Origin: Chloroflexota bacterium
GTDB taxonomy: Bacteria; Chloroflexota; Dehalococcoidia; Lucifugimonadales; JADFKI01
DNA: 64,000 bases
Direction of reading: 5' to 3'
Assembly: GCA_027623195.1 (NCBI GenBank)
Contig: JAQBUT010000001.1
Coordinates: 1-64,000, forward strand
The notes beneath the pieces are model-generated. The model was given only the letters and a program-made list of their open reading frames with translations, made no database searches and was not told the origin of the DNA. Below are positions 1 through 64,000 of this stretch, in pieces; position 1 is the first letter of the stretch, and the number at the start of each line of letters is the position of its first letter. Both the position numbers and the translations under genes were made by a program.

Positions 1-94
1 ATAGTTTATCCCTCTTTCAGGAGCTCACTCTACCTGCCTATAGTCTCCACTAATTTCAGGTCCATTTGTGTCCCACTTTCGCTGACGGTCTACA
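1..94 (-). mobile_element. Probable left end of an insertion sequence (5'-TG terminus, IS3/IS481-like); transposase would start at the window edge
   Basis: Minus strand from 94 reads TGTAGACCGTCAGCGAAAGTGGGACAC, resembling IS inverted repeats, then an RBS-like GAGGGA and AT at the edge; it coincides with the abrupt end of the upstream ORF. Confidence 0.55.
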
Positions 95-766
95 GGCGCC
101 GAGACCTCCGCCGAGTACCGTTATCGTCGCAGTCGTTGCGCCCATTCGGATGAGGAACTGTCGGCGATTGATCGTCTGGACCGACGGGGCCTCCGTAGCA
201 GAAACCAGTGCGTCGGGCTCCGCCTTTATCATCAGCCTGCGGTATATGGGGACTAAGGACAGACCCCATAGCAGGAAGAGTATCATCAGTCCGAAGAGGA
301 TCAGCACAGGATGTAGACTTGATTGTCCCATGGGAAGGCTGACTGCCACCAGGGGGACTCCCAACACCGCGCCAAAAACCAGGCCAGCAGAATACGATGG
401 GGCCGTAGCCTTGGCCCTTATTATCCTGAACAGGAGCGCGACTGCTGCGACACAAATGACGAAGAACATCAGGACGGCCGCCATCTGCTCCCCGGTCTTG
501 GCGGAGTCGGCAACGCTCAGACCCACCAGGCGCATCCCGTCAATCATCAGGTCGATGCCGAAGGTGACTACGGGACCCGGCAGCACCCTCGCCGTCCAGT
601 CGAACAGCGCAAAGGGAACGAAGGGGAACCCGGCGGCCTTGTCCAGAAGGTACATCAGGCCGACCACAGGCGGAGTTGCCAGTGCACCGGCCAGGGCGCC
701 CAACAACAGGCCTGGTTCCCGCAATCCGTTGACAGGTACGCTATTTAATCGCATCAATGTCCTCAA
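56..766 (-). pseudogene. N-terminal membrane portion of a probable sulfite-oxidase-family molybdopterin oxidoreductase, truncated at ~95
   Basis: Several TM helices, then an internal INRRQFL Tat-like motif and hydrophobic helix; the sequence turns to a nonsense tail exactly at the putative IS end. Confidence 0.5.
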
Positions 767-1193
767 GAATCATCTACTGGGGACGTCCAATGATTACTGC
801 AACAACTGTCATCCAATTTGGAGAATCTCGAACTGTTGCAGACACATTTCGCGCCAACCATCTAACACTATCCAATTTTAGCGCGCAAAACAATTGATCT
901 GCGTGAAAGAACCTTACAGAAACATTAATTAGTGAGGCCGAAGAATGGGGTTAGCCCGCATTGACCATCAGCCATTTTCTACGCCAGGGTCAACGCGGGT
1001 TCCGCAGGCTGTTGATTCTGTCAGCGACGCTCATGCGCTGACGCGGCCGTGGTACGGCACAGGCGTGAACGGACGTCAATGAGCATCACGGAGACTCGTC
1101 GAAGAGGCAGCAGACGCTCCAACGACATGCACGTAGCGAACGGGGGCTTCCCCCGCCTAGTGGTGGGCATCCCTGCCGGAAGTCACGATTCCA

Positions 1194-2384
1194 TCACCGC
1201 GCACCGTGACGCCGAGCCAGAGCATTTAGCTTCGCCACTGCGTCTTCGTAGACAAGGAACCGCTTCTCGTCCTTTCGAAATGCGGACGTGTGTGCCATTC
1301 GTCTCCCATTCGTGACCCTTACGCCATGCTTCTTGTGCAGGAGCTCGTGGTACATGACGTAGTCAACTAGCTCCTCCGGTACGGCGGTATCGTCCAGCGA
1401 GATGGACAGCATCACGGTGTCACGGGCAGACTCGTAGTGTCCGAACTTTCTGGATGTGATGACATTGTTCCAGCAAAGCTGAGGTTTGCGGATGCTACCT
1501 GAGAAGTAGACGGTGTTCACGCGGTCGAAGCTCTTATCCAGGCTGTGCACGCGGCCTGCTGTTGATTCGTCAGCGAGCCTGGCATGTGACTCCATCTCAA
1601 AGAGCACTCCGCTGAATTCCTCGGATTCAATGTACTCATTCACAACGCCCCGCGCCTTGCCGTCGCCCCCCCTGGAGACCGAACTCCCAATGAGCGCCTG
1701 CCAGACTATCTCATCGGCGTAAAGGAACCCTTCATTGCTCTTCAACGACACCAGTTTGCCGCGATTCCTCCTGCGCCAGGTGGAGTTCATGTTCGCCATG
1801 TGCAGCTCCACACCGTCAGACTCCGGAGTTCTTTGCGCGAGAGCCGACCTTCCGCGATCCAGCGCCGACAGGTGCAGCATGAGGTTGTCGCCATCCAGAA
1901 GGAATTTCAGCCAGCAGTACGCTCGCCTGGATGGTGCTCCCAACGAGGACGGCGTTGCGCCACGCCCAGAGCAGGCTTTCTCGATTTCGGTGACAAATTC
2001 CTGCATTTCAGATTTCAAATGGTCCCTGGATTCGGCAGATTTAAGCAAAGGCGCAAGCTCGTCCCACATTCTCTTCGAGAAGAGCCCCGTAATCTTCACG
2101 ACACGTGAAATCTTCAACACTGATCGGCTAGGGGACGGGCTGTTCTTCCCGGAGGACGGCATCCTGTTGGATTCAAGCTCCTTCAAGTACCTGTACGCCT
2201 TGCGCGAAGGAGCAGGCAGTTCTGTGGGCTTCGTGCCGAACTTGGCGCACAACTCCTCTACCCGCTCGACAATGGCACCGGCATATCTTCTGAGTTCGTG
2301 GGCCTCCGCAGGCGGAATCCCCGCCTGAAGTCGGGCGCGCACTTCGTTAAAGGCCCGCACCAACCCTCTAATTCGTAATGTCAT
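1194..2384 (-). CDS. SprT/YgjP-like zinc metalloprotease with a long N-terminal extension
   Basis: C-terminal FDRVN..YF..W....RKFGHY...YVMYHELLH...H...F motif; start placed at ATG 2384. Confidence 0.75.
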   Translation of the reverse strand: MTLRIRGLVRAFNEVRARLQAGIPPAEAHELRRYAGAIVERVEELCAKFGTKPTELPAPSRKAYRYLKELESNRMPSSGKNSPSPSRSVLKISRVVKITGLFSKRMWDELAPLLKSAESRDHLKSEMQEFVTEIEKACSGRGATPSSLGAPSRRAYCWLKFLLDGDNLMLHLSALDRGRSALAQRTPESDGVELHMANMNSTWRRRNRGKLVSLKSNEGFLYADEIVWQALIGSSVSRGGDGKARGVVNEYIESEEFSGVLFEMESHARLADESTAGRVHSLDKSFDRVNTVYFSGSIRKPQLCWNNVITSRKFGHYESARDTVMLSISLDDTAVPEELVDYVMYHELLHKKHGVRVTNGRRMAHTSAFRKDEKRFLVYEDAVAKLNALARRHGAR

Positions 2385-2683
2385 GATGTTGAGTACGTTA
2401 GGAGATTTCCCAGCCAGATTCAAGACTTGATACGGCCGAGGCCCGAAAGGCGACCGGACCATTTGGCTTCGAGGTCGTCTTTCCTGAAAGGGCCTATCTG
2501 AATCTCTTCAGCTAATATACGGGGGCGCTCCTGTGAAATCTGGGCCCCCGAAACCATGATTGCTTTCAAAAGCCGCCGGTTCACGCTAAGAGACTTGTTC
2601 TTGCCGGTGAACCAGAGTGGCTGTAGGTTAAGCGTAGCGGATCAGGCTCATTACGTGTAGGTCACAAAGCAGTAGCCAGGGCG

Positions 2684-2833
2684 GTGTCAAAAGAGTACAT
2701 CTCCCAGCAGGGAGCTGGAAATCATGATGGGCGCGCAGGGGATGATGAGCCGAAATCGTGGGAGGACGGCAACGACGAAGGCAACGACGAGGACGAAGGC
2801 GACAATGGGAACGGTCGCGACGACGAGGATTAA
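2684..2833 (+). CDS. Small, highly acidic 49-aa peptide (hypothetical)
   Basis: GTG..TAA open frame MSKEYISQQGAGNHDGRAGDDEPKSWEDGNDEGNDEDEGDNGNGRDDED, followed by a hairpin. Confidence 0.4.
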   Translation: MSKEYISQQGAGNHDGRAGDDEPKSWEDGNDEGNDEDEGDNGNGRDDED

Positions 2834-2840
2834 ACTGCGA

Positions 2841-2868
2841 GGCCCCGCACCTTTTTCGGGTGCGGGGC
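2841..2868. terminator. GC-rich hairpin between convergent ORFs
   Basis: GGCCCCGCAC..GTGCGGGGCC inverted repeat. Confidence 0.6.
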
Positions 2869-2911
2869 CCAGCCCACTCCACTCTGCCCATTGGTAACGG
2901 ATTAGCCGCAG

Positions 2912-3944
2912 CTAACCGCCCTCCTCCTTGGCAGGTATCAGCAGCACCGGGTCGCCGGAGGACCGCACCAGGGCTTCTGCTACGCTGCCCAGCAGGAGCC
3001 GCCGAAAGCCCGTACGACCATGCGTGGTCATAACGATCATGTCCTGGGGCATCTTCTGGGCATAATCGACCAGCGCGGACGCAGGAGCGCCCCTCAGCAG
3101 CTCCCAGGATACGTTGAGCCCCTTGTTCTCCAGCTCTTCTCCGATGTTCTCCAGGTAGGTAACGCCCTCCTTCTCGATGGCTACCTCCAGGCCACGGGTG
3201 CCAACGAAGGGATAGACTCCTTCCGTCTTGGAGGCGCGAGCAAGGACTACATCCAGGTCCAGCGCCCTCGCCCAGGCGCTCTGCCACGGGCAACGCCTGC
3301 TCAGACAGGGTGGAGCCGTCCAACGGGACCATCAGGCTGGTGAAGATCGAGTCTCCAGACCAGTAGGCCTTGGCCCTCTCCGGCGAAATGATGAGCGTAG
3401 GCAGACCAGAAGAGTGCGCCACACGATCCGCAACGCTACCTATGAGGCCACGACCGAACGCCGTTCTGCCGTGGGTGGACATGGCAACCAGGCCACATCC
3501 ATCATTGTCGGCTGCGTCAAGTATCTGCTCCGCAGCGTCCCCGAACCTGACCAGCGTGGATACCGTGATGCCGCGGTCCACGATTTCCCTGGCCTTTTCC
3601 TCCAGGTAGCTTCTCATCTCAACGGCGGCCTCTTCGTATATTTGAGTGGCGTGCATCTGGCCCCGCTCGTTTATTACGGACTGGTCGAGCCTGGCGCTTC
3701 TGGGCGAAGACCCGCTTGACGGAAAATCGATGTCCACAACATCCACCCCCACGGAACTGATATGGCCTACAAGGGCATCAGCCCCAGGCCCCGAAGCGCT
3801 GTCCGGCATCTCAACGTCTTCGGGGTCGACAACCGATAGCAGGGTGACGGGTAGGTCAAGACCGCGAGCCATCTGCATTACGTAAGGAAGAATGCCTTCA
3901 GCCAATTCCGAGCCGTCCAAAGGAACCAGTATTTTCTTGAACAT
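2912..3944 (-). pseudogene. Tandem-domain universal stress protein with a +1 frameshift at ~3272 (real or sequencing error)
   Basis: KILVPLDGS and MSTHGR motifs; removing one G restores the second domain ...MTTHGRTGFRRLLLGSVAEALVRSSGDPVLLIP to TAG at 2912. Confidence 0.85.
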
Positions 3945-4205
3945 GACCTTTCCCTTTCGTGCTTAACACATACCTTCAAATGCCATTTCAGTAGCAATCA
4001 ACTGGTGTGGGATGTCTAAGCTATAAGCATCCCTATTAAGGGTGCCTTATCAGCCGTGAAGAAGTCATGAGGATGGCAAATGCAGCGAACCACACACCAA
4101 GTTCATTCCCACCAGCCGACATAAAAGGAAGCAAACCTGTCCATATGATAATTAGCGTAAAGTCGGACGGCGGACCATATTCATACGAAAGATACGAAAG
4201 AGTGG

Positions 4206-4943
4206 ATGAGCGAAATGCTTGCCAATATACTTAGCCAACTGAAGCTGACCAGGCCTTTGAAAGCCGTTGCTTGCGCCCTGATTGCATCCGTGATCTTGGC
4301 ATCATGTACAGCCACGGGCGACGGGACCGTGTCCGCAGAGCGCTTTATCCTCAGGGACGCGCAAGGGCAGCCGCGTGCCGAGATGGGGGTAGGAACTGAC
4401 GGAATCCCCACGCTGAATTTCTACGATAGCGGCCAGCAGTTGAGGTTGCAGCTAGGCGAATCGCTGGATGGCGGTATGGGACTTCAAATGTACGATGTCG
4501 ACGGCCGGAACCGGGCCAACGTATCTCTCAAGTCCGGCTCTGACCCAACCATAGAGCTGTTCGACACCAACGGGCGCAGACGGACTACGATTGACGTATC
4601 TCAGGACGGGTCACCTAACCTGGTGCTAACGGACGCCTTTGGCGTTGCCCGCGCTAGCCTGGCCATATCCAGTGAAGGCGTCCCTGGTTTGAATATCCTA
4701 GACTCCCAGGGGAACGTCCGAGTGGACCTGCGTGTATGGGATGACGACGTTTCCGCCCTTATCCTGTCCGACTCAGAAGGCGAGCCCCACGCCGCATTGG
4801 CGGCGTCCGAATCCGGCCCTCCGTCGCTGGTGCTGGCCGACGAAAAGACGAGGTCCCGTGTCGATTTGCGCGTTCTGGAAGGCGGAGTGCCGAATCTCAT
4901 CCTTACCGATTACCAGGGCAGTGTGCTGTTTACGGCGCCCTAA
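4206..4943 (+). CDS. Predicted lipoprotein made of ~23-aa tandem repeats
   Basis: Lipobox-like LASC; repeated P-x-L-x-L-x-D-x-x-G-x-x-R-x-x-L unit. Confidence 0.75.
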   Translation: MSEMLANILSQLKLTRPLKAVACALIASVILASCTATGDGTVSAERFILRDAQGQPRAEMGVGTDGIPTLNFYDSGQQLRLQLGESLDGGMGLQMYDVDGRNRANVSLKSGSDPTIELFDTNGRRRTTIDVSQDGSPNLVLTDAFGVARASLAISSEGVPGLNILDSQGNVRVDLRVWDDDVSALILSDSEGEPHAALAASESGPPSLVLADEKTRSRVDLRVLEGGVPNLILTDYQGSVLFTAP

Positions 4944-5265
4944 GGCAAAAAACCTAGGCGGCACACTGTCTTACTCCCTCACACCAACCTTTCTTCATGC
5001 TATCCTCACGGATTAGCCTCTATCCTAACAATAGGTAGAAAAAGCTCCGTAAGCCTTAACATCTCTTTTCTGAATACCTGCATCTTACAAGTATATTGGT
5101 TGGAGATTATAACTATTGCTGATGGGCCACGTTATAAAATTGGAAGAAAATTAATTCTAACGCGTCCAAGTTGGCTAAAATGCATAATGAGTCCAGATGT
5201 ATTGGTTTTCCAACAAAACACTTAATTAAGCATTTATTCATTGATTAGAGGAAAGAGGTCTGCTA

Positions 5266-6708
5266 TTGTCAGGGAACGCGCAGGCGGCATTTTTAGAACA
5301 AAGGCTCGAAATGTTTGAAGCCGACGATATCCGCCAAGGCCAATCGGGCGATATGGAACCTGATGTTGATGTGGAAGAGAGCAACGATTTGCTGTCCAAA
5401 GGGACTTCCACGTCTTACGATCAGTCCTCCGATGGGGACTCGACCGATACCATCAGGGAGTACCTCCGCGCCATAGGCCAGCACAAGCTTCTTACCGGTG
5501 CCCAGGAGATACCTCTTGGACAGGCCGTTGAGAGGCGAATGCAGCTTCGCGAGACTCGTTCACTGTTAACCGAAGAGTTGGGCAGACAGCCCTCCAATTC
5601 GGAACTAGGTGGACGAATTTATCAGTCGCTCATGTCCCACAGGCCCTCCATTGTGAAGCTGGCAAATATTCTTGGTCACAAGGCCGGACCGCGATCGACA
5701 ATGGGGCAGATCTTAACGCTCCCCGACGCTCGCGAGGCCATCGATAACCCGCTGCCACAGGAGATCAAGGCCACACTGGCGGAAGCCATCGAGTTGGATG
5801 AAAAGGCGGCTGGCAACGTGGTGACGGCGGCGTCCAAGCTAGCGTGGCTAATGCCTCTGGAGCTAATCCAGGAGCTGGGTACAGCCGTGCGCAAGGGCAA
5901 GCCGGAAATGAGGGAGCTTACTCCCTTGCTCAAGCCGCATGAGCAGGCTCTGGAGGAGTGGTGGCTGGATATCGAGAAGCGGGGCAGGGAAGCCGGCGAA
6001 CTCCTGACCAATTCCAACCTGAGGCTAGTTGTCAGCGTGGCCAGAAAGTACCTCAACAGAGGGCTGCCCATGCTTGACCTGATTCAGGAGGGTAACCTGG
6101 GCCTGATGAGGGCCGTGGAGAAGTTTGACGAGCACCGCGGTTACAAGTTCAGCACATACGCAACCTGGTGGATTCGCCAGGCGGCTACCAGGGCCCTGGC
6201 CGATCAGGGACGCACCATACGCCTGCCCGTTCACGTGGTGGAACGGCTGCAGCAGCTAAATTCCGCCGAGCGCAAATTGCTGCGGCAGTTGGACAGGGAG
6301 GCCACCCCGTCTGAAATGGCCGAAGAGCTAGGGTGGTCCGTACAGACCGTCGATAATCTGCTCCAGCAGCGCCAGCATACGGTGTCGCTGGAGACGCCCG
6401 TAGGCGAAGAAGAGTCGACTCTGGAGGACTTTATCCAGGACACGTCCAGTTGGACGCCTGACGAAGTTGCGATTCGCATGCTCACCCGAGCGGACGTGAT
6501 CGAAAGCCTGGATGACCTACCTCCGAGGTTGCGGCTGGTGCTGGCGTTACGGTTCGGTTTCCTCGACGACAGGCCGCGCACACTTGAGGAGGTCGGGCAA
6601 GAGCTTGGCGTCACCCGCGAGCGCGTCCGGCAACTCGAGCGTCAGGCCCTAGACAGGCTTCGCCATTCTGACCGCATACCTAGTTTGCAGGACTCAGGCC
6701 TGACCTAA
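5266..6708 (+). CDS. RpoD/RpoS-type sigma-70 factor
   Basis: Region 1.2 (DTIREYLRAIG), region 2 (NLRLVVSVARKY, DLIQEGNLGL, YATWWIRQ) and region 4 (TLEEVGQELGVTRERVRQLE). Confidence 0.95.
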   Translation: MSGNAQAAFLEQRLEMFEADDIRQGQSGDMEPDVDVEESNDLLSKGTSTSYDQSSDGDSTDTIREYLRAIGQHKLLTGAQEIPLGQAVERRMQLRETRSLLTEELGRQPSNSELGGRIYQSLMSHRPSIVKLANILGHKAGPRSTMGQILTLPDAREAIDNPLPQEIKATLAEAIELDEKAAGNVVTAASKLAWLMPLELIQELGTAVRKGKPEMRELTPLLKPHEQALEEWWLDIEKRGREAGELLTNSNLRLVVSVARKYLNRGLPMLDLIQEGNLGLMRAVEKFDEHRGYKFSTYATWWIRQAATRALADQGRTIRLPVHVVERLQQLNSAERKLLRQLDREATPSEMAEELGWSVQTVDNLLQQRQHTVSLETPVGEEESTLEDFIQDTSSWTPDEVAIRMLTRADVIESLDDLPPRLRLVLALRFGFLDDRPRTLEEVGQELGVTRERVRQLERQALDRLRHSDRIPSLQDSGLT

Positions 6709-6726
6709 GTAGTACAGGTAAACGGA

Positions 6727-6774
6727 CTTAAACACAAAGAGGAGCGCCATCTGGCGCTCCTCTTTGTGTTTAAG
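6727..6774. terminator. Bidirectional terminator-like 23-bp perfect inverted repeat
   Basis: CTTAAACACAAAGAGGAGCGCCA-TC-TGGCGCTCCTCTTTGTGTTTAAG between convergent genes. Confidence 0.8.
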
Positions 6775-6871
6775 CCTTTATTAGCGTCAAGCCATCTAAG
6801 ACTGCCTACGCTACCCTCGTATTTCACGCGAAAAGCATCTTGCGGAGGGCAGGGATGACGCCGGAACAACG

Positions 6872-7777
6872 CTAGCTCGCCGGGCGTAACACAAGCACAG
6901 GCTTTCCGCTGGAGCGAATCACCTTGTCCGTGACGCTTCCCAAAACCCACCTGCCCAGACCCGTTCGACCGTGGGTGCTCATAGCGATCATGCTATTGGG
7001 TTCAGCCTCCGCATCCTCCGTTATGGCCCGACCAATGTCCCCTTGAACGACCTTCCATTCGACGTTAAGGCCATCTTCACTCTTTATGAGATCAGCCTTT
7101 TCTTTCAAGTATTCTTTAGCGTAATCATCCACTATTTCCAGGGCGTTGACCGGATATGCGACCGGCTCCGTCCCGACATAGAGCTGGCTCATGGTAGGCA
7201 ATACCATAATTAGATTCATGTCCAATTTCATGCTTTTGGCCAGCTCTCTGGATAGGGGAAGAACAGCCTCGCTGTGCTCTGACATATCCAGCGGTATCAG
7301 AATGCTGGATATCTTGGCTACCTTTGCGGCATCCTCTTGTGGGTGCACCAACAGTAAAGGCACCTCCGTCCCGTTCACTATCCTGGTAGCAACGCTACCC
7401 AGCACGAAACGAAGGATTCCGGATCGTCCTCGGGTGGACATGGCGATGAGGTCGTCCGATGCTGATTTGGCGTACTCCAGAATCACTTCAGCCGCCACAC
7501 CGTATACGTTATGAACGGTGACATTTACCCCTTCAGCGGTTAGCCTTGCCGAAACTCGCTGTAGGTATTCGGCAGCGGCCAGCCGGGCGCTCTCGCGTAG
7601 CTCATCAATGTTGTCCCAGATTATCGGCTCATCCGCAAACATGTCGATCACTGGCTCGCTTACGGCGTGCAGTAATACCATGCGAACATTCAAAGCCTTG
7701 GCCATGGTGGTCGCATACGGCAAGACGCTTTCAGAACGCTCGGAACCGTCCAGGGGAACGATGATACGCTTAATCAA
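6872..7777 (-). CDS. Tandem-domain universal stress protein
   Basis: Two Usp domains (IIVPLDGS/MSTRGR; LIPLD/MSTHGR..LGSV); AAGGAG RBS before TTG 7777. Confidence 0.9.
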   Translation of the reverse strand: MIKRIIVPLDGSERSESVLPYATTMAKALNVRMVLLHAVSEPVIDMFADEPIIWDNIDELRESARLAAAEYLQRVSARLTAEGVNVTVHNVYGVAAEVILEYAKSASDDLIAMSTRGRSGILRFVLGSVATRIVNGTEVPLLLVHPQEDAAKVAKISSILIPLDMSEHSEAVLPLSRELAKSMKLDMNLIMVLPTMSQLYVGTEPVAYPVNALEIVDDYAKEYLKEKADLIKSEDGLNVEWKVVQGDIGRAITEDAEAEPNSMIAMSTHGRTGLGRWVLGSVTDKVIRSSGKPVLVLRPAS

Positions 7778-7846
7778 TAGGGTGCTCCTTAACAATAAGT
7801 CCACCCAAGAGTTTAACGGGTGGCGACCGGAAAATAAAGAACTTTT

Positions 7847-7984
7847 GGATTTGCACAATAGGTGTCGAGTTTGAGTGCATTGTCCTTCGACAGGCTCAGG
7901 ACGAACAGACTTCTAAACTTACCCGCCGCGGCGGGTGGTGAGCCTGTCGAACCACGGGCCTCATAACGTCTTTTTGTGCAGGCT
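7847..7984. repeat. MITE/REP-like element, copy 1
   Basis: TGCACAA..TTGTGCA ends with an internal TTCGACAGGCTCA/TGAGCCTGTCGAA palindrome; homologous to the copies at 28098 and 49601. Confidence 0.75.
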
Positions 7985-7996
7985 AGTGCCACATAC

Positions 7997-8050
7997 AAAA
8001 AACGAGGCTGCCAGGACGCTGATTTAAATGTCAGCGCCCTGACAGCCTCG
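7997..8050 (-). terminator. Intrinsic terminator of the molybdo-hydroxylase gene
   Basis: CGAGGCTG..CAGCCTCG hairpin with a T-run on the minus strand. Confidence 0.65.
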
Positions 8051-8078
8051 CCTGTCAGCTAAAGTTTGTCTGGCTCTA

Positions 8079-10325
8079 TTAAGAAGCCGCGTCTGATATG
8101 GCTTTGGAAACCACTGCAGGATTCATCGGTAGCTCTGTCATCCTGGTGCCCACAGCATTGTGAATGGCGTTTGCAACTGCCGCTAGCGGGGGCACAATGC
8201 ATACCTCTCCAACGCCTCTGACTCCGTATGGATGACTAGGGCTTGCCACCTCTACGATGATCGTGTTGATCATCGGAAGGTCCAGGGAGGTAGGCATGCG
8301 ATAGTCCAGCAGGCTGGAATTCATCATCCTGCCTTCGTCGTTCATGTAGTACTCTTCGTTTAGAGCCCAGCCAATTCCCTGCACAACGCCACCCTGAATT
8401 TGGCCCTCCACGTAACTCGGGTGAACCGCCTTGCCAACGTCCTGTGCAGCGGTGTAACGAAGGATGGTTACCTTCCCTGTCTCTGGGTCCACTTCCACGT
8501 CGACCAGGTGCGTCGCGAAGGCGCTACCAGGTCCGGTGGGCTCCAGGTTTGCCCGGCCTACAACAGGACCGCCCAGGCCAGTGAGCCTCTGGGCCAGGTC
8601 CTTAAAGCTGATCTTCAGCTCTGGGTCGGAGCTATGCTGGAACAGACCATTATTGAACTCTATCTGGTTCACATCGGTTTCCCACATTATGGCGGCTCGT
8701 TCAATCATCTGACGCTTGACGTCTTGCGCCGCCTCGAAACTGGCCCAGCCCGTCTTGAAGGCCGCGCCACTTCCGCCTGTCATGGAGGTGTAGCCGATGG
8801 TCTCAGTGTCGCCGACCTGAGGACTCACGTCCTCTACAGGAATGCCCAATACCTCGGCGAACTGCTGTGCTGCCGCAGGCCTGGTGCCACCGATGTCCAT
8901 GGAACCGATTGTAAGATTGACGGTTCCGTCGAAGTTTACGTTGGCGGTAGCGCAGGCAACACCCGCGCCATTCATCCAGAAGCCCGAGGCAACGCCCCGT
9001 CCTCGATTTGCGCCCACGAGAGGCGTCTTGTAATGGTCATGGTCCATTACCGCCTGTACGGTCTCGACGCAGCCGATGGGCGGGTTTACGACGCCGTTGG
9101 CCCTTCGGGTACCTTCCTTCGCCGCGTTCTGCAACCGAAACTCCAGTGGGTCAATAGAAAGCTTATTGCAGATCTCGTCTACGATCTGCTCAACGCCGAA
9201 GGAACCAATAGGGGAACCAGGGGCGCGATACGCTGTGGTCTTGGGCTTATTGTCCACCACGTCGTATCCATCAATCTTCACGTTTTCAAGGTTGTACATC
9301 GAGAAGATGCACTGAGCAGCAGCGCCAACGGGTGAGCCGGGGTACGCGCCAGCTTCAAACTTCAGGTCGGCGTAGGCTGCCGTTAATTTCCCATCATTCG
9401 TCGCGCCCATCTTGATCTTCATGTAGCTGCCAGACGTAGGTCCGGAAGCCTCGAGGACCTCGGCTCGGTTCATCGTGACCTTAACGGGTGCGCCAGTCGC
9501 CCTGGAAAGTGCTGCCGCTACTGGCTCAAGGTAGATGGTGGTCTTGCCGCCGAATCCGCCACCGATCTCCATGGGGACTACCCTGATGCGGGAGGAAGGT
9601 ATGCCCAGGACGCCAGCGGTGCGGTCTCTCATCTGGAAGTGCCCTTGTGAGCTACACCAGACGGTGATGCGGCCGTCGGGCATCCACCAGGCTGTGGCCG
9701 TGTGTGGCTCAATATAGCCCTGGTGTACGGTCTTGGTCCGGAACTCTCTTTCAATGACCACATCGGCCTGCCCGAACCCTGCTTCAATGTCACCCACGCT
9801 CAACTGTATGTGGCTGGCAATGTTGCCCTCGAACTCGTCATGGATTTTAGGGGCGCCGGGCTTCAATGCGTCCTCAACGTTCGTGGCAGAGGGAAGGACT
9901 TCGTATTCAACCTCGATTAACGCCATAGCTTCCTCAGCTGCGTGCACGCTGGCAGCAGCTACGGCCGCAATGGGGTGTCCCTTGTACAGGACCTTGTCCC
10001 CGGCCAGTACGTTATTGCTAAGGAACTTGACGTTTACTGGTAGGCCTGCGGTCAACACCTGCGCTTCATTAGGAAGGGAAGGGAAGTCCGCCGAAGTAAT
10101 GACCGCTCGTACCCCTGGGTAAGCTGCGGCCTTAGATGTATCGATGCTCTTGATGTTCGCGTGGGCATGGGGGCTACGCAACACCTTCCCGAAAATCATT
10201 CCGGGCAGATTCATGTCTGCTCCGTAAAGGGCCTTTCCAGTCACCTTGTCATAACCATCGTGACGAATTGGCCTGGTGCCGACAACGTTGAATTCCTTAT
10301 TGGAAAGGACGATATTCGAAGTCAT
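8079..10325 (-). CDS. Xanthine dehydrogenase/aldehyde oxidoreductase-family molybdopterin-binding large subunit
   Basis: KVTGKALY, RSPHAHA, GGGFGGK, AYRAPG, EGQIQGG and GVGE motifs. Confidence 0.92.
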   Translation of the reverse strand: MTSNIVLSNKEFNVVGTRPIRHDGYDKVTGKALYGADMNLPGMIFGKVLRSPHAHANIKSIDTSKAAAYPGVRAVITSADFPSLPNEAQVLTAGLPVNVKFLSNNVLAGDKVLYKGHPIAAVAAASVHAAEEAMALIEVEYEVLPSATNVEDALKPGAPKIHDEFEGNIASHIQLSVGDIEAGFGQADVVIEREFRTKTVHQGYIEPHTATAWWMPDGRITVWCSSQGHFQMRDRTAGVLGIPSSRIRVVPMEIGGGFGGKTTIYLEPVAAALSRATGAPVKVTMNRAEVLEASGPTSGSYMKIKMGATNDGKLTAAYADLKFEAGAYPGSPVGAAAQCIFSMYNLENVKIDGYDVVDNKPKTTAYRAPGSPIGSFGVEQIVDEICNKLSIDPLEFRLQNAAKEGTRRANGVVNPPIGCVETVQAVMDHDHYKTPLVGANRGRGVASGFWMNGAGVACATANVNFDGTVNLTIGSMDIGGTRPAAAQQFAEVLGIPVEDVSPQVGDTETIGYTSMTGGSGAAFKTGWASFEAAQDVKRQMIERAAIMWETDVNQIEFNNGLFQHSSDPELKISFKDLAQRLTGLGGPVVGRANLEPTGPGSAFATHLVDVEVDPETGKVTILRYTAAQDVGKAVHPSYVEGQIQGGVVQGIGWALNEEYYMNDEGRMMNSSLLDYRMPTSLDLPMINTIIVEVASPSHPYGVRGVGEVCIVPPLAAVANAIHNAVGTRMTELPMNPAVVSKAISDAAS

Positions 10326-10678
10326 ATTTGGGCAGTCCTCCGTAGTACATTTGGGGGCATTTATTGGGCCGATCTAGGCATCCCGCGATATTGTATCACA
10401 ATGGATATACCCCTACTTTATAGTATTGTTAACTTTCTTGTAAACATTGCATTTAAACTCCAAATTCGCCCAGTATTTGCCATAGACAATAAATCTAAGA
10501 TATCCAATCTTCAAACTACCGCAGTAATGCTCCTGCCTACCACAAAAAAACCTATGGGCGAGTCCGCGCGCGTGCGCCCTATGCGACTGAAACCCGATAT
10601 GTTATACTTCGCTCGCTCTTCCCCAAGCACCTATGGGAGGGGCAATTTGCATCTAATTTAAAGCTGAAGGTTCGAGAA

Positions 10679-11899
10679 ATGGCTGCAATGATTGAGCTCA
10701 TACAGGATGGCAGTGTTACCTCCGCTGGAGGGTTCTCCGCTGGCGCGACGTACGCAGGTCTGAAGAGTCAGGAAGACGGCGTGCTGGATCTGGGTATCCT
10801 CCTCTCAGATGTCCCTGCTAATCTAGCCGCTACCTTTTCCACAAATAAGATTCTTTCCCCTTCGGTCGTCCTCAGTAGAGAGCGGGCGATTCGAGGCACG
10901 GCACGAGGCGTTGTGGCCAACAGCGGCTGCGCCAACTGCTGCGTCGGCGGGCAAGGACTGACTGACGCCGAGGAGTTAACGGACCTGGCAGCCAAACACG
11001 TTGGCGTGGACGCTCAGGACATGCTTATCTGCAGTACGGGTATGATTGGCGTCGAACTACCAATGGCGCTGCTTAGGCAGCACGTTAGCAACATCCGCAC
11101 GTCAGGTGACGGGGGACACGACTTCGCACATTGCCTTATGACCACTGACACGCGACGGAAAGAGATCGCGGTGTCGGTTGAGATTGACGGCACTAAGGTG
11201 ACACTGGGCGGAGCGGCCAAGGGCGTGGGCATGATTCACCCCAACATGGCAACCATGCTGGCTTTCGTCTCTACCGATGCCGCTGTCGAGCAGAAATTTT
11301 TGCAGTCCGCGCTAAGTGTGGCTGTGAACTCTTCCTTTAATATGTGCTCGGTGGACGGCGACCAGAGCACCAACGATACGGTGCTAGTCTTCGCCAATGG
11401 TCAAGCCGGCGGCTCAGTCATCGAAGCGGGTTCGGCATCGGCACAGGCCTTCCAGGAAGCGCTCACATACGTATGCATATCGCTAGCCAAGGACATGGTT
11501 CGAGACGGGGAGGGCGCTCAAAAACTTATCGCCGTCACCGTAGACGGTGCCAAGACCCTGGCGGACTCCCGCAAGGCTGCGAGGGAAATCGCATCGTCAT
11601 CTCTGGTCAAGGCTATGGTCCACGGCAACGACCCCAACTGGGGCCGCATAATGATGGCCCTGGGCAAGAGCGGCGCGGACATGGAAGAGTCCAAGATCGA
11701 CATATACATCAACGATATACAGATTGTGCATGAAGGCACTGCCATTCCTTTTCACAACGACGTTGTTGTGAGCGCAATGGCGGGAGCCTCAGAGGTACGC
11801 TTCCGGGTCAGTCTCAACATAGGCGACGCCACGGCTACGGGATGGGGCTGCGACCTGACCGAGGAATACGTAACCTTCAATTCGGCTTACAGCACTTAG
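10679..11899 (+). CDS. argJ: Bifunctional ornithine acetyltransferase/N-acetylglutamate synthase
   Basis: KGVGMIHPNMATML, STNDTV, DGEGA and DPNWGRI motifs. Confidence 0.96.
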   Translation: MAAMIELIQDGSVTSAGGFSAGATYAGLKSQEDGVLDLGILLSDVPANLAATFSTNKILSPSVVLSRERAIRGTARGVVANSGCANCCVGGQGLTDAEELTDLAAKHVGVDAQDMLICSTGMIGVELPMALLRQHVSNIRTSGDGGHDFAHCLMTTDTRRKEIAVSVEIDGTKVTLGGAAKGVGMIHPNMATMLAFVSTDAAVEQKFLQSALSVAVNSSFNMCSVDGDQSTNDTVLVFANGQAGGSVIEAGSASAQAFQEALTYVCISLAKDMVRDGEGAQKLIAVTVDGAKTLADSRKAAREIASSSLVKAMVHGNDPNWGRIMMALGKSGADMEESKIDIYINDIQIVHEGTAIPFHNDVVVSAMAGASEVRFRVSLNIGDATATGWGCDLTEEYVTFNSAYST

Positions 11900-11918
11900 G
11901 CCGGCGAGTAATTCTGAA

Positions 11919-12818
11919 ATGGAATCTCACGCACAAATGCATCCAGAAGTCTTCGACGGCGACGACACGAACGCGAACAACAATTCCGTAAACCGTAACG
12001 ACGAAAATCCCGCTAAGGAGTCACGGCAAAATGGGACGATAGTAGTAAAAATCGGCGGCAGCACTCTGGGCAACCATGACACCACTCTGCAAGACCTTTT
12101 GGAGCTTCAGAGGGAAGGCATGAACCCGGTCGTCGTTCACGGCGGGGGCAAGATCATCAGCGAGTGGATGGAGAAGCAGGGCGTTCGTCCGCGATTCGTC
12201 CGTGGTTTGCGCGTAACGGACGAGCCTAGCTTAGACATCGTGGTGGCCGTACTGACAGGTCTTATCAACAAGAACTTGGTGGCATCGCTGGTCAACATGG
12301 GTGCCAAAGCCATGGGCATAAGCGGCGCCGACGGCGGTATGCTTCGAGCCGAAATCAAAGACTCCGAGCTAGGTCTGGTAGGCAATGTTGTCTCGGTAAA
12401 TACGGATCCCATTTGGGCAATCATGAACGCTGGCTGCATACCTGTGATTGCTCCTGTTGCCATGCTGGTGGGTGAAGACTCACCAGACCACAACAATTTT
12501 GAAGCCACGCTCCTCAATATCAACGCGGACACCGCCGCAGGCGAGATAGCGTCCGCGCTGAACGCCGAGCGCCTGGTTTTCCTTACAGATGTTGACGGAG
12601 TACTAGACAACTCGCGCCGCTTGATCCCTAGACTTACTGAACGCCAGGCCATTGGCCTGATCCGTTCCAATGTAGCGGCCGGAGGAATGATCCCCAAGCT
12701 GGAAGCGTGCGTGACGGCGTTAAAGGCGGGGGGAATCGCCCAGATCATAGACGGGCGCAAGCCTCTGGCGCTGAAAGATACAGTCGCAGGAAAGACATTC
12801 GGAACCCGGGTTGGATAA
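11919..12818 (+). CDS. argB: Acetylglutamate kinase
   Basis: VKIGG, VHGGG, GLRVTD, NINAD and GGMIPKL motifs. Confidence 0.95.
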   Translation: MESHAQMHPEVFDGDDTNANNNSVNRNDENPAKESRQNGTIVVKIGGSTLGNHDTTLQDLLELQREGMNPVVVHGGGKIISEWMEKQGVRPRFVRGLRVTDEPSLDIVVAVLTGLINKNLVASLVNMGAKAMGISGADGGMLRAEIKDSELGLVGNVVSVNTDPIWAIMNAGCIPVIAPVAMLVGEDSPDHNNFEATLLNINADTAAGEIASALNAERLVFLTDVDGVLDNSRRLIPRLTERQAIGLIRSNVAAGGMIPKLEACVTALKAGGIAQIIDGRKPLALKDTVAGKTFGTRVG

Positions 12819-12831
12819 ATAAAGGGGTACG

Positions 12832-15624
12832 ATGGCAGGAAATTACCAGGGCGACAACGGCGGCCCCCCAATCGAATTTAACGCTCAGCAGATACAGGAA
12901 CAGTTGGGCGGTGCTGCAAAGTGGGGAGCGATCATCCTAGGTGTGATCGTCCTCTTTGCACTTTTGTCGTTTTTTCGGTCTGTTTTTGCCGATTGGCTCT
13001 GGTTCGATAACATGGGATTCAAGGGCGTCTTCCTCAAGGTAATAACAACCCGTATCCTTCTTTTCGTAATTGGCGCCATCATATTCGCGGTATTCTCCAG
13101 CGTTAGCATTTACTTCGCGTACAAGCATTCCGACGGCCCCATAACACTGCCGATACCTGAGGATGCCATACCAATTATCAGACGTCTCACGATCTGGGTG
13201 TCTGTCGGGGTCGGAGCGCTGGGCAGCGTAATCTTCGGGGCTGTGCTTGCCTCCCGCTGGGAGATTTTCCTCCGGTTCACCAACTCTGTTCGGTTTAACG
13301 AGGTCGATCCGGTTTTCGGTAGAGAAATCTCCTTTTATATCTTCACCCTGCCCTTGTTGAACTTTATTCAGGGCTGGCTATTGAGCGGGGCCATAGTTAT
13401 ATTGCTGGCAACGGTTGGCCTTTACTTCGTCCGATTCAGCCTCAGAGGCCTTAGCTTTAATTTCACTCCGGAGCTTAGGGTTCAACTGTCAATAATCGGC
13501 GCAATGATACTGTTCGTTATCGCCTGGGGCCACTGGCTGGACCGCTCGAGCCTGCTGCTTTCAGAGCAAGGCGCTATTTTTGGGGCAGCGTACGCGGACA
13601 TTAATGCCAGAATGCCAGCCATGCTTATTCTGACTATCGTAGCCCTGGGTAGCGCAATCCTCATGCTGGTAAACGCCTACATGAAAGGCGTCCGTCCCCT
13701 CGTTGGGGCTATTGCCCTTTGGGTTGTGATGTCGGTGGTACTAGGAGGCGTATGGCCGTCACTGATGCAACAGTTCACCGTAAATCCTAACGAATTCGTT
13801 AAGGAACAGCCCTTTATCGAGCGCAATATCGAGTTCACACGAAAGGGTTTCGGCCTGGACAGAATCTCCGAGGAGTTCTTTCCTGCCCGGACGAATGTCG
13901 ATTCCGACATAATCAGGAGGAATCTTCAGACAATCAACAACATACGCTTGTGGGATTACCGTCCCCTGTCCAGCGTCTACCGTCAGATTCAGCTAATCCG
14001 GCCATATTACGAATTCAAAGACGCCGACGTAGATAGGTACGTTATTGACGGTGAATTGAGGCAGGTACTGCTATCAGCGCGTGAGGTTGCGCCTGAGAAG
14101 CTTGATGCACAAACTCAGAGTTGGACCAACACGAAGCTGGTATATACCCACGGTATAGGCGTGGCCATGAGCCCGGTTACGGAGTTCACGCCAGAGGGCA
14201 GGCCCGAGTTCTTCGCCAAGGACATCCCAGCAGACGGCATGATTCCAATACAGTCAAGCGCCCCAGGCAGTGAGCCCGACGTGGTGGTCACCAACCCAAG
14301 AATTTATTACGGCGAAAACACCCTGAATTACGTGATTGTCAACACTGAGACGGACGAGTTGGATTACCAGACTGAGGAGGGCGACCTCTTCCGCACCAAA
14401 TACACAGGCGCAGGCGGCGTGCGGCTGAGCTCATTTATCAGGCGCGTCGTGTATGCCTGGGAGTTCACGGACATCAATATCCTCATCAGCGGCCAGATTT
14501 CTGGCGAAAGTCGAATTCAGTACAACAGGGCAATCCAGGAGCGTATTCACGCTGTCGCCCCTTTCTTACAACTGGATGAGGACCCGTACATTGTTGCGAC
14601 GAATAACCAGTTCTTCTGGGTTCAGGATGCTTACACGGTAACTGACAGCTACCCGTATTCAGACCCAATCCCCGGCGGCGTTAACTACATGCGAAATAGC
14701 GTCAAGGTCACGGTGGATGCCTTCAGCGGCGAAATGCAATTCCACATTTGGGATACATCTGACCCCATAATTATGACCTACGCCAGTATATTCCCGGACC
14801 TATTCGTCTCAGAAGCCGAAATGTCGGAGGAGATTCTCAGTCACGTTCGTTACCCGACTGACCTCTTCCGAATACAGGCCGAGAGGTACGCCAGGTACCA
14901 CATGCAGGAGCCTCAGAACTTCTACAACAACGAAGACCTATGGGCAATCGCGGAGGAGAAGTTCGGACAGTCGGACACACTGCAGGTAGTGGAGCCATAC
15001 TACGTAATCATGAAGTTGCCCGGCGAAGAGACGGAAGAGTTCGTTCTTCTTATCCCATACACGCCGAATGAACGGCAGAACCTTGTCGGGTGGCTTGCGG
15101 CACGCAGCGACGGCGAACATTACGGCAACTTGGTGGCTTTCAATTTCCCCAAGGACCGCCAACTTGACGGCACGGCACAGGTTGAGGCTCGTATCGACAA
15201 CGACCAGGACATTTCCGCATGGTTCACATTGCGCTGCACCGAAGGCTCTAGTTGCATAAGGGGCAACCTGCTGGTAATTCCTGTGGAGGAGAGCTTGCTT
15301 TACGCTGAGCCTGTGTACATTCAGGCTGAGGGCGTAAGTTTTCCGGAGCTCAAAAAGGTCATCCTGGCCTCTGCCAATAAAGTGGTGATGGAGGACTCTC
15401 TGGACCAGGCCCTGGCGGCATTAACCGGCGACAAGTCTCTGATATCAAGGTCTCTGCCAGATGTTTCGGATCCCGTTGACGGCGGGCCGACGCCCGGTGC
15501 ATCAGAGAACAGCTTCGAGAATGGCGTTGAGGCCCTGCAGAGTGCAATCGAAGCCTTAAAGGACAACCTTTCACAGCTTGAGGAAGCTCTACAGGGTTTG
15601 ACAGATACTTTTAATAATCAGTAA
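12832..15624 (+). CDS. UPF0182 family membrane protein
   Basis: DWLWF, N-terminal TM helices, NIRLWD, YTHG, PRIYYGE and NYMRNSVK motifs. Confidence 0.92.
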   Translation: MAGNYQGDNGGPPIEFNAQQIQEQLGGAAKWGAIILGVIVLFALLSFFRSVFADWLWFDNMGFKGVFLKVITTRILLFVIGAIIFAVFSSVSIYFAYKHSDGPITLPIPEDAIPIIRRLTIWVSVGVGALGSVIFGAVLASRWEIFLRFTNSVRFNEVDPVFGREISFYIFTLPLLNFIQGWLLSGAIVILLATVGLYFVRFSLRGLSFNFTPELRVQLSIIGAMILFVIAWGHWLDRSSLLLSEQGAIFGAAYADINARMPAMLILTIVALGSAILMLVNAYMKGVRPLVGAIALWVVMSVVLGGVWPSLMQQFTVNPNEFVKEQPFIERNIEFTRKGFGLDRISEEFFPARTNVDSDIIRRNLQTINNIRLWDYRPLSSVYRQIQLIRPYYEFKDADVDRYVIDGELRQVLLSAREVAPEKLDAQTQSWTNTKLVYTHGIGVAMSPVTEFTPEGRPEFFAKDIPADGMIPIQSSAPGSEPDVVVTNPRIYYGENTLNYVIVNTETDELDYQTEEGDLFRTKYTGAGGVRLSSFIRRVVYAWEFTDINILISGQISGESRIQYNRAIQERIHAVAPFLQLDEDPYIVATNNQFFWVQDAYTVTDSYPYSDPIPGGVNYMRNSVKVTVDAFSGEMQFHIWDTSDPIIMTYASIFPDLFVSEAEMSEEILSHVRYPTDLFRIQAERYARYHMQEPQNFYNNEDLWAIAEEKFGQSDTLQVVEPYYVIMKLPGEETEEFVLLIPYTPNERQNLVGWLAARSDGEHYGNLVAFNFPKDRQLDGTAQVEARIDNDQDISAWFTLRCTEGSSCIRGNLLVIPVEESLLYAEPVYIQAEGVSFPELKKVILASANKVVMEDSLDQALAALTGDKSLISRSLPDVSDPVDGGPTPGASENSFENGVEALQSAIEALKDNLSQLEEALQGLTDTFNNQ

Positions 15625-15693
15625 CATCCGCTAGTCCCAGGTACGTCGTGTCTTAACGACCATCCCTGGCCAGTAATAAGAGGAGGTAGATCG

Positions 15694-16896
15694 ATGACTT
15701 CTACGGCTGAATGGAAAGAAAAGGAAAGCAAGTACTATATGTTTCTTGTTCGACGACAGCCCATGGTCATCGAACGAGGCGAGGGTACCCACGTCTGGGA
15801 TACCGACGGAAAAGAGTATCTGGACTTCACCTCCGGTTGGGCGGTCAACAACATAGGCCACGCCAACCCCGTGATGGCCGAGGCAATTGCAAATCAGGCA
15901 AAGACGCTTCTGCAAACGTCGAACCAGTTCTACACCATTCCCCAGCTACAGTTGGCCGAGATTCTGGTGGAAAACAGCTGCATGGACAAGGTGTTCTTCT
16001 GCAATAGCGGTGCCGAGGCAAACGAGGGCGCAATTAAGCTGGCTAAAAAGAACGGCAAGAAGCACCGCAACGGCGCGTTCGAGATCATCACGGCGCTAAA
16101 CTCGTTCCATGGTCGGACGATGATGAACGTCGCGGCCACAGGCCAGCCGCACTACCAGGAACTGTTTACGCCCATACCAACAGGCTTTACCCACGTGCCT
16201 TACGACGACATCGAGGCCATCAAACAGGCGACGACAGACCGCACGGTCGCTATCATGATCGAGCCGGTGCAGGGAGAAGGCGGAGTCAACATCCCCTCGG
16301 AGGGTTACCTGCAGCAGGTGCGAGGCTGGTGCGATGAAAACGAGCTGTTGCTGATCTTCGATGAGGTCCAGACAGGACTTGGCCGACTTGGCACGCTGTT
16401 TGGCTACGAGACCTTCGGCGTCGAGCCGGACATCATGACGCTGGCCAAAGGTCTGGGCGGCGGCGTTCCCATCGGCGCATTCATGGCCAAGGACGCAGCT
16501 TGCGCGTTCGATCCCGGCGACCACGGCTCGACGTTCGGCGGCAATGCGCTGACGACTGCTGCGGCTTTCGCCTCCACCAAGTACATTATCGATAACCACA
16601 TACCGGCCCACGCTAAGGAGATGGGTCAGTACCTGGAGCAGGGTCTCCGGCAGATCATGGCCAACCACGAGTTCGTCACAGACGTTCGGGGCATGGGCCT
16701 GCTGTGGGCAGTCCAGTTCAACGCGGACATCACGCCAGCGGTAATGACGGCCTGCAACGAAGCGGGAATTCTGTTGAACCCAATGCGTCCAAACACTGTC
16801 CGCCTGATGCCACCTCTGACCGTATCCAAGGCCGAGATAGACGAGGCGTTGGCGCGACTGGAGAAGGGTCTGATTGAGGCAGTCAAGCAGGGTTAG
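15694..16896 (+). CDS. argD: Acetylornithine aminotransferase
   Basis: NSGAEANE, FHGRT, DEVQTG, TLAKGLGGG and HGSTFGGN motifs; arg operon context. Confidence 0.93.
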   Translation: MTSTAEWKEKESKYYMFLVRRQPMVIERGEGTHVWDTDGKEYLDFTSGWAVNNIGHANPVMAEAIANQAKTLLQTSNQFYTIPQLQLAEILVENSCMDKVFFCNSGAEANEGAIKLAKKNGKKHRNGAFEIITALNSFHGRTMMNVAATGQPHYQELFTPIPTGFTHVPYDDIEAIKQATTDRTVAIMIEPVQGEGGVNIPSEGYLQQVRGWCDENELLLIFDEVQTGLGRLGTLFGYETFGVEPDIMTLAKGLGGGVPIGAFMAKDAACAFDPGDHGSTFGGNALTTAAAFASTKYIIDNHIPAHAKEMGQYLEQGLRQIMANHEFVTDVRGMGLLWAVQFNADITPAVMTACNEAGILLNPMRPNTVRLMPPLTVSKAEIDEALARLEKGLIEAVKQG

Positions 16897-16928
16897 GTCT
16901 TCTCAATAATAATCTCCCAGCTAGGACC

Positions 16929-16971
16929 AAATCAGCGGCCGCGATTAGTTTTTGCGGCCGCTGATTTTTTT
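16929..16971 (+). terminator. Intrinsic terminator after argD
   Basis: ATCAGCGGCCGC..GCGGCCGCTGAT followed by a T-run. Confidence 0.8.
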
Positions 16972-17074
16972 GCGTAGGAATGGTCATTGGGATAGAATCA
17001 TTCTGCGTATAAAACGGGGCCGTCCTACAAACCCAATTTAGATTGTAAGCACGAAATAATTCGCGGAGCATTTG

Positions 17075-18337
17075 ATGAACTGGCGGGAACTTAAAGAGAA
17101 GAACATTGACGTCGTAGCGGGAGCCGTCTCCGGCGGTCTCGACAGTTGCACCGTGGCGCACTGGCTCCAGGGCAAGGGCTTCGGCGTTCACTGCTACACA
17201 GTGGACCTTGGACAGCCCGACGAGGAAAACCTGGATGCGGTTAAAGAGCGCATGCTGGGCTGCGGAGCCGAAAGCGCCAGCATAATCGACGGCCAGCAGC
17301 CTCTCGCTGAAGCCGGCCTAAAGGTCATTCAGGCGCAGGCCCGGTACGAAGGCGGTTACTGGAACACCACCGGCATCGCCAGGCCCATCACAGTGGCGGC
17401 CATTCTACCGGAGCTGAGGAAGCAGAACGTCGGGACGCTGTTCCACGGCGCCACAGGACGCGGCAACGACCAGGTACGCTTCCAGCTTGCCACCAACACG
17501 CTTGACCCATCCATGGAGATGTACGCACCGTGGCGGGACCCGTACTTCATCGCCGACTTTCCCGGACGCAAACAGATGATTGAATACTGCGAGGCCAATA
17601 ACCTTCCGATTCGGCCTTCGCGAGAGTCGCGTTACTCCACCGACGCCAACTTCCTGGGGCTTACTCATGAGGCTGGCGACCTGGAAGACGTAACGATATC
17701 ACCCAGCTTCGTGGAGCCGGGCATGGGCGTATGGCCGTGGGACGCTCCAGACGAGTACGAAGTCGTGGTCATACGCTGGGAGAGAGGCATACCAGTCTCC
17801 CTGAACGGCGAAGGCCTGACCCTGGTGGACGTGTTCAAGCGCGCTAATGCCGTCGCGGGCAAGCACGCGGTAGGCATAGGTACCCACGTAATCGAGAACC
17901 GCTTCGTTGGAGTAAAGTCCAGGGGCATTTACGAGTCACCCGGCATGGAACTGTTAGGCCGTTCCTACGAGTTCCTCATGCAGTTCATCCTGGACCGCAG
18001 GGCTAGAGAGTTGTTCGACCACCTGGGCAACGTCATCAGCACGCAGATATACCAGGGCTACTGGCTGGACCTGGCAACGACGTCAGCCTTAGCTGCCCTT
18101 GAGCCAATGACAAGACTGGCCACTGGCACCATCGCGGTACGCCTGTACAAAGGCGACCTGTTCTTCGAGACGGCGGAGGACACGCCGGAAGCAATGCCCC
18201 ATTCGCTTTACACAGACGACTCTTCCATGGAGGCCATGGGCTCCTACGACCACGCAGACGCCGAGGGCTTTTTGAAAGTGCTGGGCATATCGTCAAAGAA
18301 TGTAGGTTCAAAGCAGTTTGACGAACTGGGGAGATAA
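17075..18337 (+). CDS. argG: Argininosuccinate synthase
   Basis: SGGLDS, HGATGRGNDQVRF, YSTDAN and ENRFVGVKSRGIYE motifs. Confidence 0.95.
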   Translation: MNWRELKEKNIDVVAGAVSGGLDSCTVAHWLQGKGFGVHCYTVDLGQPDEENLDAVKERMLGCGAESASIIDGQQPLAEAGLKVIQAQARYEGGYWNTTGIARPITVAAILPELRKQNVGTLFHGATGRGNDQVRFQLATNTLDPSMEMYAPWRDPYFIADFPGRKQMIEYCEANNLPIRPSRESRYSTDANFLGLTHEAGDLEDVTISPSFVEPGMGVWPWDAPDEYEVVVIRWERGIPVSLNGEGLTLVDVFKRANAVAGKHAVGIGTHVIENRFVGVKSRGIYESPGMELLGRSYEFLMQFILDRRARELFDHLGNVISTQIYQGYWLDLATTSALAALEPMTRLATGTIAVRLYKGDLFFETAEDTPEAMPHSLYTDDSSMEAMGSYDHADAEGFLKVLGISSKNVGSKQFDELGR

Positions 18338-18418
18338 GGCTTAATAACCTGCTGATAAAAAACGGGGTAGCGCCCAAATAAACCATCCAAATTAAGAAAA
18401 GGTAAAGAGAACAAAAAG

Positions 18419-19579
18419 ATGGTTAACATCACATCTACCGAAGCAAGAAATCAGATCGTTACCATGGTGCGAGAGTTCGTCAAGCGCGACGTTGAGCCCA
18501 TCGCAAACCAGTACGATGACGAGGACATCTATCCGCATGAACTGGTGGACAAGATGGCGGAGATGGGCCTATTTGGCATCACGCTGCCCGAAGAGTACGG
18601 CGGCATGGGCCTGGACTACACAACCTTTGCCATGATCTTCGAGGAGATCAGCAAGGGCTGGATGAGCGTCAGCGGCGTCCTGGGCACTCACCATATCCTC
18701 GGCTACCTCCTCGCGACCTACGGCACTGAGGAGCAGAAGCAGCGCATCCTGCCGCGCATGGCAACCGGCGAGATTCGCGCCGGCCTGGCCCTAACAGAAG
18801 AGAGCGGCGGTAGCGATATTCAGAGCATTCAGACCCGCGCCACAAAGGACGGCGAGGAGTATGTCATCAACGGCAGGAAGATGTTCATCTCCAACGGCAT
18901 GAACGGCAACGCCTTCGCACTGCTGGCCAAGACCGATCCCGACTCCGACCCGCCGCACCGAGGCATGAGTTGCTTCATCGTGGAGAAGCCTGCCGAGGGG
19001 TTCACCGTAGCCCAAAAGCTGAACAAGATGGGATACAGGGGCATCGATACGTGCGAACTGGTCTTCGATAACGTTCGCATACCTACCGAAAACCTAATTG
19101 GCGACGTTGAAGGGCAGGGCTTTAAGCAGGTCATGAGCGGCCTGGAAGGCGGGCGCATCAATGTCGCGGCCAGGGCCGTGGGAGTTGCTCAGGCGGCCTT
19201 CGACGCCGCAATCAAGTACGCGCAGCAGCGAGAGACCTTTGGTCAGCCCATTTCGCAGCACCAGGCAATTCAGTTAAAGCTGGCGGAAATGGCGACGAAA
19301 ATAGAGGCGGCACGTCTACTCACCTACGAAGCGGCACGCAAGAAGGATTCCGGCGAGCGCGTGGACCTTGAAGCTGGCATGGCCAAACTCTTCGCCAGCG
19401 AGATGTGCGGCGAGGTCACTATGGAGGCGATGCGTATTCACGGTGGCTACGGCTACATCAAGGACTACTCGGTGGAACGCTACTACCGCGACGCCCCGCT
19501 GATGATTATCGGCGAAGGCACCAACGAAATCCAGAAACTTGTCATCGCCAAGCGGCTTCTTCAGAAATACCAGATTTAG
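18419..19579 (+). CDS. Acyl-CoA dehydrogenase
   Basis: LALTEE..GSD, NGRKMFISN, RETFG and IGEGTNEIQ motifs. Confidence 0.93.
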   Translation: MVNITSTEARNQIVTMVREFVKRDVEPIANQYDDEDIYPHELVDKMAEMGLFGITLPEEYGGMGLDYTTFAMIFEEISKGWMSVSGVLGTHHILGYLLATYGTEEQKQRILPRMATGEIRAGLALTEESGGSDIQSIQTRATKDGEEYVINGRKMFISNGMNGNAFALLAKTDPDSDPPHRGMSCFIVEKPAEGFTVAQKLNKMGYRGIDTCELVFDNVRIPTENLIGDVEGQGFKQVMSGLEGGRINVAARAVGVAQAAFDAAIKYAQQRETFGQPISQHQAIQLKLAEMATKIEAARLLTYEAARKKDSGERVDLEAGMAKLFASEMCGEVTMEAMRIHGGYGYIKDYSVERYYRDAPLMIIGEGTNEIQKLVIAKRLLQKYQI

Positions 19580-19642
19580 CGATTGCCCGAGCAGCCAATT
19601 GGTTCGTCTCAGTTAATCGGAATTTCGCCTCGGAGGACAAGT

Positions 19643-20134
19643 ATGGTTGAGTTCCAGGACTCCCTAGAAACGGGCTGCCACAAGCAGCTGAAGACATTGG
19701 AAGGCGACTGGGAGGGTGTAACCAAAACATGGTTGGAACCTGGAGTCCTCTCAGATGAGTCCGCAAGCAAATCAACCTTCAGGCCAATGCTTTCCGGAAG
19801 GTTCATGCTTCAAGAGTACGAAGGCACGCTCAATGGCGAGCCCCACGAAGGCGCTGCGATATTCGGATACAATCTTCAGGCCCGCAGATTCGAGCATGCG
19901 TGGGTAGACTCCTTCCACAACGGCACGGGTATCATGTTCTCGGAGGGAAGCAGCGAAATGAATTCCATGGCTGCCCTGGGAAGTTTTCCTGATGGGAGTG
20001 ATGGCCCTGACTGGGGGTGGCGGACGGAGCTTCAAATAAAGGATACTGACCACATAGATATAGCTGCCTACATTATTACTCCGGACGGGCAGGAGGCCAT
20101 GGCGGTCCTTACCGAACTTGCCAGAATAATCTAG
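19643..20134 (+). CDS. DUF1579-like protein
   Basis: L.G.W.G...W, GRF, W.DSFH.GT and WGWRT pattern; GGAGG RBS before ATG 19643. Confidence 0.7.
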   Translation: MVEFQDSLETGCHKQLKTLEGDWEGVTKTWLEPGVLSDESASKSTFRPMLSGRFMLQEYEGTLNGEPHEGAAIFGYNLQARRFEHAWVDSFHNGTGIMFSEGSSEMNSMAALGSFPDGSDGPDWGWRTELQIKDTDHIDIAAYIITPDGQEAMAVLTELARII

Positions 20135-20151
20135 TAATCGGACGGGAATAC

Positions 20152-20652
20152 ATGATTCACGATGCACGCGACACCTTTGGGGGATACCTGGAGGATTTCA
20201 CACCCGGAGACATATATAAGCACTGGCCGGGCAAGACCATCACTGAGATGGACAACCACCTGTTCACGTTGCTGACCATGAACACGGCCCCACTGCATTT
20301 CGATGCAAATTACATGAAGGACCACCAGCACGGCCAGATTCTTGTGAACGGCACGCTGATATTCAGCCTTGTCGTTGGCATGAGCGTCCGCGATACGTCG
20401 GGTAAGGCCATCGCAAACCTGGAATACGAAACCGTCACCCACGACGGCCCGGTTTTCCACGGCGACACCATTTACGCCGAGAGCGAAATCCTCGAGGTCC
20501 GCGAGTCCCGCAGTCGCCCCGATAGGGGAATCGTTTACCTGGAGAGTCGGGGCATGAACCAGCGCGACGAAAAGGTCCTGACCTTGCGCCGACGCTTCCT
20601 GGTGCCCAAAAGGTCTTCCGTTGAAGGCAACGCTGTCGGACAGGGGGACTGA
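20152..20652 (+). CDS. MaoC-family (R)-hydratase/dehydratase
   Basis: GKTITEMDN..F..LTMN..PLH.D and PVFHGDT motifs. Confidence 0.9.
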   Translation: MIHDARDTFGGYLEDFTPGDIYKHWPGKTITEMDNHLFTLLTMNTAPLHFDANYMKDHQHGQILVNGTLIFSLVVGMSVRDTSGKAIANLEYETVTHDGPVFHGDTIYAESEILEVRESRSRPDRGIVYLESRGMNQRDEKVLTLRRRFLVPKRSSVEGNAVGQGD

Positions 20653-20658
20653 GCCTCA

Positions 20659-22023
20659 ATGAAAGAGGTGTCGTCCAGGTATACAGTTTCCATTTCGTAC
20701 GACCGTCGCCTTTATAAGCAGGATATCGCCGGTTCGATAGCCCACGCCTGCATGCTGGCCAAGCAAGGCATTATTTCGGACGACGAGGCCAAGAGTATCG
20801 TCGGCGGCCTCGAAGAAATACTTGTAGAAATAGAGGCCCAAAAGTTTCCGTGGCGTGAGGAACTCGAAGACATCCACATGAACGTGGAGCGTCGGCTCTT
20901 CGACAAGATCGGAGACACCGCTGGCAAGCTGCACACGGCCCGCTCCCGCAACGACCAGGTGGCGTTGGACATTCGCATGTTCACCAAGGACGCCATTTTG
21001 TCGATTCTGGACGGCCTGCAGGGTGTACGCGAAGCCCTCGTCAGTCTTGCGGAGACCAATCCCAAGACTGTTATGCCCGGCTACACACATCTCCAGCGAG
21101 CGCAGCCTCTGCTGTTTGCCCACCACATGCTGGCCTATTTCGAGATGTTGGGCCGCGACGCGCAACGCTTCCAGCAAGCTTACGAGAGAGCGGACGTGAT
21201 GCCTCTGGGAAGCGGAGCGTTAGCCGGAGTGCCGTACCCCCTGGACCGTGAGTTCGTTGCGAAGGAACTGGGCTTCAGCGCCATCTCGAAAAACAGCATG
21301 GACGCCGTGGCCGACAGGGACTTCCTCCTAGACTTTCAGATGGCGTCAGCGACCTGCATGATGCACTTCTCGCGCATGTCCGAAGAGCTTATTTTATGGT
21401 CGACTGACGAGTTCGCCTTCGTGCGGTTAAGCGACGATTACACCACTGGCAGCAGCATAATGCCCCAAAAGCGCAACCCCGACTTCGCAGAGTTGGCCCG
21501 TGGCAAAACTGGCCGAGTGTACGGACACCTGATGGGCCTGCTCACCCTGCTGAAGGGCTTGCCCATGACGTACAATCGGGATATGCAGGAAGACAAAGAG
21601 GGTTTCTTCGATTCCTTCGACACGCTCCTGGATACTCTGACCATTTTCGCGGACATGCTGCCAAAAATGAGCGTCAACGAAAGTGCTATGCGGGACGCTG
21701 CCCAAAACAGCTACCTGTTAGCCACCGACGTAGCGGACTACCTTGTGGGTAAGGGCATGCCATTCCGAGAGGCTCACGGCATCGTGAATCGCTTGTCTGA
21801 ATACGCCTTCGAGCAGAGCAAGTTCCTTCATCAGTTGAGTGTGTCAGAATACAAGAAATTCTCAGACGTTTTCGAAAAAGATGTACTTTCCATTAGCGTG
21901 GAGTCCTCAGTAGAGGCCAGGAACGTACCCGGTGGCACAAGCTTCGAACGAGTGGCCCAGGCCCTCAAAGAGGCCAGGGCTAGCTTGGCCGCAACGAGTC
22001 GCCGTGGCGACCAGGAGTCGTAA
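20659..22023 (+). CDS. argH: Argininosuccinate lyase
   Basis: [28 protein letters not shown] and YNRDMQEDK motifs. Confidence 0.96.
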
Positions 22024-22024
22024 T

Positions 22025-22696
22025 ATGCCCAACGAACACCGCATCAAAATAGCGCCCTCCATACTGTCGGCGGACTTCAGCCGTCTAGGTGAGCAGGTAG
22101 CCGAGGCAGAGGCGGGAGGGGCGGACCTGATCCACATCGACGTGATGGACGGACACTTCGTTCCCAACCTTACGTTCGGAGCGATAGTAGTGCAGTCCAT
22201 TCGACGCTGGACCAGCCTTCCCTTCGACCTGCACGTCATGATGTCTGATCCCGACGCCTTCATCCCGGAGTTCGCCAAGGCAGGCGCTGACAGCATTACG
22301 GTACACGCGGAGGCATGCACCCACCTCCACAAGATCGTGCAGCAGATAAAGGAAGAGGGGAAAAGGGCGAGCGTGGCCATAAGTCCCGCCACGCCAATAT
22401 CCGCAGTGGAGGAGTTGCTGGATGATCTAGACCAGGTGCTAATCATGACGGTCAATCCCGGCTTCGGAGGCCAGGCCTTCATCAGCAGCATGCTGCCCAA
22501 GATCGCCCGAATGCGCGCGTTAATAGACGAGCGTGGCCTTAAGACAGACCTACAGGTGGACGGCGGCATTAGCGCAGCCACAGCCAACCAGGTTGTGCAG
22601 GCGGGTGCCAACGTACTGGTGGCCGGGTCAGCCGTCTATAACAAAGACGCGACCGTAGCCGAATCAATCACGAAAATTAGGGCCAGTATTATCTAG
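22025..22696 (+). CDS. rpe: Ribulose-phosphate 3-epimerase
   Basis: [31 protein letters not shown] and VDGG motifs. Confidence 0.96.
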
Positions 22697-23970
22697 GCCA
22701 GAGCCCTTCGTGCCGCGTCTATCGTGGCGTCGATATCGGCGTCGGTATGTGCAGTGGAAACGAACATGGCCTCGAATGGTGACGGTGGCAGGTACACTCC
22801 CTCATCCAACATGCGATGGAAGAACTTGCTGAACCCATCCCGGTCCGAACTCGTCACCGAGTCCCAGCCAGTCACCTCGTTTGCGTTGAAGAACAACGTC
22901 ATCATGGAACCCACACGGTTGATTCGCAGAGGCACCTCGGCGTCGGCAAACACCTGTTGCATCCCATCAGCGAGCCGCTTGCCCTTGGCTTCCAACTCTT
23001 CGTAGACGCCAGGCCTCCTTAGCAGCTCCAGCATCTTGGTTCCCGCCGCCATGGCGACTGGATTGCCGGACAGGGTTCCGGCCTGGTACATCGGCCCTAA
23101 CGGAGCAACGGTCTCCATAATGTCCTGACGTCCGCCGTAGGCGCCCACCGGCATTCCCCCGCCAATTACCTTACCCAGGCAGGTGATATCGGCAGACACG
23201 CCGTAACGCTCCTGCGCGCCGCCGTAGCCAACGCGGAAGCCAGTGATTACCTCATCAAGAATCAGAAGCGCACCGTGCTTGGCCGTAATGTCTCGCAGAC
23301 CCTCCAGGAACCCGGACTGCGGAGGGACCACGCCCATATTGCCGGCTATAGGCTCTGCGATTAGACAAGCGATATCTTCTGGAAATGCGTCGAAATGGGC
23401 CTGCACCGATGGCAGGTCGTTGTACTGCGCCAGCAGCGTGTCCTGGGCGAACGACTCGGTGACGCCTGCGCTGTCGGGTATGCCGTGGGCCATAGCGCCT
23501 GAGCCCGCCGCCACCAGAAGAGCGTCCGTATGGCCGTGATAGCCACCCTGGAACTTGATGATCTTGGGTCTGCCAGTGAAGGCTCTAGCCAGACGCAGAG
23601 CGCTCATAGTCGCCTCGGTGCCGGAGCTAACGAAGCGAACCATATCTATGGATGGGTAGCCATCTACTACCATCTTGGCAATGTGGGTTTCCATCTCCGT
23701 GGGAGCGCCAAAGCTAGTGCCGTCATCTGCGGCGGCCTTAATCGCAGCCAAGACTTCCGGGTGGGCGTGGCCTAGAATCAACGGCCCCCAGGAGCACACG
23801 TAATCTATGTACTCGTTGCCGTCGACGTCCCACACATGAGAGCCGGACCCCTTCTTGAGGAATATGGGATCGCCTCCAACGCCTCCCCAGGAACGAGCCG
23901 GACTGTTGACGCCCCCTGGTATGAATTTTCTGGCATTGGCGTAAAGCTCTGCGGAGCGTTCTCGGCTCAA
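22693..23970 (-). CDS. hemL: Glutamate-1-semialdehyde 2,1-aminomutase
   Basis: [32 protein letters not shown] and [10 protein letters not shown] motifs. Confidence 0.95.
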
Positions 23971-24136
23971 TCGTTCACCTCTTGACGAAATGGATTTTAC
24001 TGATGAATTGGCGATTAATTATCGCCAGGGAATGATATCATCATTGACCTCTCGGTGGGACACAAAATGAGGCCCTTTTGCCGATGGTATTGCGATGTAG
24101 TAAACTCCTTATCAACCGCGAATTAGAGAGGCAAAC

Positions 24137-25276
24137 ATGAAAATTACAGGCATCAAGACCAACATATTTTCGTCATTCCACAGCAACGCCAAACGAAACT
24201 GGCTGATCGTACGTCTGACCACGGACGAAGGTCTGGAAGGCTTGGGCGAAGCCTCCATGCTGGACTACGATCCCATACTGGTAAAGGTTCTCGAGGAGTG
24301 GACGGAACGCTACCTGGTTGGCAAGGACCCGCTGCACCACGAGCTGCACTGGATTCGCATGTTCAATGACAATCTTGGGCGTGGCGGCAGGCTATTCAGC
24401 ACGGTGCTCTCAGGCATAGACCTGGCCATGTGGGACCTAAAGGGCAAGGCCCTGGGCGTCCCAGTGTACGAGCTTCTGGGCGGGCCATTCATCGACCGCA
24501 TCCGCGTATACGCCAACGGCTGGTACACCAATCCCGGCACCCCGGAGCAGAACGCTGAGGAGGCCAAGGTAGTCGTAGCCAAGGGATACACGGCCATGAA
24601 GTTCGACCCATTCGGACAGGATAACTACATGACCATCTCGCCGCATGAAGCGCAACTCGCAGAGGACCGGGTTGCCGCCGTGCGAGAAGCAGTCGGGCCT
24701 AACATTGACGTGCTGGTAGAGGTCCACGCCAAGTTCAACGTGTACACCGCCGTCGGCCTGGGTCAGCGGCTTGAGAAGTATCGGCCGTTTTGGTTCGAGG
24801 AGCCGGTATCCCAAGAGAATGTTTCGGAGATGAAGCAGGTGCGCGACAAGGTCAACATACCTATTGCCACCGGCGAGAGGCTGTACACCAAGTTCCCGTT
24901 CTTCGAACTGGTTAAGCACGAGGCAATAGATATACTGCAGCCCGACATATGCAACGCAGGCGGCATCACCGAGCTGAAGAAGGTCGCCGCAATAGCTGAG
25001 GCGCAACACGTTATGATGGCGCCACACAACACCAACGCCGCAGTTGGCACGGTGGCCAGCATGCACCTTGACGCCTCCATGCCCAACTTCCTTATACAGG
25101 AATATCACGCCGAGCATTACGAGCCTCACTACTTCGACATCTTCCCCGGCCTGCCCAGACAGCAGAACGGTTACGTCGACCTGCCGCAGGGCCCTGGCCT
25201 TGGCCTTGGCTTCGACGAGGAGATGGCGAACGCCCATCCTTACCTTCCCCAGACGCACAAGGAACGGGGTATCTAA
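24137..25276 (+). CDS. Mandelate racemase/muconate lactonizing family enzyme (galactonate dehydratase-like)
   Basis: WDLKGK..GVPVY.LLGG, WFEEP, ATGER, QPD and APHN motifs. Confidence 0.9.
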   Translation: MKITGIKTNIFSSFHSNAKRNWLIVRLTTDEGLEGLGEASMLDYDPILVKVLEEWTERYLVGKDPLHHELHWIRMFNDNLGRGGRLFSTVLSGIDLAMWDLKGKALGVPVYELLGGPFIDRIRVYANGWYTNPGTPEQNAEEAKVVVAKGYTAMKFDPFGQDNYMTISPHEAQLAEDRVAAVREAVGPNIDVLVEVHAKFNVYTAVGLGQRLEKYRPFWFEEPVSQENVSEMKQVRDKVNIPIATGERLYTKFPFFELVKHEAIDILQPDICNAGGITELKKVAAIAEAQHVMMAPHNTNAAVGTVASMHLDASMPNFLIQEYHAEHYEPHYFDIFPGLPRQQNGYVDLPQGPGLGLGFDEEMANAHPYLPQTHKERGI

Positions 25277-25453
25277 CACCTCTGAACAAAACACAAACAG
25301 GTCCCCCGCTCCACTCAGGGACCTGTTTGCCACCTAACTCCATCACATGACTGCGCGTTTTCCGCTTACAATTAGAAGGTTACCTAAAATACTCTAGCCT
25401 TAATGTGCATCCAATCAGGTAGCTGAGATAACCCCATACCCGAGGAATCCCCA

Positions 25454-26515
25454 ATGACGGAAATGAAATTAGACACTCTTGAAGGCGTCCTTCAAGAGGT
25501 CGAAAAGATATTTGAAGCGGAAGGCGTCGATATAAGAAATAGGCTCTACAAAGAGCTGATAGTCGACGCGCTCAAGTTCAAACGGGACAACCTGGACACG
25601 CTTGATCTGAAGATTGCTAACCGCAGCATGGCAGAATTTCGATACGCGGCGCGGGTGTTCAAGCCCTACAGAGGCTTTCGCAAGGTATCGATTTTCGGCT
25701 CTGCCCGTACACCCGAGGACGATCCGTACTACGCGTTGGCCGTGGACTTCGCACGGAGGCTCGTCCAGGAACATTTCATGGTCATCACAGGCGCGGCCTC
25801 TGGCATAATGAAGGCTGGCAACGTGGGTGCTGGGGCAGAACAGAGCTTCGGGGCCAATATACTTCTGCCGTTCGAGCAGGGGGCTAACGAGGTTATCGTA
25901 GACGACCCTAAGTTGATCACGTTCCGCTACTTCTTCACGCGCAAGCTATTCTTCCTCATGGAGGCCCACGGCGTAGCGCTGTTCCCAGGTGGATTCGGCA
26001 CTCACGACGAAGGTATGGAGACGCTGACGCTCATACAAACAGGCAAAGCGCCGCCGATGCCGCTGGTGCTAATGGAGCTACCGGGCGAGGACTACTGGGA
26101 AAGTTGGGACCAGTTCATCAGGAAGCAGCTTCTGGGGCGCGGGCTGATCGCAGAGGACGACTTGTGCCTCTACAAGATAGTGCACTCCGCCGAGGATGGC
26201 GTGGCGTGGATGAAGCACTACTACTCCACGTACAACTCCATGCGACGGGTTAGGGACCGACTGGTGATTAGGCTGGAGAAGCAGTTGACGAACGAGCACG
26301 TTGAGGAGCTAAACGAGACCTTCGGCGGCCTTCTAAAGAAAGGCACGATTAAAAAGACCAAGGCGCTAGCGCAAGAAGCTGACCAGCCCGAACTGCTGGA
26401 AAAACCACGCCTGGCTTTCAACTACAACGATCGCCATGCGGGCCGTCTCAACCTAATGGTCCAGACTATCAACGAGATGGGACTGTCCATATCAGGTAAA
26501 TCTGAATCTGATTAG
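25454..26515 (+). CDS. LOG-family (TIGR00730-like) nucleotide phosphoribohydrolase
   Basis: FGSAR, ITGA..GIM, YFFTRK and FPGGFGT.DE motifs. Confidence 0.9.
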   Translation: MTEMKLDTLEGVLQEVEKIFEAEGVDIRNRLYKELIVDALKFKRDNLDTLDLKIANRSMAEFRYAARVFKPYRGFRKVSIFGSARTPEDDPYYALAVDFARRLVQEHFMVITGAASGIMKAGNVGAGAEQSFGANILLPFEQGANEVIVDDPKLITFRYFFTRKLFFLMEAHGVALFPGGFGTHDEGMETLTLIQTGKAPPMPLVLMELPGEDYWESWDQFIRKQLLGRGLIAEDDLCLYKIVHSAEDGVAWMKHYYSTYNSMRRVRDRLVIRLEKQLTNEHVEELNETFGGLLKKGTIKKTKALAQEADQPELLEKPRLAFNYNDRHAGRLNLMVQTINEMGLSISGKSESD

Positions 26516-26540
26516 CTGATATAAAATCGGGCTATAACAC

Positions 26541-26577
26541 AAAAAAGCAGGCCAGGTCATATACATACCTCGCCTGC
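26541..26577 (-). terminator. Intrinsic terminator of the putative ncRNA
   Basis: GCAGGC(G)AGGU..ACCU(G)GCCUGC followed by U6. Confidence 0.8.
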
Positions 26578-26873
26578 TGCTTGCGATTCCTTCGTCTTGC
26601 ACCGTAACCCCGCACTCCCGATCATAGAACCGGATGGCCGCTCTCCGTAAGCGCCAGCAGTCTGGGCTATGGAGCATCTGGCCTAGTTGGCTTTAACACG
26701 CGGGGCTTTCGGTTTCGGTCACCCCATCGGCTCTCACAGAACAATCACCTGCAAATTATGGGAGCCAACGGGGGCGCGACTAGGAAACTTCCACATATGG
26801 TTAAGAACGAAATTTCTAACTATAAGCACCTCCACTCAGCTCAAGATCCGGGAGAACCTTCCTGGTATCCTCC
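26541..26873 (-). ncRNA. Putative ~330-nt structured non-coding RNA, family unassigned
   Basis: Own promoter and intrinsic terminator; multiple helices with G-U pairs on the minus strand; no credible ORF. Confidence 0.65.
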
Positions 26874-26879
26874 AACTTC

Positions 26880-26907
26880 AGTATAGCACTTCGCCAGGGG
26901 CAGTCAA
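26880..26907 (-). promoter_or_regulatory. Sigma-70 promoter with extended -10
   Basis: TTGACT-N16-TATACT with TGn just upstream of the -10. Confidence 0.75.
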
Positions 26908-26996
26908 AGGCTACGCATCAGTCTATACAGGCATGTAGGGACAACGCTTTGTAATTTTCCTAATTCTTGAAAAATAATAATGTTAAGATATACGTC

Positions 26997-28022
26997 ATGA
27001 AAATTATTGGCATCGAAAGTTCCTGTGACGAGTCTGCGGCAGCCGTAATTGAGGACGGCAGGGTCATCCATTCCAACGTGATAGCCTCCCAGGCGGAGAT
27101 GCACGCGCAATACGGCGGCATCGTGCCTGAAGTGGCATCACGGCAGCACATGATTACGATAATTCCTGTGATGCAGGAGGCTTTGGAGCAGGCCGGTATG
27201 AAGGCTTCAGAGTTGGACGGCATTGCGGTGACGTACGGGCCGGGACTGGCAGGCTCTTTGCTAATCGGTGTTAACGCAGCCAAAGGGTTAGCACTAGCCA
27301 ACGAGTTGCCATTTATAGGAATCAACCATCTTGAGGGCCACATCTACGCTTCGTGGCTAGAGGATATGGACCCGGAGCAGGGGACAGGGTTCCCTCTGAT
27401 ATGCCTTATCGCGTCGGGCGGCCACACAGATCTCATCCTCATGGAGGGTCACGGACGCTACACCCTAGTCGGCAGGACCCGTGACGATGCAGCGGGGGAG
27501 GCCTTCGACAAGGCGGCGCGTGTCCTTGGTTTGGGATTCCCAGGCGGACCTGCCATCCAAAAGGCGTCCGAGTCCAGCGTTGCCGGCGAGGCGAGGTTCC
27601 CCCGACCCACCGTCAAAGACTCTTTGGACTTTAGCTTTAGTGGACTGAAATCAGCCGTGGTGCGCCGCGCCCAGGAGAAGCATATGTACCCGCCCCCTGA
27701 GGACTCTGAACTAGACCCTCAACAGGTGGCCAACGTGGCTGCGGCCTTCCAGGAGGCTATGGTGGACTCCATGGTGACGCAAACTATTGCTGCGGCCAAG
27801 CTGCACAAAGTTAAGGGTATTCTTCTTGGCGGAGGCGTCGCTTCCAACAGCCTGCTGCGGGTGGAGATGAGAAAACGAGCGCCCGTGGAGGTTATCGTTC
27901 CTGCGCCCGCCCTGTGCACAGACAACGGAGCGATGATCGGGGCTGCGGCATTCTTTCATCTGCGGCACGGCAACCGCTTTCAGTGGGATATGGATGTGAT
28001 ACCTAACCTTCGGCTCGGTTAG
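26997..28022 (+). CDS. tsaD: tRNA N6-threonylcarbamoyltransferase
   Basis: GIESSCDE, GGIVPEVASRQH, GPGL.GSL, NHLEGH, SGGHT, DDAAGEAFDK and CTDNGAMI motifs. Confidence 0.97.
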   Translation: MKIIGIESSCDESAAAVIEDGRVIHSNVIASQAEMHAQYGGIVPEVASRQHMITIIPVMQEALEQAGMKASELDGIAVTYGPGLAGSLLIGVNAAKGLALANELPFIGINHLEGHIYASWLEDMDPEQGTGFPLICLIASGGHTDLILMEGHGRYTLVGRTRDDAAGEAFDKAARVLGLGFPGGPAIQKASESSVAGEARFPRPTVKDSLDFSFSGLKSAVVRRAQEKHMYPPPEDSELDPQQVANVAAAFQEAMVDSMVTQTIAAAKLHKVKGILLGGGVASNSLLRVEMRKRAPVEVIVPAPALCTDNGAMIGAAAFFHLRHGNRFQWDMDVIPNLRLG

Positions 28023-28097
28023 CGGGTCTCTATGGCCTGACATTTTTGATGGAGCAGGCGTTTCCCCCTCACCTTTCCGCCGCGGCGGACTCCCTGA

Positions 28098-28233
28098 GGG
28101 GGCTTTGCACCAAAAGTCGTCATAAGGCCTGTAGTTCGACAGGCTCACCACGAACGTAGGAATAAAATTCCGTTCGCCCTGAGCTTGTCGAAGGGTAAAT
28201 TTGCAATTTAGGTACTTTTGGTGCAAGCCCCCC
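28098..28233. mobile_element. MITE copy 2 (best preserved; 20-bp TIR, TGA target duplication)
   Basis: TGA|GGGGGCTTTGCACCAAAAGT...ACTTTTGGTGCAAGCCCCCC|TGA with an internal TTCGACAGGCTCA/TGAGCTTGTCGAA palindrome. Confidence 0.75.
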
Positions 28234-28310
28234 TGAGGGAGAGGAAACTTGTCCTGAGTGCCGATAGTATCGAGCATCCTCGACGTTGTCGGGACTTGTC
28301 GAGGGGATGG

Positions 28311-28351
28311 ATGGAGGTTAAGCCCCCGATTCCTCGTCCCTGGTCAACTAT
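28311..28351 (+). repeat. Imperfect direct repeat, left copy
   Basis: ATGGAGG-TTAAGCCCCCGATTCCTCGTCCCTGGTCAACTAT matches 29296-29337. Confidence 0.75.
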
Positions 28352-28490
28352 GTCCAAAAAACGATGTGAGGGTTAAATACCTCAGCTTGACTTGCGGATG
28401 AAAGACGGGAGTAAATATGGAGCATCTGGTCCGTGGGACCTGGTTATAGGCGGGAAGGCTTCCCTTATCGTTACGGAGGTTGTGTCGTAA

Positions 28491-29285
28491 ATGACAAAGA
28501 AACTCAAGCTAATCGCAGTGACCCTATCGGTAGTGGTGGCTTTGCTGGCAATAGCGGCCACGACCTACATTACCCAGCTTAACCTCGTTATGGACTTCAC
28601 CAGGGGCGACAACAGCGAATCGGCTGGTATCAGGTTAATAGATTCTCTGACCGGTCTGGTCCGAGGGGAAGTGTTGGTGGGTCGGTGGGCTACAGGCGAT
28701 AACGTGACCATTACACGGCCCTGGGTTGACGGTAGTGACCCTCTGATACCAACAACGAAGCCCTACATGCTCGGCATCAGAAGTGACCTGGCTGCGGGTG
28801 TTCATGCCATTGCCATACAACCAAGCGCTGACGACGGCCCTCTGATTACCGGGTACAGGCGCACCAGCTACGCCAACGACATGGTGAACAGTGAGTATCG
28901 CAATACCTCTGTCCGAATTGGTGGACTGAACGGGAGTTTTGGAGGTATCCAGCAATTCGACTCCAGGGTACACGCCAGCACCGCTCAAAGGGTGGTTCTC
29001 ATGTCTGGGCTTGTGAATAACGTCACTGTTATCGATGCGATAGTTGGAGTGCGGAGACATCCCACCGGCGACGTAACTATGTTCAAGATTGAAGGTCTCG
29101 TGAGTTCTCAGGGTATCGTGGCTATGGAGGCCACCAAGGGGCTCCTGATAGGTTGTGACTGTGTTCTGCTTGCGTCGGACTTCGACCTGCTGGTGAACGG
29201 GGACAATGAAATAGAGTTGGTGATTACCAATAACTCAAAGTCGGATGTTTGGGTAACAGCGTTCATCACATTCTCGGCATCGTAG
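28491..29285 (+). CDS. Hypothetical exported/membrane-anchored protein
   Basis: GGAGG RBS; basic N-terminus plus one hydrophobic helix; no family recognised. Confidence 0.7.
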   Translation: MTKKLKLIAVTLSVVVALLAIAATTYITQLNLVMDFTRGDNSESAGIRLIDSLTGLVRGEVLVGRWATGDNVTITRPWVDGSDPLIPTTKPYMLGIRSDLAAGVHAIAIQPSADDGPLITGYRRTSYANDMVNSEYRNTSVRIGGLNGSFGGIQQFDSRVHASTAQRVVLMSGLVNNVTVIDAIVGVRRHPTGDVTMFKIEGLVSSQGIVAMEATKGLLIGCDCVLLASDFDLLVNGDNEIELVITNNSKSDVWVTAFITFSAS

Positions 29286-29295
29286 GAAGGTTAGC

Positions 29296-29337
29296 ATGGG
29301 GGCTTATGCCCCCGATTCTTCGTCCCTAGCCAACAAT
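29296..29337 (+). repeat. Imperfect direct repeat, right copy
   Basis: ATGGGGGCTTATGCCCCCGATTCTTCGTCCCTAGCCAACAAT. Confidence 0.75.
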
Positions 29338-29385
29338 AAACGGCGATGACATAGCGAGTTCCTCTGTGACCCTTAATCCAACGCA

Positions 29386-29937
29386 CTAACGGAGGGCAAA
29401 GTTGGAGGGGTTCCGGTAACGATTCAGGCCGTTCTCATCTTTAAGCTCGAACAGCCGGAGGATTAGGCCATTCAACTCCGAAGTAGCCCCCTCATTTCGG
29501 ACCTCCACCTTCATGTCGCCAACACCCGCCTTGAAAACAAGCATATTCTTTCCGGGGGAGGTCAGCCTGTCATATATGAGGTAAATGCCCATCAGGGCCA
29601 GCACTATACCGGCAGCCGCAGAACCCATCGGATGGTCTACAACCCGCCAAAGCATTAGTCCCACGAAGAAGGCCAGGCCAGCCCAAATGAATGCGCTGAT
29701 GCCCTCGTTCTCCGTCATCATCTCTGTGATAAGGATGTCTTGCACGGACGCCATAGAAGCCTTTCGGTTCTTGGGGCCTCCGTTGAGGTGCATTAAGCGG
29801 CGGTCCGTCAGCAACAGCACATCATGGTCCAGCGACTCGGGGGAGCCTTCCGTTAGGTCCAAAGACATTTCCACTCGCTCACCGTCCAGCAGAGACAGGT
29901 CGGCAAATCCAAATTGCGACAGTTGATCCTCTTCCAC
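29386..29937 (-). CDS. Hypothetical membrane protein with two TM helices
   Basis: GGAGG RBS; LLLTDRRL (PH-like strand) then two hydrophobic helices. Confidence 0.7.
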   Translation of the reverse strand: MEEDQLSQFGFADLSLLDGERVEMSLDLTEGSPESLDHDVLLLTDRRLMHLNGGPKNRKASMASVQDILITEMMTENEGISAFIWAGLAFFVGLMLWRVVDHPMGSAAAGIVLALMGIYLIYDRLTSPGKNMLVFKAGVGDMKVEVRNEGATSELNGLILRLFELKDENGLNRYRNPSNFALR

Positions 29938-30022
29938 TCAAGCCTCCAAAATATCTGCATGCTCAAACGTAACATATGATATCAGAGGCCCTGCAAACAA
30001 GCGGTTTGAAGCCCCCAACAGG

Positions 30023-31252
30023 CTATGCCCTGCGGTCCAGGTAAATGACTCCGCCTTTCATCACGAACTCCACGGCCTTACCCCGTTCCAGAATAGTTAC
30101 GTCTTGCAAGGGGTCCCCGGCAACCAGGATCAGGTCTGCCTGTTTACCTACACTGACAGTCCCGACCTCTGAGGCTAGGCCAATAGCCTCCGCAGCTTTT
30201 CCTGTGGCAGCCTGTATGGCCTGCATGGGCGTGAGTCCAGCCTCGGCCAGACAGCTAATCTCATGCGCGTTATTCATATGCTCCCAGCCGCCTTCGTCGG
30301 TGCCTGCCACGACTCGGACACCGGCATCCATGGCCATCTGCACGCTGCGAACGTGGTGCTCGCGCATGGCGGCGGCCCTGGCCCGACCGTGAGGCGTACC
30401 CCTGGTGCCGTGGAAGGTATACACCCCAAAGGTCGGGGCCAGAGATATATTCTTCTCTACCATCATACGCAGCAGATCGGGATCCTCGTCCAGGTAGCTG
30501 CCATGCTCAATGGAGTCCACGCCTACCTCTATGGCTAAACGAAGACCTGGCCCTCCCAGGGCATGGCACATTACCAGCCGTCCCCTCTTGTGGGCCTCGT
30601 CGACTAACGCCTCCAGCTCGTCCCGCTCGAAAAGCAGGTCCTTGGGACCCAGACCAGCTGTTGAACTGGCGCCTCCGGTGGTCGCGCATTTAACGACGTC
30701 GGCTCCAGCCCGCACCATTTCCCTGACCTTGGCCCGGAACCCCTCGGGACCATCGGCTACACCCCAGGGAAGGCCTGTGTCGGGACCTCCTGGAGCAGGG
30801 TAGCCCAGCGGACTCAAGCGGTCTGCCATTCCTCCGGTCGGTGTTATGAAGCCCAGTCCACATAGCAGCCTCGGACCCGGCACCAGGCCTTCGTCTACCG
30901 CCATACGGAATCCGGCGTCCAGACCTCCGGCATCGCGCACCGTGGTGTAACCCGTCTCCAAGGTCTGTCGCAGCACGGAAGCGATTCGCAGGTGACGCTG
31001 ACTGCGCATCTCCGTGATGCCCCAACGACTGGCGATCTCGTAGCTCATCGACGCCAGATGGTCGTGGCAGTCGATAAGCCCTGGCATTAGCGTCATACCC
31101 GAGCCGTCTATCACGTCGGCGTCAAGAGGAACCGGTACCGAGCCAACCGGACCGACACCCTCAATCCTGTCTTCGTTTACCACCACTACGGCGTTTTCAA
31201 TTACAGGGCCGCCGGTGCCGTCTATCAATGTCGCGCCGGTTATCGCTTTCAT
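30023..31252 (-). CDS. Metal-dependent amidohydrolase (prolidase-like subgroup)
   Basis: PGLIDCHDH, TTVRDAG, CHA, SIEHG and AGTD motifs. Confidence 0.9.
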   Translation of the reverse strand: MKAITGATLIDGTGGPVIENAVVVVNEDRIEGVGPVGSVPVPLDADVIDGSGMTLMPGLIDCHDHLASMSYEIASRWGITEMRSQRHLRIASVLRQTLETGYTTVRDAGGLDAGFRMAVDEGLVPGPRLLCGLGFITPTGGMADRLSPLGYPAPGGPDTGLPWGVADGPEGFRAKVREMVRAGADVVKCATTGGASSTAGLGPKDLLFERDELEALVDEAHKRGRLVMCHALGGPGLRLAIEVGVDSIEHGSYLDEDPDLLRMMVEKNISLAPTFGVYTFHGTRGTPHGRARAAAMREHHVRSVQMAMDAGVRVVAGTDEGGWEHMNNAHEISCLAEAGLTPMQAIQAATGKAAEAIGLASEVGTVSVGKQADLILVAGDPLQDVTILERGKAVEFVMKGGVIYLDRRA

Positions 31253-31438
31253 GCAACACCTCAATGGATTTCAGTAGCATTTTGGGCGATGATACCATGC
31301 TGCCCCGAAGAGGCCAATCGCAGATAGACTGGGCAATCAGCGTGTGATATTCTCCATGTTGCCATGGCCTTCGGGTCATGAATTCAAGGGCCTTCAATTT
31401 CAAGGCCATAAACTCTGCTTCCGATTTAGGAGATATGC

Positions 31439-32548
31439 ATGGAGCGCCCCATAATAAAGCCCGTAGGAACACCCGTGGAAGAACTGGACACCCCCGCACT
31501 GGTGTTAGACCTGGAGCAGTTGCGACAGAACATCGATAAGGTTCACTCTTTCTTTAAAGGGCAGACGGCGAAAATTCGCCCCCACGTCGAGTCGCACCGC
31601 TGTCCTACCATAGCCCACCAGCAGCTAGCCGCAGGCGGCACCGTTGGCGGCATCAGTGTAACAACGGTGGGTGAGGCAGAGGTGTTCGCCCAGGCAGGCA
31701 TCTCAGACATTGCCATTGCCAACGAAATCGTCACCTCTCAGAAGATCGCCAGGCTTTGTGCCTTGGCCCACCAGACTAAAATCACGGTGGCGGCAGATAA
31801 CGCGGAGAACGTTATGACGCTTTCCGAGGCTGCCCAGGCGGCAGGCGTTACGCTTAACGTTGTGGTCGATATCCACACCCGCCTGGAACGCTGCGGTGTA
31901 GAGCCCGGACAGGCTGCCGTTGACCTGGCCAAGATCATAGCTCAGTCCCAGGGTTTGCATTTCGCAGGCCTCATGGCGTACGAAGGGACCATCATAGCTG
32001 ACACACTTGACGAGCTAACGGCTCAGTCCAAGAAATGGATTCAGCCTGTGTTGGATACCCGTGAGATGGTGGAGGCGGCCGGTCTGGCGGTGGAGGTAGT
32101 GAGCGTTGGCGGCACGCACAACTACGAGATCGCGGCGACGATGTCTGGCGTTACAGAGGTGCCAGCAGGCAGCTACGCCCTGATGGATTACAGGTACAGC
32201 GCTACACGGCCCGGACTTCGCCCTGCAGCCAAGGTGATGGCCACGGTGACGAGTCTGCCAGAGCCGGGCAGGGCAATCCTGGACACGGGAAAGAAGGCCA
32301 CTGGAGACGACCTGGGCTTCCCTGCATTGGAGGATTTTCCGAATGTGCAGGTTGCCAGCCTAAGCGCCGAGCACGGCAACATCACATGGGATGAAGGCAA
32401 CAACCCAAATTTATCCATTGGTCAGAAGGTTTGGTATACGCCTTTGGAGATCGGCGCTACTGTTAACGTCTACGACTACATACAGGCTGTGCGCAACGGC
32501 AAACTGGAGTCGGTGTTGGGCATCTCGGCCCGCGGTCGCTATCGCTAG
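31439..32548 (+). CDS. DSD1/D-threonine aldolase-family fold-III PLP protein lacking the Schiff-base Lys
   Basis: LDTPALVLD, RPHVESHRC (K replaced by E), RCGV, GGT and SAEHG motifs. Confidence 0.85.
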   Translation: MERPIIKPVGTPVEELDTPALVLDLEQLRQNIDKVHSFFKGQTAKIRPHVESHRCPTIAHQQLAAGGTVGGISVTTVGEAEVFAQAGISDIAIANEIVTSQKIARLCALAHQTKITVAADNAENVMTLSEAAQAAGVTLNVVVDIHTRLERCGVEPGQAAVDLAKIIAQSQGLHFAGLMAYEGTIIADTLDELTAQSKKWIQPVLDTREMVEAAGLAVEVVSVGGTHNYEIAATMSGVTEVPAGSYALMDYRYSATRPGLRPAAKVMATVTSLPEPGRAILDTGKKATGDDLGFPALEDFPNVQVASLSAEHGNITWDEGNNPNLSIGQKVWYTPLEIGATVNVYDYIQAVRNGKLESVLGISARGRYR

Positions 32549-32625
32549 GCCCAACGAACTCATTCGATAAGCCATCAACCAAGAATCGACTTAAACTATG
32601 CCAATCCGCACGAAGGACAAAAAAT

Positions 32626-33726
32626 ATGGATAACTATAGGCCCCTGATGGGAACCGGTATCGCAGATCTGGATACGCCGTGTTTGATGGTGGACCTGGAC
32701 TCGCTAGAGCACAACTATGACCTAATAGCTAGGACTTACAGCGACACCGAGTGCAAGATGCGGACCCACACGAAGAACTTGAAAAGCCCATTGCTGGCCC
32801 ACATGCAGATCCGGGCAGGCGGTACTGTCGGCGGCGTATGCACCGCTAAGGTCTCCGAGGCTGAGGTCATGGTGGAGGGCGGCATTGACGACATTCTCAT
32901 TCCCAACCAGGTCGTGACCAGGGACAAGATTGTCCGGCTGTGCACTTTGGCCAAACGAGCCAAGATGATGGTGGCCGCCGACAACGCCGACAACATCCGG
33001 GAGATATCAGAGATAGCCCAGGAGCACGGTGTGAAGATAGGTATCGTCGTCGAGGTGGACACGCAGATGCACCGCGCCGGCATACGCAACACTCAGACCG
33101 GCGTAGACCTGGCTCGCGTGGCCACGGATGCCCCCGGCATCGACTTTCGCGGGGTGATGTGCCACCAGGCGGCCCAAGGCTCCCCGGACCGGGAGACGCG
33201 ATTCATCGAAGGACGTCGGCTTATTCAAACGGCGCTGGACGTTAGGGACGCCATAGTTGCCGACGGCATGCCTGTGGAGGTCGTTTCTGCGGGCGAGACA
33301 TGGACCTACGACCTGTGTGCAACCATGCCAGGAGTCACCGAGGTCGAGGGCGGGACGTATGCGCTGATGTCGCACGGCTACGGCTACATGGAGGACTTCG
33401 AGTACGCAGCCACGATACTCGGCACGGTCATTAGCACCCCAAGGCCCGGCGTCGCCATCGGGGACACAGGGTCGCGATGCCTGGGCTCACCCGGCGGCGT
33501 GCTACCCCAGTTGGTTGGCATTTCCAACGTAGGCGTGGACTCGCTGCAGGAGGAGCATATCGTCCTGCGCTCTGAGGGAGACATGCCGCTCAAGGTCGGC
33601 GACAAGTACCAGTTGATCTCAGGTCAGCAGGACATTATGGTCAACCGCTGGGACCAGTACATCGCCATGCGCAATAGCTCGGTGGAGGCCGTGTGGGATA
33701 TACCTGGTAGAGGTTGCCACAACTAA
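32626..33726 (+). CDS. DSD1/D-threonine aldolase-family PLP enzyme
   Basis: LDTPCLMVD, RTHTK (Lys retained), AKVSEAE and EEH motifs. Confidence 0.85.
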   Translation: MDNYRPLMGTGIADLDTPCLMVDLDSLEHNYDLIARTYSDTECKMRTHTKNLKSPLLAHMQIRAGGTVGGVCTAKVSEAEVMVEGGIDDILIPNQVVTRDKIVRLCTLAKRAKMMVAADNADNIREISEIAQEHGVKIGIVVEVDTQMHRAGIRNTQTGVDLARVATDAPGIDFRGVMCHQAAQGSPDRETRFIEGRRLIQTALDVRDAIVADGMPVEVVSAGETWTYDLCATMPGVTEVEGGTYALMSHGYGYMEDFEYAATILGTVISTPRPGVAIGDTGSRCLGSPGGVLPQLVGISNVGVDSLQEEHIVLRSEGDMPLKVGDKYQLISGQQDIMVNRWDQYIAMRNSSVEAVWDIPGRGCHN

Positions 33727-33767
33727 TTCGGATTGCGGTTAATCTCATAACTCGATATGCAGAAATT

Positions 33768-33808
33768 AAAAGAAAAGGGCAGGCCAATTGGTCTGCCCTT
33801 TTCTTTTT
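33768..33808. terminator. Bidirectional terminator
   Basis: AAAAGAAAAGGGCAGGCC..GGTCTGCCCTTTTCTTTT. Confidence 0.8.
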
Positions 33809-33823
33809 GGATAATGTTGAAGC

Positions 33824-34573
33824 CTAATGAAAGTACTTGCCCGAGTCGATGACCAACACCTGTCCGGTGATGCTATCAGTACGGCAGAACTCCACCACCT
33901 GACGGGCGATATCGTCCTTGTCCGCGCCTCTCTTGAGTAGCGATGCCACCCTGGAAACGGCCTGGTATTCCGGGTCCAGGTTCGAGGTGGCCCTGGTGCC
34001 GTCCAGATAACCTGGGGCAATGCAGTTGACAAGAACCTCTGGCGCAAGGGCGACGGCCATGCACTTCGTCAGATGGTTGAGGCCTGCCTTGGACACGGCA
34101 TAGGGTATGGAAGAGCCTGTAGGGCTCAGGCCTGCGATGGACGATATGTTGACGATTCGCCCAGACCCCTGTTGCTTCATGGCAGGAGCTACGGCTTTAG
34201 AGGCAAGCATCGGCCCCGTAAGGTTGATCGTGAGAATCTTGTTCCACTCCTCCAGTGTCATCGCGTCCAGGTCGTCAAAGGGGATCCACTTGTTGTAGGC
34301 CGCGTCGTTTATCAGGATGTCGATGCGCCCAAATCGCTCCAGGACCTGCGGTACCAGTGCCCCTACCGACGCAGGGTCGGAAACGTCGCAATGCATGGCC
34401 TCGGATTCGACTCCAGCCTCTTGCAGCTTGTTCGCGACCTCTTCGGCCTGGTCTTTGCTCTGGGCGTAGACCACGGCAACATTGCTACCCGCCTCCGCCA
34501 GCGCGTGACAAATTCTCTGACCTAAGCCTCCGTTACCGCCTGTAACGATTGAGACTGTTCCTTTTAATTCCAT
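33824..34573 (-). CDS. SDR-family oxidoreductase
   Basis: TGGNGGLG and YAVSK motifs; start at ATG 34573. Confidence 0.92.
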   Translation of the reverse strand: MELKGTVSIVTGGNGGLGQRICHALAEAGSNVAVVYAQSKDQAEEVANKLQEAGVESEAMHCDVSDPASVGALVPQVLERFGRIDILINDAAYNKWIPFDDLDAMTLEEWNKILTINLTGPMLASKAVAPAMKQQGSGRIVNISSIAGLSPTGSSIPYAVSKAGLNHLTKCMAVALAPEVLVNCIAPGYLDGTRATSNLDPEYQAVSRVASLLKRGADKDDIARQVVEFCRTDSITGQVLVIDSGKYFH

Positions 34574-34706
34574 CAGTGCCCCCTTTACGTTTTTGAGACA
34601 TACACAATGATAAACGATGCGACCGCGAAACAATGGTTCGCTCTGAGATAGTATATTGATGAAGATCCAAATCAAGCCCAAGCATGCGCAAGGGAATATA
34701 TGAAGT

Positions 34707-35321
34707 ATGACCTTCAGCAAATGGCTGTTTGCCACCTGGTACGACCTCCTGAACGCCGGCGTGGAAGGCCGCGTCATCCCATACCGCAAGGAGACTGCGG
34801 GTAAGACATGGGGTGACGTTCTGGAGATCGGCGGAGGCACAGGCGCCAACATACCTTACTATCCTGACGACACCCAGCTGACTTTCATCGAGCCTGACGG
34901 ATACATGGTGAAGAAGCTGACGCGCACGGCATCGAAAATTGGCCGAGAGGTGCGGATAGTGCAAGAAGCAGGCGAGAAATTGCCCTTCGACGACGGCAGC
35001 TTCGACTGCGTTGTGACGACGCTGGTACTGTGCATGGTCCGCGACCACGATAGCGTCGTGCGAGAGGCCAGGCGTGTGCTTAAACCGGGCGGGGCATTCT
35101 TCTTCTACGAGCACGTCGTTTCTCCGCGACGTACGGGGCACTGGTGGCAGAACAAGCTTAACCCCACTTGGAAATTCCTGACCACCGGCTGCAACCTCAA
35201 CCGCGACCTGACGGCGACCATTCACAATGCTGGATTCAGCCAGGTGGAGATGCAAAGCTTCGATCTCTCGGTGGGGCTCCCGATTACCATACCCAACATC
35301 GTGGGCGTCGCCAGGGTATAA
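34707..35321 (+). CDS. Class I SAM-dependent methyltransferase
   Basis: VLEIGGGTG, LPFDDGSFD and RVLKPGG..FYEH motifs. Confidence 0.9.
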   Translation: MTFSKWLFATWYDLLNAGVEGRVIPYRKETAGKTWGDVLEIGGGTGANIPYYPDDTQLTFIEPDGYMVKKLTRTASKIGREVRIVQEAGEKLPFDDGSFDCVVTTLVLCMVRDHDSVVREARRVLKPGGAFFFYEHVVSPRRTGHWWQNKLNPTWKFLTTGCNLNRDLTATIHNAGFSQVEMQSFDLSVGLPITIPNIVGVARV

Positions 35322-35370
35322 TCAGGCCGCTTGCTCCACGGCGGGCGAACCTACGGAATAGGAGCCACCA

Positions 35371-35793
35371 ATGGACTTCGAAGACGTCCGGCCATTTATG
35401 GAATCGCACCACCGGGGTGTCATCGGTACACGCCGGGCCAACGGGGCCACCCATTCGAGCATAGTGGCGTGCGGCGCGTTTCAGGGCAAAGCTGCATTTG
35501 TATCGGTCTACCCCAGATCGGTGAAGATCAGGAATATCCGACGCGACCCTACGTGCACCATCCTTTGCGTCGACGACAACTGGCGCAGCTACGCAGTGGT
35601 GGAGGGGCAGGCCCAGCTATTCGACTACAGCAACACCGATGCTGCGGAGATACGCCAGATGCTGCGAGACGTGTATAGGGCATGCAGCGCTACGGAACAT
35701 CCAAACTGGAACGAGTTCGACCAGGCCATGATCGACCAAAAAGCGGTGGTGGTCCTGGTGCCACCGGAGCAGGTGTACGGCATGCTAAGGTGA
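35371..35793 (+). CDS. PPOX/pyridoxamine-oxidase-like protein (possibly F420-dependent)
   Basis: T.R.NG..H, K.RNIRRDP and YAVVEG motifs. Confidence 0.85.
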   Translation: MDFEDVRPFMESHHRGVIGTRRANGATHSSIVACGAFQGKAAFVSVYPRSVKIRNIRRDPTCTILCVDDNWRSYAVVEGQAQLFDYSNTDAAEIRQMLRDVYRACSATEHPNWNEFDQAMIDQKAVVVLVPPEQVYGMLR

Positions 35794-35856
35794 CATTTTG
35801 ATTGGTCATGACACCAGTCTAGGATGCGAAATGACAACGCCCGTTACGGAGAGAAG

Positions 35857-36210
35857 ATGGCCGACCTTATAAGCTTTGACATAGACGGTACGCTGGAGTT
35901 CGGGGACCCGCGCGGCAGCATAACCATGGATATGGTCCGCAAGGTGCAGGCCTTGGGCATCTGGGTCGGCAGTTGCTCGGACAGGCCCGTCGGTTACCAG
36001 CAGCAGTTGTGGGACAGGCACGAAATGAACGTGGACTTCACTGTGGTGAAGAACAGGTTGGATGACGTGAAGGCAGAATTCCAGGCCGACAGTTTCCTTC
36101 ACATCGGAGACACGGACATGGACGAGTACTTCGCAGGGAAGTCAGGATTCCAGTTCCTGCTCGTAGACTCCTTACCGTTCCTAAGCTGGACGGAGCAGTT
36201 GTCGCTTTAG
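35857..36210 (+). CDS. Small HAD-superfamily hydrolase
   Basis: FDIDGTL and HIGDTDMD motifs. Confidence 0.8.
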   Translation: MADLISFDIDGTLEFGDPRGSITMDMVRKVQALGIWVGSCSDRPVGYQQQLWDRHEMNVDFTVVKNRLDDVKAEFQADSFLHIGDTDMDEYFAGKSGFQFLLVDSLPFLSWTEQLSL

Positions 36211-36214
36211 GCCA

Positions 36215-36631
36215 TTACGCCGGCCTGAACTTCACCAGCGTTACGTCAGCCGTAACGTCATCAAAGACCGCAGTCACTGGCATATCCACATGCACGTCCG
36301 CGATGGGGCAGTCCACCACGTTGGAGATCATACGGGGCCCTTCATCCAGTTGGATGATTGCGTAAATATACGGCACATCCTTCATAAACGCGCGGTTCAC
36401 CGACTGCTCAATGACCGTGAACGAATACACCCGGCCTACGCCTCCGGATTCCGACCACGACAGGTCCGCAGAAAGACATTTAGGGCACCTCTCTCTGGGA
36501 TAAAAGAATGTCGTCGAACAGCCATTGCACCGGGGCAACACCAATTTATGGCGCTTCGCAGCATCCCAGAAGGGTTGCGTAAATTCGGCATTGGCAGCCA
36601 CAGGTAACGGCTTCGTGTATTCGGAAGTCAT
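36215..36631 (-). CDS. Zn-ribbon/OB-fold (DUF35) thiolase partner protein
   Basis: PFW.AA, CNGC..FYPR..CPKC, G.VYSFTV and LDEGPRM motifs. Confidence 0.92.
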   Translation of the reverse strand: MTSEYTKPLPVAANAEFTQPFWDAAKRHKLVLPRCNGCSTTFFYPRERCPKCLSADLSWSESGGVGRVYSFTVIEQSVNRAFMKDVPYIYAIIQLDEGPRMISNVVDCPIADVHVDMPVTAVFDDVTADVTLVKFRPA

Positions 36632-36667
36632 TGCTTTGACCTTTAAGTTCTGAACGTCTTGCCTTGG

Positions 36668-37822
36668 TTAGAGTGAGTTCTCGGACCCGAGAACCAGCGA
36701 GCACATCTCGCTCGCCGTGCCGCCTCAACCATTCACCATGCATAAGTCGTTTTTAGGCACCTGCCGTCCGCCGGCCTTGCCCATGATCTGTCGAGCGCCT
36801 TCCACGACGTGACGGAACCCGCCTGCCAGTCCGGGCTGACCGCCGGAAAGCTGGCCGCCGTCAGTATTAACCGGAAAGGTCCCCTTGTATGTTGTATCGG
36901 TCGATTCGAAAAACGGACCAATCTCGCCCTTCTTAACGAACCCTGCATCTTCGAGGCACACGGCCACGAGAATGGTGTATCAGTCGTAGAATTCGGCAAA
37001 CTCTATGTCTGGGGGCGTGTAGCCTGACATCTCGAAGGCCCGGGCCGCTGATCCCGAAACCGGCGTGACGGTTATGTCGTCGCGCTGCCATATATTAGCC
37101 TCCGCCTGCTCCATTCCAACGCCCAAAACGTAAGCGGGCTTGTTTGGCAAAGACTTTGCCCTCTCAGGTGTCGTAATGATAAGCGCGGCCGCTCCGTCGC
37201 ATGGCATGACCGACTCCAAAAGCTTTAAAGGTCGATTGATGTACCGAGAGTCCAGCACGTCATCCACTGTAATGGTCTGCCCAAAGAAAACAGCATTTTC
37301 GTTAGTCAGGGCATTAAAGCGCTGGTTCACAGCCAGTTTGGCCATCTGCTCCTCGGTGGTGCCGTACTCGTGCATGTGCCGCTGGTACATCAGGCCATAG
37401 CCTGTGTTTGCCCCCGGCGCCATGCCGTACGGCTCCTCCCATTCCGAGCGCACGCCCGGCGCAGGAGTGCCCATACTGGCCCTGTATTCTCGAGAGTTGC
37501 CCATCACCACCAGAACGGTGTCGCACAGGCCGCCATTAATGGCCAGCGTAGCCGCTACGGTAGCAGTTGCCCCGCTGGCCCCTTGCATGGAAACGCCAGT
37601 TGCGAATCTCGGCTTGATGTCCAGGTATTCGGCCATAGCAGCCGGAGTCCCGTAGCCACCGTCGGTCACCAAGCCATTGATGTCGGCCTTGGTCAGCCCG
37701 GCATCCTCGATAGCCAGTTGGGCCGCCTCAGCACAAAGGCCGTACATAGTTCTGTCGGGCCGCACCCGTTTGGTTGGCACTTCGCCAATGCCGACTATTG
37801 CAGCTTTACCGCGCACTGTCAT
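36668..37822 (-). CDS. SCP-x-like thiolase-family protein, 384 aa, with two in-frame UGA codons (probable Sec281 and Sec366)
   Basis: One frame from ATG 37822 to TAA 36668 through TGA at 36980-82 (EFYD-U-YTIL) and 36725-27 (VNG-U-GG); NTDGGQLS motif; SECIS-like hairpins. Confidence 0.85.
36696..36712 (-). promoter_or_regulatory. SECIS-like hairpin after the second UGA
   Basis: AGCGAG[AUGUG]CUCGCU; loop 18 nt from the UGA. Confidence 0.55.
36947..36973 (-). promoter_or_regulatory. SECIS-like hairpin after the first UGA
   Basis: AUUCUCGUGGC[CGUGU]GCCUCGAAGAU; loop 17 nt from the UGA with G at loop position 2 followed by U. Confidence 0.65.
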
Positions 37823-37995
37823 AGTTTTGCTCTCTTATTGGATTTCAGGGGTAATTTCATGGGCGTCTTTGACATATGGCGCATTTTACTAAAATGGACG
37901 CTGATTTCAAGCCAGGGGCAACCAGGGGCCAAGGATTTCCGGGCTATGTTATCCTGTAGGCCATTCAAAAGGCCTACAAACAGGAGATTGTCACC

Positions 37996-39156
37996 ATGAG
38001 CTTCTTCCCACTAACCCAGGAGCAACAGGACTGGAAAGACCGTGCCGCCGCGATTGCAGACAAGGAGCTTGCGCCTCGCGCAGAGCAGACCGACAGAGAA
38101 CGCAAGTACCCCAGAGAATCGCTGGACGCACTAAGGGACGCCGGGTTCTGGGCGTTGCGAGTGGATAAACAGTACGGAGGCCAGGGGGCCGACCTTTTGA
38201 GCACGGTGCTGGTCGTGGAAGAGCTAGCCAAGCGGTGCCCGTCCACAGCCATGTGCTACAAGATGCACCTTGAGGCGTCAGAGGTAATCAACCGCATGCC
38301 GACGGATTACCAGGTGGAGAACTTCGTGAAGCCCATGGCCAGGGGCGAGGTCTTCACCACCGTGGCAGGCTCAGAGACCTGGAGAGACGGCGACAACTGG
38401 ACCACCAGCCGAGAGTTCTCGGTCGCCAATAAAGTACCGGGCGGCTACAAGCTTAACAACGTACGCAAGTCCTACGTCACGTCATCGGAGCACGCCACTC
38501 ATTACTTCTTCCTGTGCCGCATGAGCGAAGAGGCTACCGCTGACCAGACTAGCCTTCTATTCGTGGAGCGCGACAAGATCGAGTGGGAGCTTCTAGAGGA
38601 ATGGAACGGCCTGGGACTACGAGGTAACGCCAGCTCCCCCATGCGCTTCAACGGGGTTGTGCCGGAAGAGAACAGAATTGGCGGCGAGAACACTGGTATG
38701 GCTGAGGCCGGTGGCGTATTCGTGCCGGTGCTCGGCCTGACCTACGCGGCCGCCTATCTGGGCACGGGCTCAGGCGCATTCGACCTAGCTAAACTGGAGG
38801 GCGACCGCAGATTTGCCAGCGGCTCCCGACGCATGGACGCGCCGGTGAATCAGCGACGCATGGCAGAGCTATCAGTTCAGATCGAAGCCGCCCAGACCAT
38901 GCTGCACGCCGCAGCCGCTACGTTCGACGCGGGCAAACTGGGATCGCCGCTGCCCATAATGCAGGCCAAGGTGCTCTGCTCTGAGACGGCGGTGAACGTA
39001 ACGCAGGAACTCATGACCATGTTCGGCGGCACGGCCTTCGCAGGACGCATGCCCATGGAGCGGTACTTCCGCGACGCCCGCGCAGGCATGATTATGGCGC
39101 TGCCAAACGACGGGACCTACGACACCATCTCGAACCTGCTGTTCCCAGCGAAGTAA
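37996..39156 (+). CDS. Acyl-CoA dehydrogenase-family flavoprotein (atypical, hydroxylase-like)
   Basis: YGG.G, W.GLGLRGN.S and ERYFRDARA motifs; no IxEG motif. Confidence 0.85.
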   Translation: MSFFPLTQEQQDWKDRAAAIADKELAPRAEQTDRERKYPRESLDALRDAGFWALRVDKQYGGQGADLLSTVLVVEELAKRCPSTAMCYKMHLEASEVINRMPTDYQVENFVKPMARGEVFTTVAGSETWRDGDNWTTSREFSVANKVPGGYKLNNVRKSYVTSSEHATHYFFLCRMSEEATADQTSLLFVERDKIEWELLEEWNGLGLRGNASSPMRFNGVVPEENRIGGENTGMAEAGGVFVPVLGLTYAAAYLGTGSGAFDLAKLEGDRRFASGSRRMDAPVNQRRMAELSVQIEAAQTMLHAAAATFDAGKLGSPLPIMQAKVLCSETAVNVTQELMTMFGGTAFAGRMPMERYFRDARAGMIMALPNDGTYDTISNLLFPAK

Positions 39157-39259
39157 GAGTGCGCGGGAAAGGGAGATCTTCCCGCAACTCGTTTCCACGT
39201 AAGACACAGATAAGCGAACCCCTCTCAGTGTGCAAAAAGGGGTTCAGAAATTACATGTC

Positions 39260-40297
39260 TCAATGAGCCTTGAGGATCGACTTGAACGATTGGGCCGTGA
39301 ACTCCAACCACCGGGACGCATCTGTGCGGTGGTCATCTTGGCGCTCATCTGTCTTTCCAAATACCCACATGGCATTTGACAGTTGCCGGGCAGCTATAAA
39401 TATGTCCAGATATTCCAACTGTTCCACTGGAATGGGTCGATGCCTGGTGTAGCCACGAAATAGGTCGTCGACCAGGGTAGGGTGGCCGTTCTGCAAAAGG
39501 CAAACGGCTATGTCGTAAATCTTGTGGCCAAAAGCGCTGTCGTCAAAGTCAATTACCCTGGTCTCATTGGCTGAAAACAGGATATTCCCCGTGTGAAGGT
39601 CCGCGTGAATCAGCCCGAAAACATCCGGCCCGAACCCTAATTCTTCCATGGCCTGCCGGACCCTCTCTCCCATATCGTGGAAAAGTCGGGCGTAGGGCGA
39701 GGGAAGCGAAGACCATGTTTCCTGCGGACTCACGACGAATCCCGCACTATCCCCCAAAAGTCCATCCCAGTCCAGTCGGCGTCTGGTGAACGCAGGGGAG
39801 GGCGACCAGCCTTCCGCGTGGCTATGCAATTGCCCCATGACCTCTCCAATGGCCGTCAGGTGGGTGGGACTGGTTTTCTGGTACGCCCTGCCATTCATCC
39901 AGCGCAACAATGAACAAACGCGCGGCTCTGGAACATCCGGCGATGACGCGGTGGTCATAAGGTCACCCGACAAGGTGGGTACTGGCTCCGGAACGGCCAA
40001 ATCAATGTCACGACGCAATGCATCCAGCCATTCCAGCTCTGAGGCGATGGAAGCGGCAGACTGATAGCCGGGCCCGTGAAGCTTCAGCAGATACCGCCCC
40101 TGCACGAACCGACCTGCCTCAGCCTTGCCACCGGATCGGTCATTCACGCTTACCCGAAACGTTGCGTTCTCGTGAGACTTGATTAGCCTTACGCTCGCGC
40201 CCTTCAGTCCGTACGACTTCAGTGCTGTCTTGGCCAGAGTGTGCAGGCGTCGCACCTTACCGGTGTGAGTCAGGTTCTCAAAAGGTACTCTGGCCAA
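39260..40297 (-). CDS. APH/type II homoserine kinase-like phosphotransferase
   Basis: ENATFRV, LIHADLH.GN and IDFDD motifs. Confidence 0.88.
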   Translation of the reverse strand: MARVPFENLTHTGKVRRLHTLAKTALKSYGLKGASVRLIKSHENATFRVSVNDRSGGKAEAGRFVQGRYLLKLHGPGYQSAASIASELEWLDALRRDIDLAVPEPVPTLSGDLMTTASSPDVPEPRVCSLLRWMNGRAYQKTSPTHLTAIGEVMGQLHSHAEGWSPSPAFTRRRLDWDGLLGDSAGFVVSPQETWSSLPSPYARLFHDMGERVRQAMEELGFGPDVFGLIHADLHTGNILFSANETRVIDFDDSAFGHKIYDIAVCLLQNGHPTLVDDLFRGYTRHRPIPVEQLEYLDIFIAARQLSNAMWVFGKTDERQDDHRTDASRWLEFTAQSFKSILKAH

Positions 40298-40455
40298 ATT
40301 TCACACCACCGCCTTTGTCCGGATATCAGAATTTCTCCCGTCATTCGCCAAGAAAGGCTTCTGATGCGGGGACCAACGACCCGAACGGGTCACTATTTCA
40401 CATCACACAGGCCCAATTTGCCGTCCATCTTGCTCACGGACGCGTCACATTGCCG

Positions 40456-41034
40456 CTAAGGCTTAACCCACGTCTCCGACCATGCAAGACAAGAGGTACT
40501 GCTCTGCTTGTCGCCGCGCATTTCGGATCGGGTCACGCCCTTGGCTACCATACCGTTGAGCGTCATCTGCGCCTTGCGAGCCGGGATGAAGCAGCTGTAA
40601 ACACCATGAGGCCTGCCTTCCACTGTGCCTGCTGCGGCGGTGAGCATGTACGGTTCATAGAAGTCATACCAGGAGAGAGCGATAGACTCCTCCTCTGACT
40701 CCACTGTCTCCGTCCAGAAAGAGCGATGGTCGCCTGAATGGTTAAAGACGGCATCAGTCACCGGCACATCGTCGTCGGCGAACTCCGGATAGAGGTGAGT
40801 CTCGATCTCGCCCTGTAGCCAACGGGCCAAAGCAATATTATCGGAGTAAATGCGCACCTCGTCGTTGGTGAGATCGCTCTTCAGGTACAGGACATGTCCA
40901 GCCCCTGCGGGGCTCAAAAGTATGCGCCAGTGGCTTGAACGGGTCAACTGAGGTCCGTCCTGGCCATCGTGCAACCGTATAAATGAGTTCTCTCCGGTGA
41001 GCACGACTCTATTGGGATCAGTGGGATTTACCAT
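40456..41034 (-). CDS. Hypothetical protein
   Basis: GAGGAG RBS and protein-like composition; family not recognised. Confidence 0.75.
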   Translation of the reverse strand: MVNPTDPNRVVLTGENSFIRLHDGQDGPQLTRSSHWRILLSPAGAGHVLYLKSDLTNDEVRIYSDNIALARWLQGEIETHLYPEFADDDVPVTDAVFNHSGDHRSFWTETVESEEESIALSWYDFYEPYMLTAAAGTVEGRPHGVYSCFIPARKAQMTLNGMVAKGVTRSEMRGDKQSSTSCLAWSETWVKP

Positions 41035-41182
41035 TTTAATCTCCTCGCTTCATTTGGGTTCAAGTGGCTCTGGCTGTCTTGTGTTGTATCATCTTAGCAG
41101 CGCACCAACGGCGAAGCCACCAGACATATTCCCGGAGGAAATCAAGTTGGTTAACTGGCAAAATAACCCGGACCTAAGCCAC

Positions 41183-41671
41183 ATGAGCGACAACGACTAC
41201 CATGCACAACAGGTTCTTAGCCTAACGGAGCAGATTGACGCAGAACCTGAAAATCCCCGGAACTACTTCCTGCGAGGGAACGCCTATCTGGATGGCTCAA
41301 ACTACGCCTCAGCACTCGCCGACTACTCGAAGGCCATCGAATTGGACCCGGACGACTCTGTGCTATTCAACAATCGAGGCATCGCCTTCCGTTGTCTGAT
41401 GGAAACCGATAGAGCCATCGAAGACTACTCCAAGGCTCTCGAAATGAACCCGCAATACAGGGACGCTTACAACAACCGCGGCATGGCGCTATCCGATAAG
41501 TCCGACTACGAGGCCGCTATCACCAATTACACTCAGGCCATCGAACTGGATGACAAATTCTGGTACGCCTACAACAACAGGGGAATGGCGCTGTGGGCGG
41601 TAGGCAAACGAGATGAGGCGGTGGCAGACTACGAAAAGGCCAAGGCATTGATGGGCCTCAACCCCGGCTAG
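41183..41671 (+). CDS. Tetratricopeptide repeat protein
   Basis: Repeated YNNRG..A..DY.KA.EL.P units. Confidence 0.9.
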   Translation: MSDNDYHAQQVLSLTEQIDAEPENPRNYFLRGNAYLDGSNYASALADYSKAIELDPDDSVLFNNRGIAFRCLMETDRAIEDYSKALEMNPQYRDAYNNRGMALSDKSDYEAAITNYTQAIELDDKFWYAYNNRGMALWAVGKRDEAVADYEKAKALMGLNPG

Positions 41672-41773
41672 ACGGCTTAATCTCGTGTTAAAGACGACCA
41701 GTCGCCATTGAACTGGACGCCACCTGTAGTGTATATTTCATGCGCGTTTCCACCCTGATTTCGGCTGATATAA

Positions 41774-43366
41774 ATGACGGACTTCGCCCAGGTCTCGGTT
41801 ACCCCTGACCAACTCACCATCGTCCCAGCAGGGCAGGCCCGCTCTTCGATTTTTATCCAGAACTCCAGCACCGTTGTCGATGTATTTACCATCGAAGTGC
41901 AGGGGTTAGACGAATCGTGGGTGGAGCTTTCCGTTAACAGCGTCTCGTTGTTCCCCGGAGACAGCGCCACCAGCGACCTCACGTTGAGTGTCCCCAAGAC
42001 CAGCGGTGCCAAGGCAGGTACTTACCCCCTCACCATAAAGGTAAGCTCCCGCAAGGACCCGTCGATCAGCATGGACGTCGAATGCGCGCTGGAAGTCGAG
42101 CCTTATTATGATGTGAGCGCGGAGCTTAATCCCCAGCAATTGACAGGGGCTGGAGGTCAGTTCACGGCCTCTTTGACGAACTCCGGCAACACCGAGATGG
42201 AGATCGGCCTTAATGGCACGGACCCTCAGGCGGCGCTGCACTTTACATACTCAAGGCAAACGCCTCGATTGGCTCCCGGTGAGACGCAAGAGGCAACTGT
42301 AACCGTGACGGCACGGCAGCAGCCGTTACGCGGATTTCCGAAAACGTACCCTTTTCAGATAAGGGCCACTGGTCCACTGAACACTGCGCGACCATTAGAA
42401 CTGCATGGTTCACTGACCGTTCCCCCCAGGCTTCCAAGATGGGCATTTCCAGCGGCCATCGCCTGCGTGGTAGGACTTATCGCGATTATCGCATTGGCAA
42501 TCACATTTGGCGGCAGGAGAGATGACGCTCCGGTAGCCTCGCCTATCTTGATTACCGCTGGTTCTCCACTAGCCGGGGCCATGGATTTAAGCTCCGGACA
42601 ATTGCGGAGCTTCGAGGTGCTCGTTGAAGAGCCAGGACTCCTGATTTTGCAGGTGCAGTGGGATGTCAAAGGCAACGGACTTCGGGTTAAATTCGCCGCG
42701 TCGGAGTCGGACCAGGCGTTCATACAGACGTTACGGGCTGCGGGCCTACTCACGACTTTTGTCGATGAAGAGCTGCTGATCCCATCTGGCGAATACAGCA
42801 TTCCCCTTGGACAGGCCTACGTGTCCAAGGCGCTATCCGTGTCGTTCCAAAACAAGACTAGCAGCGATACAAGTAGTACGTTTAGCCTGTCTTTTCAACC
42901 AGCATCCGCTGTGACCCCGGAAGCAACGGCTACGGCTATCCCTGTGCTTCTGCCGTCGGCCACGTCCACACCATCACCTATTGACTCGCCCACACCATCG
43001 CCTACAGCATCTGCGACGGCCACGGCTACCGTTACGCCAACGCCCGCGCCCAGACGAACGCTGAAGATCGAGCCCGTGCTGCCAACCGCCGGGAAGATTG
43101 TCGTTTCACCGCAGGCCAACCGGGACGGCACATACGAAGACGGTACGTCTATCACCGTCTCGGCACAGCCTGCAAGAGGGTGCTCGTTTGGCGGGTGGTC
43201 CGGCTCCATGACGACACCAGATGAGAAGCTTAATTTCGTGATCGACAGCAACGTAGCGCTTAAGGCAACATTCTGGTGCCTGATTCCCATAGTCACACCC
43301 ACACCTACGCCTGGCTTAATCATATTTCCGACCTTTACGCTCCCCCCACTAAAGCTTCTGCCTTAG
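41774..43366 (+). CDS. Single-pass membrane protein: N-terminal Ig-like domains, TM helix, P/T-rich linker, C-terminal InlB-B-like repeat
   Basis: Beta-rich N-terminus (L.PG....), TM near aa 225-245, TPTP linker and A.P..G..F.GWSG motif. Confidence 0.75.
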   Translation: MTDFAQVSVTPDQLTIVPAGQARSSIFIQNSSTVVDVFTIEVQGLDESWVELSVNSVSLFPGDSATSDLTLSVPKTSGAKAGTYPLTIKVSSRKDPSISMDVECALEVEPYYDVSAELNPQQLTGAGGQFTASLTNSGNTEMEIGLNGTDPQAALHFTYSRQTPRLAPGETQEATVTVTARQQPLRGFPKTYPFQIRATGPLNTARPLELHGSLTVPPRLPRWAFPAAIACVVGLIAIIALAITFGGRRDDAPVASPILITAGSPLAGAMDLSSGQLRSFEVLVEEPGLLILQVQWDVKGNGLRVKFAASESDQAFIQTLRAAGLLTTFVDEELLIPSGEYSIPLGQAYVSKALSVSFQNKTSSDTSSTFSLSFQPASAVTPEATATAIPVLLPSATSTPSPIDSPTPSPTASATATATVTPTPAPRRTLKIEPVLPTAGKIVVSPQANRDGTYEDGTSITVSAQPARGCSFGGWSGSMTTPDEKLNFVIDSNVALKATFWCLIPIVTPTPTPGLIIFPTFTLPPLKLLP

Positions 43367-43445
43367 TACCAATCATCCAGAACCAACCAGACAGGCCAAT
43401 TATCGTTGTAACTGATGATTAGCGAATTTTGCCGAATATTCCACC

Positions 43446-43480
43446 TTGACAGAGACAAATGTTCTGCAATACATTTGTTC
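43446..43480 (+). promoter_or_regulatory. Promoter overlapped by an inverted-repeat operator
   Basis: TTGACA-N18-TACATT; ACAAATGT-N8-ACATTTGT. Confidence 0.55.
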
Positions 43481-43523
43481 TAATCCTTTTCAAATCTAAA
43501 CCACATCCTCTGAGGAGAACGTA

Positions 43524-43877
43524 ATGGCAAATCCGATAGTTCATTGGGAAATAGCAGGGAGGGACGCTGCCAAACTGCAGGAGTTTTACGGCGGCCTGTT
43601 CGATTGGAAAATAAACGCCATGGAGAATATGGGCGGATACCGGATGGTTGAATCTGGCGAGAGTGGCCTAACCGGCGGCCTCATGCAAACGGAAGGGGAC
43701 ATGCCACCAAACTACGTCATATTCTACGTTCAAGTGGACGACTTACAGGCCTCTCTGGACAGCGCCGTGGCTTTAGGAGGAACGGCAGTAATGCCTCCGA
43801 CACCAATTCCCGGGGTAGGGGCATTCGCTATATTCGCCGATCCTGAGGGCAACAACATAGGAATGTTCAAGGGTTAA
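43524..43877 (+). CDS. VOC/glyoxalase family protein
   Basis: IVHWEI, FYG.LFDW and F.DPEGN.IG motifs. Confidence 0.9.
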   Translation: MANPIVHWEIAGRDAAKLQEFYGGLFDWKINAMENMGGYRMVESGESGLTGGLMQTEGDMPPNYVIFYVQVDDLQASLDSAVALGGTAVMPPTPIPGVGAFAIFADPEGNNIGMFKG

Positions 43878-44154
43878 TACGGCAGACGAGAACGACATCA
43901 GTTCTTGTTAACAACACTGAGGGGGAAGAGAGAATGGCGGGATGCAAGGGACCCTTGGCAAAGACAGCGTTGTACAGAGTAGAACCGGCTGCACAGCATA
44001 GGGTGAGGCACATTGGCCCTGTTGGGTCTGACGGAGCGCTACTCAAGGAAGATTGCAGGGCCAGCCGAAAAGCCAGACGTCGCCTGACCTCGCCGGCACA
44101 CAGGCGGGCGCTGCGGTGCATGCTAGGTATCTAAAGATGTTGGAAGGACAGAAC

Positions 44155-44583
44155 ATGATAAGACACGTTGCGGGTATCGCAGAAGTTGTTGAGGACGTTG
44201 GGTCTGCCGTCAGGTACTACACAGATGTCCTCGGGCTATCTGTAGAACACCAGGATGGTTCGGGCTACGCAGTGGTGGATGTGCCCGGCGTACTTCATTA
44301 CGGCTTATGGTCGCGTAGGGCAGCAGCCGAGGCCACCTTTGGCGACCCGCAGGCAGCGGACCGTATCCCCCTTGGCTTCAGCGTTGGTTTCGAGGTCGAT
44401 AATGTGGAAGATGCCAATCGAGCGATGCTAGCGGCGGGAACGGACTTTCCTCAGGCCCCAAAAGAGGAGCCATGGAAGCAGGTGACCAGTCGCTTCATTT
44501 CCAGGAGCGGCGCGCTGTGCGAAATATCCAAAACGCCGTGGGCGAGGCGGATCACCCAGCAGATGCGGGCCTCCGAAGAGTAG
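44155..44583 (+). CDS. VOC/glyoxalase family protein
   Basis: V.DV..A..YY..VLGL, FEVD and EPW.Q motifs. Confidence 0.8.
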   Translation: MIRHVAGIAEVVEDVGSAVRYYTDVLGLSVEHQDGSGYAVVDVPGVLHYGLWSRRAAAEATFGDPQAADRIPLGFSVGFEVDNVEDANRAMLAAGTDFPQAPKEEPWKQVTSRFISRSGALCEISKTPWARRITQQMRASEE

Positions 44584-44631
44584 CCTTTCAATTAGGGGGC
44601 ACCCACTCTGCCGCCTAGGGCGAACTGTCGG

Positions 44632-46227
44632 TTACCAGCCCACAGCACAGCCATCATTACGTGGCTCGCTGCCGCCCCTAAGCACCCCGGTCTCCGAATC
44701 CCTTTCGATGATTTGCCCACCACCGAAATACAACGGATGCGGCTCGTGTATCTCCGTCTTGTGGCCTTTGGACCTTAGCTCGTAAGCCACCATGCCGGAC
44801 ACCATAGACTCCAGTCCTATGACGCCCTCAGATGGCCTATAGCTAAAGCGTGGCGCGTTCAGGGCTTCCTGCGGGTCAAGGCCAAAGTCGATCATGTTGA
44901 CCAGCGCCTGCAATTGACCCTGCGCCTGCTGAACCGTTCCCATTACGCCGTAGCTAAGCCACAACTCGTCGCCTTTGGTGGCCATGCCCGGAATGAGCGT
45001 GTGATACGGGCGCTTGTTGGGTTCCAACACATTTGGGTGCTGAGCATCCAGCGAGAATGAAGCCCCTCGACTCTGCAAGGCCATGCCGGTCCCTGGCACC
45101 ACCAGCCCCGAGCCAAAATCCGAGTAGACGCTGTTGATAAGGGAGCAGGCATTGCCTTCGCCGTCCACCGCCGTAATGTACACCGTGTCGCTCTTGATAT
45201 TGGGATCACCAACCTCAATATTAGCAATGGCGGCGTTCCGATGAATTAGTTTTCGCCTCTCCTCGGCGTATGCCTTGGAGATCAGCCTGCTAGTCTCAAC
45301 CTTCATTTTGGCGGGATCGGTTATGTAATGCATGCCGTCCGTCATAGCCAGGCGTATGCACTCGATCATGTGGTGGAAGGTCTCGCTCTTCTGGAAGCCT
45401 GTGCCAGCCAGGTCAAACCCCTCCGCTATGTTCAGGGCCATGAGTAGGTTGACGCCCTGGTTATTGGGCGGGCACTGCCAGCAAGTCACCCCTCGATAGT
45501 CTGTCGAAATAGGGTCCACCCAGTCGGCGGAGTGGCCTGCCATGTCGTCAGCCGTGAGCCAACCACCCAGGCCTTGCACAAAATCTGCGACCCTTTTGGC
45601 CAGCGGCCCTTTGTAGAAGGCTTCGGCTCCTCCCTCCGCGATGGCGCTGAGCGTGGTGGCAAGCTCAGGTAGTTTCAGAAGCTCACCGGCCTTGGGCGCT
45701 CTACCATTCAAAAGCAGCTCGCCGCCAGATGGCTGTGCCTTCAGCCTCGACACGCCCTCCTGCCACTGCATGCTTATTACCTCGGTTACGGGATATCCGT
45801 CCGTGGCGTAGGCTATGGCGGGCTTCAAAACCTCGGAAATAGGCATTTTGCCAAAGCGGTCCAACAGCGCCTGCCAGCCGCTAACGGCACCAGGCACCGT
45901 GACGGAGTACGGGCTGTTATCCGGAATCGAGCGCATACCCTTTTCGCGTAACTCGTCCGCCGATGCCGCCGCAGGGGAGTGGCCGCTGGCGTTGAGAGAA
46001 TAGACCTTCTTTTCCGATGAGTTGTAAACCAGCGAAAAAAGGTCCCCACCCGCGCCGGTGGAGTGAGGCTCCACCACATTGAGGGTGGCCGCTGCAGCTA
46101 CCGTCGCGTCGACAGCGGTGCCGCCGTTCATCAACATACGTAGTCCAGCCATGGCCGCCAACGGTTGACTTGTAGCAACCATACCCTTGGTAGCCATAAC
46201 TGCTGATCTTCTAGAATTGAACCTCAT
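44632..46227 (-). CDS. ggt: Gamma-glutamyltransferase family protein
   Basis: VVEPH..G.GGD, DTVY...VD..GN..S.INS and KRPYHTLIPG motifs. Confidence 0.92.
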   Translation of the reverse strand: MRFNSRRSAVMATKGMVATSQPLAAMAGLRMLMNGGTAVDATVAAAATLNVVEPHSTGAGGDLFSLVYNSSEKKVYSLNASGHSPAAASADELREKGMRSIPDNSPYSVTVPGAVSGWQALLDRFGKMPISEVLKPAIAYATDGYPVTEVISMQWQEGVSRLKAQPSGGELLLNGRAPKAGELLKLPELATTLSAIAEGGAEAFYKGPLAKRVADFVQGLGGWLTADDMAGHSADWVDPISTDYRGVTCWQCPPNNQGVNLLMALNIAEGFDLAGTGFQKSETFHHMIECIRLAMTDGMHYITDPAKMKVETSRLISKAYAEERRKLIHRNAAIANIEVGDPNIKSDTVYITAVDGEGNACSLINSVYSDFGSGLVVPGTGMALQSRGASFSLDAQHPNVLEPNKRPYHTLIPGMATKGDELWLSYGVMGTVQQAQGQLQALVNMIDFGLDPQEALNAPRFSYRPSEGVIGLESMVSGMVAYELRSKGHKTEIHEPHPLYFGGGQIIERDSETGVLRGGSEPRNDGCAVGW

Positions 46228-47219
46228 TTATCTAATGACCTTCCTTGAAATGTTCCATTTAGCGCTGCCTCTCTAAGCGCCGAGTCTATCGACACTACCG
46301 GCGGCCCCTTATCCGTCAGGCACACCTGCACCTTCTGCCCCGGACGTATGCCGAATGTGCGCTCGCCGTCCAAGGCTACAGTGCATGGGCTTAGATCGAC
46401 GTCCGCAGTCTCGCCGAATTCCATTGTAGACCAGCGGGCGATATTTACAGTCGAAATCATACCAGGCGCTATCGGGGCCAAGACCGTTGTCCCGCCGGGG
46501 CCGATATGAATGCGAATACCGCGTTCGTCTGACATGTACGTTGGATTAAGTTGGGCGCCCACGGCCGACAGACCTATGCTAGAAGGCTCGGCCCGCGTAA
46601 GGAATAGTTCGTCCACAGTGTCCAGATTCCATATTGCTCTGGAGCCCACGAAGCGCTCTTTGGATATGGCTACGTCTACGAGAGCGATGTCCTTTATTTC
46701 GCCATCCACCGAAATCTCAAGGAGCTTGCTGGCAACAGTAGAGTTTTCCAAGGAGACCTTTCCACATGCGACGACGCCAGCGGCAAGTCCTGCTATCGTC
46801 CCTTCCACCATTTCCGGGAACACGTTGTTGGTTCCTGTAGAAACAGGCACAAGTGGTACGTTTCTCGATCCTTTGGCCACCGCCCTGTTGGTGCCGTCGC
46901 CGCCCAACGTAATCAGGCAACCGACCTCCATGTCAGCCATCATTCCGGCCGCACGGGTAGAGTCTAGCTCGTCATTGAAGACTGGCATTTCGAGGAATTC
47001 GACGGAGAGGGAAAAGTGAGTGTTATCCAGAGCGCCTCTGCCCAGGGCAGACATGTCTGGCATCATGACCACGCGCTCGACGCCCACTGCGTCAAGGCCG
47101 GCCAGGATACGTTTGAGGATGTTAATCTTTTCCTGATTGGGGACGAATCGCCCGTGAGCCACGAGCCGGCGTATGTCTTTACCAGCGGCTGGGTTTGCGA
47201 TTATGCCTACTGTGGCCAA
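46224..47219 (-). CDS. ATP-NAD kinase-like (AcoX-type) protein
   Basis: IANPAAGKDIRRLVA, LGGDGT and STGTNNVFP motifs. Confidence 0.85.
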   Translation of the reverse strand: MATVGIIANPAAGKDIRRLVAHGRFVPNQEKINILKRILAGLDAVGVERVVMMPDMSALGRGALDNTHFSLSVEFLEMPVFNDELDSTRAAGMMADMEVGCLITLGGDGTNRAVAKGSRNVPLVPVSTGTNNVFPEMVEGTIAGLAAGVVACGKVSLENSTVASKLLEISVDGEIKDIALVDVAISKERFVGSRAIWNLDTVDELFLTRAEPSSIGLSAVGAQLNPTYMSDERGIRIHIGPGGTTVLAPIAPGMISTVNIARWSTMEFGETADVDLSPCTVALDGERTFGIRPGQKVQVCLTDKGPPVVSIDSALREAALNGTFQGRSLDK

Positions 47220-47338
47220 GGGTTAATTTCCTTCGCTCTCGGAGGGTTGCGTGAACCAGGACGCATCCTCCAGAACTGCGTCCAGCGCGCGGCGATCGAA
47301 AGCAAGTCTCAGGAACATCATGGAGCGAATCGCCATAA

Positions 47339-48274
47339 TTAGGCCGACCACTTCTGTATCTCAATAAGCGCCTTCGCGATACGCTGCCTAGTCTTCTCGG
47401 CTGACTCAGAATCCCAGGCGTACGTGCCTTGACCTGTTTTTACGCCCAGATTGCCCTTTTCCACGTTGTCGGTAATCGCTTTCGGCGAAGTCGTTTCGTC
47501 GTTAAGGTCTGGCAGAATATGCGAAGTAAGGGCAGCGTATATGTCCAGACCCGCCACGTCGGCTATCTCCAGCGGACCTGCCACGGAGAGTCGTCTGCCC
47601 AAGCCGTAGCGCACCACGGCGTCGATGTCCTCGGCACTGGCGATACCATTTTCCACCAGCGAAAAGCACTCGCGCACCAGCGCTGCCTGTAACCGATTAC
47701 CAATAAATCCCAGGGCCTCTTTTTGCACCCGAACAGGGCGTTTACCGATTTTCTGGAACAGGTCAAAGGCGGTATCGAATGTCTCGTCCGACGTGCCTTC
47801 GTGACGAACGACCTCAACAAGCGGCACCAGATAGGGCGGGTTGAAGTAGTGGGTCACCAGTACTTTGTCCGGCCTGCCTGTGGCAGACGCTATGCTGCTG
47901 GGCATAAACGTGGATGAATTGCTGGCAAGAATAGTGCGCGCCGGCGTCAACCTATCCAATTCAGCGAATACCCTCTGCTTCAAAGCCAGGTCTTCCGAGA
48001 CGGCCTCGATGACGAAGTCGGCGTCGCGCACTACCTCTGCCAGGTCCGTGCTGGTGCGAAGGCGATCAGGCACTGACTCTGCCAACGCTCCGTCCACCAA
48101 ACCAGCCTCGGCCAAAGTGCGCAGGTTGCGGGACATGTTGGCTTTTGCCTGCCTCAGCAAGTCTTCAGAGAGGTCGTGCAGACTTACGTCGAATCCTGCC
48201 GCCGCGAACTCCTGGGCTATGCCATGTCCGAGAAGGCCTGCGCCAATTATGGCTATGTTTCTTACTTCGATCAC
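47339..48274 (-). CDS. 3-hydroxyacyl-CoA dehydrogenase family protein
   Basis: GAGLLGHG, EAVSE, SNSS, HYFNPP and GFIGNRLQ motifs; start at GTG 48274. Confidence 0.92.
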   Translation of the reverse strand: MIEVRNIAIIGAGLLGHGIAQEFAAAGFDVSLHDLSEDLLRQAKANMSRNLRTLAEAGLVDGALAESVPDRLRTSTDLAEVVRDADFVIEAVSEDLALKQRVFAELDRLTPARTILASNSSTFMPSSIASATGRPDKVLVTHYFNPPYLVPLVEVVRHEGTSDETFDTAFDLFQKIGKRPVRVQKEALGFIGNRLQAALVRECFSLVENGIASAEDIDAVVRYGLGRRLSVAGPLEIADVAGLDIYAALTSHILPDLNDETTSPKAITDNVEKGNLGVKTGQGTYAWDSESAEKTRQRIAKALIEIQKWSA

Positions 48275-48597
48275 AAAGCTTCTCTCCAGAAAATGCCGGG
48301 AATCTTGATTGAATTTACTCCAACCTGGCGCAGATGCCCAGGATGATCTTTTGCTTTGGGAAAACCATCTTAACCAGCGCAGGGCTGAAGGGGAAGTGGC
48401 AGTCCAGACTGGCAACCCGTTTAGTGGGCGACTGCGTTGTCCAGAAGCCCTGTCTCCCCTCCGACTTTTGGCGCATTATATCATCTCACGTGACATTTCC
48501 CGTTCACAGGACTTACCGAAAGGTTTACCTTGGAACTGTCGACCCAAAGCGATATGATTCCAGGCATAATACTTGGGAGCTGACGGGGAGCGAACAC

Positions 48598-49572
48598 ATG
48601 AGAGAACTCGCCCTATTGGCTGACGTAGGCGGCACCAATACCCGCGTGGCCCTCGTAGACGAGACCGGCGCTATGCTCATACGCCAATCAGAGAGCACCC
48701 AGGCCGAAGCTGGCAGAGACGCTGTTATGGAGCGTCTGGCTACGGCTATACGAGAGGTCGCATCCACCGCCGACGCTTCTTCCATAGTAGGCATTGGCCT
48801 GTCGGTGGCCAGCCCCGTCGACCCGGCAACAGGGGAGATGTACAACCCGCCAAACCTTCATGGAGAGGGGTGGCACCTTTTCTCCCCAAAGACGTTTTTG
48901 CAGGATAAGTTGGGCCTTCCGGTGTCGCTGGCCAACGACGCCACATTGGGGGCAATGGGCGAGCACGCCTTCGGAGCAGGTAGGGGCTCCGACAACATGA
49001 TCTACTTAACGCTTAGCACGGGCATCGGCGGCGGTGTCATAATGGACGGACGACTTTATACGGGCCACAAAGGCTTTGCTGGAGAGATCGGCCACATCAC
49101 CATCGACAGGAACGGCCCTACATGTAACTGCGGCAACGTCGGCTGCCTTGAGGCCATGGCTTCCGGAACAGCGGTGGCGCGCATGGCATACGAACGACTG
49201 TCGGCAGGGGAGTCCAGCACATTATTGGCAGCTGCTGGAGGGGACGCCTCTGCCGTGGATGCCAGAATGGTGGCGGAGGCTGCCAAGTCAGGAGATAAGT
49301 TGGCTCAGTCGCTGATGAGTGAGGTGGGCACCAACCTGGGGATCGGTATCGTTAGCCTTATGCACGTTTTCGATCCGGAGCTTATCGTAATTGGCGGGGG
49401 GATGTCCCAGAACCTAGAGATGCTGATTCCAGAGATAGACCGGGAGATTCAACGGCACGCAATGGCCCATCTGAAGGACCGGAGGCCTGTGGTGAAGTCC
49501 GAGCTTGGGGACGATGTCAGCCTGTTGGGGGCGGCAGCCCTGGTATTTTCCGACCACCGCATTTCTAAATAG
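48598..49572 (+). CDS. ROK-family sugar kinase
   Basis: DVGGT, NDA, STGIGGG and GEIGH...CNCGNVGCLE motifs. Confidence 0.92.
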   Translation: MRELALLADVGGTNTRVALVDETGAMLIRQSESTQAEAGRDAVMERLATAIREVASTADASSIVGIGLSVASPVDPATGEMYNPPNLHGEGWHLFSPKTFLQDKLGLPVSLANDATLGAMGEHAFGAGRGSDNMIYLTLSTGIGGGVIMDGRLYTGHKGFAGEIGHITIDRNGPTCNCGNVGCLEAMASGTAVARMAYERLSAGESSTLLAAAGGDASAVDARMVAEAAKSGDKLAQSLMSEVGTNLGIGIVSLMHVFDPELIVIGGGMSQNLEMLIPEIDREIQRHAMAHLKDRRPVVKSELGDDVSLLGAAALVFSDHRISK

Positions 49573-49600
49573 TTATTACAGGCCCCAATAGATTGCCGTT

Positions 49601-49730
49601 TGATTTGCACCAGAGGTATTTTTACGGCTTATCCTTCGACAAGCTCAGGGCCAACTTCATATTATGCATACGTTCGCGGTGAGTCCATCGAAGGATGAAT
49701 TAACGAAGAAGGTCTTTTTGGCGCAAGACC
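49601..49730. repeat. MITE/REP-like element, copy 3 (degenerate)
   Basis: TTGCACCA..CCTTCGACAAGCTCAGG..GGTGAGTCCATCGAAGG..TGGCGCAA. Confidence 0.65.
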
Positions 49731-49739
49731 ACCGCTGGC

Positions 49740-50672
49740 CTAGCCTTGAAAACGGAATCCAAGAGGGTCTTCATCGAAGTCGATGTTGGCCAACGCCTCC
49801 TCGGCAGCTTCCTCCACAGCATCCTCGCCTGTTTTCATGGCCTGTTGCAGAGAGCGCTTTGCCAGCGCACCCCCTATATTACCGATGGCATGAACGGCCG
49901 CCACTTGCACATCCGAGTCCTCGTCCCTTATCAGTTCGACGAGTTGCGGTATGGAAGACTCCTCGCCCAGCAGTCCGCTGGCGTGGGCGGCCTCATAGCG
50001 CATGGCCGGGTCGTCGTTATCCAACTCGGCCATAACTATGGATAGCCACTGGCTGTCGGAGCTTCGTCCCATGGCATAGATGGCGCTCTGCCGCATATTG
50101 AGACTATCGCTCTTGTATGCTTCACGAATAATCTCACTGGTTTCGATGGTATTGAAGCTGCTGACGGCCTCAATGCACCGCCTGCGAACCTCCTGCTGCT
50201 CCTCTTCGTCGTCTATCACCTCCATCAAGGCATCACGAATCTTATCGCCATCCCTTGAGAGGATCTTGCCCTGCTGGAAGAGGTCTGTAAACTTGGAGAG
50301 GGAGACTGCGGACGCAGCGCGCACTTTAGCCGATGGGTCCTTTTTCAGTAGTCCTATCAGAGGGCGAATAACAACACGGTCATCGCATTCAAAAAGACCT
50401 TTGGCGGCCTGTTCCCTGACGTCTTCACTATCATCGTTTAGAAGCGCTCGAAACATAGCGGTGAAGTCCATCTCGATGTTGTCTTCACTCAACTCCGCCA
50501 GTCTGGACATTATCTGTGTCTTGCGTGGGTCCGTTAGGGAATACCAAGTGTTCTTGAATTCGAAAAGGTCTTCGCTGGCCAAGCTGGAAAGCTGTAGGAG
50601 GCCCGCGTGTTTAAGGGGCTGACTTTCGTCTTTTAGTTCAGTTACGAATTTTTCTAATGTCATGAAGCTCAC
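49740..50672 (-). CDS. HEAT/PBS-lyase repeat protein
   Basis: Repeated L.D....VR..AA..LG units. Confidence 0.85.
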   Translation of the reverse strand: MSFMTLEKFVTELKDESQPLKHAGLLQLSSLASEDLFEFKNTWYSLTDPRKTQIMSRLAELSEDNIEMDFTAMFRALLNDDSEDVREQAAKGLFECDDRVVIRPLIGLLKKDPSAKVRAASAVSLSKFTDLFQQGKILSRDGDKIRDALMEVIDDEEEQQEVRRRCIEAVSSFNTIETSEIIREAYKSDSLNMRQSAIYAMGRSSDSQWLSIVMAELDNDDPAMRYEAAHASGLLGEESSIPQLVELIRDEDSDVQVAAVHAIGNIGGALAKRSLQQAMKTGEDAVEEAAEEALANIDFDEDPLGFRFQG

Positions 50673-51166
50673 TCACATGCGTATCGGTCTGCGAACCGTC
50701 GTTGGATAAAGGCGGCTGTGGGCTGAAATTAGCACCTGATGTGAACAGGTCTGGAGCCTCACAGGGGCTGCTCATGAGGCTTTAATCACCATAATTTTAT
50801 AACTTTTGATTCGCCACTGCGTTTTTCGAAAGTCTAAATGGTTTGTTAAGACTTTCACCAATTTTGACGTTAATGTAGGCTCAATAATTTTGTCAAGTCG
50901 AAGGCGGTCTTTCATCACATCATATTGACCAGCGGGACCCATCTTTAACCACCCATATTGTGTGCGTTCGATATTGGCTCGATATCTTCTGACGCCTCGC
51001 AGACATAGGTAAGCACACCGATTAGAAATGCGTCTCTTGACAGCGTTTGCCATCGCCCGTACTATGCGGCGCACAGGGCCATTCACCTTCGAATCCAACA
51101 CTGTTCCAGCGCGAATTTGACTGGCAAAATCAACTCTTCAATTCATTCATTTTAAGGAGACCGCAC

Positions 51167-52579
51167 ATGGCTGATTTGATTATCACCGGAGGACAGGTTG
51201 TAACGCCGTCTGGCGTGGGCCACTGGGACGTGGTTGTGAAAGGGGAGACCATAGTCGCAGTCACCGAGCCGGGCGCGATTTCGTCTGACGGGGCCAAGGT
51301 TATAGACGCTTCGGGAAAGATCGTAGTACCTGGCGGCATAGAGCCCCATGCGCACATCGGCGGTCCCCGCCAGCCGGAGCGCTCCCCAGCAGGACCCGTC
51401 TCACTGGCGGCCATATGGGGAGGCACCACCACCGTGTTGGACTTCGCCACGCAGGTTCCGGGTCATGACCTTCGGCATGCCCTTGACGAGGCTGCCGATA
51501 GGTGGCGAGGTAACGCCTACACGGACTATTCGTACCATCCAATCTTTACCAACGGCACCGGCGACGATGCCGTTAACCAGATTCCTGAGCTTATCCAAGA
51601 GGGGTACGCAAGCTTCAAGATATTTACCACCAGCATTCGACCGCCCAGCCCGCAGATGCAGAACAACAAGACGGAGTTTGGCACTCTGGCATCCATCATG
51701 GAAAAAATATCGGCTAATGGCGGCATGTTGCTGGTCCACTCCGAAGACGACGACATGGTCCACTACAACTACGACCATGCCCAGGACCGCAACCAGTGGG
51801 ACTGGTGGAACATGCACCACATCCACAACAATCTCTCGGAGGACGTCTCTTTCCACCGGGTCATTCGACTGGCGGAAAAACAGTCCTGCCCCGTTTACTT
51901 CGTGCACGTTAGCGCAGCAGAGGGCGTCAAGGCGGTTGGCTGGTCCCGCAGCCGAGGCCTGCCGATCTACGGCGAAACGCTGCATAACTATGCCTGCTTC
52001 AACGCCGAGAATTACCGCGAGGACAACGGTATGAAGTACCACACGTATCCGTCATTAAAGTCGCAGGACGATGCTAGCGAACTGTGGAAGGGCCTTATTG
52101 ACGGCAGACTGTCCACAGTCGCGACGGACCTAGTTTCCACTACGTGGGAGGAAAAGATTCGCTTCAGGACCGTGGCGGACGTTACTGGAGGGCACAACGG
52201 CATCGAGACCCGCGTGGGAGTCGCTTACGGCGAGGGCGTAGGCCGGCGGGGTTTGTCGCTTGAGCGATTCGTGGACATCACCTCCGCCAACGCCGCCAAG
52301 ATTTTCGGTATGTACCCCCGTAAGGGCGCACTGGCCGCCGGCAGCGATGCGGACATCACCATAATTGACCCGTCGGTTCGCGGCCCGCTTAGCCTGGATG
52401 ATCTGCACCTGGAGGACTACAGCATCTGGGAAGGATGGGAGGCCCAAGGCTGGCCCGTCACCACAGTGCTGCGAGGCAAGGTCATGGTGGAGGACAGGAA
52501 GCTTCTGGCCAGCGCAGGATATGGGCAGCACATCGCGCGCAAGATAGCGCCGGAGGTTACGCAGCGGCCTGTCTGCTAA
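51167..52579 (+). CDS. Dihydropyrimidinase/hydantoinase-like cyclic amidohydrolase
   Basis: PGGIEPHAH, SFK, VHSE, VHVS, ATD and AKIFGMYPRKG motifs. Confidence 0.88.
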   Translation: MADLIITGGQVVTPSGVGHWDVVVKGETIVAVTEPGAISSDGAKVIDASGKIVVPGGIEPHAHIGGPRQPERSPAGPVSLAAIWGGTTTVLDFATQVPGHDLRHALDEAADRWRGNAYTDYSYHPIFTNGTGDDAVNQIPELIQEGYASFKIFTTSIRPPSPQMQNNKTEFGTLASIMEKISANGGMLLVHSEDDDMVHYNYDHAQDRNQWDWWNMHHIHNNLSEDVSFHRVIRLAEKQSCPVYFVHVSAAEGVKAVGWSRSRGLPIYGETLHNYACFNAENYREDNGMKYHTYPSLKSQDDASELWKGLIDGRLSTVATDLVSTTWEEKIRFRTVADVTGGHNGIETRVGVAYGEGVGRRGLSLERFVDITSANAAKIFGMYPRKGALAAGSDADITIIDPSVRGPLSLDDLHLEDYSIWEGWEAQGWPVTTVLRGKVMVEDRKLLASAGYGQHIARKIAPEVTQRPVC

Positions 52580-52613
52580 TTTTTTGACATCAAAAATAAA
52601 CGGAGGAAAGAAT

Positions 52614-53030
52614 TTGCCAACCATAAATCTAGCTGAGGCTGAGCAGGTCTTGGCGGGCTCCAAGGCCAAGATCTTCGAGATGGGCGTAAAGATGAGCGTC
52701 TCCGTTACCGATTCCCGCGGAGACCTCATAGCCATGATAAAGACGGACGGCGCGTCCTGGAGAACGCCGACGATATCTCGTGGCAAGGCCATCGCGTCCG
52801 CAACCTTCGGAGCGCCCAGCGTCGATCTGGAGGAGCGCTCACGAACACCTGTGTTTCAGGCGTTCACTGTAATGCAGGAGGGCCACTTCATCATGAGTCA
52901 GGGGGCTTTGCCTGTGTACAAGGATGGAGAGATCGCCGGGGCCGTGGGTGTCAGCGGAGGCAATTCCCAGCAGGACGAGGACGTCGCCAGGGCAGGCATA
53001 GTGGCCGCCGGGCTGTCCATTACGCCTTAG
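52614..53030 (+). CDS. GlcG/HbpS heme-binding protein
   Basis: V.D..G.L, S.GKA and GAVGVSGG...QD motifs. Confidence 0.88.
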   Translation: MPTINLAEAEQVLAGSKAKIFEMGVKMSVSVTDSRGDLIAMIKTDGASWRTPTISRGKAIASATFGAPSVDLEERSRTPVFQAFTVMQEGHFIMSQGALPVYKDGEIAGAVGVSGGNSQQDEDVARAGIVAAGLSITP

Positions 53031-53039
53031 GCCCAACGG

Positions 53040-53522
53040 CTAAGGCTGGCTTCGGTCAATTAGTTCGAACGCCCGTGAGGCCAGCAGTCTGACATCTTCA
53101 GGCGGGACGACGCTTTCGCCGCTGCCGTTTTGCATTGGCGAACCGGCCTTCAGGTCCTGCTGGCTGACCCAGCGCCAACCGTCGTTTATGGGCCCTGGGG
53201 AACTGGCCGGGCGACAGAAGTAGATCATGTCTATATGGTGGTGGAAGCCTTGCACCGGATCATCGATATCCTCGATCATAATGGTGTAGGGCGCTGCCAC
53301 CTGAGTTGGGTAGTCCATCTTTATGACGGGTCCTGTGGGAACCACCTCCGCCTGGACTCCCGTCTCCTCATCTATCTCTCGTAGAACGGCCTGCACCGGG
53401 TCCTCGTTTTCATCGATATGCCCACCGGGCGGCAGCCACATCTTCACCTTGGGATGCCAGTGCAGTAGTGTGCTGCCCTGGTGGACCACAAACCCGGTTA
53501 CCGTAAAATGCCGCTCTACCAT
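53040..53522 (-). CDS. NUDIX hydrolase
   Basis: PGGHID.NEDP..A..RE..EETG Nudix box. Confidence 0.92.
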   Translation of the reverse strand: MVERHFTVTGFVVHQGSTLLHWHPKVKMWLPPGGHIDENEDPVQAVLREIDEETGVQAEVVPTGPVIKMDYPTQVAAPYTIMIEDIDDPVQGFHHHIDMIYFCRPASSPGPINDGWRWVSQQDLKAGSPMQNGSGESVVPPEDVRLLASRAFELIDRSQP

Positions 53523-53547
53523 TTATTCGCTCTTTGATTAATATTCA

Positions 53548-53579
53548 AGGCGGGACGGCACCGTAATGCCGTCCCGCCT
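53548..53579 (-). terminator. Hairpin between the DUF4349 and NUDIX genes
   Basis: AGGCGGGACGGCA..TGCCGTCCCGCCT. Confidence 0.55.
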
Positions 53580-53613
53580 CGTGTTAATTTGCCTACCCAG
53601 CAGACTCGCTGAC

Positions 53614-55353
53614 TTAAGCCTGCTCCTCAACTGGCGTAGTCTCGGCTCTTGCCTGACGCCTTGCCTTTAGCTTGCGTCTGCCGAAGACCACCACCGCGCC
53701 GACTGCGAGCCAAATTGGGCTGAATATGGCCAGCCAGATAATCAGCGAACCCGTCACCTGGGCTACGCCGGACAGAGCCCGTACTGCAGTTTTACCCGTG
53801 TCGCCGGCGCTCCAGCCCGATATCACCAGTCCCCTGGATTCGGTAACATATGCGCTAATCTGGCTAACGGTCTCGATCTCGCCAGCGTCGCTCTGGGCAG
53901 TCACGGTAAGGGTAACCGTGTAAGGGTATGGCCGATAATCGGCATACACATGGGTGGCCGTGGCTCTGGTTACGCCCTGATCCGGGGTAACTACCTCCGG
54001 CTCCGTCTGGTCTCCGAAATCCCATTTGTACTCAATGTCCGTTAGGCCCTCCGGACGCGTAAAGGAGCCAACGAACTCGATCTCCTCGCCCTCCTCAGCC
54101 TGCTTGTTATCGCCGGCGAACACCTCGATGGTCGGTATCCTCGTCACAGTGGCAATAAAGGTGTCTGAGCCCTCGGCCACGCCGCCGTCGCCAGTACCGG
54201 TAATCTTTATCTCCACAATGTAAGGGGAGTCCTTATCATCATAGTAGCTGTGGTTCACAGTGGCCGTAAATCTGCGTCCCTCCTCGACGGACGGCGCGGA
54301 GCCGTAACCGTAGACGAGGGGAGTGCCATCGCCGAAGTCCCATGAGAATGAGAACTCCTCTACATCCTCGGGCGGTGCAAACGTCGCCCTGAACCTGGCG
54401 AACTGACCAAGGCTATAGGTCTGGTTCTCGCCTGCATCCACCAGCATTTCCGTGGGCGCCAGGCGCAGATTCACGTTTACCAGCGAGAAGGCGGCAGTCT
54501 CTTCCAGGAACTTGATGCGGCCCTGGCGGCTCTCTATATCCGCTTGCAATTTGGCCAATTCCCTCTGAACGTTGAGGGCATCTTCCACCGATCTGGCCTG
54601 GGCCAGCAACCCAATAAGGGCCTGCTCCGTGGCCTGCAGGCTGGTTAACCTGGACTTGTTGTCAACGTACTCATCGGTGACATCCTGGCTGGTGGAGGAC
54701 TCTGAGTCTACCTCCACGGACAGTCCCCGCAGGCTTAAGACAAAGTCGTCCAGCCCGTTAGCCGGGACACGTACCGAGATGGAACCCTGGTGCTTTGCTG
54801 CTCTGTCGGAGCTAACAACCCAACCGCCGAAATCCCGGGCCAAAGCCGAAATGTCGTCTACGGAGGTTGCCACTTCACCTACCACTAACGCCATGTTCAC
54901 TGTGCGAACGATAATGCGCTGTTGGCTTACCAGGGCTGCCTGCTGGTCGAGCCCGGTTGAGTTTTGGGCAAAGTCTTCAGACTCCTCTTTGCTTACGCCA
55001 TAAGCGCCATCGGAGCTGGCGCCAACTGTTGGCTTTGAGAAATTCGGTGATGGCTCCGGCCTCGGGGCACGCAAAGCGTCAGCGGGGGCGGCAGTCGCGG
55101 AGGCTGCAGGTGCGGTGGGCATCTGAGGGGCCGCAATACCCGCAGATGAACGATCCTCATCCCCAAATATTTCCCGTAAAGTAGTGCCAAAAGTACCCGG
55201 TGACCCCGGTGACCCGGCTGGCCCCTCCACAGCAGACGAATCTGATGAAAGTGCCGAGTACCTGATGTCTTTAGAAGAACTTGCGCAGGCCACCATCAAC
55301 ACAAGGAATATGAGGGAACCCAGTAAAGTTATGCTTTTCATAGACCGAATCAT
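53614..55353 (-). CDS. DUF4349 lipoprotein with two PKD domains and a C-terminal TM helix
   Basis: Lipobox VAC; RVP..QDVTDEYVD; two WDFGD motifs. Confidence 0.85.
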   Translation of the reverse strand: MIRSMKSITLLGSLIFLVLMVACASSSKDIRYSALSSDSSAVEGPAGSPGSPGTFGTTLREIFGDEDRSSAGIAAPQMPTAPAASATAAPADALRAPRPEPSPNFSKPTVGASSDGAYGVSKEESEDFAQNSTGLDQQAALVSQQRIIVRTVNMALVVGEVATSVDDISALARDFGGWVVSSDRAAKHQGSISVRVPANGLDDFVLSLRGLSVEVDSESSTSQDVTDEYVDNKSRLTSLQATEQALIGLLAQARSVEDALNVQRELAKLQADIESRQGRIKFLEETAAFSLVNVNLRLAPTEMLVDAGENQTYSLGQFARFRATFAPPEDVEEFSFSWDFGDGTPLVYGYGSAPSVEEGRRFTATVNHSYYDDKDSPYIVEIKITGTGDGGVAEGSDTFIATVTRIPTIEVFAGDNKQAEEGEEIEFVGSFTRPEGLTDIEYKWDFGDQTEPEVVTPDQGVTRATATHVYADYRPYPYTVTLTVTAQSDAGEIETVSQISAYVTESRGLVISGWSAGDTGKTAVRALSGVAQVTGSLIIWLAIFSPIWLAVGAVVVFGRRKLKARRQARAETTPVEEQA

Positions 55354-55569
55354 AGTAAACCAACCTTTTTGTTACAAGGTGCATAAGGCATTTTAGTTGT
55401 TACACCAAATCATCTAAATACTGCCCCGCATGTAATATAGACGACTGTTGGTCGAATTTTGTTCCCGTTATCACCCTGGGGAGGCATTCATTGCCTTTGC
55501 ATGGCTTCGTTTCGTTGACTTTTCATGGGGCGTGGGATATTCTGAGTGCACTAACAAATGAATAAAATC

Positions 55570-55668
55570 GCGAGGTAGGGGAGCTTGGAACCGCCAGGCT
55601 GAGAGGCACCGACAATTCGGTGCGACCCCTTGCACCTGACCTGGGTAATGCCAGCGCAGGGACTTACC
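55570..55668 (+). promoter_or_regulatory. TPP riboswitch
   Basis: AGGGGAGC..GCTGAGA..GACCC..ACCTGA.CTGGGTAATGCCAGCGCAGGGA directly upstream of thiG. Confidence 0.95.
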
Positions 55669-55687
55669 ATACAAATGTTGTGTACAG

Positions 55688-55721
55688 ACCGCTGGCATAT
55701 TGTCGGCGGTTTTTGTGTTTT
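55688..55721 (+). terminator. Riboswitch expression-platform terminator
   Basis: ACCGCTGGCA..TGTCGGCGGT followed by a T-run. Confidence 0.7.
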
Positions 55722-55757
55722 AGAGACCCCGCTTTGCGGGCCCACAGGAGAGTTCAG

Positions 55758-56549
55758 ATGAGCGACCCCCTGATAATCGATGGCAAAGAGTTCAAGTCCA
55801 GACTAATGGTTGGCACAGGCCGGCACCGCAGCATGGAAGAGATGGTCTCCTCCATAGAGTCTTCGGGCGCCGAGATCATCACTGTCGCCATCCGCCGCCT
55901 GGACCTGGACAATCCAAACGAAAAGAACATCCTCGACTACTTCGATTGGAGCAAGTACACCATTCTCCCCAATACGGCAGGCTGCAAGACGGCGGAAGAG
56001 GCAATCTTCACCGCGCACCTGGCAAGGGAGGTCACGGGCTCCAACTGGCTCAAGCTGGAGGTTATACCCAACGCGTCCCACCTGTTGCCCGACCCCATAG
56101 GCACCTACGAGGCCGCCAAGCAACTGGTAAAAGAGGGCTTTGTGGTGCTGCCTTACATTCACGCTGACCCTGTGCTGGCCGAAAGGCTCGAAGAGATCGG
56201 CTGCGCTACCGTTATGCCGCTTGGCTCGCCCATAGGCTCTGGCCAGGGTATCCTAACAATCGACGAGATTCGCATCATTATCGCCAACGCCAAAGTACCG
56301 GTGGTTGTGGATGCGGGTCTGGCGGTGCCTTCCGATGCCTCTGCGGCCATGGAGGCTGGGGCTGGCGCGGTGCTTGTCAACACGGCCATCGCTCAGGCGC
56401 AGGACCCCGCTGTCATGGGAGAGGCCTTCAAGCTTGGGGTGCAGGCCGGAAGGATGGCGTACGAGGCTGGACGAATCGACCGCAAGCAGGTCGCCGCTGC
56501 CAGCAGTCCCACTGAAGGCATGGCGGCTCCCTCAAGCAGTCGGAGTTAG
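55758..56549 (+). CDS. thiG: Thiazole synthase
   Basis: [33 protein letters not shown] and VDAG motifs. Confidence 0.96.
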
Positions 56550-56557
56550 ACAACGGC

Positions 56558-57220
56558 ATGAAGTTGGTTCTGCCCTACCTTTGCCTGGTTACGGACCGAA
56601 ACCAGTGCGAGGGACGTTCTCTGGTCGATGTCGTTGAGCAAGCTGTGTCCGCGGGCGTCAACATGGTGCAGTTGCGTGAGAAGGACCTTCCAGCTAGTGC
56701 TTTGTACGAGCTTGGTTCACGCCTGCGAGAGATCACTCGGAACAGAGCCCTGCTGTTCATAAACGATAGGGTAGACGTTGCCCTAGCTTGTGGAGCTGAC
56801 GGAGTACAACTGGGGGAGGACAGTCTCCCATTGCGTGCTGCGCGAGAGGCGTCCCATAGCAGACTTCTGCTCAGCAGGTCGGTCCACAGCGTCGAAAGCG
56901 CGCAGGAGGCTCACAAGGCCGGTGCAGACCTTCTGTTACTGGGCACGATATTCCCCAGCGGCTCACATCCGAGCGGCGAGACCGGCGGCTTGGAACGAGT
57001 AAAAGGCGCAAGCTTCGCAGTAGACATTCCCGTTTTGGCCATAGGCGGCATAAACGCGAATAACATCGGCTGGGTCATAAACGCTGGAGCGTCCGGCGCT
57101 GCCGTAATCACAGCCATAACGCGAAGCCCTGACCCAGAGGGTGCGGCCTCCGCTCTGGCGAGTGAAATGAATAACGCTTGGGCTAACATCGCCTCATTAA
57201 GAGTAACGAAACAGATATGA
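56558..57220 (+). CDS. thiE: Thiamine-phosphate synthase
   Basis: VQLREKD, INDR.DVA, SVHS and AIGGI motifs; thi operon context. Confidence 0.88.
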   Translation: MKLVLPYLCLVTDRNQCEGRSLVDVVEQAVSAGVNMVQLREKDLPASALYELGSRLREITRNRALLFINDRVDVALACGADGVQLGEDSLPLRAAREASHSRLLLSRSVHSVESAQEAHKAGADLLLLGTIFPSGSHPSGETGGLERVKGASFAVDIPVLAIGGINANNIGWVINAGASGAAVITAITRSPDPEGAASALASEMNNAWANIASLRVTKQI

Positions 57221-57420
57221 TAAATCTCACCATAAACGGAAAAACGCAGGAGCTGGAAGGCCCCACAAACCTGGTCAGCTACCTGGATTCTCTAAGCATC
57301 AACAAGCGTTTCATCGCGGTGGCCTACAACGGCACTGTGATACAGCGGAGCGAATTGGACACCATCACATTGAGCGATGGCGATCAGATTGAGATAGTCC
57401 GTGCGGTCGGCGGCGGCTAG
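57217..57420 (+). CDS. thiS: Sulfur carrier protein
   Basis: 67 aa with C-terminal VGGG. Confidence 0.95.
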   Translation: MINLTINGKTQELEGPTNLVSYLDSLSINKRFIAVAYNGTVIQRSELDTITLSDGDQIEIVRAVGGG

Positions 57421-57467
57421 GTTTGCACCGGTGTCGTCAGAAGCCTGCCTTGGCGGCAAACGATACC

Positions 57468-60146
57468 TTACGGCGCAAGGAGTCCAGGCGTAACGAGCGC
57501 GCCAAAGCCTTCGTCGTCAGGATGAAGCCCTAGCAAAAGCCTGCTCTTCGCAAGATCGAATATGGCGTCACGATGGGAGTTCAGCGAAATAAGCCGCTCC
57601 TGGGCGTAGCCAACTAGGCTTCCCGAAGGCAAACTCACCAGGTATTCGAAAAGCTCATCCGTGGATTCCAGTCCCAACTGTCCTGATGATTCCAGTTCGG
57701 CCCTCAGATGAATCAGGTTGGGGTCGTCCAGAACCACCAGCCACTGCAACACGAACCCCAGGTTATGCTCGTCCGATTCCATCTCGTCCAACCAGCCGTT
57801 GACGTGAGAATCGACGTAACGTTGGAAACCCTGGTGGTCGGGATACCGCATCAGAGGGGTCCCTATAAAATCCTCGATATGCAGCCAGAAGACCCTCTCG
57901 AACTGCTGGGCCTGCGCTTCCTGAATTGCGTTAACGGAGTAGAACTGTTCCATTTCACTCAGGAGCGGGTTAAAGGTGTCCTGCCTAAGATGCCCAAGCT
58001 CGTGTGCCAGCGTGGCCATGACCTCTGATACGGTGTTCTCCGCATCCACGACGAGGGCCACCTTGCCGAATCGTCTCCCCTTGAACCCACTGGTCCGCTT
58101 GAACTTCTCTCGTTCGTTAAATAGGGACTGATAGTCCTCTTCTTTGGCAACTGCGAACCGCTCTACGTAGCTGTCGTCAACCCAGGCCAGGTAGCCCTCG
58201 TGACTGAGCAGATAGATGTCTACCCTGGTATCCAGGAGGCTGTCGCCCGTGGCCAGATAAAAACCCGCGTCTGCCAGACGTAAAGCCTCTTCAGTCAGTT
58301 GGGGGCCATTACCATCCACTACAACATCCCGAGTATCCATTAGCGCCTTGAAGTCCGAAAGCATCGCCTGCAACTCTTCGTCGGTGTACGCGATGGGTTC
58401 CGGCGCTTCCGGGTCGCCCGCTTCCCAAACAAGCGTGGTCTCGTAGATGTTATCGTCTTCGTTCTCCTCCCAGACCTCATCATAAGGGTCGATGACCATC
58501 TTGAGCGTGTGCTCACCGGGGGTGATGGCAGTCTGGTTTTCCAGGTCCGCCCAATCGTTAATCTGTACAATCTGGGAAGCGTCTACCCCACCGGTTATCT
58601 CGAACACATTTACGAGGAAGCCGTCGAAATACAGCTCCACCTCGAACGACCTCAAAATATCATAGACGCTCCGATTCACAACCGACAAGTCGATGTATGG
58701 GGTCTGTTCGACCGTCAGTAGGGAATGCACTCCGGTTCTCTTTTCGTGGGACACCACGATTGGACCGTCGTAGCTGAACACCCAACCTGGAACGAGATTG
58801 GGCATAAACCCTGGATTGGGGAGGAGGTCATAAGAATCGTAGACAGGCCTGGGGTCTACAGCGCCTGAGGCCCACTCCAGGTCTAATTCCAAAGTGTTGT
58901 TGGTCTCATCGGATTCGTGGATGGCGTTGTGGGGGTCGATGACCATCGTCAGCTTGTGCACACCCTCATCGAATGCGACCACGCCTAACAGATCGCTCCA
59001 CTCGGAACTCTTTACCGACTGCCCCAGCACAAGACCAGGCCATGTGAGCTCCCTTACCATCATGCCGTCCAGGAAAAGATGCACCAGAACGTCGTCGGCA
59101 ACGCTGGCTATGCCAATGTTCTCAAGGCCGAGCTTAATGTATGAGGTTGAGTCCACGGATAACGGCCCGATCTTGGAATCGCCTTCATACGATGTAGCTA
59201 TCAGCGCCGAATCCCATCCATCAGGAGCTAAGGGCCGTAGGTCCGGCAACCTGCTGGGGACGGGCGTGGGCTCGGCAGGACTGGCGGAAGGCGACCAAAC
59301 GAAGTCCTCTTCGTAGGCGTTGTCGGTCTCGTCCGATTCGGGAAGAAGATTTGTCGGATCGACTACGATGCCGAGAGTGTGGGAACCAGGCGTCGGATGA
59401 GCTTTTTCCATTAGCTGTTGCCAATCGGGAACAGACCCCACGAATCCCGCAGGCAGTTGCGTGTTGCGCCAACGCTCCAGCACCATACCGTCCAGCGTCA
59501 GGTCTACGAAGAACAGCGTCGTCACGTCGGAAGGCCCTTCATTCGTTATGGCCCAGCTAATGTAGGTGTCCTCATCGGAGAACAGCCCTGTGTTTTCTTG
59601 CAGGCCGGCCTCGTTTGCCGCTAGCAAAGGAGCGCCCCATCCGCCAGGGGCTTTAGGCTTGAGATTGAAGTCCGGAGGCAATTCTGGGGATGGTAACACC
59701 GTCGGCACGTCGACATACGTAGCCTGAGCCTGCACGGTGGCGGTCGGGGAGGGCCTGAGCGGCCTGGGCGTTGCAGTTGGCGATGGCGTCTGAGCGGTCG
59801 GGACCAGAGTTGCTGTGGCCATCAAGGCCGTAACCGTCGCCGAAGGGACAGCTAGGGCAGTATTGGTAGGCGCTGGTGATCCGATGGCCCAGACGTTGGC
59901 CGTTGGCGAAGCTGCTGGATCAACATTGGTTACGGTTTTGTCACCCGCCAGCGATACTACGGTAGGCTGCGTAGTGGGCGACGCCGTGGGACTGGACGTA
60001 GCAGTGAAATAAGGCACCCGCGCCGTATCGCTGGATGCCGTATTCGGCACCTGAGGCACCGGCATAAAGCACGCAGTCAACAAAAACGCCAGTCCTGTTG
60101 AGACCAGCGCCTGGATGGATATTCGGTTGATTCGAGCTCTCTTCAA
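57468..60146 (-). CDS. Large lipoprotein with three CARDB-like repeats and a C-terminal HExxH domain
   Basis: LTAC lipobox, P/T linker, three DP....E.DE.NN repeats and AHELGH. Confidence 0.8.
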   Translation of the reverse strand: MKRARINRISIQALVSTGLAFLLTACFMPVPQVPNTASSDTARVPYFTATSSPTASPTTQPTVVSLAGDKTVTNVDPAASPTANVWAIGSPAPTNTALAVPSATVTALMATATLVPTAQTPSPTATPRPLRPSPTATVQAQATYVDVPTVLPSPELPPDFNLKPKAPGGWGAPLLAANEAGLQENTGLFSDEDTYISWAITNEGPSDVTTLFFVDLTLDGMVLERWRNTQLPAGFVGSVPDWQQLMEKAHPTPGSHTLGIVVDPTNLLPESDETDNAYEEDFVWSPSASPAEPTPVPSRLPDLRPLAPDGWDSALIATSYEGDSKIGPLSVDSTSYIKLGLENIGIASVADDVLVHLFLDGMMVRELTWPGLVLGQSVKSSEWSDLLGVVAFDEGVHKLTMVIDPHNAIHESDETNNTLELDLEWASGAVDPRPVYDSYDLLPNPGFMPNLVPGWVFSYDGPIVVSHEKRTGVHSLLTVEQTPYIDLSVVNRSVYDILRSFEVELYFDGFLVNVFEITGGVDASQIVQINDWADLENQTAITPGEHTLKMVIDPYDEVWEENEDDNIYETTLVWEAGDPEAPEPIAYTDEELQAMLSDFKALMDTRDVVVDGNGPQLTEEALRLADAGFYLATGDSLLDTRVDIYLLSHEGYLAWVDDSYVERFAVAKEEDYQSLFNEREKFKRTSGFKGRRFGKVALVVDAENTVSEVMATLAHELGHLRQDTFNPLLSEMEQFYSVNAIQEAQAQQFERVFWLHIEDFIGTPLMRYPDHQGFQRYVDSHVNGWLDEMESDEHNLGFVLQWLVVLDDPNLIHLRAELESSGQLGLESTDELFEYLVSLPSGSLVGYAQERLISLNSHRDAIFDLAKSRLLLGLHPDDEGFGALVTPGLLAP

Positions 60147-60955
60147 ATACGTTTCCGCGCCTTGTAGACTATCGAGAACGGCACCTTGCTTAGCCGCTCA
60201 TACTGGCCTTCCCAGAACGGTCCTCCGTAGGGAATGGCTCTCTTTTCCTCATCTGTCATGTCGTTGATATCGTAAGGGTAGGGCTCCCATATGCCCTCCA
60301 CCTGAAACCCCGCCGACACCAGCGTTGTGAACGTCTCCTCCACGGTCCTGAAGAAGGTAAGCCCCTGCCGGGCCGTTTCCCCCTCCAGCTCCTCCCAAAC
60401 CTCGTAGGGAGGTTTAAAGTAGTCGTTCACCACCAGAAATTGGCCTTCCGCTTCCCACTCGAATGCCGACATAGGGTGGGTCGTGCCCACGATTACCAGG
60501 CCGTCGTCGGCCAACACTCGGTGACACTCCCGCAAGCAGGCCTCCAGGTCGGGAATGAACTCCCACCCGAAACAGGAGATCACCACATCGAACGCGCCGT
60601 CTCGGAACATATTGAGAGTCTCGCCATCGGCGTTCAGCAGGCCTACGTCGACGCCCTCTTGCTGAACAAATTCCCTTGCCTTCGCTAGCTGCCCGGAAGA
60701 AATATCCAGGCCAACGCACCTGGCGCCCATCTTTGCCAGAGCGATAGAATTTTGAGCCGCGCCGCAGGCCAATTCAAGAACGGCCTTGTCGGTAACGTCC
60801 CCTAATATTTGTAACTCACGCTCTCCAGGGCAAAGTGGGGCGTAGTGCACATCGTCAAGCGAGATGTGAGTCTCGACCTGATACGCGCCGGACATCTCGT
60901 CCCAGCCAGCCTGAATTGCTCTCTTAATATGGTCAGTGGACAAGTTCGTAAGCAC
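60143..60955 (-). CDS. Class I SAM-dependent methyltransferase
   Basis: VLELACGAAQ, GLDIS and FDVVIS motifs. Confidence 0.9.
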   Translation of the reverse strand: MLTNLSTDHIKRAIQAGWDEMSGAYQVETHISLDDVHYAPLCPGERELQILGDVTDKAVLELACGAAQNSIALAKMGARCVGLDISSGQLAKAREFVQQEGVDVGLLNADGETLNMFRDGAFDVVISCFGWEFIPDLEACLRECHRVLADDGLVIVGTTHPMSAFEWEAEGQFLVVNDYFKPPYEVWEELEGETARQGLTFFRTVEETFTTLVSAGFQVEGIWEPYPYDINDMTDEEKRAIPYGGPFWEGQYERLSKVPFSIVYKARKRI

Positions 60956-61131
60956 CTAAACCCGGATTGAAGCAATTCCATCCTACCACGGCGGCGGTGA
61001 CAGGCCAGTGGGGTGCCTAAGACTAGCGCTGCCTTCACGACATCGTCTTAATAATTTGTCCCGTAAATACCGGCATTGCACTCAGCGTAAGACCTAGACA
61101 TACGCACAACACGCTCGGTTATGATAAGTGT

Positions 61132-61554
61132 GTGAAAAGCGTAATCTTCCTCCTGCCATTTATTTTCATATTGGTCTCCTGCGCACAAAATTCGTTCGAC
61201 CTTTCACGTTGCCAGCGAATTCCAGCTACGGAATCCCGCGAATTCGTCCGGCAGATGGATATCGAAGGGCTAACGGGCATTCGTTACATCATGGCAGTAA
61301 AATCGCTCAACGCCGATTTCTGGTTCGTTGCCATGGACTTGGAAGGCCCTGGCCTGGAGAGTCCAACTGACATCGCAGTGTGGGCCACTGAGCAGATAGA
61401 GCCCTTCCAGGGGCCTTTCATACCTGCTGACGAGCTTGCCGTTCGATACTCAAGGCATGGCGGCGCAGCACAAGAAACAATGTTCCCGCCTGGGACAGAC
61501 GGCATTACAGATGCCGTCCGCTGCTCCCGCTACATCGGCGCGCAACAGCCATAG
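61132..61554 (+). CDS. Hypothetical lipoprotein
   Basis: Hydrophobic signal peptide ending LVSC. Confidence 0.6.
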   Translation: MKSVIFLLPFIFILVSCAQNSFDLSRCQRIPATESREFVRQMDIEGLTGIRYIMAVKSLNADFWFVAMDLEGPGLESPTDIAVWATEQIEPFQGPFIPADELAVRYSRHGGAAQETMFPPGTDGITDAVRCSRYIGAQQP

Positions 61555-61602
61555 GCGCGAGCCCAAGGTAGAATGCGTGGCAACTTACTGAGGAGGCCCA
61601 GC

Positions 61603-62028
61603 ATGTCCGATTCCATTGAGCAGGCTAAGGCGGCCTTCCACCGATGGAACGCTGCATTCAACGCCCGGGATACGGATGCGATGGTCGCGGAGATGCACTT
61701 CCCGCACAGAAGGCTGAATGGGCAGAACCAGTTTGAGGTATGGGAGAACACTGACGACTTTCGTGCTACTCGCGGCGAGAATATGACGGCATCTCTTAAC
61801 GCCCAGGGATGGGACCACACAGCAACGACCTCCATCGAGGCCGTCCAATCCGGCCCGGACAAGGTGCACCTGGCCATCAATCAGTCCAGACGACGGGCGG
61901 ACGGCACCGAGTACAATGCATTCCCAACCCTCTGGATTTTCACGAAAATCGAAGGACGTTGGGGCGTTCAGTTCCGCTCGTCGTTCTTGTCGGAGCCTGT
62001 GCAGCCCAGTGGGGACGTGTTGGGGTAG
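61603..62028 (+). CDS. NTF2/SnoaL-like protein
   Basis: AFNARD...MHFPH and .GRW.V..RSS motifs; AGGAGG RBS. Confidence 0.75.
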   Translation: MSDSIEQAKAAFHRWNAAFNARDTDAMVAEMHFPHRRLNGQNQFEVWENTDDFRATRGENMTASLNAQGWDHTATTSIEAVQSGPDKVHLAINQSRRRADGTEYNAFPTLWIFTKIEGRWGVQFRSSFLSEPVQPSGDVLG

Positions 62029-62198
62029 GGGGAAGGCTTCTTGACTAGCATGAAGGCACGTATCGATCAGATACTAAGAGACCTCATGAACTCCAAAGTC
62101 CTAATGGCGATTGAATTACTAATCGTAGCCAAGGCAAACCAGGCAAAGGGTAGGGCAATCATTCAGCATGATTGCCCCTAAAAGCTATACACCTAATA

Positions 62199-62951
62199 TC
62201 AGGACGATGTCGTTCTTGGCTGCGGAAGCAGGTGGATTCCGCATTCTTTTGGCACGGAGTCGTCCTCCCACCACCATCTGCCTGCCCGAGCATCCTCGCC
62301 GGGCTGAGTTGGCCGGGTGCAAGGGGCGCAGCCGATGCTTGTGAAGCCCTGGTCGTAAAGCGCGTTATAAGGCACATCGTTGACCCTGATGTACTCCCAC
62401 ACCTGGTCCTCAGTCCAGTCCGCCAGAGGGTTGATCTTCAATATTCCACCGTGCGCGTCATCTCGCTCAACTTTTCCCGCCCCAGACCTGTTGGCGGTAT
62501 GGGAGCGGCGAACGCCGGTAATCCAGGCATCTAAGCCCAGCAGGGCCTTGTTAAGAGGAACCACCTTGCGGGTTTCGCAACAGAGCATTCGCAGGGACTG
62601 GCTCCGGTAGAAAGGGTTGGCTCCGTGCTTGGATACGAACTGAGTCAGTTCCCCAAAATCGGGGTAGTGAACGTCTATTCGGATGCCGTAGCGGTCTCGC
62701 ACTCTATCAATGAGTTCATGAGTTTCCTTGGGCATCCTTCCGGTGTCAATAGTAAAGACTCGGACACCTGGTTCAATACGAGAGGCGATATCCAGTATGA
62801 CCATGCCCTCTGCTTGAAAGCTAGTGCAAATTGATGCGCGCGAGCCGAACCTCTCGAGCGTCCATTTAATGATGTATTCAGCGTCTCTTCCTTCAAAGTC
62901 TTGGGAAAGGTTTTGAACTCCCGCTTCATCCAGGTCCTCCCTGACGGTCAT
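62199..62951 (-). CDS. cysH: APS/PAPS reductase (Fe-S type)
   Basis: DTG, CC..RK, TGVRR, NPLADW, SIGCAPCT, RAGRW and ECGIH motifs. Confidence 0.95.
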   Translation of the reverse strand: MTVREDLDEAGVQNLSQDFEGRDAEYIIKWTLERFGSRASICTSFQAEGMVILDIASRIEPGVRVFTIDTGRMPKETHELIDRVRDRYGIRIDVHYPDFGELTQFVSKHGANPFYRSQSLRMLCCETRKVVPLNKALLGLDAWITGVRRSHTANRSGAGKVERDDAHGGILKINPLADWTEDQVWEYIRVNDVPYNALYDQGFTSIGCAPCTRPTQPGEDARAGRWWWEDDSVPKECGIHLLPQPRTTSS

Positions 62952-62993
62952 CTAGGTCCTCCGGCTGTTATTAAGAAAGCGCAATTTCTGGGC

Positions 62994-63031
62994 AAAAGAA
63001 AAGCCCCTCAAGCGGATTTGCTTGAGGGGCT
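62994..63031 (-). terminator. Attenuator terminator in the cysH leader
   Basis: AGCCCCTCAAGC-N6-GCTTGAGGGGCT followed by TTTCTTTT. Confidence 0.85.
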
Positions 63032-63061
63032 GATTTTCGAACTTACTGAGTCTTTAGTTAG

Positions 63062-63163
63062 CTACACCTGCACACAATGACGCACAGGGGCAACAGAGTC
63101 CGAATCGGTCCCTCCGCTGCGACAACAACATGTACATTTTGTGCTTTGCATTTCATGCATCAT
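63062..63163 (-). CDS. Cys-rich leader peptide (MMHEMQSTKCTCCCRSGGTDSDSVAPVRHCVQV)
   Basis: Lies between the promoter and terminator upstream of cysH; C-T-C-C-C run. Confidence 0.65.
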   Translation of the reverse strand: MMHEMQSTKCTCCCRSGGTDSDSVAPVRHCVQV

Positions 63164-63172
63164 ACTTCCCCT

Positions 63173-63201
63173 ATAATATCCAAGCCATAACGATGTGTCA
63201 A
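63173..63201 (-). promoter_or_regulatory. Sigma-70 promoter for the cysH leader
   Basis: TTGACA-N17-TATTAT. Confidence 0.8.
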
Positions 63202-63392
63202 CGATTGAAAGCTCAGATTTGCGGGCTGTAGGCAGTATTCATTGACTGCTCTCTTAATTACCACTCAGATCACCCTTCAGGACACCCCATTTGCATGCTA
63301 TTCTCAACCTCGGACGCCTGAGAGTCAGAGGGAACTTCGGGATATTACAAACGACGCAAAATAGAGGACTGTAGGAAGTTGCGGGAGTGACC

Positions 63393-63468
63393 TGGTGGCC
63401 CCAACGGAATTCGAATCCGTGTTTACGGCTTGAAAGGCCGTCGTCCTAGGCCACTAGACGATGGGGCC
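63393..63468 (-). tRNA. tRNA-Glu(UUC)
   Basis: GGCCCCATCGTCTAGTGG..CT-TTC-AA..TTCGAAT..GGGGCCACCA; 76 nt with encoded CCA. Confidence 0.97.
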
Positions 63469-63582
63469 ACTAAAAAAGGCCGGGCGCCTCGACGGCGAAT
63501 GCCCGACCTTTTAATTCTACGGGTTATATCGGCTTGCCGCAACAGAACTCACGGCAAAGATTCGGGCCTATTTCGGCGATTG

Positions 63583-64000
63583 TTACGGATACAGGGCCAA
63601 CTGTTGCAGCCCCTCGTCCTCCGGCAAGCCGAACATCAGGTTCATGTTTTGCACAGCCTGTCCGGCCGCGCCCTTTACCAGGTTGTCTATGCAGCTAACG
63701 ACAATCAGGCGGTTGGTGCGAACGTCCACCGTCGGGTATATGACGCAGCTGTTGTTGCCCAGCGTGTGCTTGGTCATGGGCGGAGCATCCACTACCTTGA
63801 CGAAGGTCTCATTCTTATAAAAATCCTTGTAAAGCGCGGTAACCTCAGCCCTGGCGTCCTCGCCCATGGCGATGGCCCCCTCCTTGAGGTTGGCGTAGCA
63901 ACTGGACAGTATGCCCCTGGTCATGGGTATTAGATGCGTCAGGAACGTTATCTTTAACCTGCCGCCGTCGTGTAGCAGATCGAGCTCCTGCTGTATCTCC
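63583..64000 (-). CDS. argC: N-acetyl-gamma-glutamyl-phosphate reductase, C-terminal part (5' end off window)
   Basis: HLIPMTRGIL and IDNLVKGAAGQAVQNMN motifs. Confidence 0.95.
   Translation of the reverse strand, partial: EIQQELDLLHDGGRLKITFLTHLIPMTRGILSSCYANLKEGAIAMGEDARAEVTALYKDFYKNETFVKVVDAPPMTKHTLGNNSCVIYPTVDVRTNRLIVVSCIDNLVKGAAGQAVQNMNLMFGLPEDEGLQQLALYP

Follow-up and report, generated by a model that had tools for sequence, protein, structure and literature searches.

A stand-alone small RNA gene beside tsaD, probably an extra member of a Dehalococcoidia family that joins a short reading frame to a conserved RNA fold

Introduction

What is encoded on the minus strand between tsaD and a LOG-like gene, at positions 26907 to 26541 of the window? 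The window is the whole stretch of Chloroflexota DNA that was analysed here (64,000 nt), and its genome is called G000 in the following. An earlier note on this stretch described a standalone, possibly novel non-coding RNA at this place, saw no convincing open reading frame in it, and took two crossing helices for a pseudoknot or a switch. Here, we report on the transcription signals of the unit, its homologues, its reading frame and its fold, and discuss which kind of gene is in best agreement with all of them.

Results

A self-contained unit on the minus strand

The unit at 26907-26541 (minus strand) opens with the promoter TTGACT-16-TGcTATACT, continues with a leader of about 40 nt and a structured body, and closes with a terminator hairpin followed by U6. 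Judged from these signals, it is a genuine, self-contained small gene with its own predicted transcription start and end. Its features, from 5' to 3', are as follows.

26880..26907, minus strand: sigma-70-type promoter, with -35 box TTGACT (26907-26902), 16-nt spacer, TG (26888-26887) and -10 box TATACT (26885-26880)
26834..26873, minus strand: 5' leader of about 40 nt, with a start near 26873 inferred from the -10 spacing and a small hairpin GGAG..CUCC inside
26827..26833, minus strand: Shine-Dalgarno (SD) sequence GGAGGUG
26796..26824, minus strand: predicted hairpin A, with UAUAGUU (start codon and codon 2) on one side of the stem and AACCAUA (Asn-His codons) on the other
26734..26823, minus strand: short frame of 29 codons plus UGA, IVRNFVLNHMWKFPSRAPVGSHNLQVIVL, the same frame as the ORF 26734..26835
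26823-26782, minus strand: conserved codons 1-14 of this frame, with Trp at 26793-26791 and Pro14 at 26784-26782
26722..26773, minus strand: helix B, 17 bp, 26773-26757 with 26738-26722, with a variable loop
26708..26721, minus strand: junction segment, a conserved block, family consensus CCAAAGCCGGCGG, window copy UGACCGAAACCGAA
26606..26707, minus strand: long-range helix, AGCCCCGC (26707-26700) with GCGGGGUU (26613-26606), which encloses a variable region and hairpin D
26617..26634, minus strand: hairpin D, UCCGGU-loop-AUCGGG, family consensus UCCGGUC..GACCGGGA
26541..26577, minus strand: intrinsic terminator, stem GCAGGCGAGGU..ACCUGGCCUGC, then U6 at 26546-26541

The promoter that the earlier note had proposed, TTGACT-N16-TATACT with an extended -10, is borne out: it shows 10 of 12 consensus matches in addition to the upstream TG, and the same layout recurs in the counterpart of the unit in G002. 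Four promoter-like sites were counted in the region, against 0.9 +/- 0.8 in shuffles. The proposed terminator with U6 at 26541-26577 is seen in the sequence as well as in the MFE fold; a terminator scan of the region, which has a loop limit of 8, listed none, and the loop here is 9. The single-sequence fold of the minus strand is mildly better than that of shuffles (z -2.25), and the plus strand folds better still (z -3.65). For this reason, it is the promoter, terminator, G-U pairs and reading frame that we use to assign the strand.

Downstream, the unit is flanked by the convergent LOG-like gene (25454-26515, plus strand), and tsaD lies on the other side. The tsaD ORF (26967-28022, plus strand) is listed from a TTG at 26967; the alignment with its relatives sets in only at about residue 5-10, and the ATG at 26997 (MKIIGIES...) is probably the likelier start. 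A promoter-like site, TTGTAA-18-AATAAT, is located at 26949-26978 near the tsaD start. Approximately 12 nt upstream of the -35 box of the unit we observe a 13-nt box, CCTGTATAGACTG (26919-26931, minus strand), which G000 and G002 share letter for letter and which G001, a genome that does not have the unit, lacks. This box may be a regulator site or a piece of the divergent tsaD promoter.

No known RNA family at the locus

None of the 4227 Rfam families matches the locus at the gathering thresholds. With E-values up to 10, three matches are reported on the plus strand, all at chance level (13.7-20.1 bits, with thresholds of 50-90), and eight homologous loci, searched at E up to 0.01, matched nothing in Rfam. 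The genome has its RNase P and its tmRNA elsewhere, in agreement with the earlier note, which saw no signature of either in the unit. The 6S RNA family RF00013 was not found in this genome, which is 87% complete. Other known RNAs of the window are a TPP riboswitch (RF00059) at 55567-55679 on the plus strand, with 60.2 bits at a gathering score of 54.3, and a tRNA gene (RF00005) at 63396-63468 on the minus strand with 66.3 bits.

A family found by covariance models

A BLAST search of the unit against 61 relatives reported matches in three genomes including G000 itself, the other two being pieces of 27-53 nt. Searching its own genome with blastn-short did not find the second copy either, which surfaced only with a covariance model. 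Three such models were used. R1 was derived from the 5' part shared by G000 and G002, and matches G068 and G063 from two other families of the order; these matches are weak but convincing, and neither of them adjoins tsaD. R2 is a model of three full-length sequences (G000, G068 and G063). It matches loci over their full length in 41 of the 151 genomes sampled from the order, and one of these loci is the second G000 copy at C35:54415-54693. R3 comprises 32 sequences and spans 143 positions from the SD to the junction. It detects the family in 49 of 151 genomes of the order sample, which represent 36 of 89 genera (G000 included), in six of 151 genomes of an even sample of the class, i.e., G000 and five of the 150 others, and in the phylum sample of 151 in G000 only (none of 150 others). 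As strict filters were applied to samples with incomplete genomes, these counts are to be read as found or not found in the genomes searched, and the E-values of the models are rough owing to a shortened calibration. So far, and as judged by these searches, the family appears restricted to Dehalococcoidia, mostly to one order. No description of this RNA was found in those portions of the literature on Dehalococcoidia, Chloroflexi and SAR202 that were accessible.

The window copy, a training sequence in both models, scores 231.5 bits over its full length with R2 and 107.5 bits with R3, and carries helix B, the long-range helix, hairpin D and the terminator in the order of the family. Family members are 265-300 nt long and have a leader of 35-55 nt, and helix B begins 9-10 nt past the Pro14 codon throughout. 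The distance from the end of the best promoter-like -10 to the SD downstream of it is 34-60 nt for 26 of the 32 members, a descriptive value given without a shuffle control. The family is mostly single-copy, with two copies in three of the 49 genomes that have a match. G028 carries a tandem pair about 150 nt apart (L140:1097-1345 and 1501-1779), whose upstream copy is divergent in the frame; G074 has two equal-scoring copies 140 kb apart on opposite strands (G074:C2:1488546 and 1627973).

A conserved short reading frame

For the comparison of members we rely on A6, a sequence-only MAFFT alignment of 32 sequences from 31 genomes. All 32 aligned members contain the frame M-V-R-x-[FY]-V-L-N-H-x-W-[KH]-F-P, anchored on an invariant Trp codon, and the window copy fits it as (I)VRNFVLNHMWKFP. 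An SD is located 4-7 nt ahead of the start position in 32 of 32 matches; every one opens with GGAGG, often as AAGGAGGUG, and within A6 two of its G columns never vary and another two reach a conservation of at least 90%. The start codon is AUG in 24 members, GUG in four, UUG in two and CUG in one. The window copy has AUA (26823-26821) instead of a canonical start (AUG, GUG or UUG) ten codons before the Trp codon.

Coding tests were computed from 26 of the 32 sequences, six being left out for a differing start-to-Trp spacing. Entropy at codon positions 1, 2 and 3 amounts to 0.80, 0.72 and 1.32, respectively. Among differing codon pairs, a fraction of 0.334 is synonymous when read in frame; in the other two frames this drops to 0.111 and 0.070. 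Stop codons number zero in frame, against 23 and 15 off frame. Arg is encoded by AGA, AGG, CGC, CGT and CGA in this table, and by CGG too in the Trp-anchored listing of frames. The coding signal stops at Pro14. Beyond this codon the periodicity is gone (1.27/1.25/1.22), and conservation tracks helix B rather than the peptide. Frames are 19-48 codons long across the family, which corresponds to a tail of 5-34 residues past the conserved part, and the stop codon falls within helix B in 25 of 32 members.

Protein resources hold next to nothing of this peptide. A profile scan of four of the 32 peptides against Pfam-A and NCBIfam returned no family at E up to 10, and a Protein Atlas search gave no usable match. 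With a profile built from 23 peptides, just three unnamed proteins were matched in 5.8 billion, two of which are mis-called longer frames. Comparing G000 with G002 in six frames reveals a protein-level signal no greater than the nucleotide identity, and the frame becomes apparent only once distant homologues are compared. The earlier judgement that the unit holds no convincing ORF is thus wrong at the level of the family, where 14 conserved codons come with codon periodicity, an SD and a start. On this comparative evidence, the family frame is a strong candidate for translation.

A conserved multi-helix fold

Four elements emerge independently from RNAalifold on A6, namely helix B, hairpin D, the terminator and the long-range helix (GGCYCCGC:GCGGRGCC); an alifold prediction from two sequences alone was uninformative. 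Over the whole structure of the 32 members, 80.9% of the cells are paired, compared to 39-47% when the partners are slid, and double-change cells number 188 versus 51-57. None of 500 shuffles attains the observed values. However, the homologues are related, so that shuffle counts overstate independence, and since this kinship inflates the shuffle control we regard the slid control as the more relevant one.

The individual helices show the same picture. Helix B is paired in 85.8% of the cells and 11 of its 13 pairs are changed on both sides, while the long-range helix is paired in 84.4%, with seven of eight pairs changed on both sides, e.g., GGCUCUGC:GCAGAGCU. For hairpin D the values are 79% and five of seven pairs, and for the terminator helices of the family 87% and ten of ten. 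Both the 17-bp helix and the AGCCCCGCG/UGCGGGGUU helix of the earlier note, which correspond to helix B and the long-range helix, are confirmed and show compensatory changes among the 32 homologues. In the window copy, the 5' strand of helix B overlaps codons 18-22, and the first nucleotides of its 3' strand include the UGA stop (26736-26734).

Hairpin A requires a more careful reading. Its cells are paired in 81.2%, versus 24-48% in the slid control, it has 23 double-change cells versus 2-9, and the flanking pair 18:49 occurs in CG, GC, UA, UG and GU variants. Its core consists of conserved codons, and two measures do not rise above the shuffles (308/500 and 70/500), so that the pairing could in part be a by-product of peptide conservation. 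The inner part of the hairpin, columns 25-28 with 38-41, is not conserved, 16-21 of 32 members being unpaired there. For a pairing of the SD with UUCC, the columns are nearly invariant and give no covariation to score.

Two further candidate pairings were considered. A pairing of the leader with the junction showed registers that do not agree with one another, and a pairing of the post-Pro segment with GCGGGGCC in the alifold of the R2 sequences was, on inspection, given up for the long-range helix. The other helix of the proposed pseudoknot or switch, CCUAGU/ACUAGG (26784-26779 with 26687-26682), is present in the window copy and is not conserved: it is in register with six of six pairs only here, and with 0-4 of six in the other 31 sequences. 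Complements of at least 6 nt to this segment occur in five of 32 members, which is about a rough estimate of chance. As the helix is specific to this copy and at chance level elsewhere, the pseudoknot or switch has no comparative support.

Genomic context

Neighbours were counted at 31 loci with a crude ORF picker, one locus having no long ORF downstream. At 18 of the remaining 30, the nearest long ORF downstream is convergent. Neighbours vary between loci; recurring pairs, such as MFS with MgsA, tyrS or enolase, look like local synteny. In L148 and L151 (G008 and G005, from the same family as G000), tyrS follows the unit in the same orientation after 146-246 nt, and this arrangement in one genus is the sole recurrent co-directional context that was observed. 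Enolase-superfamily (MR_MLE) genes are found near the unit in G000 (24137-25276, plus strand), G068 and G078, a recurrence probably due to how common such genes are in the genomes concerned rather than to linkage.

The unit is not tied to tsaD. Homologues occur in many contexts, another copy in G000 itself is located on C35, and a scan of genome contigs with the LOG-like protein returned six loci, of which two congeners only keep the adjacency to tsaD. In a metagenome scan with TsaD, all relatives had at most 57% identity. The adjacency to tsaD is incidental.

The window copy as an extra paralogue

R2 finds one match each elsewhere in the genomes of G001, G002 and G004 (three of four handles), and the one in G002 is 81% identical to the C35 copy of G000. 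The genus therefore has a resident copy, found in G000 (C35), G001, G002 and G004, and the unit beside tsaD is an extra one. The resident copy of G000 (C35:54415-54693, minus strand, equal to L164:1016-1294) starts with UUG, encodes the peptide LERVFIMNHAWKFPLMAPAGELEG, has a variant long-range helix and is located downstream of an SRPBCC/polyketide-cyclase-like gene.

The unit beside tsaD has a syntenic counterpart of 265 nt in G002, of which the promoter, the first approximately 100 nt and the terminator align and the remainder does not. This counterpart is degenerate: other residues stand in place of His, Trp and Pro, the 3' blocks are gone, R3 does not hit it, and its single-sequence fold is no better than that of shuffles (z -0.51). 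In G001, about 150 nt are all that separates the same pair of genes, and the unit is absent there. A FastTree tree of the 32 members does not group the window copy with the resident copy as sisters, and the highest identity of the window copy is the 57% that it shares with G068. Because this tree leaves the origin unsettled, we make no claim of transfer.

Variation was read from the contigs of four DNA runs. The AUA start, which turns one G-C pair of hairpin A into an A.C mismatch, is unchanged in contigs from both studies and thus in two populations. The second population differs from the window at seven of 701 nt, and six of these differences are inside the unit from promoter to terminator. 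A plus-strand G>T at 26881 makes the -10 the consensus TATAAT; another change keeps a pair of helix B as G.U and turns Pro18 into Ser; two changes break predicted pairs, at 26613 in the long-range helix and at 26585 in the tail hairpin. Such differences would fit a relaxed constraint on the window copy. Going by its start codon, this copy probably sees little translation, if any, and it may be on the path of drift that its counterpart in G002 has already taken.

Discussion

Implementing all facts, we favour the following reading with a probability of roughly 0.6: the family would encode a translated small RNA of the dual-function type, in which translation and fold are coupled, and the window copy would be an extra paralogue of this Dehalococcoidia family. 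We infer the coupling from three observations. A hairpin holds the start, the last conserved residue of the peptide is a Pro whose codon precedes helix B by 9-10 nt, and the stop is usually found within this helix. In this mechanism, hairpin A would gate initiation at the start codon. A ribosome that reaches Pro14 and beyond would have to open helix B, since the frame usually ends inside it. The transcript would then yield a peptide as well as a structured RNA, and would be neither a plain non-coding RNA nor a cis-acting leader.

The description of the locus as a standalone novel non-coding RNA holds in part. The stand-alone unit, the conserved structure and the lack of a match among the 4227 Rfam families agree with it; the unit is not simply non-coding. 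That the frame is a mere by-product of constraints on a purely non-coding structured RNA seems highly improbable to us. It would be in line with the base pairing of part of the frame in hairpin A and helix B and with the missing AUG of the window copy, but it does not account for the three-base periodicity and synonymous excess, Arg codons that vary at all three positions, the absence of in-frame stops in 26 sequences versus 23 and 15 off frame, or an SD at fixed spacing. The opposite view, a plain small-protein gene in which only the peptide of about 25 residues is functional and the 3' helices merely stabilise or terminate its mRNA, draws on the strong coding signal and SD and on the fact that stable hairpins often end small mRNAs. 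We consider it rather unlikely: constraint covers the first 14 residues only, the tail of 5-34 residues lacks codon periodicity, and approximately 150 nt downstream keep a multi-helix architecture with conserved unpaired blocks in 32 sequences from 31 genomes, beyond what stability needs. A peptide whose conservation ends exactly at a Pro codon just 5' of a hairpin also recalls a cis-acting leader-peptide sensor, where the ribosome would be paused by the peptide it is making and the terminator would serve as attenuator of downstream genes, and the position upstream of tyrS on the same strand in two genomes of one genus (L148 and L151) points the same way. We consider this improbable, as 18 of 30 loci have a convergent gene for a downstream neighbour, among them the window with its LOG-like gene, a run of regulatory codons is missing, and inspection by eye of the terminators of three members revealed no alternative pairing that covaries with the terminator. 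A variant that dispenses with the downstream gene is somewhat speculative and, in our opinion, unlikely, too: the family would be a trans-acting structured RNA controlled by a short sensor peptide, M-V-R-x-F-V-L-N-H-x-W-K-F-P, which, possibly on a metabolite signal, makes the ribosome pause at Pro14, so that the base of helix B is held open and the 3' domain refolds. If true, this would be a ribosome-arrest switch that has no downstream gene.

For the window copy itself, decay to a functionless pseudogene of the family is a minor, though serious, possibility. Its start is AUA, the syntenic copy in G002 has lost His, Trp, Pro and the 3' blocks along with its R3 match, the unit is absent beside tsaD in G001, and six of the seven population differences fall inside it, two of them breaking pairs. 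On the other hand, all helices and the 14-residue frame of the window copy are intact, it reaches 107.5 bits with R3 (being part of the training set), its promoter is strong and has the consensus TATAAT in the other population, and the AUA is fixed in both populations rather than being one among many lesions. Extra copies and the loss of a start would likewise be accounted for by a module similar to a type I toxin-antitoxin system, with the mRNA of a toxic peptide whose start is masked. The sequestered start and possibly SD, the stand-alone unit with its patchy extra copies, and one copy with a mutated start next to another that has decayed are all compatible with it. We give this explanation the smallest chance of all, because the peptides lack a long hydrophobic, membrane-spanning stretch, the family is mostly single-copy (two copies in three of 49 genomes), and a few neighbour pairs recur (MFS with MgsA, tyrS, enolase).

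Returning to the translated small RNA with coupled fold, the closest known kind are the dual-function sRNAs SR1/SR1P, SgrS/SgrT, RNAIII/hld and VcdRP (PMC12310071, PMC12612679, PMC3526287, PMC8672173). They share with our family a short RNA, transcription and termination of its own, and a small conserved frame together with conserved structure. The family has no sequence or structural homology to them; its frame is located at the 5' end with the start in a hairpin and only the first 14 codons constrained, and its structured part is a large multi-helix domain and not a seed region. A putative assignment to the dual-function class would draw on the comparative coding signal of the family and on its conserved 3' fold.

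Other known systems share single traits with the family. The size range, a housekeeping-style single copy and an own promoter and terminator are common to tmRNA, RNase P, 6S and SRP RNA (RF00023, RF00010 and RF00013 for the first three). Unlike tmRNA, the frame of the family has an SD and an AUG, and unlike 6S RNA, the 5' and 3' ends of the family do not pair.

TnaC, ErmBL/ErmCL and SecM are short regulatory leader or arrest peptides. The family resembles them in its short peptide with invariant Trp and Pro, and in a conservation that ends at the Pro codon just before an RNA hairpin and leaves later codons unconstrained. It differs from arrest peptides in that most of its loci have no regulated downstream gene (18 of 30 convergent) and in the lack of a known arrest motif such as RAGP or RAPP. 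The trp attenuator rnTrpL of Sinorhizobium, with its peptide peTrpL, is likewise a small transcript that encodes a Trp-containing micropeptide and has a role as RNA besides.

Dehalococcoidia of this kind are known almost solely from metagenomes, and the accessible parts of the literature contained no description of RNA-level regulators for them. The family occurs in about one third of the sampled genomes of one order, yet it has no match in Rfam, Pfam or NCBIfam, and protein catalogues are essentially devoid of it. From a methodological point of view, structured RNAs that have been called 'ORF-free' deserve a recheck of their homologues before they are labelled as non-coding. From a biological point of view, the layout of this family is unusual, with a start in a hairpin, peptide conservation that ends at a Pro before a hairpin, and a large conserved 3' domain. 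The family would thus provide a case, tractable in vitro, for mutual control between the translation of a tiny frame and the folding of an RNA.

Follow-up and report, generated by a model that had tools for sequence, protein, structure and literature searches.

The closest described relative of the enzyme considered here is CtSal, a bile-acid side-chain retro-aldolase of Comamonas testosteroni which forms a complex with the DUF35 domain of the hydratase Shy (9MYR; PMC12329534). In that report's account of the active site, Tyr302 and Cys304 are essential, the variants C304A/S/H being dead, the thiolate is held by Gln347 and Gln352, and the oxyanion hole includes the NH of Gly391 (PMC12329534). 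A further protein, the SCP2-thiolase-like TbSLP of Trypanosoma brucei (5AB4-5AB7), which has a YDCF motif and lacks a nucleophile cysteine, is proposed as an aldolase by the same authors (PMC12329534). A thiolase fold, a DUF35 partner and the absence of a nucleophile cysteine are also found in TcLtp2-ChsH2(DUF35), the actinobacterial steroid C3 side-chain aldolase (6OK1), whose motif reads YDHF and in which a second tyrosine, Tyr344, acts as the acid. Among thiolases themselves, the SCP2-thiolases carry HDCF and the classical enzymes carry CxS, NEAF, GHP and CxGGG; for the roles of these motifs we follow PMC7682436.

Known bacterial selenoproteins provide a second point of comparison, with their in-frame UGA and a hairpin downstream of it in the coding region. 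To our knowledge, nearly all known selenoenzymes use selenocysteine (Sec) for redox chemistry; SelL is a diselenide protein. A selenium-containing thiolase of Clostridium kluyveri was reportedly described by Hartmanis and Stadtman in 1982, the selenium being present as selenomethionine. The class Dehalococcoidia is rich in selenoproteins, and MAGs with 46-49 selenoprotein genes are among those listed for it in BSepDB.

The locus described here lies in a window of 64,000 nucleotides, by which we mean the whole stretch of DNA that was analyzed (positions 1 to 64,000 of contig JAQBUT010000001.1, Dehalococcoidia assembly GCA_027623195.1). We read it as a two-gene operon, in which a Sal/SLP-branch enzyme with two Sec residues is encoded ahead of a small DUF35 protein, and give this explanation as a whole a probability of about 0.85.

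A thiolase-fold gene with two in-frame TGA codons

The minus strand of the window holds a single frame of 384 codons (36668..37822), which closes with TAA at 36668-36670 and is interrupted solely by TGA at codon 281 (UGA-1; 36980..36982) and at codon 366 (UGA-2; 36725..36727). An earlier reading, made from the sequence alone and referred to below as the sequence-only reading, had claimed one frame broken by TGA at 36980-82 and 36725-27 and a 384-aa read-through product ending at TAA 36668, just before the partner gene; our analysis arrived at the same length and stop, and reproduced exactly the frame and the two contexts, AEFYD-U-YTILVAVCLEDAGF and LCMVNG-U-GGTASEMCSLVL. Under translation table 11 the gene falls into pieces at 36980-37822 (280 aa) and 36725-36967, while the Thiolase_C_1 match on the read-through protein covers residues 239-379 and spans both TGAs (7.9e-46). 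The suspicion that such a gene would be invisible to standard gene callers was well founded: public databases contain truncated products only, 280 or 367-369 residues long, which are annotated as acetyl-CoA acetyltransferase or thiolase family protein. In NCBIfam, 19 thiolase-type models matched, each below its own cut-off (best 295.8 bits vs 421), and no selenoprotein model was among them. When 12 of the 22 mechanical candidates for other read-through genes in the window were scanned, no domain was found across a TGA, and one candidate consisted of two adjacent genes.

The DUF35 gene (36215..36631) follows downstream on the same minus strand after 36 nt. Its 138-aa product has a CxxC...CxxC zinc ribbon and an OB fold, and its matches to zf-ChsH2 (3e-13) and OB_ChsH2_C (7.6e-21), which together make up DUF35, agree with the OB-fold partner proposed for this gene from the sequence. 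A DUF35 gene is present at 18/18 of the loci where both TGAs are kept, directly downstream and on the same strand in 15 of them. The DUF35 of CtSal is the tail of a MaoC hydratase, whereas here it is a free-standing protein with no adjacent hydratase gene: no MaoC-type hydratase adjoins the operon in the window or occurs among 102 neighbor ORFs of the 18 loci (102 of 143 ORFs, as loci near-identical to others were omitted), and one MaoC-type gene is 16 kb distant. Given that no hydratase is adjacent and that no neighbor other than DUF35 is conserved across the 18 loci, the substrate is not deducible from context; it surely differs from that of CtSal, the relatives being marine MAGs of Dehalococcoidia/SAR202 type. 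Genes met sporadically beside the 18 loci were those for CoA-transferase III (2), ACAD (1), SDR (2), DegV (3), VWA (3) and DUF885 (2).

Probable reading of the two codons as selenocysteine

The machinery on which the sequence-only reading depended, selA, selB, selC and selD, is present in the genome. tRNA-Sec is found at 63.4 bits (cut-off 47) and is called tRNA-SeC by ARAGORN (anticodon tca), SelA is matched at 6e-136, a SelB wing domain at 1.4e-21 within a 624-aa frame, and selD at 3.1e-115, this last gene itself having one in-frame TGA, read CAGUASK, so that its product contains Sec.

Truncation of the gene at its TGAs by gene callers would also be expected if the gene were a pseudogene, if it contained a sequencing error or if TGA were reassigned throughout the genome. 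We regard all of these as extremely unlikely. TGA serves as a normal stop, terminating 350 of the 1775 ORFs in the genome that reach 250 aa or more and 3/17 genes of the window, and in-frame TGAs are absent from three paralogues that the genome also encodes. Both TGA columns are, moreover, kept at 55-95% identity in many assemblies and in contigs from a second study. These contigs, from three runs, span both sites and show 2-13 differences elsewhere per contig and zero at either TGA, a comparison made on contigs rather than raw reads, which rare variants may escape.

Both TGAs are kept in 5/41 related genomes, the window's own included, the other four genes having 94, 77, 60, and 60% identity; one further genome of the 41 has two gene copies with one TGA apiece, and orthologues with TGA at the same two columns reach down to 55% identity. 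Among 96 aligned related genes, codon 366 is TGA in 36, and 18 of those 36 also have TGA at codon 281. The states of columns 281 and 366 taken together are U,U in 18 genes, C,U in 18, C,N in 38, C,T in 15, S,S in 6 and A,N in 1, and in none of the 96 was U at 281 seen without U at 366. Past both UGAs there are residues that do not vary within the clade, among them Y282, T283, E291, D292, G368 and S371. This conserved two-TGA pattern lies far beyond chance.

The two columns differ in what replaces Sec. The sequence-only reading had placed the first UGA on the conserved cysteine of an (H/Y)DCF motif and had looked to homologs with UGA or Cys at both positions. For codon 281 this was borne out, the motif being (H/Y)DC(F/Y) and Cys being found in 71/96 homologs, a count inflated by one of two search patterns which demanded Cys there, and U in the 18 already mentioned. 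For codon 366 only the UGA half held: the other counterparts are Asn in 39 genes, Thr in 15 and Ser in 6, with Cys in 0/96. Cys at 366 does occur in 2/150 library representatives, which both belong to a subfamily that carries His, and in none of the Gln/Gln-type library representatives. Sec/Cys exchange at site 281 is as in known bacterial selenoproteins; site 366, with no Cys counterpart among these 96 relatives, is atypical for them.

In a tree obtained by a quick search and carrying SH-aLRT support only, the Sec clade is sister to a clade containing Comamonas sequences, and the U,U label switches repeatedly, with at least 5 changes. Position 366 is Asn in three genes nested inside the Sec clade, one of which has Ala at 281 and is the tandem neighbor of a U,U copy; thus neither Sec is indispensable to the fold.

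Constraint at the RNA level is present after both UGAs, in different forms. The candidate SECIS element after UGA-2 (36695..36717, minus strand) is a 9-bp hairpin with the loop AGAUG which begins 8 nt past the last base of the codon. Fold energies after UGA-2 in Sec forms had a mean z of -1.79 against synonymous randomizations, with 15/30 sequences at or under the 5% level; among non-Sec forms this level was reached after site 366 by 0/39 with Asn, 0/15 with Thr and 2/6 with Ser. One fixed register pairs just 67% of cells, because the hairpin register varies between sub-clades (as judged by eye), and we therefore relied on the per-sequence randomization test; RNAalifold on 32 site-2 sequences returned no consensus structure. 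Directly abutting this element, between it and the stop codon, is a second small hairpin of 7 bp with the loop GGUC (36677..36694, minus strand), which recurs in some orthologues at alignment columns 34-52. Rfam searches of the whole window at gathering thresholds yielded only a tRNA and a TPP riboswitch, and nothing on the gene.

After UGA-1 the candidate SECIS element (36947..36973, minus strand) is a weak, interrupted 8-pair hairpin with the loop CGUGU, beginning 7 nt past the last base of the codon (alignment columns 10-36, where column 1 is the U of UGA). Fold energy gave no signal at this site, the mean z against synonymous randomizations being +0.24 with 0/17 better, and z being +0.49 for the window's own sequence. 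The signal lies in pairing, covariation and synonymous constraint. The 8 pairs, in a structure derived from the very sequences used for the count, are formed in 97.1% of cells vs 32-49% in slid controls, and 2 compensatory pairs are seen; all 8 are intact in 14/17 Sec forms, and the mean is 7.76 pairs in Sec forms vs 5.38 in 13 close relatives without Sec, a group in which some have an identical peptide. Synonymous codon identity over codons 282-291 ranks 1 of 231 in U,U forms and 25 of 98 in C,N/T forms.

The want of a stable hairpin after UGA-1 is the argument for a different reading of this codon, in which only UGA-2 is efficiently decoded as Sec and UGA-1 is a leaky or regulatory stop yielding mainly a fragment of 280 residues. 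This we consider very unlikely. The fragment would lack most catalytic residues along with the whole C-terminal half of the fold; beyond UGA-1, frame and residues alike are kept in 18/18 U,U genes; the stretch that follows shows the strongest synonymous constraint of the gene, with a weak hairpin that covaries; and the residue aligned in the homolog is an essential catalytic Cys. Decoding of both UGAs as Sec, a prediction from these sequence data in which we have high confidence, would proceed through SelA, SelB, SelD and tRNA-Sec, with the coding-sequence hairpins just past each UGA as guides.

The active site and its likely chemistry

The best PDB match of the read-through protein is CtSal (9myr_A, 1.2e-80). 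A structure model (pLDDT 81.2, pTM 0.87) likewise has 9myr as its top Foldseek match (3e-40, TM 0.85, identity about 38%), and the product, at 384 residues, is assigned within the thiolase superfamily to its Sal/SLP branch. Tyr302 of CtSal corresponds to Y279, Cys304 to U281 in the motif Y279-D280-U281-Y282, Gln347 to Q324, Gln352 to Q329 and Gly391 to G368; Y279, Q324, Q329, and G368 are invariant in the clade and position 281 is not. CtSal and this enzyme share the lack of a nucleophile Cys, a Y-D-C/U-Y motif with a catalytic Tyr and a chalcogen, two activating Gln, the oxyanion-hole Gly, and a DUF35 partner. They also share a pantetheine-binding Asn, conserved here as Asn139 (CtSal Asn162), next to which the oxyanion-hole Gln161 of CtSal is replaced by Ala138. 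Apart from this replacement, the active sites differ in that Cys304 of CtSal is Sec here, as is its Thr389, which corresponds to Sec366. The match to Ltp2 (1.5e-41) aligns its catalytic Tyr294 with Tyr279, but where Ltp2 uses Tyr344 as acid the present enzyme has Sec at the acid position and no counterpart of that Tyr. TbSLP is far more distant (5.9e-17), without Sec and with no known DUF35 partner.

Alignment by hhalign with the genome's own classical thiolase, at a probability of 39%, sets the nucleophile Cys against G82 (G, A or S in the clade), N-E-A-F against Y-D-U-Y, the Asn of NEAF thus falling on Tyr279, the His of GHP against Q329, and the Cys of CxGGG against U366, in N-G-U-G-G, two residues ahead of the oxyanion-hole Gly. 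Two further claims of the sequence-only reading, that there is no N-terminal nucleophile Cys and that the second UGA falls in the CxGGG loop region, are supported by this alignment. Its designation of the protein as a thiolase stands for the fold and not for the likely chemistry, as the nearest characterized relative is the retro-aldolase CtSal and 3/4 of the classical catalytic residues are missing. Compared with SCP2- and classical thiolases, the enzyme has neither the nucleophile Cys, nor the Asn/His of NEAF/HDCF, nor the His of GHP, and is therefore probably not a thiolase but a C-C lyase of the Sal/SLP type; Sal-like lyase chemistry, argued by analogy, we put at about even odds.

By homology with the solved complexes, the enzyme should form a dimer with flanking DUF35 subunits and should bind acyl-CoA. 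Without a thiolase nucleophile there is probably no acyl-enzyme route. If catalysis follows CtSal, Tyr279 would take the proton of the beta-hydroxyl group, and cleavage of the C-C bond would leave a thioester enolate, which the backbone NH of Gly368 would hold. The alpha-carbon would then be protonated by residue 281, where a selenol/selenolate replaces the thiol of CtSal and would be kept in position by Gln324 and Gln329. Sec366 would share this pocket, occupying the place of the acid/base cysteine of classical thiolases, and would most likely form with residue 281 either a proton relay or a reversible Se-Se or Se-S pair.

The alignment of residue 281 with the HDCF cysteine of SCP2-thiolases and of U366 with the CxG cysteine of classical thiolases would give two chalcogens, as in thiolases, and could suggest that the enzyme is a true thiolase with a selenium nucleophile. 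One Sec, probably 366, would form an acyl-selenoester that CoA resolves and the other would act as acid/base, the two jointly replacing the missing N-terminal cysteine. The occurrence of Sec281 only alongside Sec366 would fit this, and real thiolases also pair with DUF35, 7pxp and 6esq being examples among the matches. However, both Sec residues fall at the acid/base site while the nucleophile site is Gly82, and oxyanion hole 1 has lost its residues, with Gln329 in place of the His of GHP and Tyr279 in place of the NEAF Asn; we consider this proposal quite unlikely. The HDCF and CxG cysteines are said, after Harijan and colleagues in 2013, to be spatially equivalent.

The pattern of states, C,U or U,U with U281 never beside a residue other than U at 366, is likewise compatible with a reversible diselenide, or a Cys281-Sec366 selenenylsulfide, that acts as a redox switch or in redox-dependent chemistry and not as plain acid/base. 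By homology both residues share one active-site pocket, and a Sec without a Cys counterpart suggests that a selenium-specific property is required. Nonetheless, no conserved gene for a redox partner or cofactor stands beside the operon and the known chemistry of the family is not redox, so that such a redox role seems unlikely. Within our preferred reading, that of a two-Sec enzyme of the Sal/SLP branch, Sec366 might be a selenium-only catalytic residue, with Sec re-invented at an abandoned thiolase acid/base position and direct Se-Se or Se-S contact between 366 and 281; we offer this tentatively and regard it as doubtful.

Significance of a probable two-selenocysteine enzyme

No published report of this two-Sec thiolase-fold family was found in the titles and abstracts among the matches listed, and the terms thiolase, lipid-transfer and acetyltransferase do not occur in the main texts of PMC13326102, PMC13188914, PMC12013277, and PMC9312934 (BSepDB, deep-Sep, reviews). 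The family may be listed among the 111 families of BSepDB under another name. It departs from known bacterial selenoproteins in showing no evident redox type and in having two Sec in one active site, together with the lack of Cys homologs at 366. This exposes a blind spot of detection methods that depend on Sec/Cys pairs, one which the authors of deep-Sep concede for selenoproteins without Cys homologs. Since the records of these genes are truncated, metabolic reconstructions of abundant marine bacteria carry broken and probably misnamed enzymes.

By homology, one Sec would take the place of an acid/base cysteine that experiments have shown to be essential in a C-C lyase, and the other would stand at a classical thiolase catalytic position, without Cys-using relatives. 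A two-Sec enzyme of this kind would be a natural test of the contribution of selenium to proton-transfer or acyl-transfer catalysis. If Sec366 does act as a selenium-only partner of residue 281, it would point to C-C enzyme chemistry beyond the reach of sulfur, for example through an acyl-selenoester intermediate or a diselenide-gated site, and to a selenoenzyme class outside redox metabolism that would be abundant in the Dehalococcoidia/SAR202 of the ocean.

A conserved thiolase-fold gene with two in-frame TGA codons

The thiolase-fold gene (36668-37822, minus strand) consists of one frame, 384 codons long, that ends in TAA and is interrupted only by two in-frame TGA codons, UGA-1 at codon 281 (36980-36982, minus strand) and UGA-2 at codon 366 (36725-36727, minus strand); re-reading the minus strand agreed exactly with the sequence-only reading on the frame, its two breaks and their flanking peptides. 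Under table 11 the gene falls into ORFs of 280 and 80 aa, and the read-through protein matches Pfam Thiolase_C_1 across both TGAs (residues 239-379, 7.9e-46). The proposed DUF35 OB-fold partner was recovered as a DUF35/ChsH2 gene of 138 aa with zinc-ribbon and OB domains, on the same strand 36 bases downstream. That standard gene callers would miss the intact gene is borne out by the databases, where copies end at one TGA or the other: by exact look-up the 280-aa fragment belongs to a cluster of 19 members labelled acetyl-CoA acetyltransferase, other clusters, 367-369 aa long and labelled "thiolase family protein [Dehalococcoidia bacterium]", terminate at UGA-2, and of the 150 best library representatives at least seven end precisely at column 281 or 366. 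No NCBIfam model attains its cut-off on the protein. We found no report of a selenocysteine (Sec)-containing thiolase-fold protein in the literature, a comparison that left BSepDB's 111-family list outside.

The genome (3.0 Mb in 65 contigs, 87% complete) has a complete Sec system, and the suggested check for selA, selB, selC and selD found all four: tRNA-Sec (63.4 bits against a cut-off of 47; tRNA-SeC with anticodon tca in ARAGORN), SelA (6e-136), SelB including its wing domain, and SelD. The selD gene (locus L012, G000:C46:6726-7649) is itself a selenoprotein gene, with one in-frame TGA in the N-terminal loop (...LASCAGUASKFSP...). TGA is a normal stop elsewhere, closing 350 of the 1775 ORFs that are 250 aa or longer and three of the 17 annotated genes around the finding, and the three paralogues of the protein in this genome have no internal TGA. 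Another in-frame TGA in the window, at 20152-22020 (plus strand), separates a MaoC/mesaconyl-CoA-hydratase-like gene (166 aa) from an argininosuccinate lyase gene; these read as two genes with a normal stop, not a selenoprotein.

When 41 related genomes were searched in six frames, both TGAs turned up in the orthologue of five, including the window's own (the other four proteins are 94, 77, 60 and 60% identical to it), and one further genome had two copies, each with one TGA. From a 401-genome sample of the phylum came one more genome, whose four copies have 0, 1, 1 and 2 TGAs, and species-representative genomes searched with the clade alignment gave 79 additional loci, of which the Sec-bearing ones are all labelled Dehalococcoidia, Chloroflexota/Chloroflexi or SAR202. 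With one frameshifted gene left aside, 96 of the 97 genes were scored at columns (281, 366): 18 were U,U (U, Sec), 18 C,U, 38 C,N, 15 C,T, six S,S and one A,N, the Cys-at-281 counts being inflated because one of the two patterns in the species-representative search itself had Cys there. The expectation that homologues would keep UGA or Cys at both columns thus held at column 281, save for the six Ser and one Ala, but at column 366 only for UGA, the alternatives to U there being Asn, Thr or Ser, with Cys in none of the 96 genes.

Downstream of both UGAs the clade alignment has invariant residues. In a second study, contigs of three runs span both sites with 2-13 differences each elsewhere and none at either TGA, and in one divergent strain contig the following codon is altered synonymously with the TGA retained. 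At 36945-36976, beside UGA-1, breaks and overlaps occur in the contigs of each of three independent runs (X3-X5), and a divergent minor contig covers 36947-37079; strain variation probably confused the assemblers. Since both TGAs are conserved and kept in the second study's contigs, and since TGA is an ordinary stop in this genome, sequencing error, a pseudogene and code reassignment are ruled out for practical purposes. We put the probability that this is a genuine, conserved gene with two predicted Sec codons at about 0.9.

RNA signals downstream of the two codons

UGA-2 is followed, from 8 nt past the codon, by a 9-bp hairpin (candidate SECIS 2, 36695-36717, minus strand), and a 61-nt stretch folds at -24.8 kcal/mol (z -2.09). 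When the 48 nt downstream in each gene were compared with 150 versions of the same peptide with synonymous codons redrawn, Sec forms at site 366 were more stable than expected (mean z -1.79, with 15 of 30 distinct sequences reaching the 5% level), a level reached by 0 of 39 Asn, 0 of 15 Thr and 2 of 6 Ser forms; the Mann-Whitney p of 6e-10 is too optimistic, as related sequences are not independent. RNAalifold found no consensus structure here because, on our reading of the sequences, the stem register differs between sub-clades; when a single register is imposed, 67% of cells pair, compared with 27-52% in slid controls, and three pairs have both partners changed. A second hairpin of 7 bp (36677-36694, minus strand), in the codons for L-G-S-E-N, lies between the site-2 hairpin and the stop, and its self-complementary codon choice recurs in several orthologues, though not all.

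The same energy test gave no signal after UGA-1 (mean z +0.24, 0 of 17), which genuinely counts against a strong SECIS at this site. RNAalifold yielded an interrupted 8-pair hairpin (columns 10-36; candidate SECIS 1, 36947-36973, minus strand) of -5.17 kcal/mol with two compensatory pairs. Its pairing, in 97.1% of cells against 32-49% with slid partners, and its covariation score were equalled by none of 500 shuffles, the structure in both comparisons being derived from the same sequences. All eight pairs are intact in 14 of 17 Sec forms (mean 7.76), against a mean of 5.38 in 13 close non-Sec relatives, some of which encode the identical peptide with different synonymous codons. Across the 17 U,U genes, no window of the gene is under stronger synonymous constraint than the 10 codons after UGA-1 (rank 1 of 231; codon identity 0.73, the mean for the gene being 0.44), and the same window ranks 25 of 98 in the 53 C,N/T genes. 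The pairing, the contrast with non-Sec relatives and the synonymous constraint point to an RNA element after UGA-1.

Evolution of the Sec sites and their gene neighbourhood

A quick maximum-likelihood tree of 93 family members and seven outgroup paralogues, with one frameshifted and three partial genes omitted, divides the family in two. All 36 Sec-bearing genes fall in group A (SH-aLRT 91), together with the S,S clade and three non-Sec genes nested there; group B (95, starred) consists of C,N and C,T forms only, with the Comamonas sequences inside. The U,U label changes at least five times within the core clade (100, starred), so Cys and Sec have been swapped repeatedly at 281. Among the 96 genes, Sec at 281 is always accompanied by Sec at 366; Cys at column 366 appears in two of the best 150 representatives of a 1.84-billion-protein library, both from a His-bearing subfamily. 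One genome carries in tandem a U,U gene and an A,N paralogue 62% identical to it (L050/L051, G085:C6:336594-339510), so neither Sec is needed for the fold, and sub-functionalisation is likely. Tandem thiolase-like and DUF35 modules occur in related genomes at L050/L051 and also at loci L064, L066 and L083; a second copy in L064 is cut at about 281 aa and one copy in L083 ends within the C-terminal domain, both probably further Sec genes.

A DUF35 gene lies beside all 18 U,U genes, directly downstream in 15, and no other neighbour recurs among the U,U loci. The window's gene adjoins a divergent acyl-CoA dehydrogenase (ACAD), an APH-type kinase, an SDR and unrelated genes; in 18 other loci CoA-transferase, ACAD, SDR and DegV genes are only sporadic, and none has a MaoC hydratase beside the gene. 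The substrate therefore cannot be named from context, and a CoA thioester is inferred from the family. The ACAD gene and the convergent APH-type phosphotransferase gene that follows it (37996-40297) are reminiscent of ACAD10/11-type fusions; the pair is not conserved beside orthologues, with ACAD in one of 18 U,U loci. Elsewhere in the window, two neighbouring paralogues carry Ala_racemase_N and D-serine-dehydratase-like domains (31439-33726, plus strand) and are adjoined by an amidohydrolase gene on the opposite strand, and there is a TPP riboswitch (55567-55679, plus strand; 60.2 bits against a gathering score of 54.3).

Active site and probable chemistry

The best solved relative of the read-through protein is 9myr_A (1.2e-80), which is also the best Foldseek match (E 3e-40, TM 0.85) of its AlphaFold model (pLDDT 81.2, pTM 0.87). 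This is CtSal, described as a retro-aldolase of Comamonas testosteroni that cleaves 22-hydroxy bile-acid CoA esters and forms a complex with its hydratase's DUF35 domain (PMC12329534). The same source gives Tyr302 and Cys304 of Y-D-C-Y as the catalytic pair (C304A, C304S and C304H are inactive), proposes Gln347 and Gln352 for thiolate stabilisation, forms the oxyanion hole from the Gly391 backbone NH and the Gln161 side chain, and places a Gly where thiolases have their nucleophile (PMC12329534). By phmmer alignment, with PDB chain numbering equal to the paper's plus 24, our protein is like CtSal in Tyr279 (Tyr302), Gln324 and Gln329 (Gln347 and Gln352), all three invariant, Asn139 (Asn162) and Gly368, but differs in having Sec281 for Cys304, Sec366 for Thr389 (U366-Gly367-Gly368 for Thr389-Gly390-Gly391) and Ala138 for Gln161, the latter not being conserved.

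A classical thiolase of this genome that carries all four fingerprints aligns collinearly with the clade profile over 305 columns at a probability of only 39%; its nucleophile Cys falls on Gly82, N-E-A-F on Y-D-U-Y, the His of GHP on Gln329 and the Cys of CxGGG on U366, the last agreeing with the place of U366 two residues before the oxyanion-hole Gly. The sequence-only reading, with its first UGA on a conserved Cys (Cys in most of the 96 homologues), its second in the CxGGG region and no Cys in the nucleophile region, fits these alignments throughout. As the protein lacks three of the four classical catalytic residues, it is not classed as a thiolase. From the aligned residues, the predicted Sec281 replaces the Cys that mutagenesis found essential in CtSal, and the predicted Sec366 occupies the classical thiolase acid/base position abandoned by the Sal, Ltp2, SLP and SCP2 branches. 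The protein is most likely a Sal/SLP-type C-C lyase working with its DUF35 partner, a chemistry to which we would give roughly even odds.
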